From positions 125,054,001 through 125,118,000 of the forward strand of contig NC_092344.1 of NCBI RefSeq assembly GCF_963676685.1: a DNA stretch of 64,000 nucleotides, read 5' to 3'. This stretch comes from Mytilus edulis. Its lineage: Eukaryota. The notes beneath the pieces were generated by a model, which searched no databases, was not told the origin of the DNA, and was given only the letters and a program-made list of their open reading frames with translations. The position numbers and the translations under genes were made by a program. Positions 1-64,000 of this stretch are shown piece by piece (position 1 is the stretch's first letter; the number at the start of each line of letters is the position of its first letter).

Positions 1-1445
1 GATACGATATTCCCGTGCTTGCATTTCCTATCATGATTTTCTTGATAGAGGGTTGCTGCTCACAAGGAAGCTATTAAACCAAGAGTTCCAAATGGTGAAG
101 TTTAAATCATCCCTTCGTAAACTTTACGGACGCCATCACGAGTTGGTTGACCGTTATCATGGTTATGGAATAACCGTTTCACAAATGATATCGGATATGT
201 TCCTTACGTCGTAAGTACAATCCCCTTCCCTTTCATGAATGTGACATACCGAATTAGACTATTTACCGGATTTGTTATCACATAAGGTAGCACTCCAAAG
301 TTAGAAAATAAAATTAAAAATGAGCCACAAAATGTTTTATCATCTCCTATTCCTGGATTTCTAATACATTAACCTAACTGTTTGTGTTGTACATGTGCAT
401 ATGTATGTAATCAGTATATTCCGTAGATTTGATTTTCAAAAGTTAAAAGAGTGAAAATTAATTCCTTTTATGTGTATCCATGGCAACATTCTGCATTTAT
501 TTACCATAAAATATTGCAAAAAGGGGGGTGGACATGTCACATATCACCCCCAAAATTTGGATCAAACTAGAATTTCAATGCCTTTGAGTGATACCTTTTT
601 TAGAAACTGTTTTCATAAATCTTCCTAATGATCAAATAAAAAATGGGTGTCTTTCGCCTCATTTTTTCGTAAATTCCAATCACAAAGTTCGTGCGATAAA
701 AAGTTGGAAAAAAACATTACAATAATTGCCGGACCAATGTATGGTAGGGACATACAAATACGGACTGTCATACAGAAAACAGCCTATATTACATACATTA
801 CATAATCTTGATGTTCATATAAACCAAATACAAAGGCTATTTTAATACTCAGCTATCCAAAAATAAATTTTATTGCACACTAGCTCTCATATTTGAAAAA
901 TCCACAGGGGCCAAAATGCGAAACTACACACCTAGCTGTGGAGTGCTACCTAAGCAACACGACGGGTGCCACATGTGGAGCAGGATCTGCTTATCCTTCC
1001 GGAGCACCTGAGATCACCCCTAGTTTTTGGTGGGGTTCGTGTTGTTTATTCTTTAGTTTTCTATGTTGTGTCATGTGTACTATTGTTTGTCTGTTTGTCT
1101 TCTTCATTTTTAGCCATGGCGTTGTCAGTTTATTTTCGATTTATGAGTTTGAATGTCCCTTTGGTATCTTTCGTCCCTCTTTTATATACCCTCACGACAC
1201 TTACCAAAGAAGAAATCCTGGATAATCATAAGTCTTTTCTATGTTCCTTTGGAATTTCAACCAAAGATGTAGAACTGGATCTTCCATCACTGTATTGGAA
1301 ACCTAAACTACATAAGTGTCCTTACAAACAACGGCATATTGCTGGGTCTTCCAAGTGCACCACGAAACCTCTTTCTAAATTATTAACATATATTTTATCA
1401 GCAATCAAAGACGGGCTTCAAATTTATTGTGAAACTGCCTATTCT
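1..1445 (+). mobile_element. Penelope-like retroelement fragments (RT C-terminal part and 3' region 1-1182, then RT N-terminal part 1183-1445), interrupted by a MITE
   Basis: 1-200 translates to IRYSRACISYHDFLDRGLLLTRKLLNQEFQMVKFKSSLRKLYGRHHELVDRY. 1183-1445 gives LPSLYWKPKLHKCPYKQRHIAGSSKCTTKPLSKLL, the PKxHK...R.I motif typical of Penelope-like RTs. The sequence is continuous across the 286-950 insertion. Family assignment is from motif recognition only. Confidence 0.65.
286..950. mobile_element. PIF/Harbinger-like MITE
   Basis: TIRs GGTAGCACTCCAAAGTTAG (286-304) and CTAGCTGTGGAGTGCTACC (932-950), 17/19 match. 3-bp TSD TAA at 283-285 and 951-953. No coding capacity. Confidence 0.8.
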
Positions 1446-1446
1446 T

Positions 1447-1637
1447 TGGGGTACTCCTGGTAGGACTGTCGAGTTTTGAATCCTGTTCACCACAAAACAC
1501 TAAGATCTTGTATAAAGGAAGGCGTTAGTCAAATTCAAGGTGTTTTTCGGCACGCCATATTTGTGAAGTTATCATTTTTAATAGCTCGTGTGGTATGGGG
1601 TCAAATGCGTTTTCAAAATCCTAAATAAATATATCCT
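1447..1637 (-). mobile_element. Degenerate non-LTR retrotransposon (CR1/L2-like) RT fragment
   Basis: Minus strand, with frameshifts, reads LDFENAFDPIPHELL...VVN...STVLPGVPQ, matching the RT motifs LDFxKAFDxVPH and SGVPQG. Confidence 0.55.
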
Positions 1638-3571
1638 TCAATCAAATGCTTTATTTATATTAAATTAGGCATGTCACATAACAATAGTAAAAACATAAGG
1701 TCTTTGACCTTTCATAACCGACAAATACATACATTTACACAATAAACATACACAATACTTATATTAAAACACAAAAGACATAGAACATTAGACATTAGAC
1801 ATTATTTTATTTTCCAATCATGGGCCCTTGTCAGGCAAGATACAAAAACATCATAATACAATGATTATATAAACATTAGTGAAATACACAATAAGTAATA
1901 CACAAATAATAAATTGATAATATGAGTAATGTAGGATATAATTATAGTAAGAGACATTGAGTGCAATGAGGCCGATTTAATATTAAAAGGATATGATATT
2001 AAGTTTATTTTAAAATACGGAACTAAAAAATAGCAAAAATAGAACCGGGAATATAGTATCTCAATATAACATATATTGCATGCACATTTAAACAGGGCTG
2101 AACCAAGGAATTGTATGGTAATACAAATCCTTGGCTGGACTCATTGAAATACTATATATATTATATACATGCATGAGCAGTAAGCTAAAAGCAACATTCA
2201 AGCAGCAACATAAAACACTAAAGCACAGCAATTAGAAATTATATAAAAGGCTCTGTTTTTTAAGCTTAGCAATTAAAAACAAAAAGAGTAGAAGTATAAT
2301 ACCTAGCATGTTTCAAAGCTGTAACATGAAACACAAAAATAAATACTAAGCCCATGCTTTGCAATGGCATAAGTTGCGATTTTATGAGTAAGACTCGAGG
2401 TATATATCCATTTTTTTTAAATATAGGATTTTGCTGGTTTTTTTTTCTATAAATGAACTTAAGATTTAGAGCTTTAAAAGTCATTCGTGGCCAAAACGAA
2501 TCGATTTTTTTGGGTTGAGTTTTGTGCCATATTATAAAGTAAAAACTAATAGTGTAATAAATAAAATATGAAATGAAAAAGAAAAGTGTAAAAAATTTTG
2601 CTGATTTTTTTTAACTTCGAGCAGAGATATATATACTAAATGTTTTATATGTCTCTGTCTGAGGTCTCTGCATATACTTATTGTTCTGAAAATATTTGCA
2701 AAGTTTTTTAAAGACATCCTTGATATATTTACGAGCTTTAGAATCTATCCTAAAACATAATTGTTATTAAATATGGTAAATATATTTTATATGATGTACG
2801 AAAGAATCAAAGTAAAGGTTATAAAATCTCAGAGAGCTTATGTTTATGTTATGCAACATGCCGACTATAAACAATTCAAAGCTTTGAATTGAATTGAGTA
2901 AAGGGAAAGTATCGACACAGACTTCTTCTTCTTCTTCTTCTTTGTATAAGCTTCCTATAGACAGGAACACCTCTAATGATATTAGAGTATATATGAGGGT
3001 AATTTTGTGGATAACTTTTTTTGTTTTTGTTTCTTTACAACTATGTACAGCACATTATGTGTATGTTTCTTATTATATGTACTTTTTGGTTTTGTTGTGT
3101 CTTTTAAAGTTATATATACAGATATTGCTTTTTAACTTGTTTATTATCATATGCTTATCTTATTTACATGTGTCAATGATGTGTTTTTCCTATTCATGCA
3201 AGTGACAATAAAATTACCTATATAATAGATGCTTACATGGGTGTAATTTACATAGGGAGTTTATGATGTTAAAAGAAAAAAAGAAAACTTGTTAAAATAT
3301 CAACATAGTAGCCAATGCTTAAAATCTAAAACATATCTTTCATTTCATCTAGATATGATATCCAACTTTGCTCAGTATGATAAAACAAATTTCATATTAA
3401 AAATACATTATGATTTTAATATAATTATTTTGTGCTTTATTTTAAGATGTTTGTACCATTTAAAATTTCAATGGTTTATTCTGTAAAAACAAAATCCTAT
3501 TCATTTTACCTTAAAAAAAAATAGGAAATTAAAATGGATAAAAGTATTAACAACGTAATATTGACTAAAGG

Positions 3572-3605
<34 letters not shown>

Positions 3606-3893
3606 CAACAAAAAAAACAATTAAAATTATTACAAAAAAGATTAAAAGCCATGATGGTGATGTTAAAAGTAAAGACTTTATCTGCTTCACTTGTAGTTTT
3701 TAAAATTACTTTCACAAAATCATAATCATTATATATGGTTGTTGTGCTTGCAAACAGGTGATTTTCACCTTCATGTTGATATTATTATCAGAATATATCC
3801 TTCAATGTCCTTTTTCACTTTGAATATAGGCTTTTGTTTCAAACCTCTACACACGTATAACTGTCACTACATGTATATATTCATTGGCACATA

Positions 3894-6290
3894 TTATTTG
3901 TTGTTTAATGCATCCAGTACTTCTATTCTCTTTGCGTGAAGTTGGAATAATAGATTTCTACATTTTTCTTCTATCTTGGTCATGAGTTCACTACTTATGT
4001 TCAGTGTTTCTTTGAAATTATTACAATCCAGTATCAATTGTGTTATTTCCATCTTATTGCAGCAGAAAGTATTCCATTTAATTGGATCAATATTATCCAA
4101 TATTTCCATTTTCATCTCTACATAGTATTTCTCTCTTATAGTACTTAACACTGGACAAGAGGTAACCATATGAATAATGTCTTCATTTTCTGTATTGCAC
4201 AGCTGACATAACGGTTCTGCCACAAAGTGTGTGAACTTGTGTTTGTCCGACTGTAAGATATATGCTCCCGTCATCATTCTGGCTTTTATAATTGCTTTTC
4301 TTAATTCAAGTCGTGGTTGATTTTGTAGATTCCATACTTGAGCTGTTTTTCCAATTTCTAAATTTTCTATGTTCATATTTTTTAGACTGGTTTTATTACG
4401 AGCTTCAGATTTTAATTGAGCATTCCAATATTGGTTTACTTTTTTCTTTATTTCTTCTTTCCATATATCTCTTTTTGGAAGATTTTTCTGCAAATAGTTG
4501 ATGGAAGGAAGATCATACATCTCAAGTATATTCAGTATCCTGCTGAAAAAACTTTTCTTGTTGTCATAGTTAGTGGCAATTTGTCTAATCATAACATCTT
4601 TAATTTTGCTGTTGTCACATGATAATATAGAGTATAAAAGTGATAAATGTCTTTTATGTATTTCAGCTTCTATAGGCAATGCTCCAAGTAGTAGTAGTAC
4701 CACAGCATTTGATGTTCTTTCTGGTAGTGACTGTAGGTGCCTCAAGTTTTTCCTATGGAATATCTCTAGTTCCTCTATATTTGATTTTGTTAAAGGTAGT
4801 ACTTCTAAACCATATGTTAATCTTGGTATTACATAGGTTTTATATATTTGGTATGAGATTGCAGGGTTAAGTCCATTTGTACCGTGCACACCAGAACCCA
4901 TAAGTGCATACTTTGTTCTTCTAGCGGTTTGTATTCTTTCTTTGATGTTGAAGTTATGTTCTTTTCCATCTGTTCTCTTTATTCCTAGATGCTCACTACA
5001 CTCAGATGTTTTTACAACTTTGCCTCCCATTGTCCAGCTGTAGCTAGATTTACGCTTTGAACAGTCGATTATTTCTGTTTTGGTTGGATGTATTTTGTAA
5101 TGATGCTCTTTAGCATATCTGTCTATTACATTCAGCATTACTTGTAGCTCATACTCGTTGTTTGAGATAAAGGCTATATCATCTGCACAAGTTGGTGCCC
5201 CTACATATATGTCTCCCAAATGATAACCCAAAGAGTTCTGTTCTAGCTCTACTAATAGGTCTTGTACAAATATTTTGTATAAGTGTGTTGAAAGTATACC
5301 GCCTTGCCTTACACCTTGCTTGATTTTAAATGGTTCACTAAGTCCATCCATCCATTTTACTTTGGAAGTAAGCCCTTCATATAGTTCTGTTAGTATTTTC
5401 CAATAAGTTGGATGCATATTTTGGTCAATAGCCTTATCCATTAAGATGATATGCTGTACGACATCAAATGCTGATTGTACGTCAAGAACAGATATAAAGA
5501 AGTTTTCAGTTGGTTTTTTTATTTCATATCGAGATTCTGATATGAGCAGGCTTGACATGATTGGTGACAGTCCTTCTGTAAATCCAAATTGTAGGAGTGT
5601 TTCTGATTTTAGATTAAGCTTTTCCAGAAAGGCATATTCAAAAGTTTTTCCAATAGTAGGTGTTACTGTTATTCCCCGATAATTGCCCATAACAGTTGGA
5701 TCTTTTTGTTTTTTCAGTACTGGTGTAAGTATGCCAAATTTAAATGATACTGGTACTGTTCTTTTCAATATTATGTTGTTAAATATTGAGGTTAGCACAG
5801 GAGAGACGCTTGATTTTGAATTTTGTAGATGCTCAGCTGTTATTCCAGATTCATCTGCACTTTTTTTAGTATTGAGCTTGCCAATTGCCTTCATGACTTC
5901 AGACTCTGTAAACTGTTCTGGGTCTTCAGCTTTGTCTATTGCTTGTTCGTACAGTTGCTGCCTAATTTTGCAGAGATTAAGATAGCCATTTTCATATATA
6001 TTCTCTTTTGGTACACTAAGATCTTCATAGTATTTGGCAAAACTTTTCCTTTGTTCTTCAGGAACATAATTATAATTTTCATCAATTTTCAAGCAATTTG
6101 TTGAGGTTTGTTGATTGCTGCGATTCCTATTTATGAGTCTGTAGAAAAGTTGAGAATTTGGGTTGTCCATTATCTGCTGGTAGAGATTTTGCCGACTAAG
6201 TGCTTGTTCCATTCTTACTTTACTACGCAATTTTCTTTTCTCATTTCTTAACATTGTAGCCATAGGATGATCTTTCTGACACGGAATTGC
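3894..6290 (-). mobile_element. 5'-truncated LINE (RTE-X-like) ORF2 with uninterrupted RT domain and C-terminal CCHC finger
   Basis: 821-aa ORF (3894-6359) with NYRGITV, LDVQSAFDVV, GVRQGGILS and CADDIA RT motifs, plus CQLC...H...C. There is no AP-endonuclease domain, so it is truncated near 6290. The clade call (GxHGxNGLNP, YVIPRLTYGLE) is tentative. Confidence 0.85.
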
Positions 6291-6518
6291 AATCCGACAT
6301 TGGTCCGTAATATACAGAAGTTCCGGTAAAATTTTGCCGAGAGAAAAAAAAATATACATTTTTGTATTCTTAGTTCTGTTCTTTGGTCAGATAGAAATAT
6401 GATATAAAGGCAAACAAATGTAAGGGGTCTCATATTTAGTATTTTTTAAACTCATGCCCAAGAAAACGAAAGTCGAGTAACAGCAACAGGTTTAAGGCCT
6501 TATATTTTTTATAAGACT

Positions 6519-6614
6519 CTCAGGCACTTGTTTCTATCCTTCGGAAGACCCACTATCCACGAATATTTACACGTGGATAGTAGGTCTTCCCATGAATAGA
6601 AACAAGTGCCTATG
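6519..6614. mobile_element. ~96-bp fold-back mini-transposon
   Basis: ~40-bp inverted arms (AGGCACTTGTTTCTAT...CTATCCACG / CGTGGATAG...ATAGAAACAAGTGCCT) around a 10-nt loop. Flanks ATAAGACT/CTAAGACT form a 7/8 TSD. Related to 51789-51893. Confidence 0.7.
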
Positions 6615-7649
6615 CTAAGACTAAGAATTATAATAAGCTTATTTACAAGTGTTTTTAAAATACATCAATGCTGTACATAAACCTCTTTTTGTAGATAATC
6701 TTTAACTTCATGCCAATAGACATATGTAACGGGAGTGGAAGTTTCCAATGGCTTCTTTTTCCAGTTTGTCTACCCAAGTTCTGGGATATTGGACAAACTA
6801 CGCAAAACACATTAATATAAACAAGATGTTTATTTAAAGACATACATTATGGTTAAATATAAGTTACATTATCTACACACAAGAATAATACAATATACGG
6901 TGGTGGCTAGTCTACTTGTCATTGTGAAGTTCCATATTTGCAAGCCAAATTGTATGAGCGTCTGCTCATTTCAAATCCTAAGTGTAGACTGCCCCAAACA
7001 CAGTGAGTGACAGCAAACTTATAGTTCCTAGTGACAATGACCGGGCCGGATGTCGGGCACATGCAAGAAGCAGGAAGTCCTGACAAGAATAATTATATGG
7101 CCGGTCTCAGGAGAAAGAGTAACGGAACTTTAAGTTATACTAATATTAACCAATTGCCTCAAATAAATAGAATAAACAAGTAAACAAAGTGACCACCATT
7201 ACACACATTTACACTTGTATGCAAATTTGTCCGCCATTTAAATCACACAGGTGGTTCCCATAAACTTTGACATCATAATTCAAAACATTTAACGTCACAA
7301 CTAAAAAGTGATTGTTACTTAACGTTGGAAGGTTATTCGGAGGTGATATAAGTTCATTCGGAGGCAAAATATCAAAAGTGTAAATATGTTTATTGTAGGC
7401 CAAATTATGCTAAACTGTAGACAACAAATACATTAATATTTTGATGAGTCTTGTTCTCCTCTTTCCAATGATATAAAGTATAACTGTGTGGTCTTTTGTT
7501 AACCCAAATCCATAAATTTCATTGATTAATACTAATAGTAAAGATTTTGATGTGTAGTTTAATTGTTTGTATTATAGTTCATATGGATGGTAAAGTGAAC
7601 ATTTCCATTCTCAATCTTATTTTACCTGTTTTTGTGTTTTATAGGTGAT

Positions 7650-10600
7650 ATGGATGGTAAAGTGAAGATTTTATTTTTTATCATCAGTTTATTGTTGTTG
7701 GAAGTTTTCTGTCAGCATACTATGTACCAGTTCAAGCGTTACACTTACAAAAAGAAACGAGATGTAAGTCCTATGAAGTACATGAAGTATGGAATACTTT
7801 TTAGCTCACCTGTCCCGAAGGGACAAGTGAGCTTATGCCATCACTTGGCGTCCGTCGTCGTCTGTCGTCCGTCGTCTGTCGTCGTAAACTATTTCAAGAA
7901 TCTTCTCCTCTGAAACTACTGGGCCAAATACTTTCAAACTTTAACTGAATGTTCCTTAGGGTATCTAATTTATAAATTGTATCCGAAGTTTTGATCTATC
8001 AACAAACATGGTCGCCATTGCTAAAAATAGAACATAGGGGTCAAATGCAGTTTTTGGCTTATAACTCAAAAACCAAAGCATTTAGAGCAAATCTGACATG
8101 GGGGTAATATTGTTTATCAGGTCAACATCTATCTGCCCTGAAATTTTCAGATGAATCAGACAACCCGTTGTTGGGTTGCTGCCCCTGAATTGGTAATTTT
8201 AAGGAAATTTTGCTGTTTTTGGTTATTATCTTGAATATTATTATAGATAGAGATAAACTGTAAACAGGAATAATGTTCAGCAAAGTAAGATTTACAAATA
8301 AGTCAACATGACGGAAATAGTCAGTTGACCCCTTTAGGAGTTATTGCCCTTTATAGTCAATTTTTAACCATTTTTCGTAAATCTTAGTAATCTTTTACAA
8401 AAATCTTCTCCTCTGAAACTACTGGGCCAAATACTTCCAAACTTTAATTGAATGTTCCTTAGGGTATTTAGTTTGTAAATTGTATCCGAAGTTATGATCT
8501 ATCAACAAACATGGTCGCCATTGCTAAAAATAGAACATAGGGGTCAAATGCAGTTTTTGGCTTATAACCCTTAAACCAAAGCATTTAGAGCAAATCTGAC
8601 ATGGGGTAATATTGTTTATCAGGTCAAGATCTATCTGCCCTGAAATTTTCAGATAAATCAGACAACCTGTTGTTGGGTTGCTGCCCCTGAATTGATAATT
8701 TTAAGGAAATTTTGCTGTTTTTGTTTATTATCTTGAATATAATTATAGATAGAAATAAACTGTAAACAGCAATAATGTTCAGCAAAGTAAGATCTTCAAT
8801 TAAGTCAATTTGACCAAAATTGTCAATTGACCACTTAAGGAGTTATTGCCCTTTAAAGACTTTTTTCACAATTTGTTCATCATGTTGTTACTTTAAAAAA
8901 TCTTCTCCTTTGAAACTGCTGTATCAATTTCAGCCAAACTTAGGCTAAATGAGTTTCAGAGTATCTAGTATAAATTTTATATTTTATTTACTTGTATGTC
9001 AAGAAACATAGCTCCTATGGCTAAAATAGAACATAGGAGAAAATGATTATTTTTTTTGGCTTTTGAAGAAAATAGGACGATCCAAAAAACATTTAAATAA
9101 ATTGAAAAGCCAAAATAATCATTGATGAGAGATTTAACCAAAAGAATTAAGGTGAGCGATTCAGGCTCTTGAGAGCCTCTTGTTTGTATATGCATTATGT
9201 ACATATACATTTTTTTTTAATTTTGCAAAATATTATTGTTTATATTAATCCTTTAATCCACAGACACACTATCTTTTTCATTGTGGACTGGTCATTTATG
9301 AGCAAATAAAACTTCAAACTCAATTAATAAATATTAATAATTGAATGAATGATCTTGATCCACTGGTCAAAACATTGACTTAACTTGATATTATTAATTT
9401 CATGTTAATCTGGTGCTCTACTTTCTCTTAGTACTTACTCACATATGTTTTATAGTGTTCACTGAGAGATACATCTTCGCTAGCCAAGGGTTACGATCCA
9501 CTCCCGCTCTCTCCACTCTTGGCAGATTAAGCCAACATTTGTGAAAACAATGTTGTGCCACCTATCGGAAGATTAAAGTCACGCCCATTCCGAATACATT
9601 ATTCTTAACCAATGGTAGCACTTGAACTTGAAAATATACGTCAACATTCATGCATAAGTGCATGAAACATACACAGGAACTTCTATTAGTTGATTAAAAA
9701 CATTCAAGTTGTAACTAAATATAGTCGTATGTTTAGGGATGTAAAGACTTGTTGCACAATAAACACGTGGCAATTGTTTACAAACACCTTCTACATTTAC
9801 ACGTGATCATGTTATGTACGCTTTTTGATTGGATGCAGCGAGTTTCGACTGTAACCAATGAAAATGCTTATCCTGCGTCTACGAAATTTTATCTCAATCC
9901 GCCAAGGGTGGAGAGAGCGGGAGTAGATCGTAACCCTTGGCTAGCGAAGATGTGAGAGATATCTTCTTAGATTATATATAAAAGTTTTAAATCATGATGA
10001 AGAATTTAATTTTTAGGCTTCATTCAGGTTTGCTAATTTTCATATTTAAATAAGGCTGATCCTAACTTTTTCAATTAATCATTAAAGTCTTGGAACTTTT
10101 TTTTCAGGATAAAAAATATAGAAGTGCCAAAAATCCTTGTGAAGGAAGACCAGACTGTCTTGCTCATAAAGGTGTGGACCAATTAATGTGTGTCAGAGAG
10201 TGCATGTCAAAATTCTGCTTTGATGAACTCTACAAAAATGACCTAGTAAGTGTATTGCATAACCATTTAAGTATATCAAAGTCAGTGTTAAGAATTATCT
10301 TTGTAGAAATGTACAGAAATGGCACAGAAGATATAAAAAAGAAGATGTGGTATGATTGCCAATGAAGCAACTCTCCATAAGAGACCAAATGACACAGAAA
10401 TTAACAGCTATGGGTCACTGCACAGCTTTAAAACAATAAGCAAAGCCTATACAGTATAGTCAGATTTAAAAGGCCCCGAAATCACAAATGTAAAACAATT
10501 CAAACAAGAAAACTAACAGCCTACAAAAAGATAAATATGTAACACAGCAACAAACGACAACCACTGAATTACAGGCTCCTGACTTGGGACAGATACATAC

Positions 10601-11284
10601 ATTCAGAATGTGGTGGGGGTTAAACATGTAAGTAGGATCCCAACCCTCCCCTAACTTGGGACTGTGTTGTAACAGTTCAACATAATAACAACTATCAGAA
10701 ATCAGTTGAAAAGGCTTAAATCATTAGATGGATACAAAAAGAAATACATATAACAAAAACACAACGTGGATGTGACCAAGTTCTTGAACATCCCAACAAC
10801 AAAAAGACATTAAGTACAGATCTGAGAGTATTCACAGTAACTGGCAGAAAGTCAGTTACAACTAAAAAAAAAAATCATGCATCTAAGACTAAATTATCAA
10901 TCAGTACACATCCAATGGATTAAGTGTAAAGACATCATATACAGTCAAAGGAAAACATGGCCTAAAATAACAATTTTTCTCAAGAGTTATTATAAGACCA
11001 ATGTCTCGAGCTATGAATTGTTATATTTTAGTTTCAGGTTTTGGTTTATTGCCTTGTGAGCAAGTTGTCTACCATTAAATCTTGTGGAAAGTTATCTCAT
11101 TGGCAATCATGCCACATATCTTTATTTTATTGTCATATTCATCTTATGTTTTCTTTTTCAGCTTGAAGATGGAGAAATTGATATAAGACTAAACTCATTC
11201 AAAGGATGTTTGTCTCAGCAATCCAATAATATGTACTCTAAGACAAACAATATTGATATTAATGGAAACTATGTTCTTAACTGA
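7650..11284 (+). CDS. Small secreted cysteine-rich protein, DUF4787-like (124 aa, 3 coding exons)
   Basis: Exons 7650-7763, 10108-10245 and 11162-11284, all GT-AG and phase 0. Hydrophobic signal-like N-terminus (KILFFIISLLLLEVFC). The segment CVRECMSKFCFDELYKNDLLEDGEIDIRLNSFKGC resembles the DUF4787 consensus (C.S..CY...Y..D.LE.GEID.R...FK.C). Confidence 0.75.
7799..9185 (+). mobile_element. Helentron-associated / pearl-like non-autonomous element with tandem core
   Basis: T-rich insertion site. 5' hairpin CTCACCTGTCCCGAAGGGACAAGTGAG, then a (GTC/GTCC)n microsatellite and ~500-bp core repeats starting at 7899, 8402 and 8899. Subterminal IR GCTCACCT/AGGTGAGC and 3' hairpin AGGCTCTTGAGAGCCT (9163-9178). 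Confidence 0.7.
9472..9952. mobile_element. Non-autonomous DNA transposon with ~60-bp TIRs and 9-bp TSD (Academ- or MuDR-type)
   Basis: TIRs CATCTTCGCTAGCCAAGGGTTACGATC... / ...GATCGTAACCCTTGGCTAGCGAAGATG. Perfect TSD TGAGAGATA at 9463-9471 and 9953-9961. Confidence 0.85.
10327..10960. repeat. High-copy dispersed repeat (AGAAGATGTGGTATGATTGCCAAT... family)
   Basis: Near-identical copy at 60715-61221, partial copies at 61635-61740 and 63310-63415, and inverted copies near 11020-11125 and 41530-41880. Family not assigned. Confidence 0.7.
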
Positions 11285-12297
11285 AAACAATAAACAAAGA
11301 CAAATATATAATATAACTATGGATTGAAATTGTGTTTTCAACTGAAAACAATATATAAGAACAGATATATATTAATACCGTAACTGTGATTGGAAACAAT
11401 TATGTTCCAAACTGACTGTCTTATACAGACTGATTTATAGCACACAAACGAAGGAAACTAAGATCTGTACCAACGTTTACCAGTGATTTCTTCATTACTA
11501 TCAGTGGATTTTGATTTAAAAGACCAACTTTAGAATGCTGCCAATCTTTTCGGATTTTGCTACTGATTTGTAAAACTATTAATAATAATGAAAAATACAT
11601 CATGTGCTCTTTTTATATGAAATTTTTGTGTTCTTACTTAGACTTATATGTTTTTATTCGATTGTTTTGAGATCTTATAATGCTATCATGTCGTGGTCGT
11701 CAGAAGATATATTTGGTTTCTGAACAATAACAGATCAAGAATGAATTTTGGTGGCGTCAAGTTTACCGTTCTAGATTCATGCCCCTTACAAATTGGAAAA
11801 CTGCTAAACATTCGTTTCTAATCGCTAACTTTAGTTTGCCTCAACCGAAGGTTATGAAACTTGTGCACATAGCTATTCCCACAAAACACAGATCAAGTTC
11901 AAATTTTGGTGGTGTCACTTTTACCATTCTAGATTTATGCCCCATTACATTTAGTTTCCTTTCTCTAACTTAAGATTGTGTATATGATTATAACCCCAAA
12001 ACTCAGAGAAGTACAAATTTGGGTAGCGTCACTTTTACAGTTTTTGTGTTATGTCCCTTTAGAAAGTTATATGCAAGTTTGAGCATCATCCCATGGACAC
12101 ATTCCCCATTTATGTTAAATTAGATTTGACAGTATTTACTTTTCATTTTGAAATCTCAGAGCCATGTTTTATGGACAGAAAAGGGATACAAGTGATTGAA
12201 AACAGGACAACAGCATGATTTAGAATTACGAGGAAATAACCATATTCTCTGCTGAATTACTTTTATTGCTGTTATTCATATGGACAATTATAAAACG

Positions 12298-15200
12298 AGT
12301 TACTCATTGGTTTATAATTACATGTCAGCTCACTCGTTGATTTATCATTATGATATGTAAGCTTACTCATTGGTTGATCATAATGATGTCAGTTTACTCA
12401 TTGGTTGTTCATTACATGTCAGTTTCCTCATTGGTTTATCATTACATGTCACCTTACTCATTGGATGATCATAATGATGTCAGCTTATTCATTGGTTGAT
12501 TATTACATGTCAGCTTACTCATTGGTTGATCATTACATGTCAGTTTACTCATTGGTTGATCATTACATGTCAGCTTACTCATTGGTTGGTCATTACATGT
12601 CAGTTTACTCATTGGTTGATCATTATATGTCAGCTTACTCTTTGTTTGGTCATAACATGTCAGTTTACTTATTGGTTGGTCATTACATGTCAGTTTACTC
12701 ATTGGTTGATCATTACATGTCAGTTTACTCATTGGTTGATCATTATATGTCAGCTTACTCTTTGTTTGGTCATTACATGTCAGTTTACTTATTGGTTGGT
12801 CATTACATGTCAATTTACTCATTGGTTGATCATTATATGTCAATTTACTCATTGGTTGATCATTATATGTCAGTTTACTCATCGGTTGGTCATTACATGT
12901 CAATTTACTCATTGGTTGATCATTATATGTCAATTTACTCATTGGTTGATCATTATATGTCAGTTTACTCATCGGTTGGTCATTACATGTCAATTTACTC
13001 ATTGGTTGATCATTATATGTCAGTTTACTCATCGGTTGGTCATTACATGTCGGCTTACTCATTGGTTGATCATTATGTATCAGTTTACTCATTGGTTGAT
13101 CATTACATATCAGTTTACTCATTGGTTAATCATTACATGTCAGTTTACTCATTGATTGATCATTACATGTCAGGGCCGTGGTGTAGTGCATCGGACTTCT
13201 AACACAAAGGTTCCTGGTTCGATTCCCGTTCGGGATGAAAATTTCAGGAACTCAATTTTCGGCTCTCCCTTGACACCATTTGCGAGTATGGTCTTGAGGA
13301 AACAATGATAGTCTGTCGGAAGGGGCTGATAAATGGCTGACCTGTGTTAAGAGAGATCCATATCTCTTTCACGTTAAAGACACCCTTGTAGATTTCGAGT
13401 AGGCTAATGCCGCTACAAGGATGCACTCATACCCGCAAAGTGGAAAGGGATTAATATAAGTTGCAAAACTTGTTTCCCAATCCACTAAAAATAAATATGT
13501 TTAAAAAAAAAATATATACTCATTGGTTGATCATTACATGTCACTTTACTCAATGGTTGATCATTATATGTGGGCTTACTCATTGGTTGATCATTACGTG
13601 TATGATTACTCATTGGCTGATCATTACATGTCAGTATACTCATTGGTTCAACATTATGTCAGTTTACTCATTGGTTGATCATTACATGTCAGTATACTCA
13701 TTGATGGATCATTACATGTCAGTATACTCATTGGTTGAAGATTATGTCAGTTTACTCATTGGTTGATCATTATATGTCAGATTACTCATTGGTTATTCAT
13801 TACATGTCAACTTACTCATTGGTTGATCATAACATGTCGGCTTACCCATTGGTTGATCATTACATGTCAGTTTACTCATTGATTGGTCATGACATGTCAG
13901 CTTACTCATTGGTTGATCATTACATGTCGGCTTACTCATTGGTTGATTATTACATGTCAGTTTGCTCATAGGTTGATCATTATATGTCAGTTTACTCATT
14001 GGCTGATCATTACATGTCAGTTTACCCATTGGTTGATCATTAAATGTCAGTTTACTCATTGGTTGATCATTATATGTCAGTTTATTCATTGGTTGATCAT
14101 AACATGTCGGCTTACTCTTTGTTTGGTCATTACATGTCGGCTTACTCATTGGTTGATCATTATATGTCAGTTTACTCATTGGTTGATCATTATATGTCAG
14201 TTTACTATTTGTTTGGTCATTATATGTCAGCTTACTCATTGGTTGATCATTACATGTCGGCTTACCAATTGGTTGATCATTTTGTGTCAGTATACTCATT
14301 GGTTGATCATTTTATGTCAGCTTACTCATTGTTGATCATTATATGTCAGTTTACTCATTGGTTGATCATAACATGTCAGCTTACTCATTGGTTGATCATT
14401 ACATGACGGCTTACCCATTGGTTGATCATTACATGTCAGTTTACTCTTTGGTTGATCATTATATGTCAGTTTACTCATTGGTTGATCATTATATGTCAGT
14501 TTACCCATTGGTTGATCATGTCATGTCAGCTTACTCATTGGTTGATCATTACATGTCGGCTTACTCATTGGTTGATCATTATATGTCAGCTTACTCTTTG
14601 TTTGGTCATTATATGTCAGCTTATTCATTGGTTGATCATTACATGTCGGCTTACCCATTGGTTGATCATTTTGTGTCAGTATACTCATTGGTTGATCATT
14701 ATATGTCAGCTTACTCATTGGCTGATCATTACATGTCAGTATACTCATTGGTTCAACATTATGTCAGTTTACTCATTGGTTGATCATTACATGTCAGTAT
14801 ACTCATTGGTGGATCATTACATGTCAGTATACTCATTGGTTCAACATTATGTCAGTTTACTCATTGGTTGATCATTATATGTCAGATTACTCATTGGTTA
14901 ATCATTTTGTCAACTAACTCATTGGTTGATCATTACATGTCGGCTTACCCATTGGTTGATCATTACATGTCAGTTTACTCATTGATTGGTCATTACATGT
15001 CAGTTTACTCATTGGTTGATCATTACATGTCGGCTTACTCATTGGCTGATCATTACATGTCAGTATACTCATTGGTTCAACATTATGTCAGTTTACTCAT
15101 TGGTTGATCATTACATGTCAGTATACTCATTGGTTGATCATTACATGTCGGCTTACCCATTGGTTGATCATTACATGTCAGTTTACTCATTGATTGGTCA

Positions 15201-16188
15201 TTACATGTCAGCTTACTCATTGGTTGATCATTACATGTCGGCTTACCCATTGGTTGATCATTACATGTCAGCTGACTCATTGGTTGATCATTACATGTCG
15301 GCTTACCCATTGGTTGATCATTACATGTCAGTTTACTCATTGATTGGTCATTACATGTCAGCTTACTCATTGGTTGATCATTACATGTCGGCTTACTCAT
15401 TGGCTGATTATTACGTCAGTTTACCCATTGGTTTATCATTATATGCCAGTTTACTCATTGGTTGATCATTATATTCAGTTTATTCATTGGTTGATCATAA
15501 CATGTCGGCTTACTCTTTGTTTGGTCATTACATGTCGGCTTACTCATTGGTTGATCATTATATGTCAGTTTACTCATTGGTTGATCATTATATGTCAGCT
15601 TACTCTTTGTTTGGTCATTATATGTCAGCTTACTCATTGGTTGATCCTTACATGTCGGCTTACCCATTGGTTGATCATTTTGTGTCAGTATACTCATTGG
15701 TTGATCATTATATGTCAGCTTACTCATTGGTTGATCATTATATGTCAGTTTACTCATTGGTTGATCATAACATGTCAGCTTACTCATTGGTTGATCATAA
15801 CATGTCAGCTTACTCATTGGTTGATCATTACATGTCGGCTTACCCATTGGTTGATCATTACATGTCAGTTTTCTCTTTGGTTGATCATTATACGTCAGTT
15901 TACTCATTGGTTGATCATTATATGTCAGTTTACTCATTGGTTGATCATTACATGTCAGTTTACTCTTTGGTTGATCATTGTATGTCAGTTTACTCTTTGG
16001 TTGATCATTGTATGTCAGTTTACTCATTGGTTGAACATTGTATGTCAGCTTACCCATTGGTTGATCATTACATGTCAGTTTTCTCTTTGGTTGATCATTA
16101 TACGTCAGTTTACTCATTGGTTGATCATTATACGTCAGTTTACTCATTGGTTGATCATTACATGTCAGTTTTCTCTTTGGTTGATCAC
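12298..16188. repeat. 30-bp satellite/minisatellite (CATTGGTTGATCATTACATGTCAGTTTACT)n, roughly 115-120 copies
   Basis: Clear 30-nt periodicity with scattered point variants and 2-nt deletions, degenerate at the left edge. Interrupted by a SINE at 13173-13512. Confidence 0.95.
13173..13512 (+). mobile_element. tRNA-derived SINE inserted in the 30-bp satellite
   Basis: tRNA-like head (TGGTGTAGTG A-box, GGACTTCTAA anticodon-like arm, B-box GGTTCGATTCC at 13216-13226), a unique body and an A-rich tail. A second, 5'-truncated copy lies on the minus strand at 35091-35350. Confidence 0.85.
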
Positions 16189-16472
16189 TCGGAAGTATCC
16201 AAATGTAACAAGGCTGAGGACATGAGGGTAACGTCCAGTCATTTTCGAAGCAGTATGCCTGGTCTTTCATTTAGGATAATTTAGTTTGATAGTTGAATCG
16301 CAGAATAGTGTTTCAAGTTAACTTTTGTTCGTAAAAATAGTCTATGTCATCGGCCAAGGCAAGCGGAGAGGACTGATACGCAGACCCGTGGACATATTTC
16401 ATCTGAAATTGAACCTAGTGGAGTGATGGCTTCTCATTTGACTATAGCAACTAACAACTAAAACACCATGCC

Positions 16473-17630
16473 CAGGGGCGTAGCTAGAAGAAAACGATGT
16501 GCAAGCAAGCCAACTACCGCCGAGCAGAGCGAGTGGAAAAAATTTTGGGACCCTTTAATGCAGAAAAATGTTTTTTTTTTCGGTTTTCAGTCATAGGACG
16601 GTTTAAAGAGGAGCTACATGTAGATAGGACTTATAAACAATTTATGAACGTAAAACTTTCAATACTTGAATCTTCTGAATAGAGTAAGTCATGGTTAATT
16701 TAATACATAAACAACACATTTTTGAATTACAGAATTTACTCAAAATTGACCAAAATCTGCTCTTCGGGTCTAAGCAGAAACGAACTTCTCTATTACTTTG
16801 TCAACATTCACACTGAAATCCAAATCAATATGCAGTTAAATGCTAGCGATGATAACCTGTCGTTGTTCGTTGTTGATCGTACATTTGTTTTTAACAGACT
16901 TAATACATTGATTGATCTGCACAGTAGCACTCGCGAGATGTTATAAACCAGCGTACGTGTTCTCCATCGAGCGACCTCCCGATTGAAATTGTCCGCCAAA
17001 TACATCATGCAAGGTGATTTTTTTTATGTCTCAGACAATGTTGAGAATTATTTGTTGGTTATTTTTCCTACAACACGAGGAAGCAGATATGACACAAAGA
17101 AGCTATTTTCTGATAATACCAGACACCCTCTACTCTCCAATTCCATATACCGTAATCATATGGTCTACGTGTGTGAACGCAAAATATAATGAGACTTTCC
17201 AATGCTGTTTTCAGGGATTATTGGCTCTGGTAGTCTGTCGAATACATCGCCTCGGCATATTTTCAATTATATCAAAGGGTTTCGATAAATCTAATGATCG
17301 ATTGGCACATCGCATCGCAAACAGATAAGCCGTACTCTGTAAAATGTGCTCCGAAACTACACGTCTTAGACTGAGTATAATAAATTCAAATCTGGTAAAC
17401 ATGGTAAAGATACAAGTTACTGTCCGATTTGTAAATGATCTCCAATGAAACGTTTATTTTGAAATGCCGTTTTTTAATGACAGTTCATCAATTAAAAAAG
17501 TGACAACATATGTGTTTCCTTTAACCATAATTAATTTTAAATTATAAATTTTTATTTTGTCATTTTTTTTTTGCTTGCCGAATCGATGTGCACGCAACTG
17601 CGTGTTAGCGTATAGGGAGCTACGCGCCTG
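16473..17630 (-). mobile_element. Non-autonomous hAT-type element with 5-bp TSD and decayed transposase C-terminus
   Basis: TIRs CAGGGGCGTAGCT / AGCTACGCGCCTG (12/13). TSD ATGCC at 16468-16472 and 17631-17635. Minus-strand RSINVLSLLKTNVRSTTNNDRLSSLA resembles the hAT dimerisation motif ERSFSxLxxxKTxLRSxMxxxRLxxLA. Confidence 0.75.
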
Positions 17631-20600
17631 ATGCCATCCTGATATCGTTTCTTGCGACATTGTAAACGACGTGATAAAACAAATCAATTTGTAATAGATC
17701 GTGATAAGTCCTAGGCTTATGAATTCCCGTTTCTATCTAGGTTCAAATACTAATTTTATTTTCATTCAGTAAAGAACAAAGATCCAATATTCCCCGCCAT
17801 GCACATTACATGTCATATTTTATCTATCAAAAACCAAGGAACAAGGGAATAACTAAAAAAAAACTTTTGTTTTGTTTCGTTTTCTTTTTTATTTTCAATA
17901 TCTAAAAAGAAATAAAAGCTTCACAGCAAATGAAATGGGATTTCCATTACAATTTATATTTCAAAGGGTCATTATACTGCTTAAAAATATTTGATTACGA
18001 ATTATTTTCGAAATTGTCAAAGACATTGCTTATGATATGAGTTTCACTTAATCTGACAAGAATTGTACACATGAGAGTGCTAACAAGACCGGACGATCGG
18101 ACGCCCAGTATTTTTATGTCTCATGCATGCGTTTAGCTCAGTAATAAAAAACCCAAGGTTATAGACTCCAATTCCTGGAAAGAGAAGTCACTTCAGTTCC
18201 TATACTCCGAAGTTCCTAAATTATACAGAAGTGCCGCTGTAATGGGGTCCGTTTAAACGGTTTTTGATATGTCAAATAGAAGATTGGGTGGGAAACTTTA
18301 CATCAAATATTTATGAATTGAATGATGGTAGTTTCAAGGAAACAATAAAATTGGGTTAAAAATATAAATATATGAATTGGTGGGTATTTTGAATTTAAAC
18401 AAAAATCTAACTAGTGTCGGATTCTGGGGGAGTACATGTGCTTAAATAAAAAATATTTTTCTGCACAAAAAGGTCCAAAACATTTTTCGGCTCGCTCCGC
18501 TCGGCAAAACATCCACATCATTTCAACCCTGGCTACGCCACTGTCAACTAAATTCTGAAAAAACTATTGTAACCCATTACTCATTTTTTACTCTCAACAT
18601 ATATCAGATAACTAACAATATTATAGAGCTACTGTTGTCGATATAAGGTTCCTATTTAGAATATAGTAATGTCATAAAGAAATAATGTCTTATTGATGAA
18701 TAATATATGAAGATAGCCTGGTCTTTAGGTACTTATATACAGGGATCTTCACTTAGAATTAGCTGTTCCAGTAATCAGTGAAGAAATATGTTAACAAAAT
18801 ATGCAATATTGTTGTTGAATAAAAAAAAAGAATAATTATATAATGTGGTATAGGGTAGCACTTACAATAATATTGTGTGTGGCATCTTGAATTTTTACTA
18901 CCAGTCTCTGAACTCCTGTTTTTGTTTTGATGACACACAAAGAATACTGTATACCAAGTAGGTACTAACAGTACAAACAAGATTTAAATGATTACATTTC
19001 TGTCTGTCAAGACTTTGAAAATGATGCCTCTATAAAATTTGGTTGAGGCAAAAAAGTTAGAAAATGGAAACAAAACATTTAGCAATTTTTCCGTTTGTAA
19101 AGGGCATAGCTCTCGTACTGTTCAAATGACTCCACCAAAATTCTAAATTGATCTGTGTTTTGTGGTAATGAGCATTGTGCATATAACTTGATGTACATAC
19201 TGACATGGGTAAAACTTAATGTCAACTCTGTTACGGTGGGGGGCATAAAAATAAATGGAGATATATATGTTAAAAGAGATGCCACCAACTTAATCTATGT
19301 TTTGTGGTTATAAACAGTGTAAGTTTCATAATATTTGGTTGGGGCAAACCTAAATTGAGAAAACAGAAACAATTTTTTCCCCTATTTTTATGTGTGTAAG
19401 GGTCATATGAACTGTTATAGTGACACCACCCAATTTCAAACTTGACCTGTGTTTTGTGGTAAATTATTAAGCATTGTGTAAAAGTTTTATAACACTTGGT
19501 TGAAGGAAACTAAAGTTAGAGAACAGAACCCGTTTCGGGATGAATGCAACAGACAAGGGTAACACTTCATATTCCCTTAGCCTAGCAGCAGGGGATAAAA
19601 ACATGAAAAAGTTGTCTTTGCATGCCTGGAATACTGGGCAAGAAGACATGTTATTACACATAACTCCACTCATACTTTGTTGCATATGTTTATTGGTTTT
19701 GTATTATAGAACAATTACACTCAAGTAATGATGACATTATTTTTACAAAGTTTTATCCTATATTTATTGTTTATCTCTCATTTGTTCAATAGTTACATTT
19801 GTATAGTAATATCAGTTTTGCTACATAAGATAAACTCCAGCTCCAATTTTACATAAATGACATGAAATATGGCCCCATTGTGATGAATTCTAACGTGATG
19901 AGGTCAGACTGTTGGTGAACACAGTGTGGTTGTTGTAAGAAAATAAACAATATTTTCTACAAGAAAGTTAAATTGTAGTTACCTAAATCAAAACTAACAT
20001 CTTTCTCAGAGCAGTTATACCCTATAGCTTTGGCAAAATGACTCAGTTTACAAAACTTTTGCCTGCAGTTGCATATCCAGGGGTAGTTTGGGGGGTTTGA
20101 CATTCAATGCATTTGAATAGGGCGATATGGTAGGAACACCCCAACCCCCCTTGTATCCTGGGTTGGGAACCCTCATTTTTCGGTTCAGCCTCTGACCTGG
20201 GCCACTAAATTTTCTGGCTAACAGACGGCAAATTCAGCTGCCAAATTAAACCAAGCAGCATTTGTATAAGCTTTGTAAAACACAGATTCATAAGACAGAA
20301 ATTACATAAATGATTTGTTATCTGATTATTATCTACATAGAATACATAAAGAGCACCATTTAAATAAGTAATTCAAGACCTAAAAAACAGTACCATTCAT
20401 TAGCTGCTAAAACAGGGCTGATTAATCTCTTATCAGAAATTAAAACCATTTTATACAATAATTAAATACATTAACATAGATAAATATACTTAAAACAAGA
20501 CAAGCTTTTTACATGAATATAAAACAAGACTGAAATCCTATGTTTTACTATTTTTACACCTCCTATTTTGATCTAAATACTCTAAAGCAAGTCTTGCTAT

Positions 20601-20892
20601 GTTGGGTGTGTAGCATGGTTTTAGTTAAATTCTAACATAATAACTTGACTCAAAACCTGTAAGAAATTTGAAGTATATTTTAGTTTGTAATATACAGCGC
20701 TTTATGTCTAAGAAGGAATACAATGAGTTATAAGTACAAACGAACAGATTTACAGATAAGAAGTTTTGTAAAAGAAAAGAATGAAGTAGAACAAAGATGT
20801 AAAACTACTGTACATTTATATATACATCGTGCTGAGTAATGACAAAGAACACATTCTGTGGTATATACATCATGTTACAAAACAACATTTCT

Positions 20893-21099
20893 CTACGTTG
20901 CTATCTCTTCAACTCTGGCTCGTTTTGCAGACTGCTTCTTCTTTGTTGTCGTTGAATCATTTTCTTTATTGGCTGACGATGACGTTGATTTGTGATGCTG
21001 AACGTACCTGGTTACCGTGGAAACACCATCTACAAACCGGGTCTTGTATAAAACGTTGGCGTTATTAAACATACCATCCTTCAATGAGACGACGATGAA
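20893..21099 (-). CDS. SMC2: SMC2 terminal exon copy B (distal), ending ...[21 protein letters not shown]
   Basis: Acceptor TTTTATTTTCAG, phase 0, open to TAG at 20895-20893 (ORF 20893..21117). Confidence 0.85.
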
Positions 21100-24000
21100 C
21101 TGAAAATAAAATATCAAAGGTAGGTAAAGTCATTACGTTATATCTCGTGACGTAGATGGCGCTGTGGTCGATGTGAATCGTTCCACCGTAGATACACCAT
21201 CAATAAACCGTGTCTTGTATAAGACGTTGGCATTTTGAAACATCCCGTCTTTCAAAGACACCACAATAAACTGAAAATAAAATTACAATTTGTTTACAAA
21301 TCTTTCAAATAGAAAATTTCTAGCATGCTCTAAACTTACTTCTAAGCTACTTCTTGTCCTTGCCAGAAATATTTCTTACCAGTTCTTTTAAATATATTAT
21401 TTTAAACTTAATATGAGGGAAGCAAACAACATCATGCAATAAACATTTCATTGTATAGCAAAAGTTTGAAGACTAAGTTAAATCTCAAAAGTTAAAACCA
21501 TATCAGCATTGACTCCAATTCTGAAATATGTCTGACAATTCAAGTCAAACATAAAACAAAATTGGTTTTGCTTTTATCCAATTTTCCACCCTGTAGAAAC
21601 CTTGCTATACAATAAATGAAAAAAAAATAATTATATGAGGTACCAGTTTTCATGTTGTAAACAAAAGTATAATTCTTACAATCAGTTTTAATCTACTATC
21701 AAGAAGACGATTATTCTTTTTGTCAAGGGGTACTTTACGGATCATCCAGAGCCAAAAAATCCCAATCTTCAATATCATAAGGGTCAAACTCTTAACAGTA
21801 AATGTCAAAACCATCAAAATTTGACCTTTATTTTTATCATTCATGACATCGGTTCACATCTTAAAAGATTTAGTCATGTGATTCTCTAATTATCTTGAAA
21901 CAATCCAACCTAGACATTTAATCTCCCTTTGACTGAAGACATAATGCATTCTAATGATTGAAGTAGTAGAATTTTTATTGGATCATAGATCTTATGTATG
22001 AAACAAATTTGACATAAAATCATGAAAACTGATACGTATCGAAATGTGTAAATTCTTATCATACAGTGCAGTGCTATTATAAGGTGGTTGACAAAGGGTA
22101 AAAAGGCTTTATTTGATACAAAAGTTGGCTGAACACATAATGTATCAGGGCTCACACTACTTCAGAATTATAGGGAGAAGTGACTTCTCTTTTTGAAACT
22201 GATAGAGAGAAGTGGTGAGATTTGAAAGAGAAGTGCTCATTCGCGCGGTGCGCTACAATGTTTGGATTTTACAATAGTATAAAGGGCCATATGTAAATAA
22301 TGTTCTTTTTAAATTGTTCAATTCATATCTGAGTAAAAAAAATACAATTAAAGTAACATTTGAAATTAAAAGTTGTTTAAGTTTTACTAAGGTTCTTGTG
22401 AGAAACTTATTCCAACTAAATATCTAGCACTAAAAAAAAAATTATTTTAAAAAATGTAAAGAAATTATAATATATCATTATTACAATTTAATTAAAAATT
22501 ATCTTGTGTATGAAATTCAGTGTTTCTCATAAAAAAATATAAAAGTTATTAAGCTGGGCCATAATATATTGAAATTAGTATAATAGTCTCAGAGTTAAGC
22601 AACTTTGATAGTTTGAAACAATCCATAAAAAAATATAGGGAATTATATACACCAATCAATTAGATGTAACCAAAAGTCTCTTAATGTGTGTGGAATGCGT
22701 AATTGATCCTTTGGGATCAATATTCTTCTGTCAGCTGTTCCGTCCGTGCGTCCGTAGTAATTATTGTAAAAGTACGGATTTCGGTCATAGCTGGTCCGGT
22801 TCAGATCCGTAGTTTAGAAATCGGTCAATGGCGGACGAATGCAAGAAAATTTACAAAAATAAACGATGTTTGACAAGTTATTTGAAAAGGAACATGACGT
22901 TTTTAATGCAATAAATGGATTAAACATTTACTGGAGGCAACTTTATCACGTTTAAATGAAGTAACAAACTTATTTTGCCGCCGAAATTTAGGTTGATGTA
23001 CGTTTTCGAGTAACAAACACCGGAACTGGCGAAAATGCATGAAGTGATAAAAAGTTGTATTTTTATCAAATAACCTGCTACACACTGCGAAGACAATGCT
23101 TCTACCTCTTTTCTAAAGATAATGAATCTTTTATGTCTGAATTTCTTTAATTATCAATAAAAAAATGATGTTTCATCAACTTGGTAAAAATTGAAAATGT
23201 CCGATGACGGAAGCGACTGAAAGCGAGTATCGTCAAGAACAGGGCGACTTGATTTCGCTTTTGGGGGTCGGGGAAAGCGAAGTGACGGTCGGGAAGGCGA
23301 CTTCTTCACCCAAGTCGCCTGGTAGCGTGAGCCCTGATGTATGAAACAGGTGTTACCATAGCATGTAACAACTATAAATCATCTGTAATATTTTGTTTTA
23401 ATAAGGATAAATAATCATTAAATGTACATATTTTGGGAAAACTTCTTCAGACATGCCAAAACAATTAATATGTTGAAAGTATGGTATTTATTATTTTTTT
23501 CAAACAGTATGACTTCGGTTTTTTAACAACCCTCTAGTCCCTGTTGTCAATTCTTTCCACACCATAAATTAGCACTGTTTTATTAGTAGGACACTTCCAA
23601 ACATCTGCATTGCTAATAAAATTGAAAAAACAACAACAAAAGTAGTCCAATAATTACCTGTGAATGTTTAAAGTGAGATTTAATCATCTGTCCAATGTTC
23701 TGTGTGTGTGATATGTCTAAAGCAGCATCAACCTCATCCAGGATATATAATGGTGCTGGCTTGAATAACAACATGGCTAAAATCAGGGACAAGGCTATCA
23801 GTGATCTAGAAAGAGAATTAACAGGATATATAATGGTGCTGGCTTAAATAACAACACGGCTAAAATCAGGGACAAGGCTATCAGTGATCTAGAAAGAGAA
23901 TTAACAGGATATATAATGGTGCTGGCTTGAATAACAACATGGCTAAAATCAGGGACAAGGCTATCAGTGATCTAGAAAGAGAATTAACAGGATATATAAT

Positions 24001-27000
24001 GGTGCTGGCTTGAATAACAACATGGCTAAAATCAGGGACAAGGCTATCAGTGATCTAGAAAGAGAATTAACAGGATATATAATGGTGCTGGCTTGAATAA
24101 CAACATGGCTAAAATCAGGGACAAGGCTATCAGTGATCTAGATAGAGAATTAACAGGATATATAATGGTGCTGCCTTAAATAACAACATGGCTAAAATCA
24201 GGGACAAGGCTATCAGTGATCTAGAAAGAGAATTAACAGGATATATAATGGTGATGGCTTGAATAACAACATGGCTAAAATCAGGGACAAGGCTATCAGT
24301 GATCTAGAAAAAGAATTAACAGGATATATAATGGTGCTGGCTTGAATAACAACATGGCTAAAATCAGGGACAAGGCTATCAGTGATCTAGAAAGAGAATT
24401 AACAGGATATATAATGGTGCTGGCTTGAATAACAACATGGCTAAAATCAGGGACAAGGCTATCAGTGATCTAGATAGAGAATTAACAGGATATATAATGG
24501 TGCTGGCTTGAATAACAACATGGCTAAAATCAGGGACAAGGCTATCAGTGATCTAGAAAGAGAATTAACAGGATATATAATGGTGCTGGCTTGAATAACA
24601 ACATGGCTAAAATCAGGGACAAGGCTATCAGTGATCTAGAAAGAGAATTAACAGGATATATAATGGTGCTGGCTTGAATAACAACATGGCTAAAATCAGG
24701 GACAAGGCTATCAGTGATCTAGATAGAGAATTAACAGGATATATAATGGTGCTGGCTTGAATAACAACATGGCTAAAATCAGGGACAAGGCTATCAGTGA
24801 TCTAGAAAGAGAATTAACAGGATATATAATGGTGCTGGCTTGAATAACAACATGGCTAAAACCAGGGACAAGGCTATCAGTGATCTAGAAAGAGAATTAA
24901 CAGGATATATAATGGTGCTGGCTTGAATAACAACATGGCTAAAATCAGGGACAAGGCTATCAGTGATCTAGAAAGAGAATTAACAGGATATATAATGGTG
25001 CTGGCTTGAATAACAACATGGCTAAAATCAGGGACAAGGCTATCAGTGATCTAGAAAGAGAATTAACAGGATATATAATGGTGCTGGCTTGAATAACAAC
25101 ATGGCTAAAATCAGGGACAAGGCTATCAGTGATCTAGAAAGAGAATTAACAGGATATATAATGGTGCTGGCTTGAATAACAACATAGCTAAAATCAGGGA
25201 CAAGGCTATCAGTGATCTAGAAAGAGAATTAACAGGATATATAATGGTGCTGGCTTGAATAACAACATGGCTAAAATCAGGGACAAGGCTATCAGTGATC
25301 TAGAAAGAGAATTAACAGGATATATAATGGTGCTGGCTTGAATAACAACATGGCTAAAATCAGGGACAAGGCAATCAGTGATCTAGAAAGAAAATAGACA
25401 AGATATATAATGGTGCTGGCTTGAATAACAACATGGCTAAAATCAGGGACAAGGCTACCAGTGATCTAGAAAGAGAATTAACAGGATATATAATGGTGCT
25501 GGCTTGAATAACAACATGGCTAAAATCAGGGACAAGGCTATCAGTGATCTAGAAAGAGAATTAACAGGATATATAATGGTGCTGGCTTGAATAACAACAT
25601 GGCTAAAATCAGGGACAAGGCTATCAGTGATCTAAAAAGAGAATTAACAGGATATATAATGGTGCTGGCTTGAATAACAATATGGCTAAAATCAGGGACA
25701 AGGCTATCAGTGACCTAGAAAGAGAATGGACAAGATATATAATGGTGCTGGCTTGAATAACAACATGGCTAAAATCAGGGACAAGGCTATCAGTGATCTA
25801 GAAAGAGAATTAACAGGATATATAATGGTGCTGGCTTAAATAACAACATGGCTAAAATCAGGGACAAGGCTATCAGTGACCTATAAAGAGAATGGACAAG
25901 ATATATAACGGTGCTGGCTTAAATAACAACATGGCTAAAATCAGGGACAAGGCTATCAGTGATCTAGAAAGAGAATTAACAGGATATATAATGGTGCTGG
26001 CTTAAATAACAACATGGCTAAAATCAGGGACAAGGCTATCAGTGATCTAAAAAGAGAATTAACAGGATATATAATGGTGCTGGCTTGAATAACAATATGG
26101 CTAAAATCAGGGACAAGGCTATCAGTGACCTAGAAAGAGAATGGACAAGATATATAATGGTGTTGGCTTGAATAACAACATGGCTAAAATCAGGAACAAG
26201 GCTATCAGTGATCTAGAAAGAGAATTAACAGGATATATAATGGTGCTGGCTTAAATAACAACATGGCTAAAATCAGGGACAAGGCTATCAGTGACCTAGA
26301 AAGAGAATGGACAAGATATATAACGGTGCTGGCTTAAATAACAACATGGCTAAAATCAGGGACAAAGCTATCAGTGATCTAGAAAGAGAATTAACAGGAT
26401 ATATAATGGTGCTGGCTTAAATAACATGGCTAAAATCAGGGACAAGGCTATCAGTGACCTAGAAAGAGAATGGACAGGATATATAATGGTGCTGGCTTAA
26501 ATAACAACATGGCTAAATCAGGGACAAGGCTATCAGTGATCTAGAAAGAGAATTAACAGGATATATAACGGTGCTGGCTTGAATAACAACATGGCCAAAA
26601 TCAGGGACAAGGCTATCAGTGATCTAGAAAGAGAATTAACAGGATATATAACGGTGCTGGCTTGAATAACAACATGGCTAAAATCAGGGACAAGGCTATC
26701 AGTGATCTAGAAAGAGAATGGACAAGATATATAATGGTGCTGGCTTGAATAAAAACATGGCTAAAATCAGGGACAAGGCTATCAGTGACCTAGAAAGAAA
26801 ATTGACGAGATATATAATGGTGCTGGCTTGAATAACAACATGGCTAAAATCAGGGACAGGGCTATCAGTGACCTAGAAAGAAAATGGACAAGATATATAA
26901 TAGTGCTGGCTTGAATAACAACATGGCTAAAATCAGGGACAAGGCTATCAGTGACATAGAAAGAGAAAGGACGAGATATATAATGGTGCTGGCTTGAATA

Positions 27001-30000
27001 ATAACATGGCTAAATCAGGGCCAAGGCTATCAGTGACCTAGAAAGAGATGCTTATAACGCTTTAACAAATGATATGCAGTAGTTTATTGAAGGCAAGGCT
27101 AAAATAAAAAGATTGTATGTTTGCCCAAACGCGACCGACCTAAAATAAACTCGCTGACTCAAATTCTTTTTTTGCCATTTTTTTGGAAGATTTTTTTCAT
27201 GTCCGCTACGCCATCGTATAAAACTTAATGTTTGTCGTCTTTGCATTTGAAAGAAACTGTGAATAAGATTAAAAGAAAGCGTATAAGAGACGCAGTTAAT
27301 CGATATTCAATGTTCTCTGATTTAACGAACGTAAAGAAGTAAAACATGTGAAGTGGCACAGTTTTTTATGCTGTAGTTGTCTGTACTACCAAACCCTTAT
27401 CTATATGCTCAATGTCAATTTCATCGTGTAATCGAATATCTGGTAAGAATATTCAGGTAGATTTGTTCAAAACCATGTGCAATTGAATATCTTCAATGTT
27501 TTCTGACAGGAAATGGATCCGGAAGTTGCCAATTTACAATCTTGCAAGAAGATTTTGTTTTTAATGAATAAAAAGGAATTATTTCTTGATAAATTGTTGT
27601 CTTTAATTATAATTTTCCTTTATCATGTAAATTACAATGTATATGCCCTTTTATTCAAATAGTTCAAATTTACAAGTCTCAGTTGACAAAATCAGTATGT
27701 TGCTGTTTGGGAGAATTTAATAAAACTATAATTGCTCACAGAATCAGAAATATAATCTGCAATATAAATATAAATCCCTTTAGGCAAGAGAAATCTGACT
27801 TTTGTCAGAAATATTTTTTTTCAAATGTGCAAAAGTAAACACATGTTATGGACACCATATTGGATTTTAATACAAATTTGTGAGGAAGCCTCTAGAACCA
27901 TGACCTAAACATAAATTTGACCTCAAACCCATGATATGGATTAACCTTCAAGGGGAGATAACTTACCTCTCAATTCACTGAGAGATTATTCCATGCATCA
28001 TTGAATCAAACTGTGACCCTCGACCCATGATAAAGATTGACCTTCAAGGGGAGATAACTGACTACTCAATTCACTGAGAGATTCTTCCATGCATCACTGA
28101 ATCAAACTTTGACCTCCAACCCATGATAAAGATTGACCTTCAAGGGGAGATAACTTACCACTCGATTCACTGAAAGATTCTTCCATGCATCACTGAATCA
28201 AACTTTGACCTCCAACCCATGATAAAGATTGACCTTCAAGGGGAGATAACTTACCACTCGATTCACTGAAAGATTCTTCCATGCATCATTAAATCAAACT
28301 TTGACCTCCAACCCATGATTAAGATTGACCTTCAAGGGGAGATAACTTACCATTCAATTCACTGAGAGATTCTTCCATGCATCATTGAATCGAACTTTGA
28401 CCTCCAACCCATATGATAAAGATTGACCTTCAAGGGGAGATAACTGACCACTCAATTCACTGAGAAATTCCTTCCATGCATCATTGAATCAAACTTTGCT
28501 CTCCAACCCATGATATAGATTGACCTTTAAGGGGAAATAACTTATCATTCAATTCACTGAGAGATTCCTTCCATGCATCATTGAATCAAACTTTGACCTC
28601 CAACCCATCTGATAAGGATTGACCTCAGGAGGATTTAACTTACCTCTGTCCACCACTCAATTCACTGAGAGATTCTTTCCACACATCGCCGAATCCAACT
28701 TTGACCTCCAACCCATCTAATACTGATTGACCTTCAGGGGGAGATAACTTGGCTCTGGCACCAGGCAGCAACGTTGAGAAGATTGAACTAAAGTCCTATT
28801 AAATATTAACACATACATATATTATTTTCTGATATCTGGCTGTATTTACTTGTTCCAAAGCCTTCTCAACACCGTATTATTTTTCAGTAGCTTAAAACTT
28901 ATAAATTAGTTCCAACGCTTTCTTGTTGTTGCATAATTTTCTGTAATACGAAAATATTAACTTGTTTCAAAGCCTCGTTTTTTTTCTGATATTTGAAGTT
29001 ATAACTTTTTTCAAAAACTTGTTTTTTTAATGACATCAGACCATATTAACTTGTTTCTAAACCTTTTTCAAAGCCTCATTATTTTTCTGAAATCTAACTT
29101 ACCTTATTTACTTGTTCCCAAGCCTTTTTCAAAGCCTCATTCTTTTTCTGATCAAGTTCTGCAATAACAGCAGCTATTTTAGCTTTATCATTCAGTACAA
29201 TCTTTCTTTTCTTCATTAAATCTGCATACTGGAAAAGAACATTCAATCCAGGTAATAAATTAAAATTCTACAGAAATCCTAACGAGGGATAAGAGCAGAT
29301 TAATATTTTGATTTAAAATTTTATAAGTTATATTGTAAATGAAGTCACTTCTATCATTAAAATCAGTTATGAATAGAGAAAGTTGTCCAACACTTTTAAA
29401 ATATGCACTTCATAGAAACAGCAGCCAACTTGGTCATTGAATCATGTATGTTGGTAGTCTGTTTCACAAATAAAACGAAATAGAATTGAATCCTATTAGA
29501 TTTATAGAATAACATATCGAAGAATTCAAATAGAGACTAGATATGTCAAAGCGACATGAATGGCCCCGTCTCAAAAATATTTAAAATGTGCAATTTCAAT
29601 AACACATGTGGACACAAACATGATGGTAGTCTCTGAAAAATCAGCTCAAAATCTGGAGGCGTTTTGAAAAATGTCCATATAAATGTGATTTTCAACAATT
29701 TTCAAAGTTGTAAACCCTTAATTTTGGCAAAAGTTAGCAGAGCGGAACGAAACTTCAACATGATCTGTAACTTATCATGAGTAACTACCATACTAAAAAT
29801 CAGCCCAATATCTGAAAGCATTTGGAAAAAAGTGCCTTTAAGTTTTAACTGTGATTTTCAACGATTTATCTAAGTCCAAAGCCCGTAATTTCGTCAAAAA
29901 TTAGCCAAGGGGAACAAAACTTTAACTTGCTCTGTAACTCATCTTGGTTAACTAATATGCCAAAAATCATCCCAATATCAGAAAGTGTTTAGAAAAAAAG

Positions 30001-33000
30001 TCTGTATAACTGTGATTTTCAATAATTTATCAAAGTCCAAAGCCCATAATTTCAGCAAAATTTAGTGGAGCGGAACAAAACTTAAACTTGATCTGTAACT
30101 CATCATGGTTAACTCACATATCAAAAATCAGCCCAATACCTGAAGGCGTTTAGAAAAAAACTCTGTACAATGTTTTGTTGCGGAACGACGGAATTTCAGA
30201 ATTTCTGACAAGGGTAAAACTATATGGCACCGACAACTTCGTTGCGGGGCCATAAAAAGTATTCAACTTGTGACAGAACAACAAATTAATTCACGAATGC
30301 CCATAGTGCATTAGTTAATTAGCTTTGATGCTCAGTCACAACTTAATATTTTTCTCTATTTGAATTCTTTGATGAGTTATTCTTTTTATTACATTGGCAA
30401 ATGACTTTTTTTATGAAATTAATGTAGAAAATGTAAGGACCTATATCTTTTTTCTAAGCATCCACAATTTGTTTTGATTACGTCTTGGTAGCGCCTATTG
30501 TTGTATGAGGTCAGAGAGTTAAATACCACTGATTATTTATCGGTTTTTATTTAACTTGGAATTCAATGCAACTCACTGCAACCAATGTAATAATATTGTT
30601 CAAGTTTGCCAGAAATTCATGTTTATTTCCTTCTTTCTTTTGCCTTTCCATTACTCTTACATGGTCTCTAAAAAATTCATAACACTTCTGTTTTTTTTTT
30701 TACCAAGATCCTCCATCTCTTACCAATCCATTTCCCTGTCCCCTCCCCCACATCTATATATAATTCATTTCATCAAATATTCTTTACCTGTTCCTCAGCC
30801 TTCCCTAACATGTTCATAGCTCTCATGTTAACACTTTTAGACAATTTATCCTTAGTATCTGTAAGTTTCTGGATTCTTCTCTCCGCCTCCTTGGGATCAT
30901 TTGCTTTAAAATCATAAGCTGTGTTTTGTTGTCCAAAGTATTTCTTCTCATCAGCTATCCAATCATAGTTTTGTAATAAACTATCCACCTGTCGAAAAAC
31001 AAAGTTATTTTGTAATAAACTATCCACCTGTCATAAAACAAAGTTATTTTGTAATAAACTATTCACCTGTCAGAAAACAAAGTTATTTTGTAATAAACTA
31101 TCCACCTGTCAGAAAACAAAGTTCTTTTGCAATAAACTATTCACCTGTCAAAAAACAAAGTTATTTTGTAATAAACTATCCACCTGTCAGAAAACAAAGT
31201 TATTTTGTAATAAACTATTCACCTGTCAAAAAACAAAGTTATTTTGTAATAAACTATCCACCTGTCATAAAACAAAGTTATTTTGTAATAAACTATCCAC
31301 CTGACAGAAAACAAAGTTATTTTGTAATAAACTATCCACCTGTCAGAAAACAAAGTTCTTTTGCAATAAACTATTCACCAACTATTCACCTGTCAGAAAA
31401 CAAAGTTATTTTGTAATAAACTATCCACCTGTCAGAAAACAAAGTTCTTTTGCAATAAACTATTCACCTGTCAAAAAACAAAGTTATTTTGTAATAAACT
31501 ATCCACCTGTCAGAAAACAAAGTTATTTTGTAATAAACTATTCACCTGTCAAAAAACAAAGTTATTTTGTAATAAACTATCCACCTGTCATAAAACAAAG
31601 TTATTTTGTAATAAACTATCCACCTGACAGAAAACAAAGTTATTTTGTAATAAACTATTCACCTGTCAGAAAACAAAGTTATTTTGTAATAAACTATCCA
31701 CCTGTCAGAAAACAAAGTTATTTTGCAATAAACTATTCACCTGTCAAAAAACAAAGTTATTTTGTAATAAACTATCCACCTGTCAGAAAACAAAGTTATT
31801 TTGTAATAAACTATTCACCTGTCAAAAAACAAAGTTATTTTGTAATAAACTATCCACCTGTCAGAAAACAAAGTTATTTTGTAATAAACTATTCACCTGT
31901 CAAAAAACAAAGTTATTTTGTAATAAACTATTCACCTGTCAAAAAACAAAGTTATTTTGTAATAAACTATCCACCTGACAGAAAACAAAGTTATTTTGTA
32001 ATAAACTATTCACCTGTCAAAAAACAAAGTTATTTTGTAATAAACTATCCACCTGTCAGAAAACAAAGTTATTTTGTAATAAACTATTCACCTGTCAAAA
32101 AACAAAGTTATTTTGTAATAAACTATCATTCGGGTTATAGAACATATTTTTTTTTAATAAACTATCCACCTGTCAAATAACTTGATTATTTTACACTTAG
32201 AAACATGTAACTGGCAATTTGTTTCTATATATTTACTTCACATGTATAATTTGAAGTATTAAATTTAATTTGTCAAAAAAACCCACAGCTCATGATATGC
32301 TCGTCGCCCTTTCAATGAATTAAGTTCAAGACCTTCTGAATGTCATATCAGAAATTTATAAAAAACACTAAATAACTGTATAGTAACCTGTTTTGCAGCT
32401 GTTTTAGAATCTGTTTGGTATTTAGCTATTTTATGTTATAGTAACCTGTTTTGCAGTTGTTTTAGAATCTGTTTGGTATTTAGCTATTTTATGTTATAGT
32501 TACCTGTTTAGCAGCTGTTTTAGAATCTGTTTGGTATTTAGCTATTTTATGTTATAGTGACCTGTTTTGCAGCTGTTTTAGAATCTGTTTGGTATTTAGC
32601 TATTTTATGTTAGTTACCTGTTTTGCAGCTGTTTTAGAATCTGTTTGGTATTTAGCTATTTTATGTTATAGTTACCTGTTTAGCAGCAGTTTTAGAATCT
32701 GTTTGGTATTTAGCTATTTTATGTTATAATCACCTATTTGCAGCATTTTTAGAATCTGTTTATTATTTATCTATTTTATGTTATAATCACCTGTTTTGCA
32801 GCGTTTTTAGAATCTGTTTGGTATTTAGCTATTTTATGTTCCATTTCCTGTATTTTCAGTTCAGAAGCATGGAGATCCTTCGTGAGATGTTTTTGTTCGT
32901 CCACCTTTTTGTTGATGTCTTTATTACAAGCCTTTAGAAGTTCCTTCTGTTTGGTTACTTCAGATTGGGCCTCTTTCACATCATCCTAGAATCAACAATT

Positions 33001-36000
33001 TAAACTTCCTAAAGCACTAAAGCTAGTACATTCTCAATGATAGCTATATTATCTAGTATTTTATTTGAATTCTGTTTTATGCACATTAATATCACAAACT
33101 ATTTAAACACATTACTTCAACAGATAAGACCTAATTGGTTGATGATTTGTATCAATGATTTCCTTAGAACATTTTACGAGTTGACATAAAATTGAGTATG
33201 GAAAAGGGAATTGTGTCAAAGAGACAACAACCTGACCAAAGAGCAGAAAGCAATGGAAAACCAATGGGTCTTCAACACAGCAAGAAAATCCTGCACCCAG
33301 AGGAACACTTCAACTGACCCCTAAACCAAAAATGTGTAGTAGTTACGTGATTATGGACATCATACTAAACTTCCAAACATAAAAATGAACTAAAATCAAA
33401 AATCATACAATCCTACAATACCTTAGTTTCTTTCATTTTAGAGACAAGATCCTCAATCTGTTCATCAAACTGTTTCATGGTATCATCAACTGTTGTTAAT
33501 TGTTCTTCATAATTCTTTATGTCTTTTTCCAGTTCTTCTACTTCAAGTTTAATGCTATCTGTTTCCTACATAGCAATAATTATAGATTAAATAATGGAAA
33601 AACTCATATTGAGAAAAATATTCAACAAGTAACCGAACAACACATAATTCATGAACGCGCGTGGGGCATGAGTTAATTATCAGTGTTGTTTGGTCACAAA
33701 TTGAATATTTTTTTATATTTGAATTTTTTTATTATTCTTTTCATAACATTGGGTAATGGAAATTTTTATTATAAAGTAGAAAATGTAAGGAACTATATCA
33801 TTTTCTACAAATTCACAATTTGTTTTGATCCGACATTATAGACAATGTCTTGATATGCCCATTGTTTTGTGACCTCAGAGGAATGAAATAACCACGTCTA
33901 TTTCACACTTGAATTTATCAATTTTTATTTCACTGAGGAAATCAATGTGATTCATTGCAACCAATGTAATAATTAAATTTTCATTTAATTTCTAATCTTT
34001 TAAACAAAATTCCAACAAACTTGAGTGATTAATATTTTTAGATAAAAACTCATTATTCTATGTTTGTAGGCTTTCAATGCCATTCAATTTTCAGGTAAAC
34101 AATTGTCAAACGCTTGTACCAATCAAGAAAAACAGTATTCTTTGGTGCATGGACATTGTATTTCTGCTATATTTGTAATAACACATTTACTAGAAGGTTG
34201 GATTTTAGTGGTTATATTTCTACTGATCATGTGTTATTTTCTGTAGGTTAATGATAATACACTGATATTTTGTTTATTTTATTCCTTTATAAATACTTTG
34301 TATTTTTTTTTAATCTTCCTTGTGTTAAAATAAATATCAGATATTTTTTATAATTTTTTCCTTTTTTGTTTAATATATATACCTGGTATTTTTCTTTCAT
34401 TTTTTTGCTTGATTCCTCCATCTTTTTCTTAGATTTCCCTACATTAGTCTCCGCCTCCTTCAATTCTTTCTCTCTGATGGCTTTAGCATTCTTTATTTTA
34501 TCTTCCAGATCTTTGACTTTCTGTGAAGCCTTCTTTTGTACTTCTTCTGCATTCTTAGTTATTCCTTCTTGTTCAACTATAATAAATGTCACATGATATG
34601 GAGAATGGATCTATGAGCAAACTTCCACATGTGTACAAATGCAGGATTCATGTAGTTGACTGTTTTGTGATTATAAGCATTGTGTTTAAGTTTTATAACA
34701 CTTGATTGAGGCAAACTTACATGTCAGAAAATTGAACCTATAAATCCAGTAATTTTTATGTTTATAAAGGGGCCTAACTCAAGAACATTAAAAGTAATGC
34801 CACCTAATTCAGAACTTGATCTATGTTTTGTGTTAATAAGCATGGTGTATAAGTTTCATAACATTTGGTTGAGGCAGACTAAAGTCAGAGAATGGAAACA
34901 AAACAATCATCAATTCTTTTTTTTATAAGACAGACTTACCTATAGAGGCCTGCAGTGAGTTGATTTCCTCTAACTGTTGGTGATGAGAACTCTGTTCCAG
35001 TCTGGCTTTAAGTAATTCCGATTCATTCACTTTCAGATCATATTGTTGTTTTATAGTAGTATATCTGTGAAACAAAGAAATTTGTCAATTAGTTTAAACA
35101 TATTTATTTATAGTGGATGGGGAAACAAGTTTTGCAATTTATATTAATCCCTTTCCACTTTGCGGGTGTGAGTGCTGCCTTGTAGCGGCATTAGCCTACT
35201 CTTTTTCGAAATCTACAAGGGTGTCTTTAACGTGCAAGAGATATGGCTCTCTCTTAACACGGGTCAGCCATTTATCGTCCCCTTCCGACGGACTATCATC
35301 GTTTCCTCAAGATCATACTCGCAGATGGTGTCAAGGGAGAGCCGAAATTTAACAATTCAAATCACATATTAGTAATGTCAAATAAATTGACCCGCAGAAT
35401 GTTAGCTACTGATGGGTTTGCCTTTGAAATGTAAGCTACTAATTAGTGGATTTTTTTGTGTCAAATATTGTTTCATCTACTAACAGGTTATGGGCACCTG
35501 TATAGAGTAAGTGTATAAATAAATACCTATCAGCAGTTTTCTTTATGGAAGCCAGTTGGTTTTCTATGTGTTGTAATTTCTCTGATTTCTCTCTCAATAG
35601 TGTTTCTGTTTCTTGAAACTGTTGAAGTTTCTGCAGAATGGAACCAGTCTGAGCCCTGGCACCTGTAATAGTAAAGAGTAGAAATCAACCCACATAATAG
35701 AACTGATCTCAGCACTGGCACCTATATAAAGGAAGAAGATATATTGACAAACACATAATATATTAAAACAAAAAGTAATCAGTGTTTAGTGAACTTTTCA
35801 TTATATACTATATACAGTGAAACCTGTCCAAACCGAACACCAACAGGACTTTGCGTTTTGTTCAGTTTTCACAGGTGTTCAGATTGAAGAGGTAAACAGA
35901 AGTCAACATCAAAATAATTTTGGCACTTACTGACAAGGGACGATAGGCGACACAACAGACAATCTATTTTCATGATTTAGATATTAATGTAAAAATCAAA

Positions 36001-39000
36001 TCTAGGTAGACAAAGATAGACGTATTGTACCTTTTTTCATATAAATCAAACGCTACTCCGTCAATCACGCTCCTAGAGTGTAAAGATATTAATTGTTCAA
36101 TGATGTCCGACTTGGAGCGATTTTGCTTTTTGAATCAAGATCGTCATTTTCAACTATTATTTGTACACACGAGTTCTCAGACTAAACTGGCCACCTGCTG
36201 ATTGATACATTGCCACAAGATAAGAGAGAAACAACAGCAGGGTTCCAGTTTATTCTCGGACTTTATCGTTAATAAATAGCAAACAGAAGTCTGCGTTAGC
36301 ATCTGAATTATATATATTTACTAACGAGCCTTCAAAAAGCATTCAGAATTCGGTGTTGACAGGGTTCGTTTTCTTCCAGGTTAGATTAAAGTTAATTGAT
36401 AGGGAAATTTTGTAGGACTTTGAAAATTGTTCGGTTAAACTGAAATTCAGTTTTATCAGGGTTCGGTTTACCCAGGTTTCACTGTATTCTGTTAATGTTT
36501 CGTTATGTGCTATATTTTGACATACCTCCTGTTAATGTTTCATTATGTGCTATATACTGACCTACCTCCTATTCATATTTCATTATGTGCTATATATTGA
36601 CCTTCATCCTGAGTATGTTTCGTTATGTGCTATATATTGACCTACCTCCTGTTAATGTTCCAGCAGGATCAAAGGAATCTCCTTCCAATGTGACAGATTT
36701 CTTCATGATTCTCTCATCGAATGTCACTTTCTTGGCAGTGTTCATGTCATTACAGATGAATGCAGAACCAAACACAAACTCCATTGCTGCCTGCAGATCT
36801 TTCTCAAAACCAATCAATGACAAAGCTGTGTTAACATTCCCTTTACCAACCTAAAAACAGAAACATGTTCCACTATCAAGGACAATACTGTGTTGACATT
36901 ACCTTTACCAATCTCAAAATACCGCTACATTGACAACAACATTTAAGTAAACTGCATCTTTTATTGTCGACATGTTTCGCCGATTAGATCGGCTTCATCA
37001 GGACAAAGTATACAAAATTAGAACCCCTGAAGTACAAAAAAATGGCATCATGTATGTGACGTCAAGATTGTCCATTGTTGACATTGCTATGGGATACTCT
37101 ATATCATTATGTAATGTTGGACAGAAAATGAATCAAACATAGTACAATGCAAATGAAGTTACTAAATTTAGAGTTAATCTTTAATTGTACGAATTGTCTT
37201 TAACTTTAAAATGGTTGTAAACTATTCAATTTTAGGGCACACCCCTACCACTTCGACTGGGTTCCCTTTGGCCGGAGGTTCTTTATCAATCTCAAAATAG
37301 AAACATGTTCCACAATTAAGGACAATACTGTGTTGACATTCCCTTTACTAAACTTAATTAAAACAAAAGTTTGTCATTATAATCATTAAAATGGATAATT
37401 TAGAGACCCTTATATCCTTAATTCACCTTTTTGCTGCAAATTAACCCCCACTTCCTGTAAATTAACTTACAAGATTCTCTGCCTTCCTGACGACACCCCT
37501 GATCTATACACCTGGCAGATATTTTATTGAGAGGTATAATTGTGTATCGTTTCCTCAATTCACCTCGTGCTACAAATTACCTCCCCACCTCCCTCTATCA
37601 GTAAATTAACTTACAAGATCCTCTGCCTTCCTGACGACCCCCTGATCTATACATCTGGCAGATATTTTATTGAGAGGTATGATTGTGTATCGTTTCCTCA
37701 ATTCACCTCGTGCTACAAATTACCTCCCCACCTCCCTCTATCAGTAAATTAACTTACAAGATCCTCTGCCTTCCAGACGACCCCCTGATCTATACACCTG
37801 GCAGATATTTTATTGAGAGGTATGATTGTGTATCGTCTCCTCAGTTCACCTTGTGCTACAAATTACCTCCCCACCTCCCTCTATCAGTTAATTAACTTAC
37901 AAGATCCTCTGCCTTCCTGATGACCCCCCTGATCTATACACCTGGCAGATATTTTATTGAGAGGTATGATTGTGTATCTTCTCCTCAATTCACATTTGTG
38001 CTACAAATTACTGCCCCTCCCAGCCCTTCTCCTATCAGTAAATTAACTTACAAGATCCTCTGCCTTCCTGACGACCCCCTGATCTATACATCTGGCAGAT
38101 ATTTTATTGAGAGGTATGATTGTGTATCGTCTCCTCAGTTCACATTTGTGCTACAAATTACCTCCCCACCTCCCTCGATCAGTAAATTAACTTACAAGAT
38201 CCTCTGCCTTCCTGACGACCCCCTGATCTATACATCTGGCAGATATTTTATTGAGAGGTATGATTGTGTATCGTCTTCTCAGTTCACCTTTCTGAAGCAG
38301 TTTTTTCCCAGTAACTTCAGTATCAACAACAACATTGTATAACTGAAACATAAGAAATAAACATTTATATCAAATCCTATAGAAAAAGGTTTAAATTAAT
38401 GGTTTAATAAATAAACTAGATGCTGCAAGAAATTGGTTTTACTTGAAGGATGGAGTGACATTTGTGTCATTAATAAAAAAGCATGGTACACATATCAATT
38501 AAATTCCTTCTTTACAAATGTATTTCTGTTTTTGAAGACATCATCAAAATGTTTTTCATTCTAAGTCAGGTAAAGTGCACTGAAAAAGAAGACCTGTGTA
38601 AATAACACAATGTTTTGTCACGTATATTATCCAGTAATCAAATATCCCCAAAAAAGTTCAATTTTCAAATGCATCAGATATAACAGTGAAATTTAATTTT
38701 GAACTTAAAATAATTTCAGTTCAATAAATCAGCAATATCAGAATTAACTTTTAAAAGGAGTATGTCCAGTAAGACTTTATTTTGGCCCACTTTATTTTGG
38801 CCCCAAAATATAGCAGTTTTACAAAATTGTTAAAAAGTAAACTTTTAGTTATTTATTGGACAGTAGAATGCTTCTGCTACATAAATATGGGTTCTTTTTG
38901 ACAATACATTGCACATATATTGGGTACTAGCACCATTAAGTCATGGTAAATTACTGAAATCTTCAAAATTCTAGCATTTTAGTTAAATTTTAGATGGTTT

Positions 39001-42000
39001 TCGTGTAAAAAGAAAGTGGACGCATTCGTGTTCATCCTTAATATTGAAATGTAACTTGTATTTTTTTATAATACATAACATATATAAAGGTTGAGGATGA
39101 ACACAGATGCAGCCACTTTCATTTTTGACAAAAACCATCTGAAAAATGAAATTTTTTGGCATATTTGGTAGATTTTTCATATTTGAGCTTGAATCGGATC
39201 GTTTTTAAAGACTAAATCAGTTAAAATCTTTCAAATAAACTAATTGATTCAAATGAAATAGACATTTAAGTGTTTAAAAAGTGGTCAAAATCTTTCGTCA
39301 GATGAACCTGAAATTGGAGGTAAAAATCGGTCCTTACCGGGACCTTCTCCTTTGTAATGATTGGAGAGAGGACTTTGCAATTCTAAGTTGACACAAGTTT
39401 TTTTTTAACTTTTCTGAGATTGTAGGGATACCTACCTTTCCACCAGCAGCCACTTCCAATGCCGTAGCAGTTTTCACATCTCTAACTTTTATCAGTTTAC
39501 AAACCAAACCATGAACTTTCCTTCTATCAAAATTCTTCTCTGGATCTTTGTAGTCAAATTGTAAATGGGGAAATCTGTAAAATTAAATTTATATTTTTAT
39601 TTTACAATAAATGCATTACAAATAAATGGAGAATGTGTCCACGGAACACAGATGATGCCTTTGCATGGATATAAAATTATAAAGGGACATAACTAGTGAA
39701 TTGTACAAATGACGCCACTAAAATTTCAAATAAATATGTTTTCTGGAAAAAAGCATTGTGTTTAATTTTCGTAACATTTGAGTGGCAAACTAAAGAAAGA
39801 GAACAGAAATTAATTTTTGAATGTATGGATGGACAATGGTAACCCATAATGGCCCCTTTGACACTGCGAAGGCATTAAAATATTAATCAATTAATCATTA
39901 CAACTGTTTTTTATTAACCATCCTCATATATATATATCCTTTATATATTGTAAATTTAGGAGTTAAAGTAATCCACATTACTGTGTTCCTGTGTAGATTC
40001 AATTGTTTAAACCTGTTTTTTATGAGTTTGAATGTCCCTATGGTATCTTTCGCCCCTGTTTTATCCTTATCATACATATTTCAATATCCCTACATATACT
40101 CATTAATTTCTAACTTTATATCTCAAAATCTATGCACATTTAGCTAGAAAGTTACCATGTTCAGTGAATTAGAGTCAATTATTTTTTGAGGAATGTGTCT
40201 GAGGACATATATGCCCCGGTCAAGCTCCCCAAAATTCAAAGTTAAAAAGGGGCATTACTGTAGAACAGTATATAACTCGCTGTGTAAATGATCTCTGTCC
40301 GAGTTTCGTACTTTTAAGCATTGTGAATGAGTTTAATCAAATTTGGGTGAGGTGAATTGAAGTAACAGTGCAGAAACAAACAAAAATTGCAATTTTCCAA
40401 GTTATAAAGGGACATAACTCTAAAATGGTATGCGACTCGCTTCCCAAATCATAAATCTGTCTGCAAGTTTTGGTCTAAGCATTGTGTAAGAGTTTCATAA
40501 AATCTTGCAGAACTGCTGTTCTACTCCAGTGACAAGTTCCTTGAGGAGAAAAATCCAGCCTCATAGATAGTTGATGAAAATTTGGTGAAAAAAAATTTGG
40601 GCCAGTTAGTTACCTGCCAAATTTATTTAAAGACAGATAAGTAAATATATATCTACTGTTGAGTATTTGAATAAGTCTGACCTGGCCTCTAAAGTATCTA
40701 GTTGTTCTTTCAGTCTATGAACTTCTTGTGACAATGTTCTTCTTTCTCCAGCTAACCTTTCATCTATTCCTTCTTCATAACCCAATTTCTTCATTTCATT
40801 CTATTTATATATATAAAAAAGAAGATACTAAATCATCTATCTCTGAAGTTTTAAAATACCAACTGTGGGATCATTTTTTCTGATGGAACCAATTTGTTAA
40901 AATCAATGAAACATTGTATTTTATGGATAGTTGAATTTTATTAAAAACACATTAATGATTCTTCTTAAGTATACTTCAAAATCCTGAAATATAAAGTACA
41001 TCACAAAAAAATCAATCCTTATTATTTTTTGGTTATTAACATGTACAATAAACAGCTACATTAAATGATGTATTACCAGTTTTATTTGGCAGACTTAAAT
41101 ATGATGTCTTGAAGGCTTCTATATCTATAAAACATAGGTTTTCTCTTTGGGGTCCAATGCAATGTTATGATTCTATTGTAAATTTAACTTCTTTGACAAA
41201 TTGTGCGAGGCAATGCATTGATAAAATTATTTGTATTATTTGCTAATTTCTAAATTTTGCATACATTTCTCATGGAACTGTATTTTCCTGTACGTTCGGT
41301 ATATTTGCTTCTGATTATGTCCAATCAACAATATTTTACCTCTAAGTTTTGCATGTTTTTCTTGATAGAATCATAAGCAGATGTATCTTTCTTGTAGTCT
41401 TGTTCTGTTTTCTTCACTTCTGCTTGTTTCTTCTTCACTTCATCTCTAGCATGCTTTAATCTAAGTTATAATTCATTAAAGTATATATCTGAGTAGTTAA
41501 ACCCTTTCCAATGGATTCTAATTAGTTGTTGAGCAGTTTGTTCATACTGTATGTTGTTATACCACTGTCCCAGGTGAGGGGGATTGTTTTAAGCACTTAA
41601 AAAATGTTTAAATCAAATCATATTCTTCATGTGACACTTTAAATAAAGGAACCATTAATTCAGTGGTTATTTTCGGTTGGTGTCCGCCTTATATGTATTT
41701 TGTTTGTTATTCAATTATGTTTTTGAATTGTTATACATTTTTTCATGTTGGTCCTTTTATTAAAGCTTACTAAATGGTATGAATTGTATAGTAGTTGAAG
41801 GCTGAATATTCATATACAGCCATGTCATTTGGTATCTGGTGGATAGTTAGTCTCATTGGCAACCATACCACATTGCTTACTTCTATTTTCTGACAAATTA
41901 CTTTACATTTTAACAACATCAATTCTGACCACTATAATATTATAACGTTAATGGAGTTATCTCCTGTTTACCTCATCTGAGCCTGTTTTGTTTCTGTCTG

Positions 42001-45000
42001 AGCTTTACTGATGTCATTCTTGGCAGCTAAAACACAATAAGCAAACAAAAATAAACATTTCTTTCCAATTATATGAAAGTAAAAACAAAAATTCACAGCA
42101 TTCATATGTCAAAATATTTTCCTTCATTCAATCATCTATTCTATTAATTGTCATGGTTTGTAATTGTGTAATGTTGATTGTCATGGTTTGTAATTGTGTA
42201 ATGTTAATTGTCATGGTTTGTAATTGTGTAATGTTGATTGTCATGGTTTGTAATTGTGTAATGTTAATTGTCATGGTTTGTAATTGTGTAATGTTAATTG
42301 TCATGGTTTGTAATTGTGTAATGTGAATAACAGGAATTCAGACTTTCTGAATTACAGATCAATTGAAACTGGTCTTTTGTAGGGTAAACATTCTGAATCT
42401 CAGTCACACAGAAAACATGCAAAAAAGTGTTCCCAAAGAAATGAGGGGATCTGAGTGGCAGGGTTACTTACTTAATAATTGATCATTCAGTGTAGCGTCC
42501 TCTCCATCTGTATTACTAGACAGACCAGCACTGACAGCCTGGAATCTATTTTGAGCTGCAGTGTAGGCCTCCTGGTCTTCATTACTCTGTGCTTGTAGTT
42601 TTTCCAAATCTTTGGCCACTTTGTCTATTTCTTTTTGTTTAGACTGTAAAGTTTTCTTATCCTAAAAGAAAAAGTAAACCCTTTTTTTAACATCAATTTA
42701 ATAAAACCTATACTCTTGACACATACATTGACATAGGGTAAATTCACTATTTGATGTACTGCTTAAACACTTGTATTTAATGTCAGTTATAAGATCATGA
42801 AGCCTTAAATTCATTTCTTAATTTTGTGTATTATCAATATTGGTGTGATTGAACAGTACATTACAGGATAAAGTGGGTTGGGTTACTCATCTATGAAATA
42901 ATGGAAATTGTTCTCTTCCACCCATGCTGGAGATGTCGCAGTCAGGACCATATGGTGATGTAAATAGCACATATCTTCTTTACTTTTTTTTAACTATGAG
43001 GAATCAGGATATAGTAAGACTTTATAAACAGATTTATATCAGAACCCTTAGTTATCTTAAAACTGAGGTCAATAAAAGTTAATTCGTTAACCCATTTATT
43101 CCTGGTACCAGATTAATGCTTACATTATCTGACTGTTTAACAAGATCTTTCCTTTTTTTCTGTTCTGCTTTGAGGCCTTCTTTCTTATTGTCGACAGCAC
43201 TTTGAGCAAGGGCCTCTACTTTCTGTTTCTCACTTAGATTATGTTCTAACTTCTGTAATACACTTCCTGATTCTTCGTCTCGTTTCTTCTCCAGTCGTGT
43301 AAGTACCTGGCTTATTTCCTTTATTTGGTCATTCATCTAGAATAGAGTTAAAGTTAAAAATTCATAAATGCACATTAGTGATTACATTTTCAACCAATGA
43401 CCATAACTGTTGTTTGGCAGAGTGGTTAAATTTCATATGGCACTGCCAAAAACCTGGCAGAGTGGTTAAATTTCATATGGCACTGCCAAAAACCTGGCAG
43501 AGTGGTTAAATTTCATATGGCACTGCCAAAAACCTAGCAGAGTGGTTAAATTTCATATGGCACTGCCAAAAACATGGCAGAATGGTTAAATTTCATATGG
43601 CACTGCCAATAACATGGTATAGTTGTTAAATTTATATGGCACTGAAAAAAACCTAGCAGAGTGGTTAAATTTCATATGGCACTGCCAAAAACATGGCAGA
43701 ATGGTTAAATTTCATATGGCACTGCCAAAAACCTAGCAGAGTTGTTAAATTTCATATGGCCCTGCCAAAAACCTAGCAGAGTGGTTAAATTTCATATGGC
43801 CAGGGTTTAAGCTAGGATTTTGAGGGCTTTAGTCACTTTTGCGCGCTATTAAAATCAACCTTATTTTGTGTAAAAGCAATGGAACAATGATGTATATTAA
43901 TACTAGCTACCTCTTTTGACTTAGTCAGATTTTAAGGGATTGAGGCACCAGCTTGATTGGCAGTTAATGTATGATTTGACTGTATTGGCCATTTTTATGA
44001 AAGATTCTGACATGGAATCCAGAAATTTAGTTCACAATTTCTCTTCAGTTTGTTCCAGGGGTCATTCCTGATCAACAAAAGTTGGATTCTATTTTTTTTT
44101 TAAACAAGGAATCACAGCAGAAATTAATTTGCAATGATTATTTCACTGCATAATTATTATCCTTATAAAACGTCTAAGTCGATATTTGGAAATCATTTCT
44201 ATCAAGCTGGAAATGTATAAAAATCCTTTCTGGATCGATTATAATGACTGAAAGGAGGTTGTAAACAAATCAACACTAGATCACGTTTACTACTTTCGGT
44301 TTTAAAATGAAACGAAAACGGGAAGTGACAAGTGGATAATAAATTCAAAACGAGTCCGGATTCATCAGGAAATTATCATTTTTCGATTTAAATTCCTTTA
44401 GTAAGAGATATATATTTGTCTCTCTCGTTTAATTGATTCTAAATGATTTCGTATTTTACGTTTTTAATGTCTATAAATAGTCAAAGGAATACTTTTACGC
44501 ATGCGTAGAACACAATACAGGAAGCACCTGTTTAAAACATTTTCTCGTGAACTTTTTGAATAAAAACATTAAAGTTCTTTATTTTAAATGGAAATTGTCG
44601 AAAGTTTTTTAGGAAAATTTAAATCAAATATGACGAAAATGCCTTCGAATGACGAATCTACGACAAACTATCTTCAGATTGTGATCGTTTGGGAAATATT
44701 GAAATTCAAATGCGAACTGTCCGGGTTGTTACATTTTTGATTAAATGACGAAATTATACTCCTGGTTGTTGAAATGCCGACTGACTGATTTTCCTGGGGA
44801 AATAATAATGATGGTCATTCAATTATATGGTTAATTAATAAATAACGGATAAGTGACCCATCTGATGGCGATAAGCGGATTAGTTGTAATCACAACTTGA
44901 AACACCTGTTGAAAATGTTAATTACCTGGAGGTCATAAACTTGTCAAAAACATGAAGACAGGTAGATTTATAGTTTTTATTGCGAAATTCTTTTTACACT

Positions 45001-48000
45001 TTCAAAATTAAAGTGACGAAATTGATTTGAAAAACTTTCGTCAATGAGAAAACCCTTTCTTAAAATACGAAAGTGGCGAGCGCTAGCAAAATCACTGCAT
45101 ATGGCACTGACAAAAACCTAGCAGAGTTGTTAAATTTCATATGGCCCTGCCTTAAACATGGCAGAGTGTTTAAATTTCATATGGCACTGCAAAAAACATG
45201 GCAGAGTTGTTTAATTTCATATGGCACTGCAAAAAACATGGCAGAGTGATTAAATTTCATATGGCACTGCCAAAAACATGGCAGAGTGGTTAAATTTCAT
45301 ATGGCACTGCCAAAAACATTGTTTTTAAACAGACTGTAGTTTTGAATGCGATTGTTACATGGGTTACACCCTAAATAGTTCATGATCATTGTACTAGAAA
45401 GCTACTATCAATCTCACTTTACCTTATTGCATTTAAAACTTTAATGATCCATTTGACCTCTTCTATTTTAATGATCTAGCTTTACCTTACATTGCCTGTT
45501 TTTACTTTAATGTCATGATCTCTCTTTATGTAACCTCAACCATTTAAATGATCTAGCTTTAATAGAAATTGATCATTTCAACTTTCCCAATCTAACTTTA
45601 TCTCACCTCAACCATTTAAATGATCTAGCTTTAGAAATTGACTATTTCAACTTTCCCAATCTAACTTTATCTCACCTCAACCATTTAAATGATCTAGCTT
45701 TAGAAATTGACTATTTCAACTTTCCCAATCTAACTTTATCTCACCTCAACCATTTAAATGATCTAGCTTTAGAAATTGACTATTTCAACTTTCCCAATCT
45801 AACTTTATCTCACCTCAACCATTTAAATGATCTAGCTTTAGAAATTGACTATTTCAACTTTCCCAATCTAACTTTATCTCACCTCAACCATTTAAATGAT
45901 CTAGCTTTAGAAATTGACTATTTCAACTTTCCCAATCTAACTATCTCACCTCAACCATTTAAATGATCTAGCTTTAGAAATTGACTATTTCAACTTTCCC
46001 AATCTAACTTTATCTCACCTCAACCATTTAAATGATCTAGCTTTAGAAATTGACTATTTCAACTTTCCCAATCTAACTTTATCTCACCTCAACCATTTAA
46101 ATGATCTAGCTTTAGAAATTGACTATTTCAACTTTCCCAATCTAACTTTATCTCACCTCAACCATTTAAATGATCTAGCTTTAGAAATTGACTATTTCAA
46201 CTTTCCCGATCTAACTTTATCTCACCTCAACCATTTAAATGATCTAGCTTTAGAAATTGACTATTTCAACTTTCCCGATCTAACTTTATCTCACCTCGAC
46301 CATTTTCACTTTAGTATTCTCTATGGTTTCCTGCATCTCTAATAAATCGTCAGCTGATTTCTTTTTTCTTTCCTGGATAAAAAGTAAAGTTATTTAAATT
46401 GAACTGATACTGGCAGACTTAATAGCCACAACAACTGAAGTTAAGGCTAATTAAATGGATGGTACATTTATAAAATTTGAATACTATAACTAATATTAAA
46501 GGGAACTCAACTTTATGTGAGAGACAATTACCTTTTCTACGGTGAAAACTATACAAAAATTGAATAGATGTTAAAGTATAAATACCTCAGCACACACATA
46601 CTGGAAAGCTATATATAACTTGTTAAGATGTTCCAGTTCTCTGATAATTTTCTGATATTCTAGATATGATGATCTCTCCTCTTTTAGTTTGCTCATTGTT
46701 GGTGTAATATCTTCTTTAACAACCTATGATATAATTACAGTTGTATCAACATTGAATAAGCTAAAAATTCTTACATTATAGAAAAAAAAAGACAATGGAC
46801 ATCATAAAGAAATTTTATTCAATGAATGAAAATTATATTCAAGTCAAACACCTTCTAAAATGTCTGCAAATACACACTGTTCTGCAAATTAGATACACTG
46901 TTTAATGCATTTCATGTAATACAATGAAGAATAGTTTTTCTTATCTGTAATATTTGTTAACACACGAGATGTGTAAAAGTGATCATTTATCACATCCCCC
47001 AGAAAGATTGATTATGTCATTATGTTGAATTTTTTTTTCTGTAAATATTACATTTTCATGATGTGAATAAGAGAATTCACCAAAATTCGTAATACAACTT
47101 GTAGCATTTTATAAGGATTTCTTCAAAGCCTTTTCTCCTTCTTATCAGTTGTTTCATCAAAATAGGATGTAGATTGGATCAAGGACACACACTGGCAAAA
47201 TTCAAATATTGGGGAATGTACATGATTGAGGATCAGAATCAAAGAAAACAAGATAGTGACTTCAAAAAATATCCCAACCTACTTGTCTTTCATTTTGAGC
47301 AACACATATTTTTATAGCCTTTTTACAAGTGTTTCATACACCCAAAGTAATCTGATTTATTAACTTACTGGTTCTTGTTTCTTACACACAAAGTCATTTA
47401 ATTTGATACTAATGTATCATGTGCTATTTAATAACTTACTGTGTCAATCTCACGAAGTTTAGCATCTTTCTTTTCTATTGTTTTTTGTGCAGCTTCTTTT
47501 TTACTTTCATATAATCTGGTACCTGCAGCCTCTTCTATCATTGACAATATCTACAAAGGTTAACAGGGTAAGAGTCAAAATTTATACAACAGACAGAATC
47601 ATTGACAATATCTACAAAGGTAAACACGGTAAGAGTCAAAATTTATACAAAAGACAGAATCATTGACAATATCTAGCATTCTACAAAGGTAAACACGGTA
47701 ACAGTCAAAATTTATACAACAGACAGTGTTTTCTTTATAAGTTTCAAGTTAAGTTAATGAACTTTTTTCTTTTCTTATATAGCTTTAACATGGCAGTGTT
47801 AAGAAATGTAGAAATGTGGACATCAGCATGCTGAAATAGTTTTAAGTTGTCAAAAAATCATCAAGACAATAGTTATATAGGTCAGCATGTATCAGTCAGG
47901 GGTGGTACTTAAACAAGTGATTTCAAAATCACTTCTTTGAGTGATTTTGGCTGTGAAATATTTAAAATTTTTGCACAGACTTTTCAAAATCACTGAAACA

Positions 48001-51000
48001 AGTAATTTGAGAAGTTAAAATTTAATCACTTCAATAAGTGTTTATAACCTTTTTTTGATATTTTTCCCACAAGCTTGATTTTTTTATTGGTAAAAAGACC
48101 AGAATTCCATTGAAAAAACAACTATGTACATGCAGAAATTGTCATTTGCTTGATAAGCCTGCACGTGTTTACAGTTTATTTGAATATGCAAAAACTGGAA
48201 TAATTTGTAGATCAGGACATAACCTTAAAATAAATCATTCTAATTCTAAAGAAAACCAATCAGGTCACCTAATACTGTTGACCTTTGTCTGATAGTAAGA
48301 GTAGTTAATGAATATTTGATTACAGAACAATTCCCAAGGGTACTTTTATAAGCTTTAGCGCACTAACTTACTGCCCAAGCGCACTGGTGAAATTGATATC
48401 AAAAGATAAAGGGATAATTGATTTATGTAGGAAAATTATAGAAAAGTTTGTGAAAATATGGAAAATCAATGAAATTAGCATTTGAAGATCAAAGAAAACA
48501 CCAAAATCACTTAAATAGGTGATAACTGAATATAAAAAATCACTGAAATAGGTGATAATGAAATCACTTGTTTAAGTAGCACCCCTGACTGATGTATATC
48601 ATATTTGTATTTTGTTCATTGTTTTTTACATCAATCAGGCTGTTATTTTTCTTTTTTGAATTGTTTTACATTGCTCATTACAGGCCTTTTTTTACTGTAA
48701 ATAAAGGCAACAGTGGTATACCGATGTTCAACATGTTTTTTTACTGTAACAGACTATGTGGTATAGATTGTGCTAAGTGAAGGTTGTGCTGTGACCTTTT
48801 TTTGTTAGCTTCAATGTAATTAGGTCTCTGGTTGGGAGTTGTCTCATATATTACCTCTGGAGGCTTCATGTTGAGTACTTTAGTGATTCTACCCTGCATG
48901 ATTAGGAAATGAGGATTGTTTACATTCAGTTGGACAGATCTGAACAAATCCTGTACTCTGGTATTGTTAGCATTACTACCATTAATCAGGTATTTGTTCC
49001 TCCCTCCAATAACCACCTGAAATAATATATGGTTAACATTATAAAGATCTGAACACATCCTATACTCTAGTGTTGTTAGTATTACTACAAATAACAGGAT
49101 TAACATAAAAGATGACCTGTTTGAAAGCTTTCATTATTTCTTTAATTCTCTCTATTCTCTAGCAAAATATGTTTTATCTTTTATCATACATTTTTTGTAG
49201 CATCTTACATCAATGTTACCTAATGTACCCATTTCAAAACTAACAGTGATTCTCCACAAACAACTTCTAAATGTTTATACCTGTGGCTGTGTTGCCCCAA
49301 ACCCAAAGTAACACAATCCAATGATCACAAAATGTTCAATTTTCTATTGTGTTGATATCGATTTTGTCATTTTTTTTGTATTGTGCAATAATCTCTCCTA
49401 TGCTAGCCTGTGCATCCCTAGGAAATACACAAGAGATGATTTGATTCCTGTTCAATAATACATGTACTACCTGTCTAGTAATGGTAATCTCGTCATACTG
49501 TTCATATCCCAATGGGCTTTGCTTTTTATCCATGTTGTCAAACGTAATACTGACAGTGGCTTTAGTGACACCAGCTTGACCATTTTTGTATACAAGTTCC
49601 TGCAGATTTGTTGCTCTAACCTAAAATAACAAATATTGGAAAAATTGTATATAAGATTTGGAGTAGATGTTATCATGTTGATGTGGACCCTTCTTTGATT
49701 AACCTTGATCATCACCACTTAAATTAAAATATTTAACAGATCATGTAACATGAATATACAGTAAACTAACAGTTAATCTGTCCCAGTTTCATTATGATGT
49801 GTAAATATATATGCTGTGTACAAGTTATCATTTTGTGCAAATTATAATTTATATTTTGACAAATGTACAAATACATGTAATGCCTGTACAAATTGCAATT
49901 TGTACAAAATTTGACAAAAGAATCAATTATAACCTGAACAATAATTTATAATATGGATGCTGGTGGAAAAAGGGATTGATACAGACTAAAGCACCAACAA
50001 GGAAAGGGACATATGAAAGAACAGCAGATATACATTTTTTGTAATTGGAGCATATTTAATTTTAAAGAGTTCAGAGCGATTTCAAGATTCACTGAACAGA
50101 ATTTCTATTGTTAGATTTAACATGAAATTGAAAGGTCAACTATTATTCCTTTAGATGTTGATCAGGTGTTCAGATAGGTATACAATAGATTGCAAGTTTT
50201 GTCACTTTAGTAGAAAACTGGTTATCCCAATTTTTAGTAAAGTGCATATGTTGATGCATATAATGCTAGAGATTATAGCCAATATAACTAGAAAATGCCA
50301 TTCTGCCCTAATTTGCTTTAAATCCAGTGCAAACAAATATAACCCTCTATAGAGGGATAATTTTATCCCTCTAAAGAAGGATTATCCCTCTATACAGGTA
50401 TAATCACCATATAGGGGGTTTGTTCCCAACCTGTTGAAAGGCAAACGACTGAATCTGACAGATAAAGGTCAATCTATCGACACAAAAAGTACCCGTGTGT
50501 AAAATGTTTACGCCCACAAACAGCGCCATCTATATTTTTTTCTACAGTATCTTTGAGAACGATTTTCTGTTCTGTAGTAAATTAAAACTTTAAATTAACT
50601 AAAACATAGAAAAGTAAGTGTATAGAACAAATTGACAGATATATTTGCACATGACTGGTTATGCATGATACACTGGCAATGTGCGCAATGTTCTTTAATC
50701 CAAGATTGAAAATTAGTTGATTTCCTACGTCAAAATGGCGGATTTCAATGTTTACATTTTTTTGGTCTCACTAATTAGCGACAACAAGCGTCAAGAAGCG
50801 ACAACAAGAAATATTTTAGCGACAACAAGCGACAAGAAGGCTATTTAGCGACAAGAAAACATTTTTTTTTATTAGATATAAAGAAATTTGTATTTAATGG
50901 TTTTTTTTTAACTATACGAGCAGATATGTCTAATTAAAATGTTTATTTATCCAAATATAGATAGACGAAGAAATGAAACATTTGTGAGGAAGAAAGAGAT

Positions 51001-54000
51001 TGTGAAGTTTATATTAGTACAGTGTTCCAGCTAGGATTTGAAAATAGAGGGGCGCGTTTTTAAAAAGGGCACTTTAGCGCGTTCTCACTGAAAAAAATCA
51101 AATACTTAATATTACCACATAAAGACATATTTTTAGCAAGCATGTAGCTTAGTTAAATAGCTATTATATACAAGTTTAAAAATCATTTATTTAAGAACAT
51201 ATAAGTTAAAATCAAACTGATAGCAATAATAGACATTACTATATTCATTTCTCTTTCAGAACTACAGATTTTTTCAAAGAAGAGTTCAAATGCAAATAAA
51301 TATTAAACAACAATGACAAATCTTCTGTTTTTCTTTTTGAAGAAGGTTGTCACACATTAGTTTCATCACAGTTTAATTTTACAGCAAATATTTTTGTTAA
51401 TGTCTGTGTTTTCAAGTTTGCCCTGTGACTTGTCTTTATCAATTTGACTTGAGAGAATATTTTCTACACCTCTGCTGTACTGAGTGGTTGTACATGTCAT
51501 ATTGCAACACTGAATAGTTTTGCAAGAAGAGGGTACATAAAGATCATAGGTTTTTATCCTAATGACAAGGTGAATGAAATAGCTCTAGCAGACTAGATAA
51601 GGAACGATCTGGAAGTTCTGCTGACGACACAAGAGCTATAAAGTCCTGTTATTGAATAAGGAGAGTTTCTATCTCTGTATAACCATACATTGTTTCACTG
51701 TTGTCTGTTCAATTCAACAAGCATCTCCGTATATTTAATGTTGAGCGTATCTAATAAAATCTATAAGTTGGTCAAAACTGATTTCAATCACAGACACTTG
51801 TTTCTATTCATATTGGAAGACCCCCTATCAACGTATATTTACGGAAATATACGTTGATGGGGGTCTTCCAATGGATTGAAACAAGTGTCTGTGATTTCAA
51901 TAAGAAAATTGATACAAAAATCGGACTTTCGAGAGCTCCGTAATCGGCACAATAATAAATTATTTCAATTTTGTAAGTTTATTATCAATTCAACAAGCAT
52001 CTCTGTTTTCTTCATGTTGAGCGTATTTAATAATATCAATATTAAAGTTAGTCAAAACGAACTTCAATTTAAGAAAAAATTATATAAAAATCGGACTTTC
52101 GAGTGCTCCGTAATCGGCGGAATTTACAATAGAAGAACAATTGCGATATTTGATAGAAACCTTTCTTCTTCTCGATTTTTCATAAAGGTAAAGAATCAAA
52201 TTATTTTTTTACTTTTGATGGTCATTATTTTTGAAAAAAGATGTAATAGACTGACAAGTGTTTGATATTTTCTTCTTGTCATTTCCGAGTTGGTCAAATT
52301 TTTTTTTCTTTCGTCGGCATTTTGCGTGTTAAATGAACGTTATTTTATAAATAACAAATACATTAGAAATGAACACCGTTCACATTTATTTTATAAATTC
52401 TATTTTGCATCGTCAGGTGTTAAAATAATCAATTCATTTAACTTCGATGTTTGGTGCTTCAGGGCAAAGGGATTAGACAGGGTCGTAAATTTCACCCGAT
52501 TAAGTAATTGACTCCAATCAAATAGGTGATTATATACAGGTAACAAGTGTCAACAATTTTAATCTGTTGTCTTAATGAAGTGTGTGTATAAAGAACTCAA
52601 CAAAATGGCGACGATATGATGAAAAAAGATCGGTTTTTTTTAACTTTTTTTCAAAAGGGCACAGAGGGGCCCTTAAAAAATGCAGAGGGGCGCAAAATTT
52701 CGGGGGCGGGGCGCGGAGCCCCTCCATTTCATGCTAGCTGGAACACTGTAGTATATTGGTAGATGAAGAAATTTAACATTTGTGAAGAAGAAAGAGATTG
52801 AGCTTCTTTTTTTTTTATTTTTAAATATGAAGAATATGTATAAGATAATGTATGTATCTGTTTTCATCAAAGTCAAAGTATGAATAATCGAATGGAGATA
52901 TATATGGAGCGGGCATAAGGCCAATTAAAATTAATTGGTAGATTTTCATCCCCGCCCGCCCCTCTGAAATCGTCCCGCCCCGATTTTTGTTATTTTGAAA
53001 AATTTTCGATTTCCGGATTTGTTCATCTCCGTTTCCGGTAACCGTCAAAAATTGTGTTTCCCTCCAAACTTCCTGTTTCAAATTTTGAAATAAAAATTAA
53101 AAAATAAAATCCTCCCACCCGCCCCATTTTTTTCAAAAATGTGGATGAAAATCTACTAATTAATTTTAGTTGGCCTAATGGAATATAATATTTTCACGGA
53201 TTCATTTGCTTAATACTATGCTCTAAGTGTAAAACATTTACATTTCAATTTCTTTTCCTCCTGTTTGATTTCAGTTCTTTGTATTTCAAAATTTGTGTCA
53301 ATATTTTCAGGACAATGATGCACAAATAATTCATTTTGCGAGCTTAATATATCTTGCACAAAAAGAGTTTTAAATCAAAGAGCTGAAAGCTCTGAAGAAA
53401 AATGACGCCACTGTCTCTAATATAGGGATAGTTTTTATGCAAGTCTTGATTTTCACATACCGTAATTAGTTTAACAATGCAACATGTATCGTAAGCATAT
53501 AATTGATATTCGTATATGTGTGTGTGTGTGAAGTGAAGGTGACAACTGGCTGGTTTTTTAAGACAAATGAATAGGTCAAGACTAGCTGAATTGTACAAAT
53601 AAATACCGTAGAAAGGCTTGTATATTTCTCACTGGTACATAGTCTGAATCTGAGTCCGTTTGCTTCCATTCAAGTTTGCGCCCACTCATTTTCACCCCTT
53701 TCACTTTCACACCCTACATGTTCACACCCAATCTTAATTGGTTTTGTGTTTAATAACTATGTAAGCAAGTGTTTTCTTATAAGTATAATTGTTGTCATTG
53801 TCTCAAAATAAAGTGAGACAGCAATTTTTTTTTTTGTGTTGAATAAATCTTAATTATGTTTTGGATAAGGTATTGCTAAAAATAATAATAATCCTTTCTA
53901 AATAAAGTGGTATTTTGTCAACGTTTTATTTTGTGTTGAATAACTCTTAATCATGTTTTGGTTAGTGTATTGCTATAACTTGTTTCATTGACTTGTTTCA

Positions 54001-56523
54001 AAATGAAGTGAGATTCTGACTATGTTTGTTTCTGCGTGTTGAATAAATTTTATCATGTTTTGGTTATATTAGTGGATTGCTATATTTTGGTTTCTATGTT
54101 TTATTGTTTCGTTGTTTCAGATCAATGGGACCAAGCTGTTAAAAACAATTATCTTTTGTGTTTTTTCCTTTAAAATCTTCAATGTTTTACTCATACCAAG
54201 CTATAAATACATTCAGTATTTACACCAAAGCAATTTAAAACAACAACCATAATTTTCCAATTATTCAACTTGAATTTGAATTAAAATTGGGCATGAATGA
54301 GTAGAGTGTGAATGTGCGAACGTGTAGGGTGCGAAAATGTATTGGGCACAAACAGACCTGATGCCACACAGTCTGAACCCCCTTCTCCCACAAAATATTA
54401 AGTAAATAATCTTTTTGTTACTGCTATCAAAGGTCTAATGAAACTCAGATAGTTTCAAACATTTGTCAAAGAATTCTAGTCAAACTGGCACCTAGTTAAA
54501 TTGGCACCTGAACGTCGTAGGAAGGCGTCCCAGAAAAATAATAAAATAGCCTTGCCAGACGTCATAATTATTTGGACTAATACATGAGATATTGTGTATT
54601 TTTCTGCATTATTTTAACCAGTTGAGCATTTTACAGGATTGTTGGTTTAATGCTGTTTAAACTTTACTGAAAAACAAACACCTTAAATTTGCTAATTATT
54701 TGGCATGAAAGTTTGATTTATTGAAAGGGACTCATAGTTTTCCATTTTATTTTAATAATTGACTTGTTTTTACAATTACACAAATTGTCTAAGTGTAATT
54801 GTCTAATTGTTAAAACAACAGCTTTGGTAAGGGCTTCGTTGTTTACCTTTATACACTACATATTCACTTTCGTTTCGTGGTTTACCGAAATACACAACAA
54901 CATATTCACTATGTACTTGGTAACAGTAATTAATTAATTGAATAGAAAATATTATATCAAATATTATTGGATGCCGAATTGACGTCGAATAGGTGCCGAT
55001 TTGACTAGATGCCAATTTAACCAGGTGCCGACTTGACTTGTACGTTTCAATTCCTCTGCGATCGTTTGCGGTATTTTCTTGAGAAAACCTATTTTCCATC
55101 ATCAAAGAGAAGAAGAAACTGCTTTAAAATGATTCTGGAACGCTTCATGATTGTTAAAATAAGTTTAATTCACTCAAAAACAATTTTAAAACTTGCGATT
55201 AAACAGGAAGTTTCCAAAGCACGTGTAAAAGAAGAAATTAACCGGTGAGAGTGGAAATCCGTATATGACAGACATCCCTATAGTACGACTTTGAAAGTAA
55301 AACAGTTCAATCCTTTTGTAAAACAATCTTTAATATACCTATCACATTAATGTTTAAATGGTCTTAAGCTTATTCAAACCATATAAGTCGGTATGAAACA
55401 CCAAAACGGAATGAACAATAACCGATTACGTTTTGTAGTTTACAAATTCTAAAACTGGTTCCCGTCAAACTACAACACTTTGTTCGAGTGTAGTGGAATA
55501 CAAGCAAAAACCAGTGTAAACTGGGTCCTGGCTGGTTTAATACTACACAACGATGCATAATGATAACACAAGCAGGTTCCAGTTTGTTTGGAAAATAGGA
55601 AATACGAAACCAAGCGCGGTAGGCAGAGCAATGTAATGAAGTTCAGGTCGGCAGTTATGGAACAATGACTGCGTCATTTTCCAAAAACAAATTATAAGAT
55701 AAATAGTATGTTCTAAAACACAAGGAAAAGTAATCTCATAATACAATAATTAAACGTAATACTGGCTGTTATTCATAATAGATGATAAAATATTATGTAA
55801 ATAATGTTTCATTTTTTTCTATCAATTTAAACTTTCTTGTCGCTAAAATTATTTTCTTTTGCATATTCTTTTATTATTTATTGCAATAATTAATTTTAAT
55901 TTAAAAAAAATGTTTTCTTGTCGCTTCTTGTCGCTAATTAGTAAGACCGCATTTTTTCATCAAAGTAATAGCTGACACATTTTCGTATCCAATCATTTAT
56001 TAGCAATTTTATTATTGATTTTTGAAGATCATCCAATCACATTAACCGTTATAAAGTGGCTACACGTTAGTCGTTACGAGTCCAAAAACCATGAGGCATG
56101 CACGTTTACCAAAATATCGTAAACTCTGACCTTTTATCACTTGACCAATGTCTTGACCTTAGAAGCCATTAAATTGTTTGCCTTCCAACTGGACCAGGAT
56201 AGAAATTATTTCTATTAAAATGCACCAATGAGAACAGTTGTGCCATACGGCCAAAAGATAGAGGATTAAAGATATCCACAGTACATCGTGTTAACATTCG
56301 TGTGAGCTTGTGTAAATTAAAATATTTGCTCATTAATGAAAAGAAACAAACTTACATGAGAAAGGTTTGTGATTCCTAGCAAGAAGCAAATAGAATCCAG
56401 AATATTTGATTTTCCACTGCCATTTAACCCTGTTATAGCGTTAAAAAGGGGATCAAATCCGTTGATTTCTGTTCTTTGAGCATACGACTTAAAGCCGTCT
56501 ACGACCATAGATTTAATATGCAT
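20893..56523 (-). CDS. SMC2: Structural maintenance of chromosomes protein 2 (condensin subunit SMC2/CAP-E), 24 coding exons, 1207 aa or 1184 aa depending on last exon
   Basis: Hand-spliced exons, all GT-AG with consistent phases: E1 56523-56356, E2 49620-49471, E3 49016-48855, E4 47550-47440, E5 46723-46586, E6 46372-46295, E7 43336-43124, E8 42661-42472, E9 42026-41972, E10 41460-41340, E11 40800-40682, E12 39574-39436, E13 38342-38196, E14 36850-36646, E15 35662-35527, E16 35064-34940, E17 34576-34383, E18 33565-33422, E19 32985-32791, E20 30988-30788, E21 29228-29103, E22 28795-28644, E23 23805-23658, E24a 21270-21133 or E24b 21099-20893. Motifs: GFKSY, Walker [34 protein letters not shown], hinge (GTLTGG), signature LSGGQRSL, Walker B/D-loop [23 protein letters not shown]. 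Confidence 0.97.
21133..21270 (-). CDS. SMC2: SMC2 terminal exon copy A (proximal): [45 protein letters not shown]
   Basis: Acceptor TTTTATTTTCAG immediately upstream, phase 0 matching the E23 donor, open to TAA at 21135-21133. Confidence 0.8.
22146..23336. mobile_element. hAT-like MITE with 6-bp TSD in SMC2 intron 23
   Basis: TIRs CAGGGCTCACACTAC / GTAGCGTGAGCCCTG (14/15). TSD ATGTAT at 22140-22145 and 23337-23342. Confidence 0.8.
23739..27048 (-). repeat. 83-bp tandem array (~40 copies) made of the SMC2 intron22/exon23 acceptor junction
   Basis: Unit is 16 nt of intron (TTAATTCTCTTTCTAG) plus the first 67 nt of exon 23. Period verified at 23739 and 23822. Confidence 0.95.
27916..28750 (-). 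repeat. ~96-bp tandem array (~8 copies) derived from the 3' part of SMC2 exon 22 and its donor
   Basis: Units at 27945, 28041, 28137 and onward contain degenerate GAAGGTCAATC...GGGTTGGAGGTCAAAG...CAGTGAATTGAGTG joined to GTAAGTTATC. Confidence 0.9.
28820..29152 (-). repeat. Degenerate ~60-bp tandem copies of the SMC2 exon 21 3' end and donor
   Basis: About 4 diverged copies of the motif TATTTACTTGTTCCxAAGCCTTTTTCAAAGCCTCATTxTTTTTCTGA. Confidence 0.65.
29537..30258 (-). mobile_element. Helentron-associated / pearl-like element with ~178-bp tandem cores
   Basis: Minus strand begins TTTTTATGGCCCCGCAACGAAGTTG (hairpin), has subterminal IR ATGGCCCCG/CGGGGCCAT, about 3 internal core repeats and a 3' hairpin ATGTCGCTTTGACAT. 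Confidence 0.6.
30968..32176 (-). repeat. 39-bp tandem array (~30 copies) of the SMC2 intron19/exon20 acceptor junction
   Basis: Unit (sense) TTGTTTTCTGACAG|GTGRATAGTTTATTACAAAATAACT. The gene-proximal copy is the real exon 20 start. Confidence 0.95.
32379..32840 (-). repeat. 58-bp tandem array (8 copies incl. the real one) of the SMC2 exon19/intron19 donor junction
   Basis: Unit is the last ~49 nt of exon 19 (...AAACAG) plus GT and a few intronic nt. Confidence 0.9.
35091..35350 (-). mobile_element. 5'-truncated copy of the tRNA-SINE at 13173-13512
   Basis: The reverse complement matches 13255-13505 closely. Confidence 0.85.
35815..36484. mobile_element. Tc1/mariner (pogo/Tigger-like) MITE
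   Basis: TIRs CAGTGAAACCTGTCCAAACCGAAC / GTTCGGTTTACCCAGGTTTCACTG with a TA target duplication. Confidence 0.85.
36487..36659 (-). repeat. 40-bp tandem array (~4 copies) of the SMC2 exon14 donor junction
   Basis: Unit (sense) ACATTAACAGGAG|GTAGGTCAATATATAGCACATAACGAA. Confidence 0.8.
36922..37280 (-). mobile_element. ~360-bp hammerhead-containing retroposed insertion (retrozyme or Penelope pLTR-like)
   Basis: Flanked by a 19-bp direct repeat CTTTA(C/T)CAATCTCAAAATA (36903-36921 and 37281-37299). Contains a hammerhead motif followed by AATAAA. Confidence 0.65.
36964..37006 (-). ncRNA. Minimal type-I hammerhead ribozyme
   Basis: Minus strand reads TTGTC-CTGATGA-A-GCCGAT-CTA-ATCGGC-GAAAC-AT-GTC-GACAA. 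This gives stem I TTGTC/GACAA, core CUGAUGA and GAAA, a 6-bp stem II, a palindromic minimal stem III ACATGT and a GUC cleavage triplet. Confidence 0.85.
37420..38290 (-). repeat. ~143-bp tandem array (6 copies incl. the real one) of SMC2 exon13 3' part and donor
   Basis: Intact GTAAGT donors near 37470, 37614, 37757, 37900, 38051 and 38195 (real). Each unit has ~95 exonic nt. Confidence 0.92.
38755..39352. mobile_element. Degenerate TIR element (Kolobok/piggyBac-like, TTAA context)
   Basis: Imperfect TIRs AAGGAGTATGTCCAGTAAG / CTTACCGGGACCTTCTCCTT. TTAA is present on the left flank only. Confidence 0.5.
42143..42325. repeat. 30-bp minisatellite (~6 copies)
   Basis: (TTRATTGTCATGGTTTGTAATTGTGTAATG)n. 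Not exon-derived. Confidence 0.9.
43416..45318. repeat. 40-bp minisatellite split by a transposon
   Basis: (GGCAGAGTGGTTAAATTTCATATGGCACTGCCAAAAACCT)n at 43416-43800 and 45098-45318. Confidence 0.9.
43801..45097. mobile_element. hAT-like non-autonomous element
   Basis: Imperfect TIRs CAGGGTTTAAGCTAG / CTAGCAAAATCACTG. 8-bp TSD CATATGGC at 43793-43800 and 45098-45105. Confidence 0.8.
45530..46305 (-). repeat. 69-bp tandem array (~11 copies) of the SMC2 exon6 donor junction
   Basis: Unit contains AAATGGTTGAG|GTGAGATAAAG. Period verified at 45601 and 45670. Confidence 0.92.
47538..47726 (-). repeat. ~61-bp tandem triplication of the SMC2 exon4 acceptor junction
   Basis: ATCATTGACAATATCTA...AGAGTCAAAATTTATACAA repeated three times. 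The first copy is the real exon 4 start. Confidence 0.85.
47893..48591. mobile_element. MITE with 33-bp TIRs and 6-bp TSD
   Basis: TIRs CAGTCAGGGGTGGTACTTAAACAAGTGATTTCA / TGAAATCACTTGTTTAAGTAGCACCCCTGACTG. TSD ATGTAT at 47887-47892 and 48592-48597. Confidence 0.85.
51020..52748 (-). mobile_element. Non-autonomous hAT-type element with 5-bp TSD and decayed transposase C-terminus
   Basis: Perfect TIRs CAGTGTTCCAGCTAG / CTAGCTGGAACACTG and TSD TAGTA. Minus strand ~51370-51540 reads [11 protein letters not shown]...[23 protein letters not shown] (hAT dimerisation domain, disrupted). Confidence 0.8.
51789..51893. mobile_element. 105-bp fold-back mini-transposon
   Basis: Almost fully palindromic (CACAGACACTTGTTTC... 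/ ...GAAACAAGTGTCTGTG). Perfect 8-bp TSD ATTTCAAT at 51781-51788 and 51894-51901. Confidence 0.85.
52919..53175. mobile_element. PIF/Harbinger-like MITE
   Basis: TIRs GGCCAATTAAAATTAATTGGTAGATTTTCATCC / GGATGAAAATCTACTAATTAATTTTAGTTGGCC with a TAA TSD. Confidence 0.8.
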
Positions 56524-56570
56524 TGCCAAAAGTTGTAAATGTTGTTTTTAAATCATCTGTCTGTTTTCAT

Positions 56571-56621
56571 TTCAAACTGGCGCTCAAAAATAATAATGTA
56601 CGCGCATGACTGAACGGAAGT
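56571..56621 (-). promoter_or_regulatory. Candidate cell-cycle promoter elements of SMC2 (E2F/CDE-CHR and ETS-like site)
   Basis: SMC2 sense strand reads TTTTGAGCGCCAGTTTGAAA, a GC-rich E2F/CDE-like element next to the CHR consensus TTTGAA (56571-56576), ~50 nt upstream of the ATG. CGGAAGT lies at 56615-56621. These are short motifs, so the call is an inference. Confidence 0.5.
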
Positions 56622-56843
56622 AAGACATTAATAATACGAATCAAAACAATTGACGGTTGTACTCGAGATACTATTTCCGGATAAAATATTTTCCAACCGT
56701 GCTGGATAGGAGGACCTTTTTCGGTTATATGGATTGAGCCGTTTGACAATTCGGAATAATTCAATTATAAAATTGCATGGACGTCATGATTTTATAACAT
56801 CGTGATGTGGGAACAGACACATTATATTCACTAGCAATTGGGG

Positions 56844-57004
56844 ACAGTGGCGGATCCAGAGGGGGGGTTCCGGGGGTCCGCACCCCCCCTTTATTTTGGC
56901 CGATCAATGCATTTGAATCGGGACATATGTTTGCACCCCCCCTGCACCCCCCCTTTGCCCTGGGCTAGCACCCCCCCTTTCGAAAATTCCTGCATCCGCC
57001 ACTG
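56844..57004. mobile_element. Short GC-rich hAT-like MITE
   Basis: TIRs CAGTGGCGGAT / ATCCGCCACTG with G/C tracts inside. Flanks TGGGA/GGGGA may be a 5-bp TSD. Confidence 0.75.
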
Positions 57005-57330
57005 GGGGAGCTGGCTTAATTTAGTTCAACTGACTATAGTATAATGATACATTTAGTGGCACTTAGACTTGCTACAATTCCCTTTCTAATATTTCTCTCT
57101 TACTAATTTATATGTTTACTGATAAGTGCCAGCCTACTGATTGCCCTTGGAGAAAGGGACTTGTATAATAACATTTTATACCGACCAGATACTGGTCGGT
57201 AAGAGGTTATTATTTCACATCTGCTGATAATAGATAATTAGACTGTCATGTGTATATATCCCATGCTGTTCTCCCATATTTTATCTCAAGTAGATTACAA
57301 TTTCACTTTTCTTATGATTCTTACATCAAA

Positions 57331-59413
57331 ATGGATACAGATGTCATATCTGCTGCAATAGATTTTGGATTACAAAAGTTGTCATTTACTGAAATCAAAA
57401 TTAACCAGAGAAAAGTTGTAGAAAGCTTTTTGGCAGGCAAAGATGTATTTTTCTGTTCTCCAACTGGAAGTGGCAAATCACTAACTTTTGAAATAGCACC
57501 TTTTGTATTTAAATATTTACAGAAGAATGATATGTGTATTGTACTTGTTATTTCGCCTCTAACATCTTTAATGCGTACACAGACTCAATCATTGAATAGA
57601 AAAGGGATTAAAGCAGTATATTTGAAGGACATTACCTCACCATCGAATTTTGAAGACAGCCTAACAAATCTTTCCTTAGTAGATGTAAAGGATGGCAAAA
57701 TTGACATTATTTTCTCCAGTCCAGAGTCACTTATTGGACATGAAAGAAAATTACTATTGGATTTGGCAAAGAAAAAATTTATCAAGACAGTATTTGTAGA
57801 TGAAGCTCACTGCATAAAAAAGTTGTAAGTATTTATTTTTGTACATATAATAATGTATAATACTAAAGTAGAAAAACAAATCATCTGAATCGCTCTAACA
57901 TAAGCTATAACATACATAAGAATAAATATGTATATCTTAAAAACAGTACATGCATACAAAAGAACATCATATATTTATAAATGTATATATATCTGTACAT
58001 GCAATAACTATTTAATGTTTATTTATTCAAAACATTCTCATTTAATTTTACTTTTAATAATTAATCACCTTTTTATTTGAATATTTCTGTTATTATTATG
58101 AAAGATTATTCTGCCAATGGTATCCAAATTAAAAACTTTCAATTCATATTGTGATGTTTTGAAAGATGTATGAAATATTTGCTACTGGACTGTTGGATAT
58201 CTACAATAATTAAGATTTTATAAATATGTTTTCTATGGTACTTACATAATTTTTCTTATGAAATACTTCGTTGTAATGCTTAGGCATTTTTATGAGACCT
58301 ATGCAGATTTATATTGCAATATGATTAATTAATTTTAATTTTTTCAGTGGGCTTCCAGATAAAAAGAAGAAGAAATTGGCATATAGACCATGTTATGGCC
58401 GACTTGACGAAATTCGTTCACTTGTTGGGGGTCATGTACCAGTAGTGGCTCTAACAGCAACAGCTACAGAGGAAACCAAAGCTGTCATTAAAAAGCAACT
58501 TTGTATGGATAACTGCACTGAGATTATGGTAAATCCCGACAAAAAGAATGTAACATACTGGGTACATAATTTACCTTCAGATGATATTTGCACCAATTTT
58601 AGATGGTTAGTAAATTTATTAAGAGGATATAAGCAGGCCACTTCAAGGATGATTATATTCTTTAGGCAAATCAAACACATGGCAGACGTATATGAATATC
58701 TTGAAACATCCCTTAAGCATGATGCTTACATAGACTTCAAAGAGGGAGGACCAAATGATAACAGAAATCGCCTTTTTGACATGTTCCACATGAAAACCGA
58801 TGATGACGTAAAAGATTTTATTTGTACATCCTACATGAATCCAAACGGTAATATTAGAGTTGTTCTATGTTCAACATCCTTTAGCATGGGTCTAGATGTA
58901 AAAGGTGTGGATACAGTTATACATTATGGTCCAGCTAATGATGTTGATGACTATGTACAAGAATCTGGTCGTGCTGGTAGGGAACCTTCACAACAATGCA
59001 ATGCTATTCTACTAACTTACAAAAGATGTTTAGGAAGTCAAAATATATTCCCATCTATGAAAGAATATGTTAAATCTAAAACCTGTAGACGGGCGTTTAT
59101 TCTAAATATATTTAAAACAATTGTTGAACATGCACATATACCTCACTTTTGTTGTGATATTTGTCGTCTCTCGTGCAAATGTGCATGCAGTTGTGAAGAT
59201 GAATGTGTATGTACAAACACTTGCAATCAAGTTCTCCCTAAAATAAACACAGCTATTATGTCAAATGAGGACAATGATGATAGTGATGATAACGATGACA
59301 ATGACATTACAGAACTGGATGATATGTTTTCAAGTGATAGTGACAGTGATGTTTTAGAATCGTCAACAAGAAAACCACAAGTCATTTACAGTTCAGATGA
59401 TGAAATGTTTTGA
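57331..59413 (+). CDS. RecQ-like SF2 DEAH helicase (519 aa, 2 exons), AcademH accessory helicase
   Basis: Exons 57331-57824 and 58348-59413 (phase 2, GT-AG) join to DEAHCIKKFGLPDKKKKKLAYRPCYGRL. Motifs I SPTGSGKS, Ia VISPLTSLM, II DEAH, III ALTATA, V SMGLD, VI QESGRAGR, and RecQ Zn-binding CRR...CCDIC. It has an acidic tail and no winged-helix or HRDC domain. Confidence 0.9.
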
Positions 59414-59431
59414 AACAATAAAATTGTTCTG

Positions 59432-62400
59432 CTAATAGAAATGTTTATTTTGAAACTTTTTTAAACTAGCACCAATCCAGTCTCTAACAAACTCCATGTC
59501 TAGCTCTGTAAGGGGATTTTCCTTCATGTTTGGATAGGCATAATGTGATCGGCCAGGAATGAAATCGAATAAATTACATGCCTGGAATTGTCTGACCAAA
59601 GTTATAATGTCAATTTCCTTGTCACATGTTTTATGTCGTCCTGATGGAACATGCACGTTGCACATTTTGTCAAACTGTTTGATAATTTCGTGGACTTTCA
59701 TAGCACTCTTACTGACTCTCGAAACCACTTTCTCAGTAAAAACACCTCTGTAACTATGGGCAGAATCTTTAAATACCTTATTACAATGTTCTACATCTAA
59801 ATCATTAGGATGATTTGTGTTTGCGTCCCCCTTATGTTTTACAGTTCTGTTCCATATCAGTCTGTGTGCCTGGCGTTCTGTTAACAGAACTTCAGTTTGG
59901 GCTATAGTTTCCAAAGTACCAAAGGCGTATTTTGTACAATGACAATATTTATAATACAAAACAAGGAACTGGTCAATTCTCAACATCCTTGATCCATCAC
60001 CCATATGAATTGCATCGTTGTGATCCATTCGTAATAAACCCAATGTTAAAACCAACTTTGTATATGCACTAACTCCATCAGATTCATTTTCGTTATCCTT
60101 GCCACTTGATACTTTTTCCTTAGCAAAAAGGGGGTCATAATGACCATGAATGGAGGATTCGTGTTTTCTGAGGGAATGTGGTTGTTTGTACTTTTTTCCA
60201 CAGTATCTACAATTATACGTATTGCAATTTGGCCCATATTCTGGAAGTTTTGGTATTTCTGGCAATGTGAATGTCTTAACAAACGAGCGTGCCTGATCAA
60301 AAATATATTTTTTCATTTCATTTGTATTCCCAACTGCACCCTCATACACATTTTTACAGGGTAAAGAGTCTATACTTTCCATTCCAAAATGAGTAAGACC
60401 ACCTGTTATAATATATGCTGTGGTAACTTTCTCAACAAGATCAGAAGCTGCATAAAAATCATCAGCCGGATCTTGGGTAACATTTCTTGCATTTATGGTA
60501 TTGCGTGCTGCATACAGAGTTCCCTGGTCTCTAGCTGACGAGGTTGAGTAGAGCAACTTCCAAATGACCTGAAATTGAAACAATCAGACAGATTACGGGT
60601 TTAACAATGAAAAAATATGCATTTCTCAAAAAATAAAAGTGTTTTTCTGAAAAAATATATTCAAAATAAATATCAACTTACAACTTAATCTATTTCAAAT
60701 TATCTTTCTTATGTAGATATAAAAAAGAAGATGTGGTATGATTACCAATAAGACAACTGTCAACAAGAGACCAAAATGACACAGACATTAACAACTATAG
60801 GTCACTGTACGGCCTTCAACAATGAGCAAAGCCCATACCGCATTGTCAGCTATAAAAGGCCCCGTATTGACAATGTAAAACAAAACACATATGTAACACA
60901 TAAACAAACGACAACCACTAAATTACAGGCTCCTGACTTGGGACAGGCACATACATAAATAATGTGGCGGGGTTAAACATGTAAGCGGGATCCCATCCCT
61001 CCCCCTAACCTGGGACAGTGGTATAACAGTACAACATAAGAACAAACTATAAAAATCAGTTGAAAAAGGCTTAACTCATCAGATGGAAAAAATACAATTA
61101 GACGTGGCCAGGTACTTGTACATCCCGACAACAAAAAGACCCTAGGAACATTTCTGAGAGTACTCTCAGTTATCTGACAGCTAGTTCAAAGCCACTAACA
61201 ACTAATAAAAAATCATGCATCTTAGAGTATTGTAGACATTACCTTTAGCAACTCTCCCTGGTTGTGAAATTCTTCCATTTTAGGTACCAGTCCCTCTAAT
61301 CTTTTTGTTGGAGTTCGACCATTTCGTTTGGATGACTGTGCCTGTTTGTATCTCTCAAAAGTTAAATAGTCTCCTCCACTCAAGACTTTTTGTGGCTGTT
61401 TTGTCCAGTCATCTGTTTCATTGTGTCCAGGTACATACTTGTGCATAAATTCACAAATGTCTGTCATATCTTCGTTGTATTGCTCACTTTTCATCAAAAC
61501 TCCCATATTTATCTATTAAAAGCAAAATGAGGTACATGAAATTAAACACAATCAAATATAATTCTTATATGCATGTATAGTAAAAAAATTATTATATGTT
61601 TTGTACTTAAGTATTAATACTTTTTAATATATCAAAAAAAAAGATGTGGTTATGATTGCCTATGAGACCACTCCACAAGAGACCAAATGACTTTGAAATT
61701 AACAACTCTATGTTACTGTACGACCTTCAACAATGAGCCCAGTTAAGCATATTATTACTTTTTAGGGTTATAATCTTTTCGACTAATTTATATATATATA
61801 TATATACTATTGCTTGATTCTTAACATATATATCAACAAAACTTAAACTTATAGTGGGTTTATTGAAATATTTGTATAAATAGGTTTTTTGCTAAATATC
61901 AAGAGATAAAATGAAGGACACCATAACAAACAGTAATTTTCGAAGACTTAATTAAGATGCAGGATTTGAAAGTAACCATTTTTAAACACATACATGTAGG
62001 GTAGCCTTTTCCCTTTGTGAACCAAAGTCAAAGATTTGTCAAGATTATATAAATGTTTATGTTACATCCTTGTTCTTGTTTGCAATATGCATGTAATATT
62101 TGCCACTGACCATTTTTAACAATAATTGATAAAATTTTCATTAATTTGTTAATAATAACACATACAATATAAACTTACTCTTGCTGTTTTTTGTTTCATT
62201 TCTTTCATGTACTGATGCTCAATATTATCGGGAAGGACTGGTGCAAATATCTTGAAATGTGGAATATGCTGACTCCATATTTTTGCTACTAGGAAAGTGA
62301 AGTCACTAGCTATACTGTCCAATTCTAACTGATTCGGTATGAAAGTAGTGAAGGGCACTGTATTTGCATCTCCTTTGGCAACAGTGTTGTCTAGGTGGTT

Positions 62401-63276
62401 CCCTGAAATCCTGTTTTCATAGGCACATATTTGGTACATATGATGGTCTTTGTGTTGGTTATAGATTGTCATATTCCTGACTTTTGTACGCATATCTACA
62501 TTATCTCCTACAAAGTAAAAGCCAGGGTGCATTAAATCTCTGTACTGATGCAAATCATTTTCTGCATTAGAAAGTTCAAGAATTCGTTGTACCATTGTAT
62601 CAGCATCTCCATTCACCAAATCAATGGACTCTTTGATCATCTGTATGTTCTGAAGTAACACTAATTCATGTGACGTTTCAGTTGTTACTAGTTCTTGCAT
62701 GGCAACAAGATCCTTGTCCCAGTCATTCCCTAACTTGTCTGCCAAACTTAGCGTTGATTGGTAGCTTAAGCAGTCGTATGTGGCATTCAGTCGAGAAAAT
62801 GCAGACTTTTTGCAACCACCTTTCCACAAAATATAGCTATTAAAATGTTGAAAAGCATTTAAATCTTTGCTGTAAAGGGTCAAAAGTTTACAGCCAGCAG
62901 TCACTATGCCTGGTATTAAAGCTTCACCCTTTTTATACTTATTAAACTGATGTGCTGGGTTTGCTACCGCTGCCTCAAGTGATTTTAAAAAAGTAGGAGC
63001 CTTCTGTCTCCATTCATCTATAACTCTGGCAAATGTAAGAGACTTTATCTTGTCATGGTTACGTAAAATTGAGTTATTCTCTCTTAGTGCCAAAGTCTTA
63101 ATTTCTCCTTTGATGGTATCAAACACTGTTTCTTGGAAAACATCTAGTAAATCTGGAATTTTTGAAATTAATGAACCAACTGTAGGCATATCACCAGAGG
63201 TTAAGGCATCAAGAATTGGAAAGTGCTTCGCAGGCATGCACCGTATTTCATTTTTTAATCCACGGCATATTATAAC
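59432..63276 (-). CDS. Academ-type (DUF6589-like) DDE transposase, 5' end probably beyond the window
   Basis: Exons 63276-62179, 61512-61243 and 60568-59432, all phase 0, GT-AG and stop-free. Candidate catalytic motifs FVGDNVD, GGDYLT, EEFH (D/CxxH position) and DLDVEHCN. A C2H2 finger CRYCGKKYKQPHSLRKHESSIH lies in the insertion domain. Confidence 0.8.
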
Positions 63277-64000
63277 CTAAAAAAAAAGAAGGTCTTTATT
63301 AAAAACAAAAAAAGAAGATGTGTTAGGATTGCAGATGAGACAACTTTCCACAAGAGACCAAAATGACACAGAAATTAACAACTTCAGGTTACCATACTGC
63401 CTTCAACAATGAGTAAAGATTATCATGTCTAAAAATTTGACATACAAGTAATATAATTTTCATATTTTGAAAATAAATCTAATGTTTTATTTAATTTAAC
63501 ATTAATATTGGTATTTCACACAAAGATAGCTTTCCATTGACTTAGTTAACAATTTTGGCATCAACTGTTCTTTTTGTGAGTGTGTTTCTTTTTTTTCTGG
63601 GGCTGGGGGGGGGGGGGGGTTAAAATTTGCCAGATTCTAGTTTTCCGGAGAGAAAATCATCTTTAATCGATAGGGGTCGTAAAATAAAACCAGTTTGTTT
63701 CCACTAAGAATTGGGACAAACACAAATTTGACACTTTGTTTTCCAAAAAAAAATATTGTTACTGTATGCTAAAATTAAATAATTGTTCCCAAAAGTTTTT
63801 TAAAAATAAATTACTTGTTCTTCAAAAAAATAACCATACTCACTATTTCCCCTCTCTAAAAATGATTGTTTCCTTATTAAACTAATGTTTTATATTAGTT
63901 ACTGTTTCATGTTTAATTTCATTATTTTATGTATGAATAAGTGTATAAAAAAGTAAATTAAACATATACATAAAGATATAATTAACAGCTTTTATAAATA

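What the first reader, a model, noticed from the sequence alone, without database searches (positions are those of the whole stretch)
20893..21285. SMC2 has two tandem, selectively maintained last exons, with and without an NLS-like tail
Seen: two copies of the terminal exon lie 171 bp apart. Both have the identical acceptor TTTTATTTTCAG, are in phase with the E23 donor and are open. Over the first 29 codons I count 14 synonymous codon differences and only 2 amino-acid changes (Q/N, I/V), the pattern expected from an old duplication with purifying selection on both copies. After the conserved head strand the tails diverge. Copy A ends in a short Ser/Thr-rich tail ([16 protein letters not shown]), while copy B has a longer tail with a basic cluster [10 protein letters not shown]. 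Established: SMC2 is shared by condensin I (cytoplasmic in interphase) and condensin II (nuclear). Inference: alternative 3'-splice choice could yield SMC2 isoforms with different localisation or phosphorylation, possibly dedicated to condensin I versus II or to oocyte versus soma. I know of no description of this.
Basis: partly seen in the sequence, partly recalled or inferred. Interest (0 to 1): 0.88.

Follow-up and report, generated by a model that had tools for sequence, protein, structure and literature searches.

The report
Duplicated last exon of mussel SMC2
In the mussel (Mytilus) condensin gene SMC2, the start of the last coding exon was duplicated long ago. Both copies have stayed intact, so choosing between two splice acceptors 171 bp apart gives either the normal long basic tail or a short tail without it; this is a tidy but not unprecedented case of splicing variety born from exon duplication.

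Summary
The window is Mytilus, edulis complex, and SMC2 lies on the minus strand. Its terminal coding exon exists as two in-frame tandem copies, A (21270..21133) and B (21099..20893), and both follow TTTTATTTTCAG. Over the shared 29 codons there are 14 synonymous codon differences and 2 amino-acid changes. Synonymous sites are saturated (pS 0.76) while pN is 0.045 (Fisher p = 4e-10), so both copies have been under purifying selection for a long time.

B is the canonical end of RefSeq M. edulis SMC2 (XP_071166504.1). A is already annotated as isoform X2 of M. californianus (XP_052104030.1, 1184 aa), and its last 45 residues are identical to copy A in the window. A-type exons with Gln12, Ile23 and a short Ser/Thr/Pro tail also occur in two other, unidentified species.

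No plausible splice donor follows A. The A form is therefore an upstream alternative 3' splice site of the same terminal exon, and B then becomes 3' UTR. A lacks both the KRAR basic cluster and a KEN motif; both motifs recur in SMC2 tails.

Usage levels, tissue pattern and any effect on localisation remain untested. This is a new member of a known kind, tandem-exon-duplication splicing.

The parts
23658..23805 (-). SMC2 exon 23, which carries the Walker B and D-loop region (...[38 protein letters not shown]). Its donor is CAG|GT after 23658, phase 0.
   Evidence: Sequence read. tblastn of XP_071166504.1 (P0186) aligns residues 1090-1142 at 23807..23649.
21271..21288 (-). Acceptor of copy A. 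The last 12 nt, TTTTATTTTCAG, are identical to the acceptor of B, and homology to the B acceptor region extends about 18 nt. Its pyrimidine tract is weaker (12 of 20) and there is no yUnAy branch-point motif 10-45 nt upstream.
21133..21270 (-). Copy A of the terminal coding exon: 45 codons plus TAA. It encodes the last beta-strands of the SMC2 head with Gln12, Ile23 and Glu30, followed by a short Ser/Thr-rich tail. It has no KEN motif and no basic cluster.
   Evidence: It is identical to the last 45 residues of XP_052104030.1, M. californianus isoform X2. A-type relatives are P0001, P0171 and P0063.
21100..21132 (-). The 33-nt spacer, starting with a second stop codon (TGA). It holds the pyrimidine tract and branch-point-like motifs for the B acceptor (TTTAC at -25, TTGAT at -14). 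It contains no GT. The only GT near the A stop is at 21136, and it would define a 37-nt intron and shift the frame.
20893..21099 (-). Copy B of the terminal coding exon: 68 codons plus TAG. This is the canonical SMC2 C-terminus, and its tail carries KEN and [10 protein letters not shown]. It becomes 3' UTR when the A acceptor is used.
   Evidence: It is 100% identical to the end of XP_071166504.1 from M. edulis. KEN and K[KR]x[KR] are conserved in all named bivalve B tails.
19689..20892 (-). Presumed shared 3' UTR. The first AATAAA signals outside the coding sequence are at 19768..19763 and 19694..19689. Another AATAAA lies inside the coding part of B at 20970..20965.
   Evidence: Pattern scan. 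Inference only; no transcript ends were seen.
23739..27048 (-). Context rather than part of the A/B pair. This is an 83-bp minisatellite of 39.9 copies. Each unit holds the exon-23 acceptor plus the first 67 nt of the exon. It shows that junction-spanning tandem duplication is an active process in this gene.
   Evidence: Read-through of a unit gives ...[12 protein letters not shown], which is the end of the 1119-aa and 1121-aa Mytilus models; a 1036-aa M. coruscus model ends the same way.

Best explanation
An ancient tandem duplication copied about 171 bp spanning the 3' end of intron 23 and the first 135 nt or so of the terminal coding exon of SMC2. The terminal exon therefore has two equally phased acceptors.

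If splicing from the exon-23 donor (23658) goes to the downstream acceptor (21099), the product is the canonical protein. Its disordered tail carries a KEN motif and the basic cluster [10 protein letters not shown].

If splicing goes to the upstream acceptor (21270), copy A is translated. It encodes the same last head beta-strands with three conservative substitutions. Translation stops 45 codons in, roughly where the duplicated unit ends. Copy B and the normal 3' UTR then follow as untranslated sequence, with no exon junction downstream of the stop, so by the exon-junction rule the message would probably not be an NMD target.

Shown here:
- the anatomy;
- the saturation of synonymous sites together with strong amino-acid conservation;
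- the identity of A between two Mytilus species;
- the existence of RefSeq models for both forms;
- the presence of A-type exons in two further species.

Inferred:
- B is the major form. It has the better branch point and pyrimidine tract, and it is the only full-length form among the listed RefSeq and GenBank models of M. edulis, M. trossulus, M. galloprovincialis and a fourth Mytilus annotation whose name is cut off.
- A is a minor or condition-specific form.
- The isoforms differ functionally mainly by loss of the tail motifs, which could affect nuclear import and/or APC/C-type turnover. I give this last step about one in three.
For: - Anatomy and phase.
- Repeat: period 171, 82% nucleotide identity over 104 nt including 18 nt of intron.
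- Selection: pS 0.756 against pN 0.045, Fisher p = 3.9e-10, and the neutral-on-one-copy simulation gives p = 7e-4.
- Copy number: only two copies in the genome.
- B is the end of XP_071166504.1 from M. edulis. A is the end of XP_052104030.1, M. californianus isoform X2, at 45/45 residues, while the rest of the protein differs at 24/1139 and B at 2/68 between the two species.
- A-type exons P0001/P0171 and P0063 share Gln12, Ile23, the FYFQ acceptor translation and the tail pattern R-[FY]-[TV]-S..P-S-[ST]-S-[RK].
- No usable donor lies after A.
- The folded head ends about 30 residues into the exon. Yeast Smc2 chains end there (6yvu, 6yvd), and human SMC2 (9f5w) aligns to exon positions 1-41.
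- Gln12 is the normal state in fungal SMC2, and Ile23 and Glu30 occur in SMC2 of other taxa, so A should encode a working head.
- Tail motifs: K[KR]x[KR]; KEN in 69/266 distinct tails against 4.7 +/- 2.2 in shuffles.
Against: - No read-level RNA evidence could be obtained.
- Transcript support for A rests on a single Gnomon model in one species. Among the members listed for M. edulis, M. trossulus, M. galloprovincialis and the fourth Mytilus annotation, no A form appears (15 of 20 cluster members were listed).
- In the nearest non-Mytilus relative (P0023/P0172/P0173), the open frame upstream of B runs through what should be the A tail without the stops. A may be altered or lost there. This is unresolved without DNA.
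- Heterodont-like contigs L004 and L005, and contig L003, show no A copy within 400-570 nt upstream of B.
- The species that hold P0001 and P0063 are unknown.
Confidence: 0.78

Rival explanations
1. Defensive maintenance. The upstream acceptor is unavoidably used at some rate because it is a good acceptor placed ahead of the real one. Selection then keeps copy A able to encode a working head C-terminus, so that those messages do not yield a truncated, possibly dominant-negative SMC2. The short tail has no role of its own and the two forms are interchangeable.
For: - Purifying selection is strongest on the 29-residue head part.
- The A tail is short and ends where the duplicated unit ends.
- One A-type allele reads through its stop for 7 more residues (P0171), which suggests a loosely constrained end.
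- Fungal SMC2 works with a short tail.
- The same gene tolerates 40 decoy acceptors upstream of exon 23.
Against: - Over the long time implied by saturated synonymous sites, a point mutation could simply have destroyed the A acceptor. Instead its 12-mer is kept, and FYFQ is kept in all three A-type species.
- The A tail itself shows a shared pattern across species.
- The A tail is 16/16 identical between M. californianus and the window.
Confidence: 0.3
2. Copy A is a dead pseudo-exon. The RefSeq X2 model reflects splicing noise or an annotation artefact.
For: - Only one of the Mytilus annotations lists an A form.
- The branch-point and pyrimidine context of A is weaker.
- In another animal's SMC2 (L043), upstream partial copies of this same exon look like decaying repeats.
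Against: - Of 18 nucleotide differences, 15 are synonymous, and the frame is open.
- The 45 residues are identical across two Mytilus species whose SMC2 otherwise differs at 2.1% of residues.
- A-type open exons occur in two more species.
- All A-specific residues are ones seen in functional SMC2 elsewhere.
Confidence: 0.06
3. Assembly artefact: a collapsed or expanded haplotype, or a mis-joined repeat.
For: The gene is full of near-identical minisatellites, which are hard to assemble.
Against: - A and B differ at 18 of 87 head positions, so they are not haplotypes or recent repeat units.
- The same arrangement is implied by independent RefSeq models in M. californianus.
Confidence: 0.01

Closest known systems
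Alternative splicing derived from tandem exon duplication, including mutually exclusive terminal exons (Drosophila pip and PGRP-LC, as reviewed in PMC9013439; human events in PMC9741552 and PMC8373072)
   Same: - Adjacent homologous exons arose by tandem duplication.
- They share the same phase, and only one contributes to the protein.
- The event is old and both copies are under purifying selection.
- The substituted region is a homologous structural segment.
   Different: - Here the two copies are not separate exons with their own ends. They are two acceptors inside one terminal exon, and the downstream copy is carried as 3' UTR in the A form.
- The duplicate is partial, so the isoforms differ mostly by presence or absence of a tail rather than by a like-for-like swap.
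- No competing RNA structure was detected (fold z = 0.04).
RefSeq models XP_052104022.1 (X1, 1207 aa) and XP_052104030.1 (X2, 1184 aa), SMC2-like, Mytilus californianus
   Same: X1 ends in copy B. X2 ends in copy A with exactly the window's 45 residues.
   Different: These are automatic gene models in a sister species, without any published description. The M. edulis model (XP_071166504.1) lists only B.
Fungal SMC2 C-termini (for example Chaetomium 6qj0/6qj1 and yeast 6yvu)
   Same: They have Gln at exon position 12 (DGMFQNAN) and a very short tail after the last head strand, as in copy A.
   Different: The resemblance is convergent. Copy A descends from the animal-type exon, and its flanks and acceptor are homologous to B.
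Splice-junction minisatellites of this genome (scan notes s1-832607 and s1-832324, plus the 83-bp array in this gene)
   Same: The same kind of mutation: tandem duplication of a unit holding an acceptor and the start of an exon.
   Different: Those arrays are young (93-98% identical units) and many-copied, and they give truncated reading frames. The A/B pair has two copies, is saturated at synonymous sites and is protein-constrained.

Membership tests
SMC2 (condensin core subunit) | The sequence matches the SMC2 head C-terminus and full-length SMC2 orthologues. | tested here: met
   The window's exons are nearly all 100% identical to XP_071166504.1, SMC2-like of M. edulis. The exon aligns to human SMC2 9f5w residues 1140-1180 and to yeast and Chaetomium Smc2 heads. 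Relatives carry PF02463 and PF06470.
Alternative exons derived from tandem exon duplication | Two adjacent homologous exon copies in the same phase, each with a splice acceptor. | tested here: met
   period 171, identical 12-nt acceptor, phase 0 with the exon-23 donor.
Alternative exons derived from tandem exon duplication | Purifying selection on both copies. | tested here: met
   pN 0.045 against pS 0.756, Fisher p = 3.9e-10, and the neutral-copy simulation gives p = 7e-4. Copy A is 45/45 identical between M. californianus and the window.
Alternative exons derived from tandem exon duplication | Transcripts that use each copy, one at a time. | tested here: inconclusive
   RefSeq X1 (B) and X2 (A) models exist in M. 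californianus.
Alternative exons derived from tandem exon duplication | Conservation of the duplicated arrangement across species. | tested here: inconclusive
   A-type exons occur in M. californianus and in two unidentified species (P0001/P0171, P0063). No A copy is seen upstream of B in L003, L004 or L005.
Classical monopartite NLS | K-[KR]-x-[KR] in an exposed or disordered region. | tested here: met
   KRAR lies within [10 protein letters not shown] in the B tail. The motif class is present in all seven named bivalve B tails and in 154/266 distinct long SMC2 tails, and it is absent from all A tails. This is a pattern match only.
Classical monopartite NLS | The motif drives nuclear import. 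| not testable with these tools
   This needs reporter-fusion localisation. No paper describing an SMC2 C-terminal NLS was found.
KEN-box degron (APC/C-Cdh1) | A KEN tripeptide in a disordered region, conserved beyond chance. | tested here: met
   ANKEND lies in the B tail. KEN occurs in 69/266 distinct SMC2 tails against 4.7 +/- 2.2 (maximum 13) in shuffles. Relatedness among the sequences inflates this count.
KEN-box degron (APC/C-Cdh1) | APC/C-dependent degradation through the motif. | not testable with these tools
   The only context found is yeast: Smc2 and Smc4 levels cycle, and Smc4 loss depends on APC/C (PMC6349450).

The most novel reading that the evidence does not exclude
The A/B acceptor choice is a regulated switch, conserved in mytilid and some other bivalves. 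It would produce a pool of SMC2 lacking both the KEN motif and the basic import-like cluster, for example a stable, import-independent store for oocytes and rapid cleavage divisions. The KEN-plus-basic module of the canonical tail would then be a general, so far undescribed control element of SMC2 in many eukaryotes.
Probability: 0.15. Interest if true: 0.65.

Novelty: new member of a known kind. Interest (0 to 1): 0.4.

Why it matters
SMC2 is treated as a single invariant core shared by condensin I and II, and I found no paper describing SMC2 protein isoforms. A long-maintained pair of C-termini offers a natural experiment on what the disordered SMC2 tail does. It is easy to test with junction counts and tail fusions. 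It also shows that one product of the junction-spanning tandem duplications so common in Mytilus genes has been retained under purifying selection. The scope is modest. The phenomenon belongs to a well-known class, one isoform is already in RefSeq, and no functional difference has been shown.

Tried and rejected
- A metagenome scan with P0172 gave 80 SMC2 last-exon loci from many eukaryotes. None was from a close relative and none had an A/B pair. Only L043 had upstream partial copies.
- Two scans of prokaryote genome contigs for host contamination found nothing.
- A profile search with the A-type alignment found no further A-type exons beyond P0001/P0171 and P0063.
- Cluster look-ups gave no accessions for those ORFs, so their species stay unknown.
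- RNA folding of the A/B region showed no unusual structure (z = 0.04), so I dropped a competing-structure model.
- A mini-intron from the GT at 21136 to the B acceptor was rejected. It would be 37 nt long and would shift the frame of B.
- Spliced full-length models of the window's gene were never joined or sent to any search. Exons were searched by reference, and database proteins were used for full-length comparisons.

Full report
**What is there**

The window's minus strand carries a complete SMC2 gene. tblastn of RefSeq XP_071166504.1 (SMC2-like, Mytilus edulis, P0186) places its exons from 56523 down to 20896, nearly all at 100% identity. The window sits at 125.05 Mb of a contig in a 1.37-Gb genome, and that protein lies on a 126.3-Mb record. 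The window is therefore Mytilus, edulis complex.

Exon 23 (23805..23658) ends in CAG|GT, phase 0. Downstream lie two copies of the terminal coding exon:
- Copy A runs 21270..21136 (45 codons), followed by TAA and then TGA.
- Copy B runs 21099..20896 (68 codons), followed by TAG.

Both copies follow the identical 12-mer TTTTATTTTCAG. The start-to-start distance is 171 nt, which is 57 codons. Nucleotide homology covers 104 nt at 82%, including 18 nt of intron. No other copy exists in the genome.

**Is it more than chance, and are both copies maintained?**

- In the first 29 codons, 14 codons differ synonymously and 2 change the residue, Q12N and I23V.
- Nei-Gojobori counts are 15.0 synonymous differences on 19.8 sites (pS 0.76, saturated) and 3.0 non-synonymous on 67.2 sites (pN 0.045). 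Fisher p = 3.9e-10.
- If only half of the 18 differences had fallen at random on one copy, two or fewer residue changes without a stop would be seen in 0.07% of trials.
- Gene conversion would erase the synonymous differences, so it cannot explain the pattern.
- The three A-specific residues (Gln12, Ile23, Glu30) all occur in bona fide SMC2 of other taxa, and Gln12 is the fungal norm.
- The PDB alignment shows that the folded head ends about 30 residues into this exon. Yeast Smc2 chains end there, so everything beyond is tail.

**Evidence that both forms are made**

Reads could not be examined. The protein collection nevertheless gave a direct answer.

The 90% cluster of the M. edulis protein contains M. 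californianus isoform X1 (XP_052104022.1, 1207 aa), which ends in B. It also contains isoform X2 (XP_052104030.1, 1184 aa), which ends ...KSHFKHSQ|[45 protein letters not shown]. That is exon 23 joined to copy A, with 45 of 45 residues identical to the window. From general knowledge of NCBI's pipeline, alternative Gnomon isoforms normally rest on transcript alignments. I could not inspect the support.

Between the two species the rest of the protein differs at 24 of 1139 residues and B at 2 of 68, while A differs at 0 of 45.

The listed models of M. edulis, M. trossulus, M. galloprovincialis and a fourth Mytilus annotation (name cut off in the output) show B and truncated forms but no A form (15 of 20 members were listed). 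A is therefore probably minor or condition-specific.

**Age and spread**

A-type exons occur as open frames on genomic contigs of two other, unidentified species (P0001/P0171 and P0063). They share Gln12, Ile23, the same FYFQ acceptor translation and a short tail fitting R-[FY]-[TV]-S..P-S-[ST]-S-[RK]. A profile search found no more.

Annotated SMC2 of scallops, Solemya, Mya, Mercenaria and Dreissena ends in B-type tails. Heterodont-like metagenome contigs (L004, L005) and L003 have no A copy in the 400-570 nt upstream of B.

In the nearest non-Mytilus relative (P0023/P0172/P0173, B 84% identical), the frame upstream of B is open through what should be the A tail. I cannot interpret this without DNA.

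Saturated synonymous sites, together with presence in species whose B tails are strongly diverged, argue for an old event. I cannot date it.

**How it works**

Between the A stop and the B acceptor there is no GT. The GT at 21136 would make a 37-nt intron and shift the frame. The A form therefore arises by use of the upstream acceptor of one and the same terminal exon. Translation ends at TAA, and copy B plus the normal 3' UTR trail behind as untranslated sequence. The first AATAAA signals outside the coding sequence are at 19768 and 19694. No exon junction follows the stop, so by the exon-junction rule the message would probably escape NMD; this is inference.

The 33-nt spacer and the A tail double as the pyrimidine tract and branch-point region for B (TTTAC at -25, TTGAT at -14). 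The region ahead of A has a poorer tract and no yUnAy motif. This fits B as the default, and the choice is probably made at the branch-point step (inference). No special RNA structure is predicted (z = 0.04).

A is short because the duplicated unit contained only the first 135 nt or so of the exon. Its tail still resembles the start of bivalve B tails (R-F/Y ... S-T-S), and it stops where the unit ends.

**What differs between the proteins**

The B tail carries [14 protein letters not shown] fits the minimal classical NLS pattern, and the equivalent KKK..KR[APL]R is present in every named bivalve B tail. 154 of 266 distinct long SMC2 tails in my sample have the pattern, and no A tail does.

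B also carries KEN (ANKEND). KEN occurs in 69 of 266 distinct tails from very diverse eukaryotes, against 4.7 +/- 2.2 after shuffling. The count is inflated by relatedness among the sequences, but the motif sits at varying distances from the head in animals, fungi and algae.

I found no paper on an SMC2 tail NLS or KEN box. In yeast, Smc2 and Smc4 levels cycle, and Smc4 loss depends on APC/C (PMC6349450).

The A isoform lacking import-like and degron-like motifs is therefore a sequence-based hypothesis, not a result. Both kleisin genes are in the genome: CAP-H2 on contig 7 and CAP-H on contig 4. Condensin I and II are thus both possible, but nothing ties either to an isoform.

**Comparison with what is known**

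Tandem exon duplication as a source of alternative, often mutually exclusive, exons is well established. This includes duplicated terminal exons in Drosophila pip and PGRP-LC (PMC9013439; also PMC9741552 and PMC8373072).

This case belongs to that class, with two particularities. The duplicate is partial, and the two copies share one terminal exon as alternative acceptors.

Within this gene the same mutational process is visibly active:
- an 83-bp unit (exon-23 acceptor plus 67 nt of exon) is repeated 39.9 times;
- similar junction-bearing arrays flank at least four other exons.

Other readers of this scan noted the same kind of array elsewhere in this genome (s1-832607 and s1-832324).

**Verdict**

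The core reading, two selectively maintained alternative ends with only one carrying the basic cluster, is supported. The localisation and condensin I/II ideas are untested.

The A isoform already exists as a database model in a sister species, and I found no published description. It is a new member of a known kind and of moderate interest.

Noticed in passing
window 23739-27048 (minus-strand gene): An 83-bp minisatellite of 39.9 copies at 95% identity. Each unit holds the exon-23 acceptor plus the first 67 nt of exon 23. Reading through one unit gives ...[12 protein letters not shown], which is exactly the end of the 1119-aa and 1121-aa Mytilus models and of a 1036-aa M. coruscus model. These forms (RefSeq isoforms in M. 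californianus, M. trossulus and a fourth Mytilus annotation, GenBank models in M. galloprovincialis and M. coruscus) lack Walker B and everything after it. About 40 decoy acceptors therefore sit ahead of an essential exon.
   Followed up: partly
window 27916-28750, 30969-32175, 32379-32840, 36489-36659, 37457-38290: Further minisatellites in SMC2 introns whose units contain exon ends together with a splice donor or acceptor. Examples are 39 bp x 30.7 with an acceptor plus the exon start VDSLLQN, and 143 bp x 5.8 covering residues 559-598. Junction-spanning tandem duplication looks systematic in this gene and, according to other scan notes, in this genome.
   Followed up: partly
SMC2 C-terminal tails of many eukaryotes (proteins P0001-P0411); window 20953-20961 encodes KEN: The tripeptide KEN is strongly over-represented in the disordered tail after the SMC2 head: 69 of 266 distinct tails, against about 5 after shuffling. 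It occurs in animals, fungi and algae. I found no paper describing a KEN box in SMC2.
   Followed up: partly
L043:2180-3180 (metagenome contig Ga0209052_1022907): Another animal's SMC2 last exon is preceded by six partial tandem copies of its first 22 codons, each with its own TGTAG acceptor. The period is about 149. Five copies are 90-95% identical to the real exon and the outermost is 75% identical. Synonymous and non-synonymous changes are mixed, and all copies run into Tyr/Cys-rich junk. This is an independent, apparently decaying version of the same duplication.
   Followed up: partly
window 21007 (minus strand, inside copy B): A near-consensus donor, CAG|GTACGT, lies inside copy B right after the last head strand (codons 30-32). 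No annotated Mytilus protein uses it.
   Followed up: no
P0171 versus P0001 (unidentified species): Two alleles or close species of an A-type exon differ in that the stop after ...SKPKT is read as Trp, which extends the tail by 7 residues. The very end of the A tail therefore seems loosely constrained.
   Followed up: no
window 20965-20970 (minus strand): An AATAAA hexamer lies inside the coding part of copy B (codons A-N-K). It could serve as an early poly(A) signal for A-form messages only. No transcript ends were available to check this.
   Followed up: no
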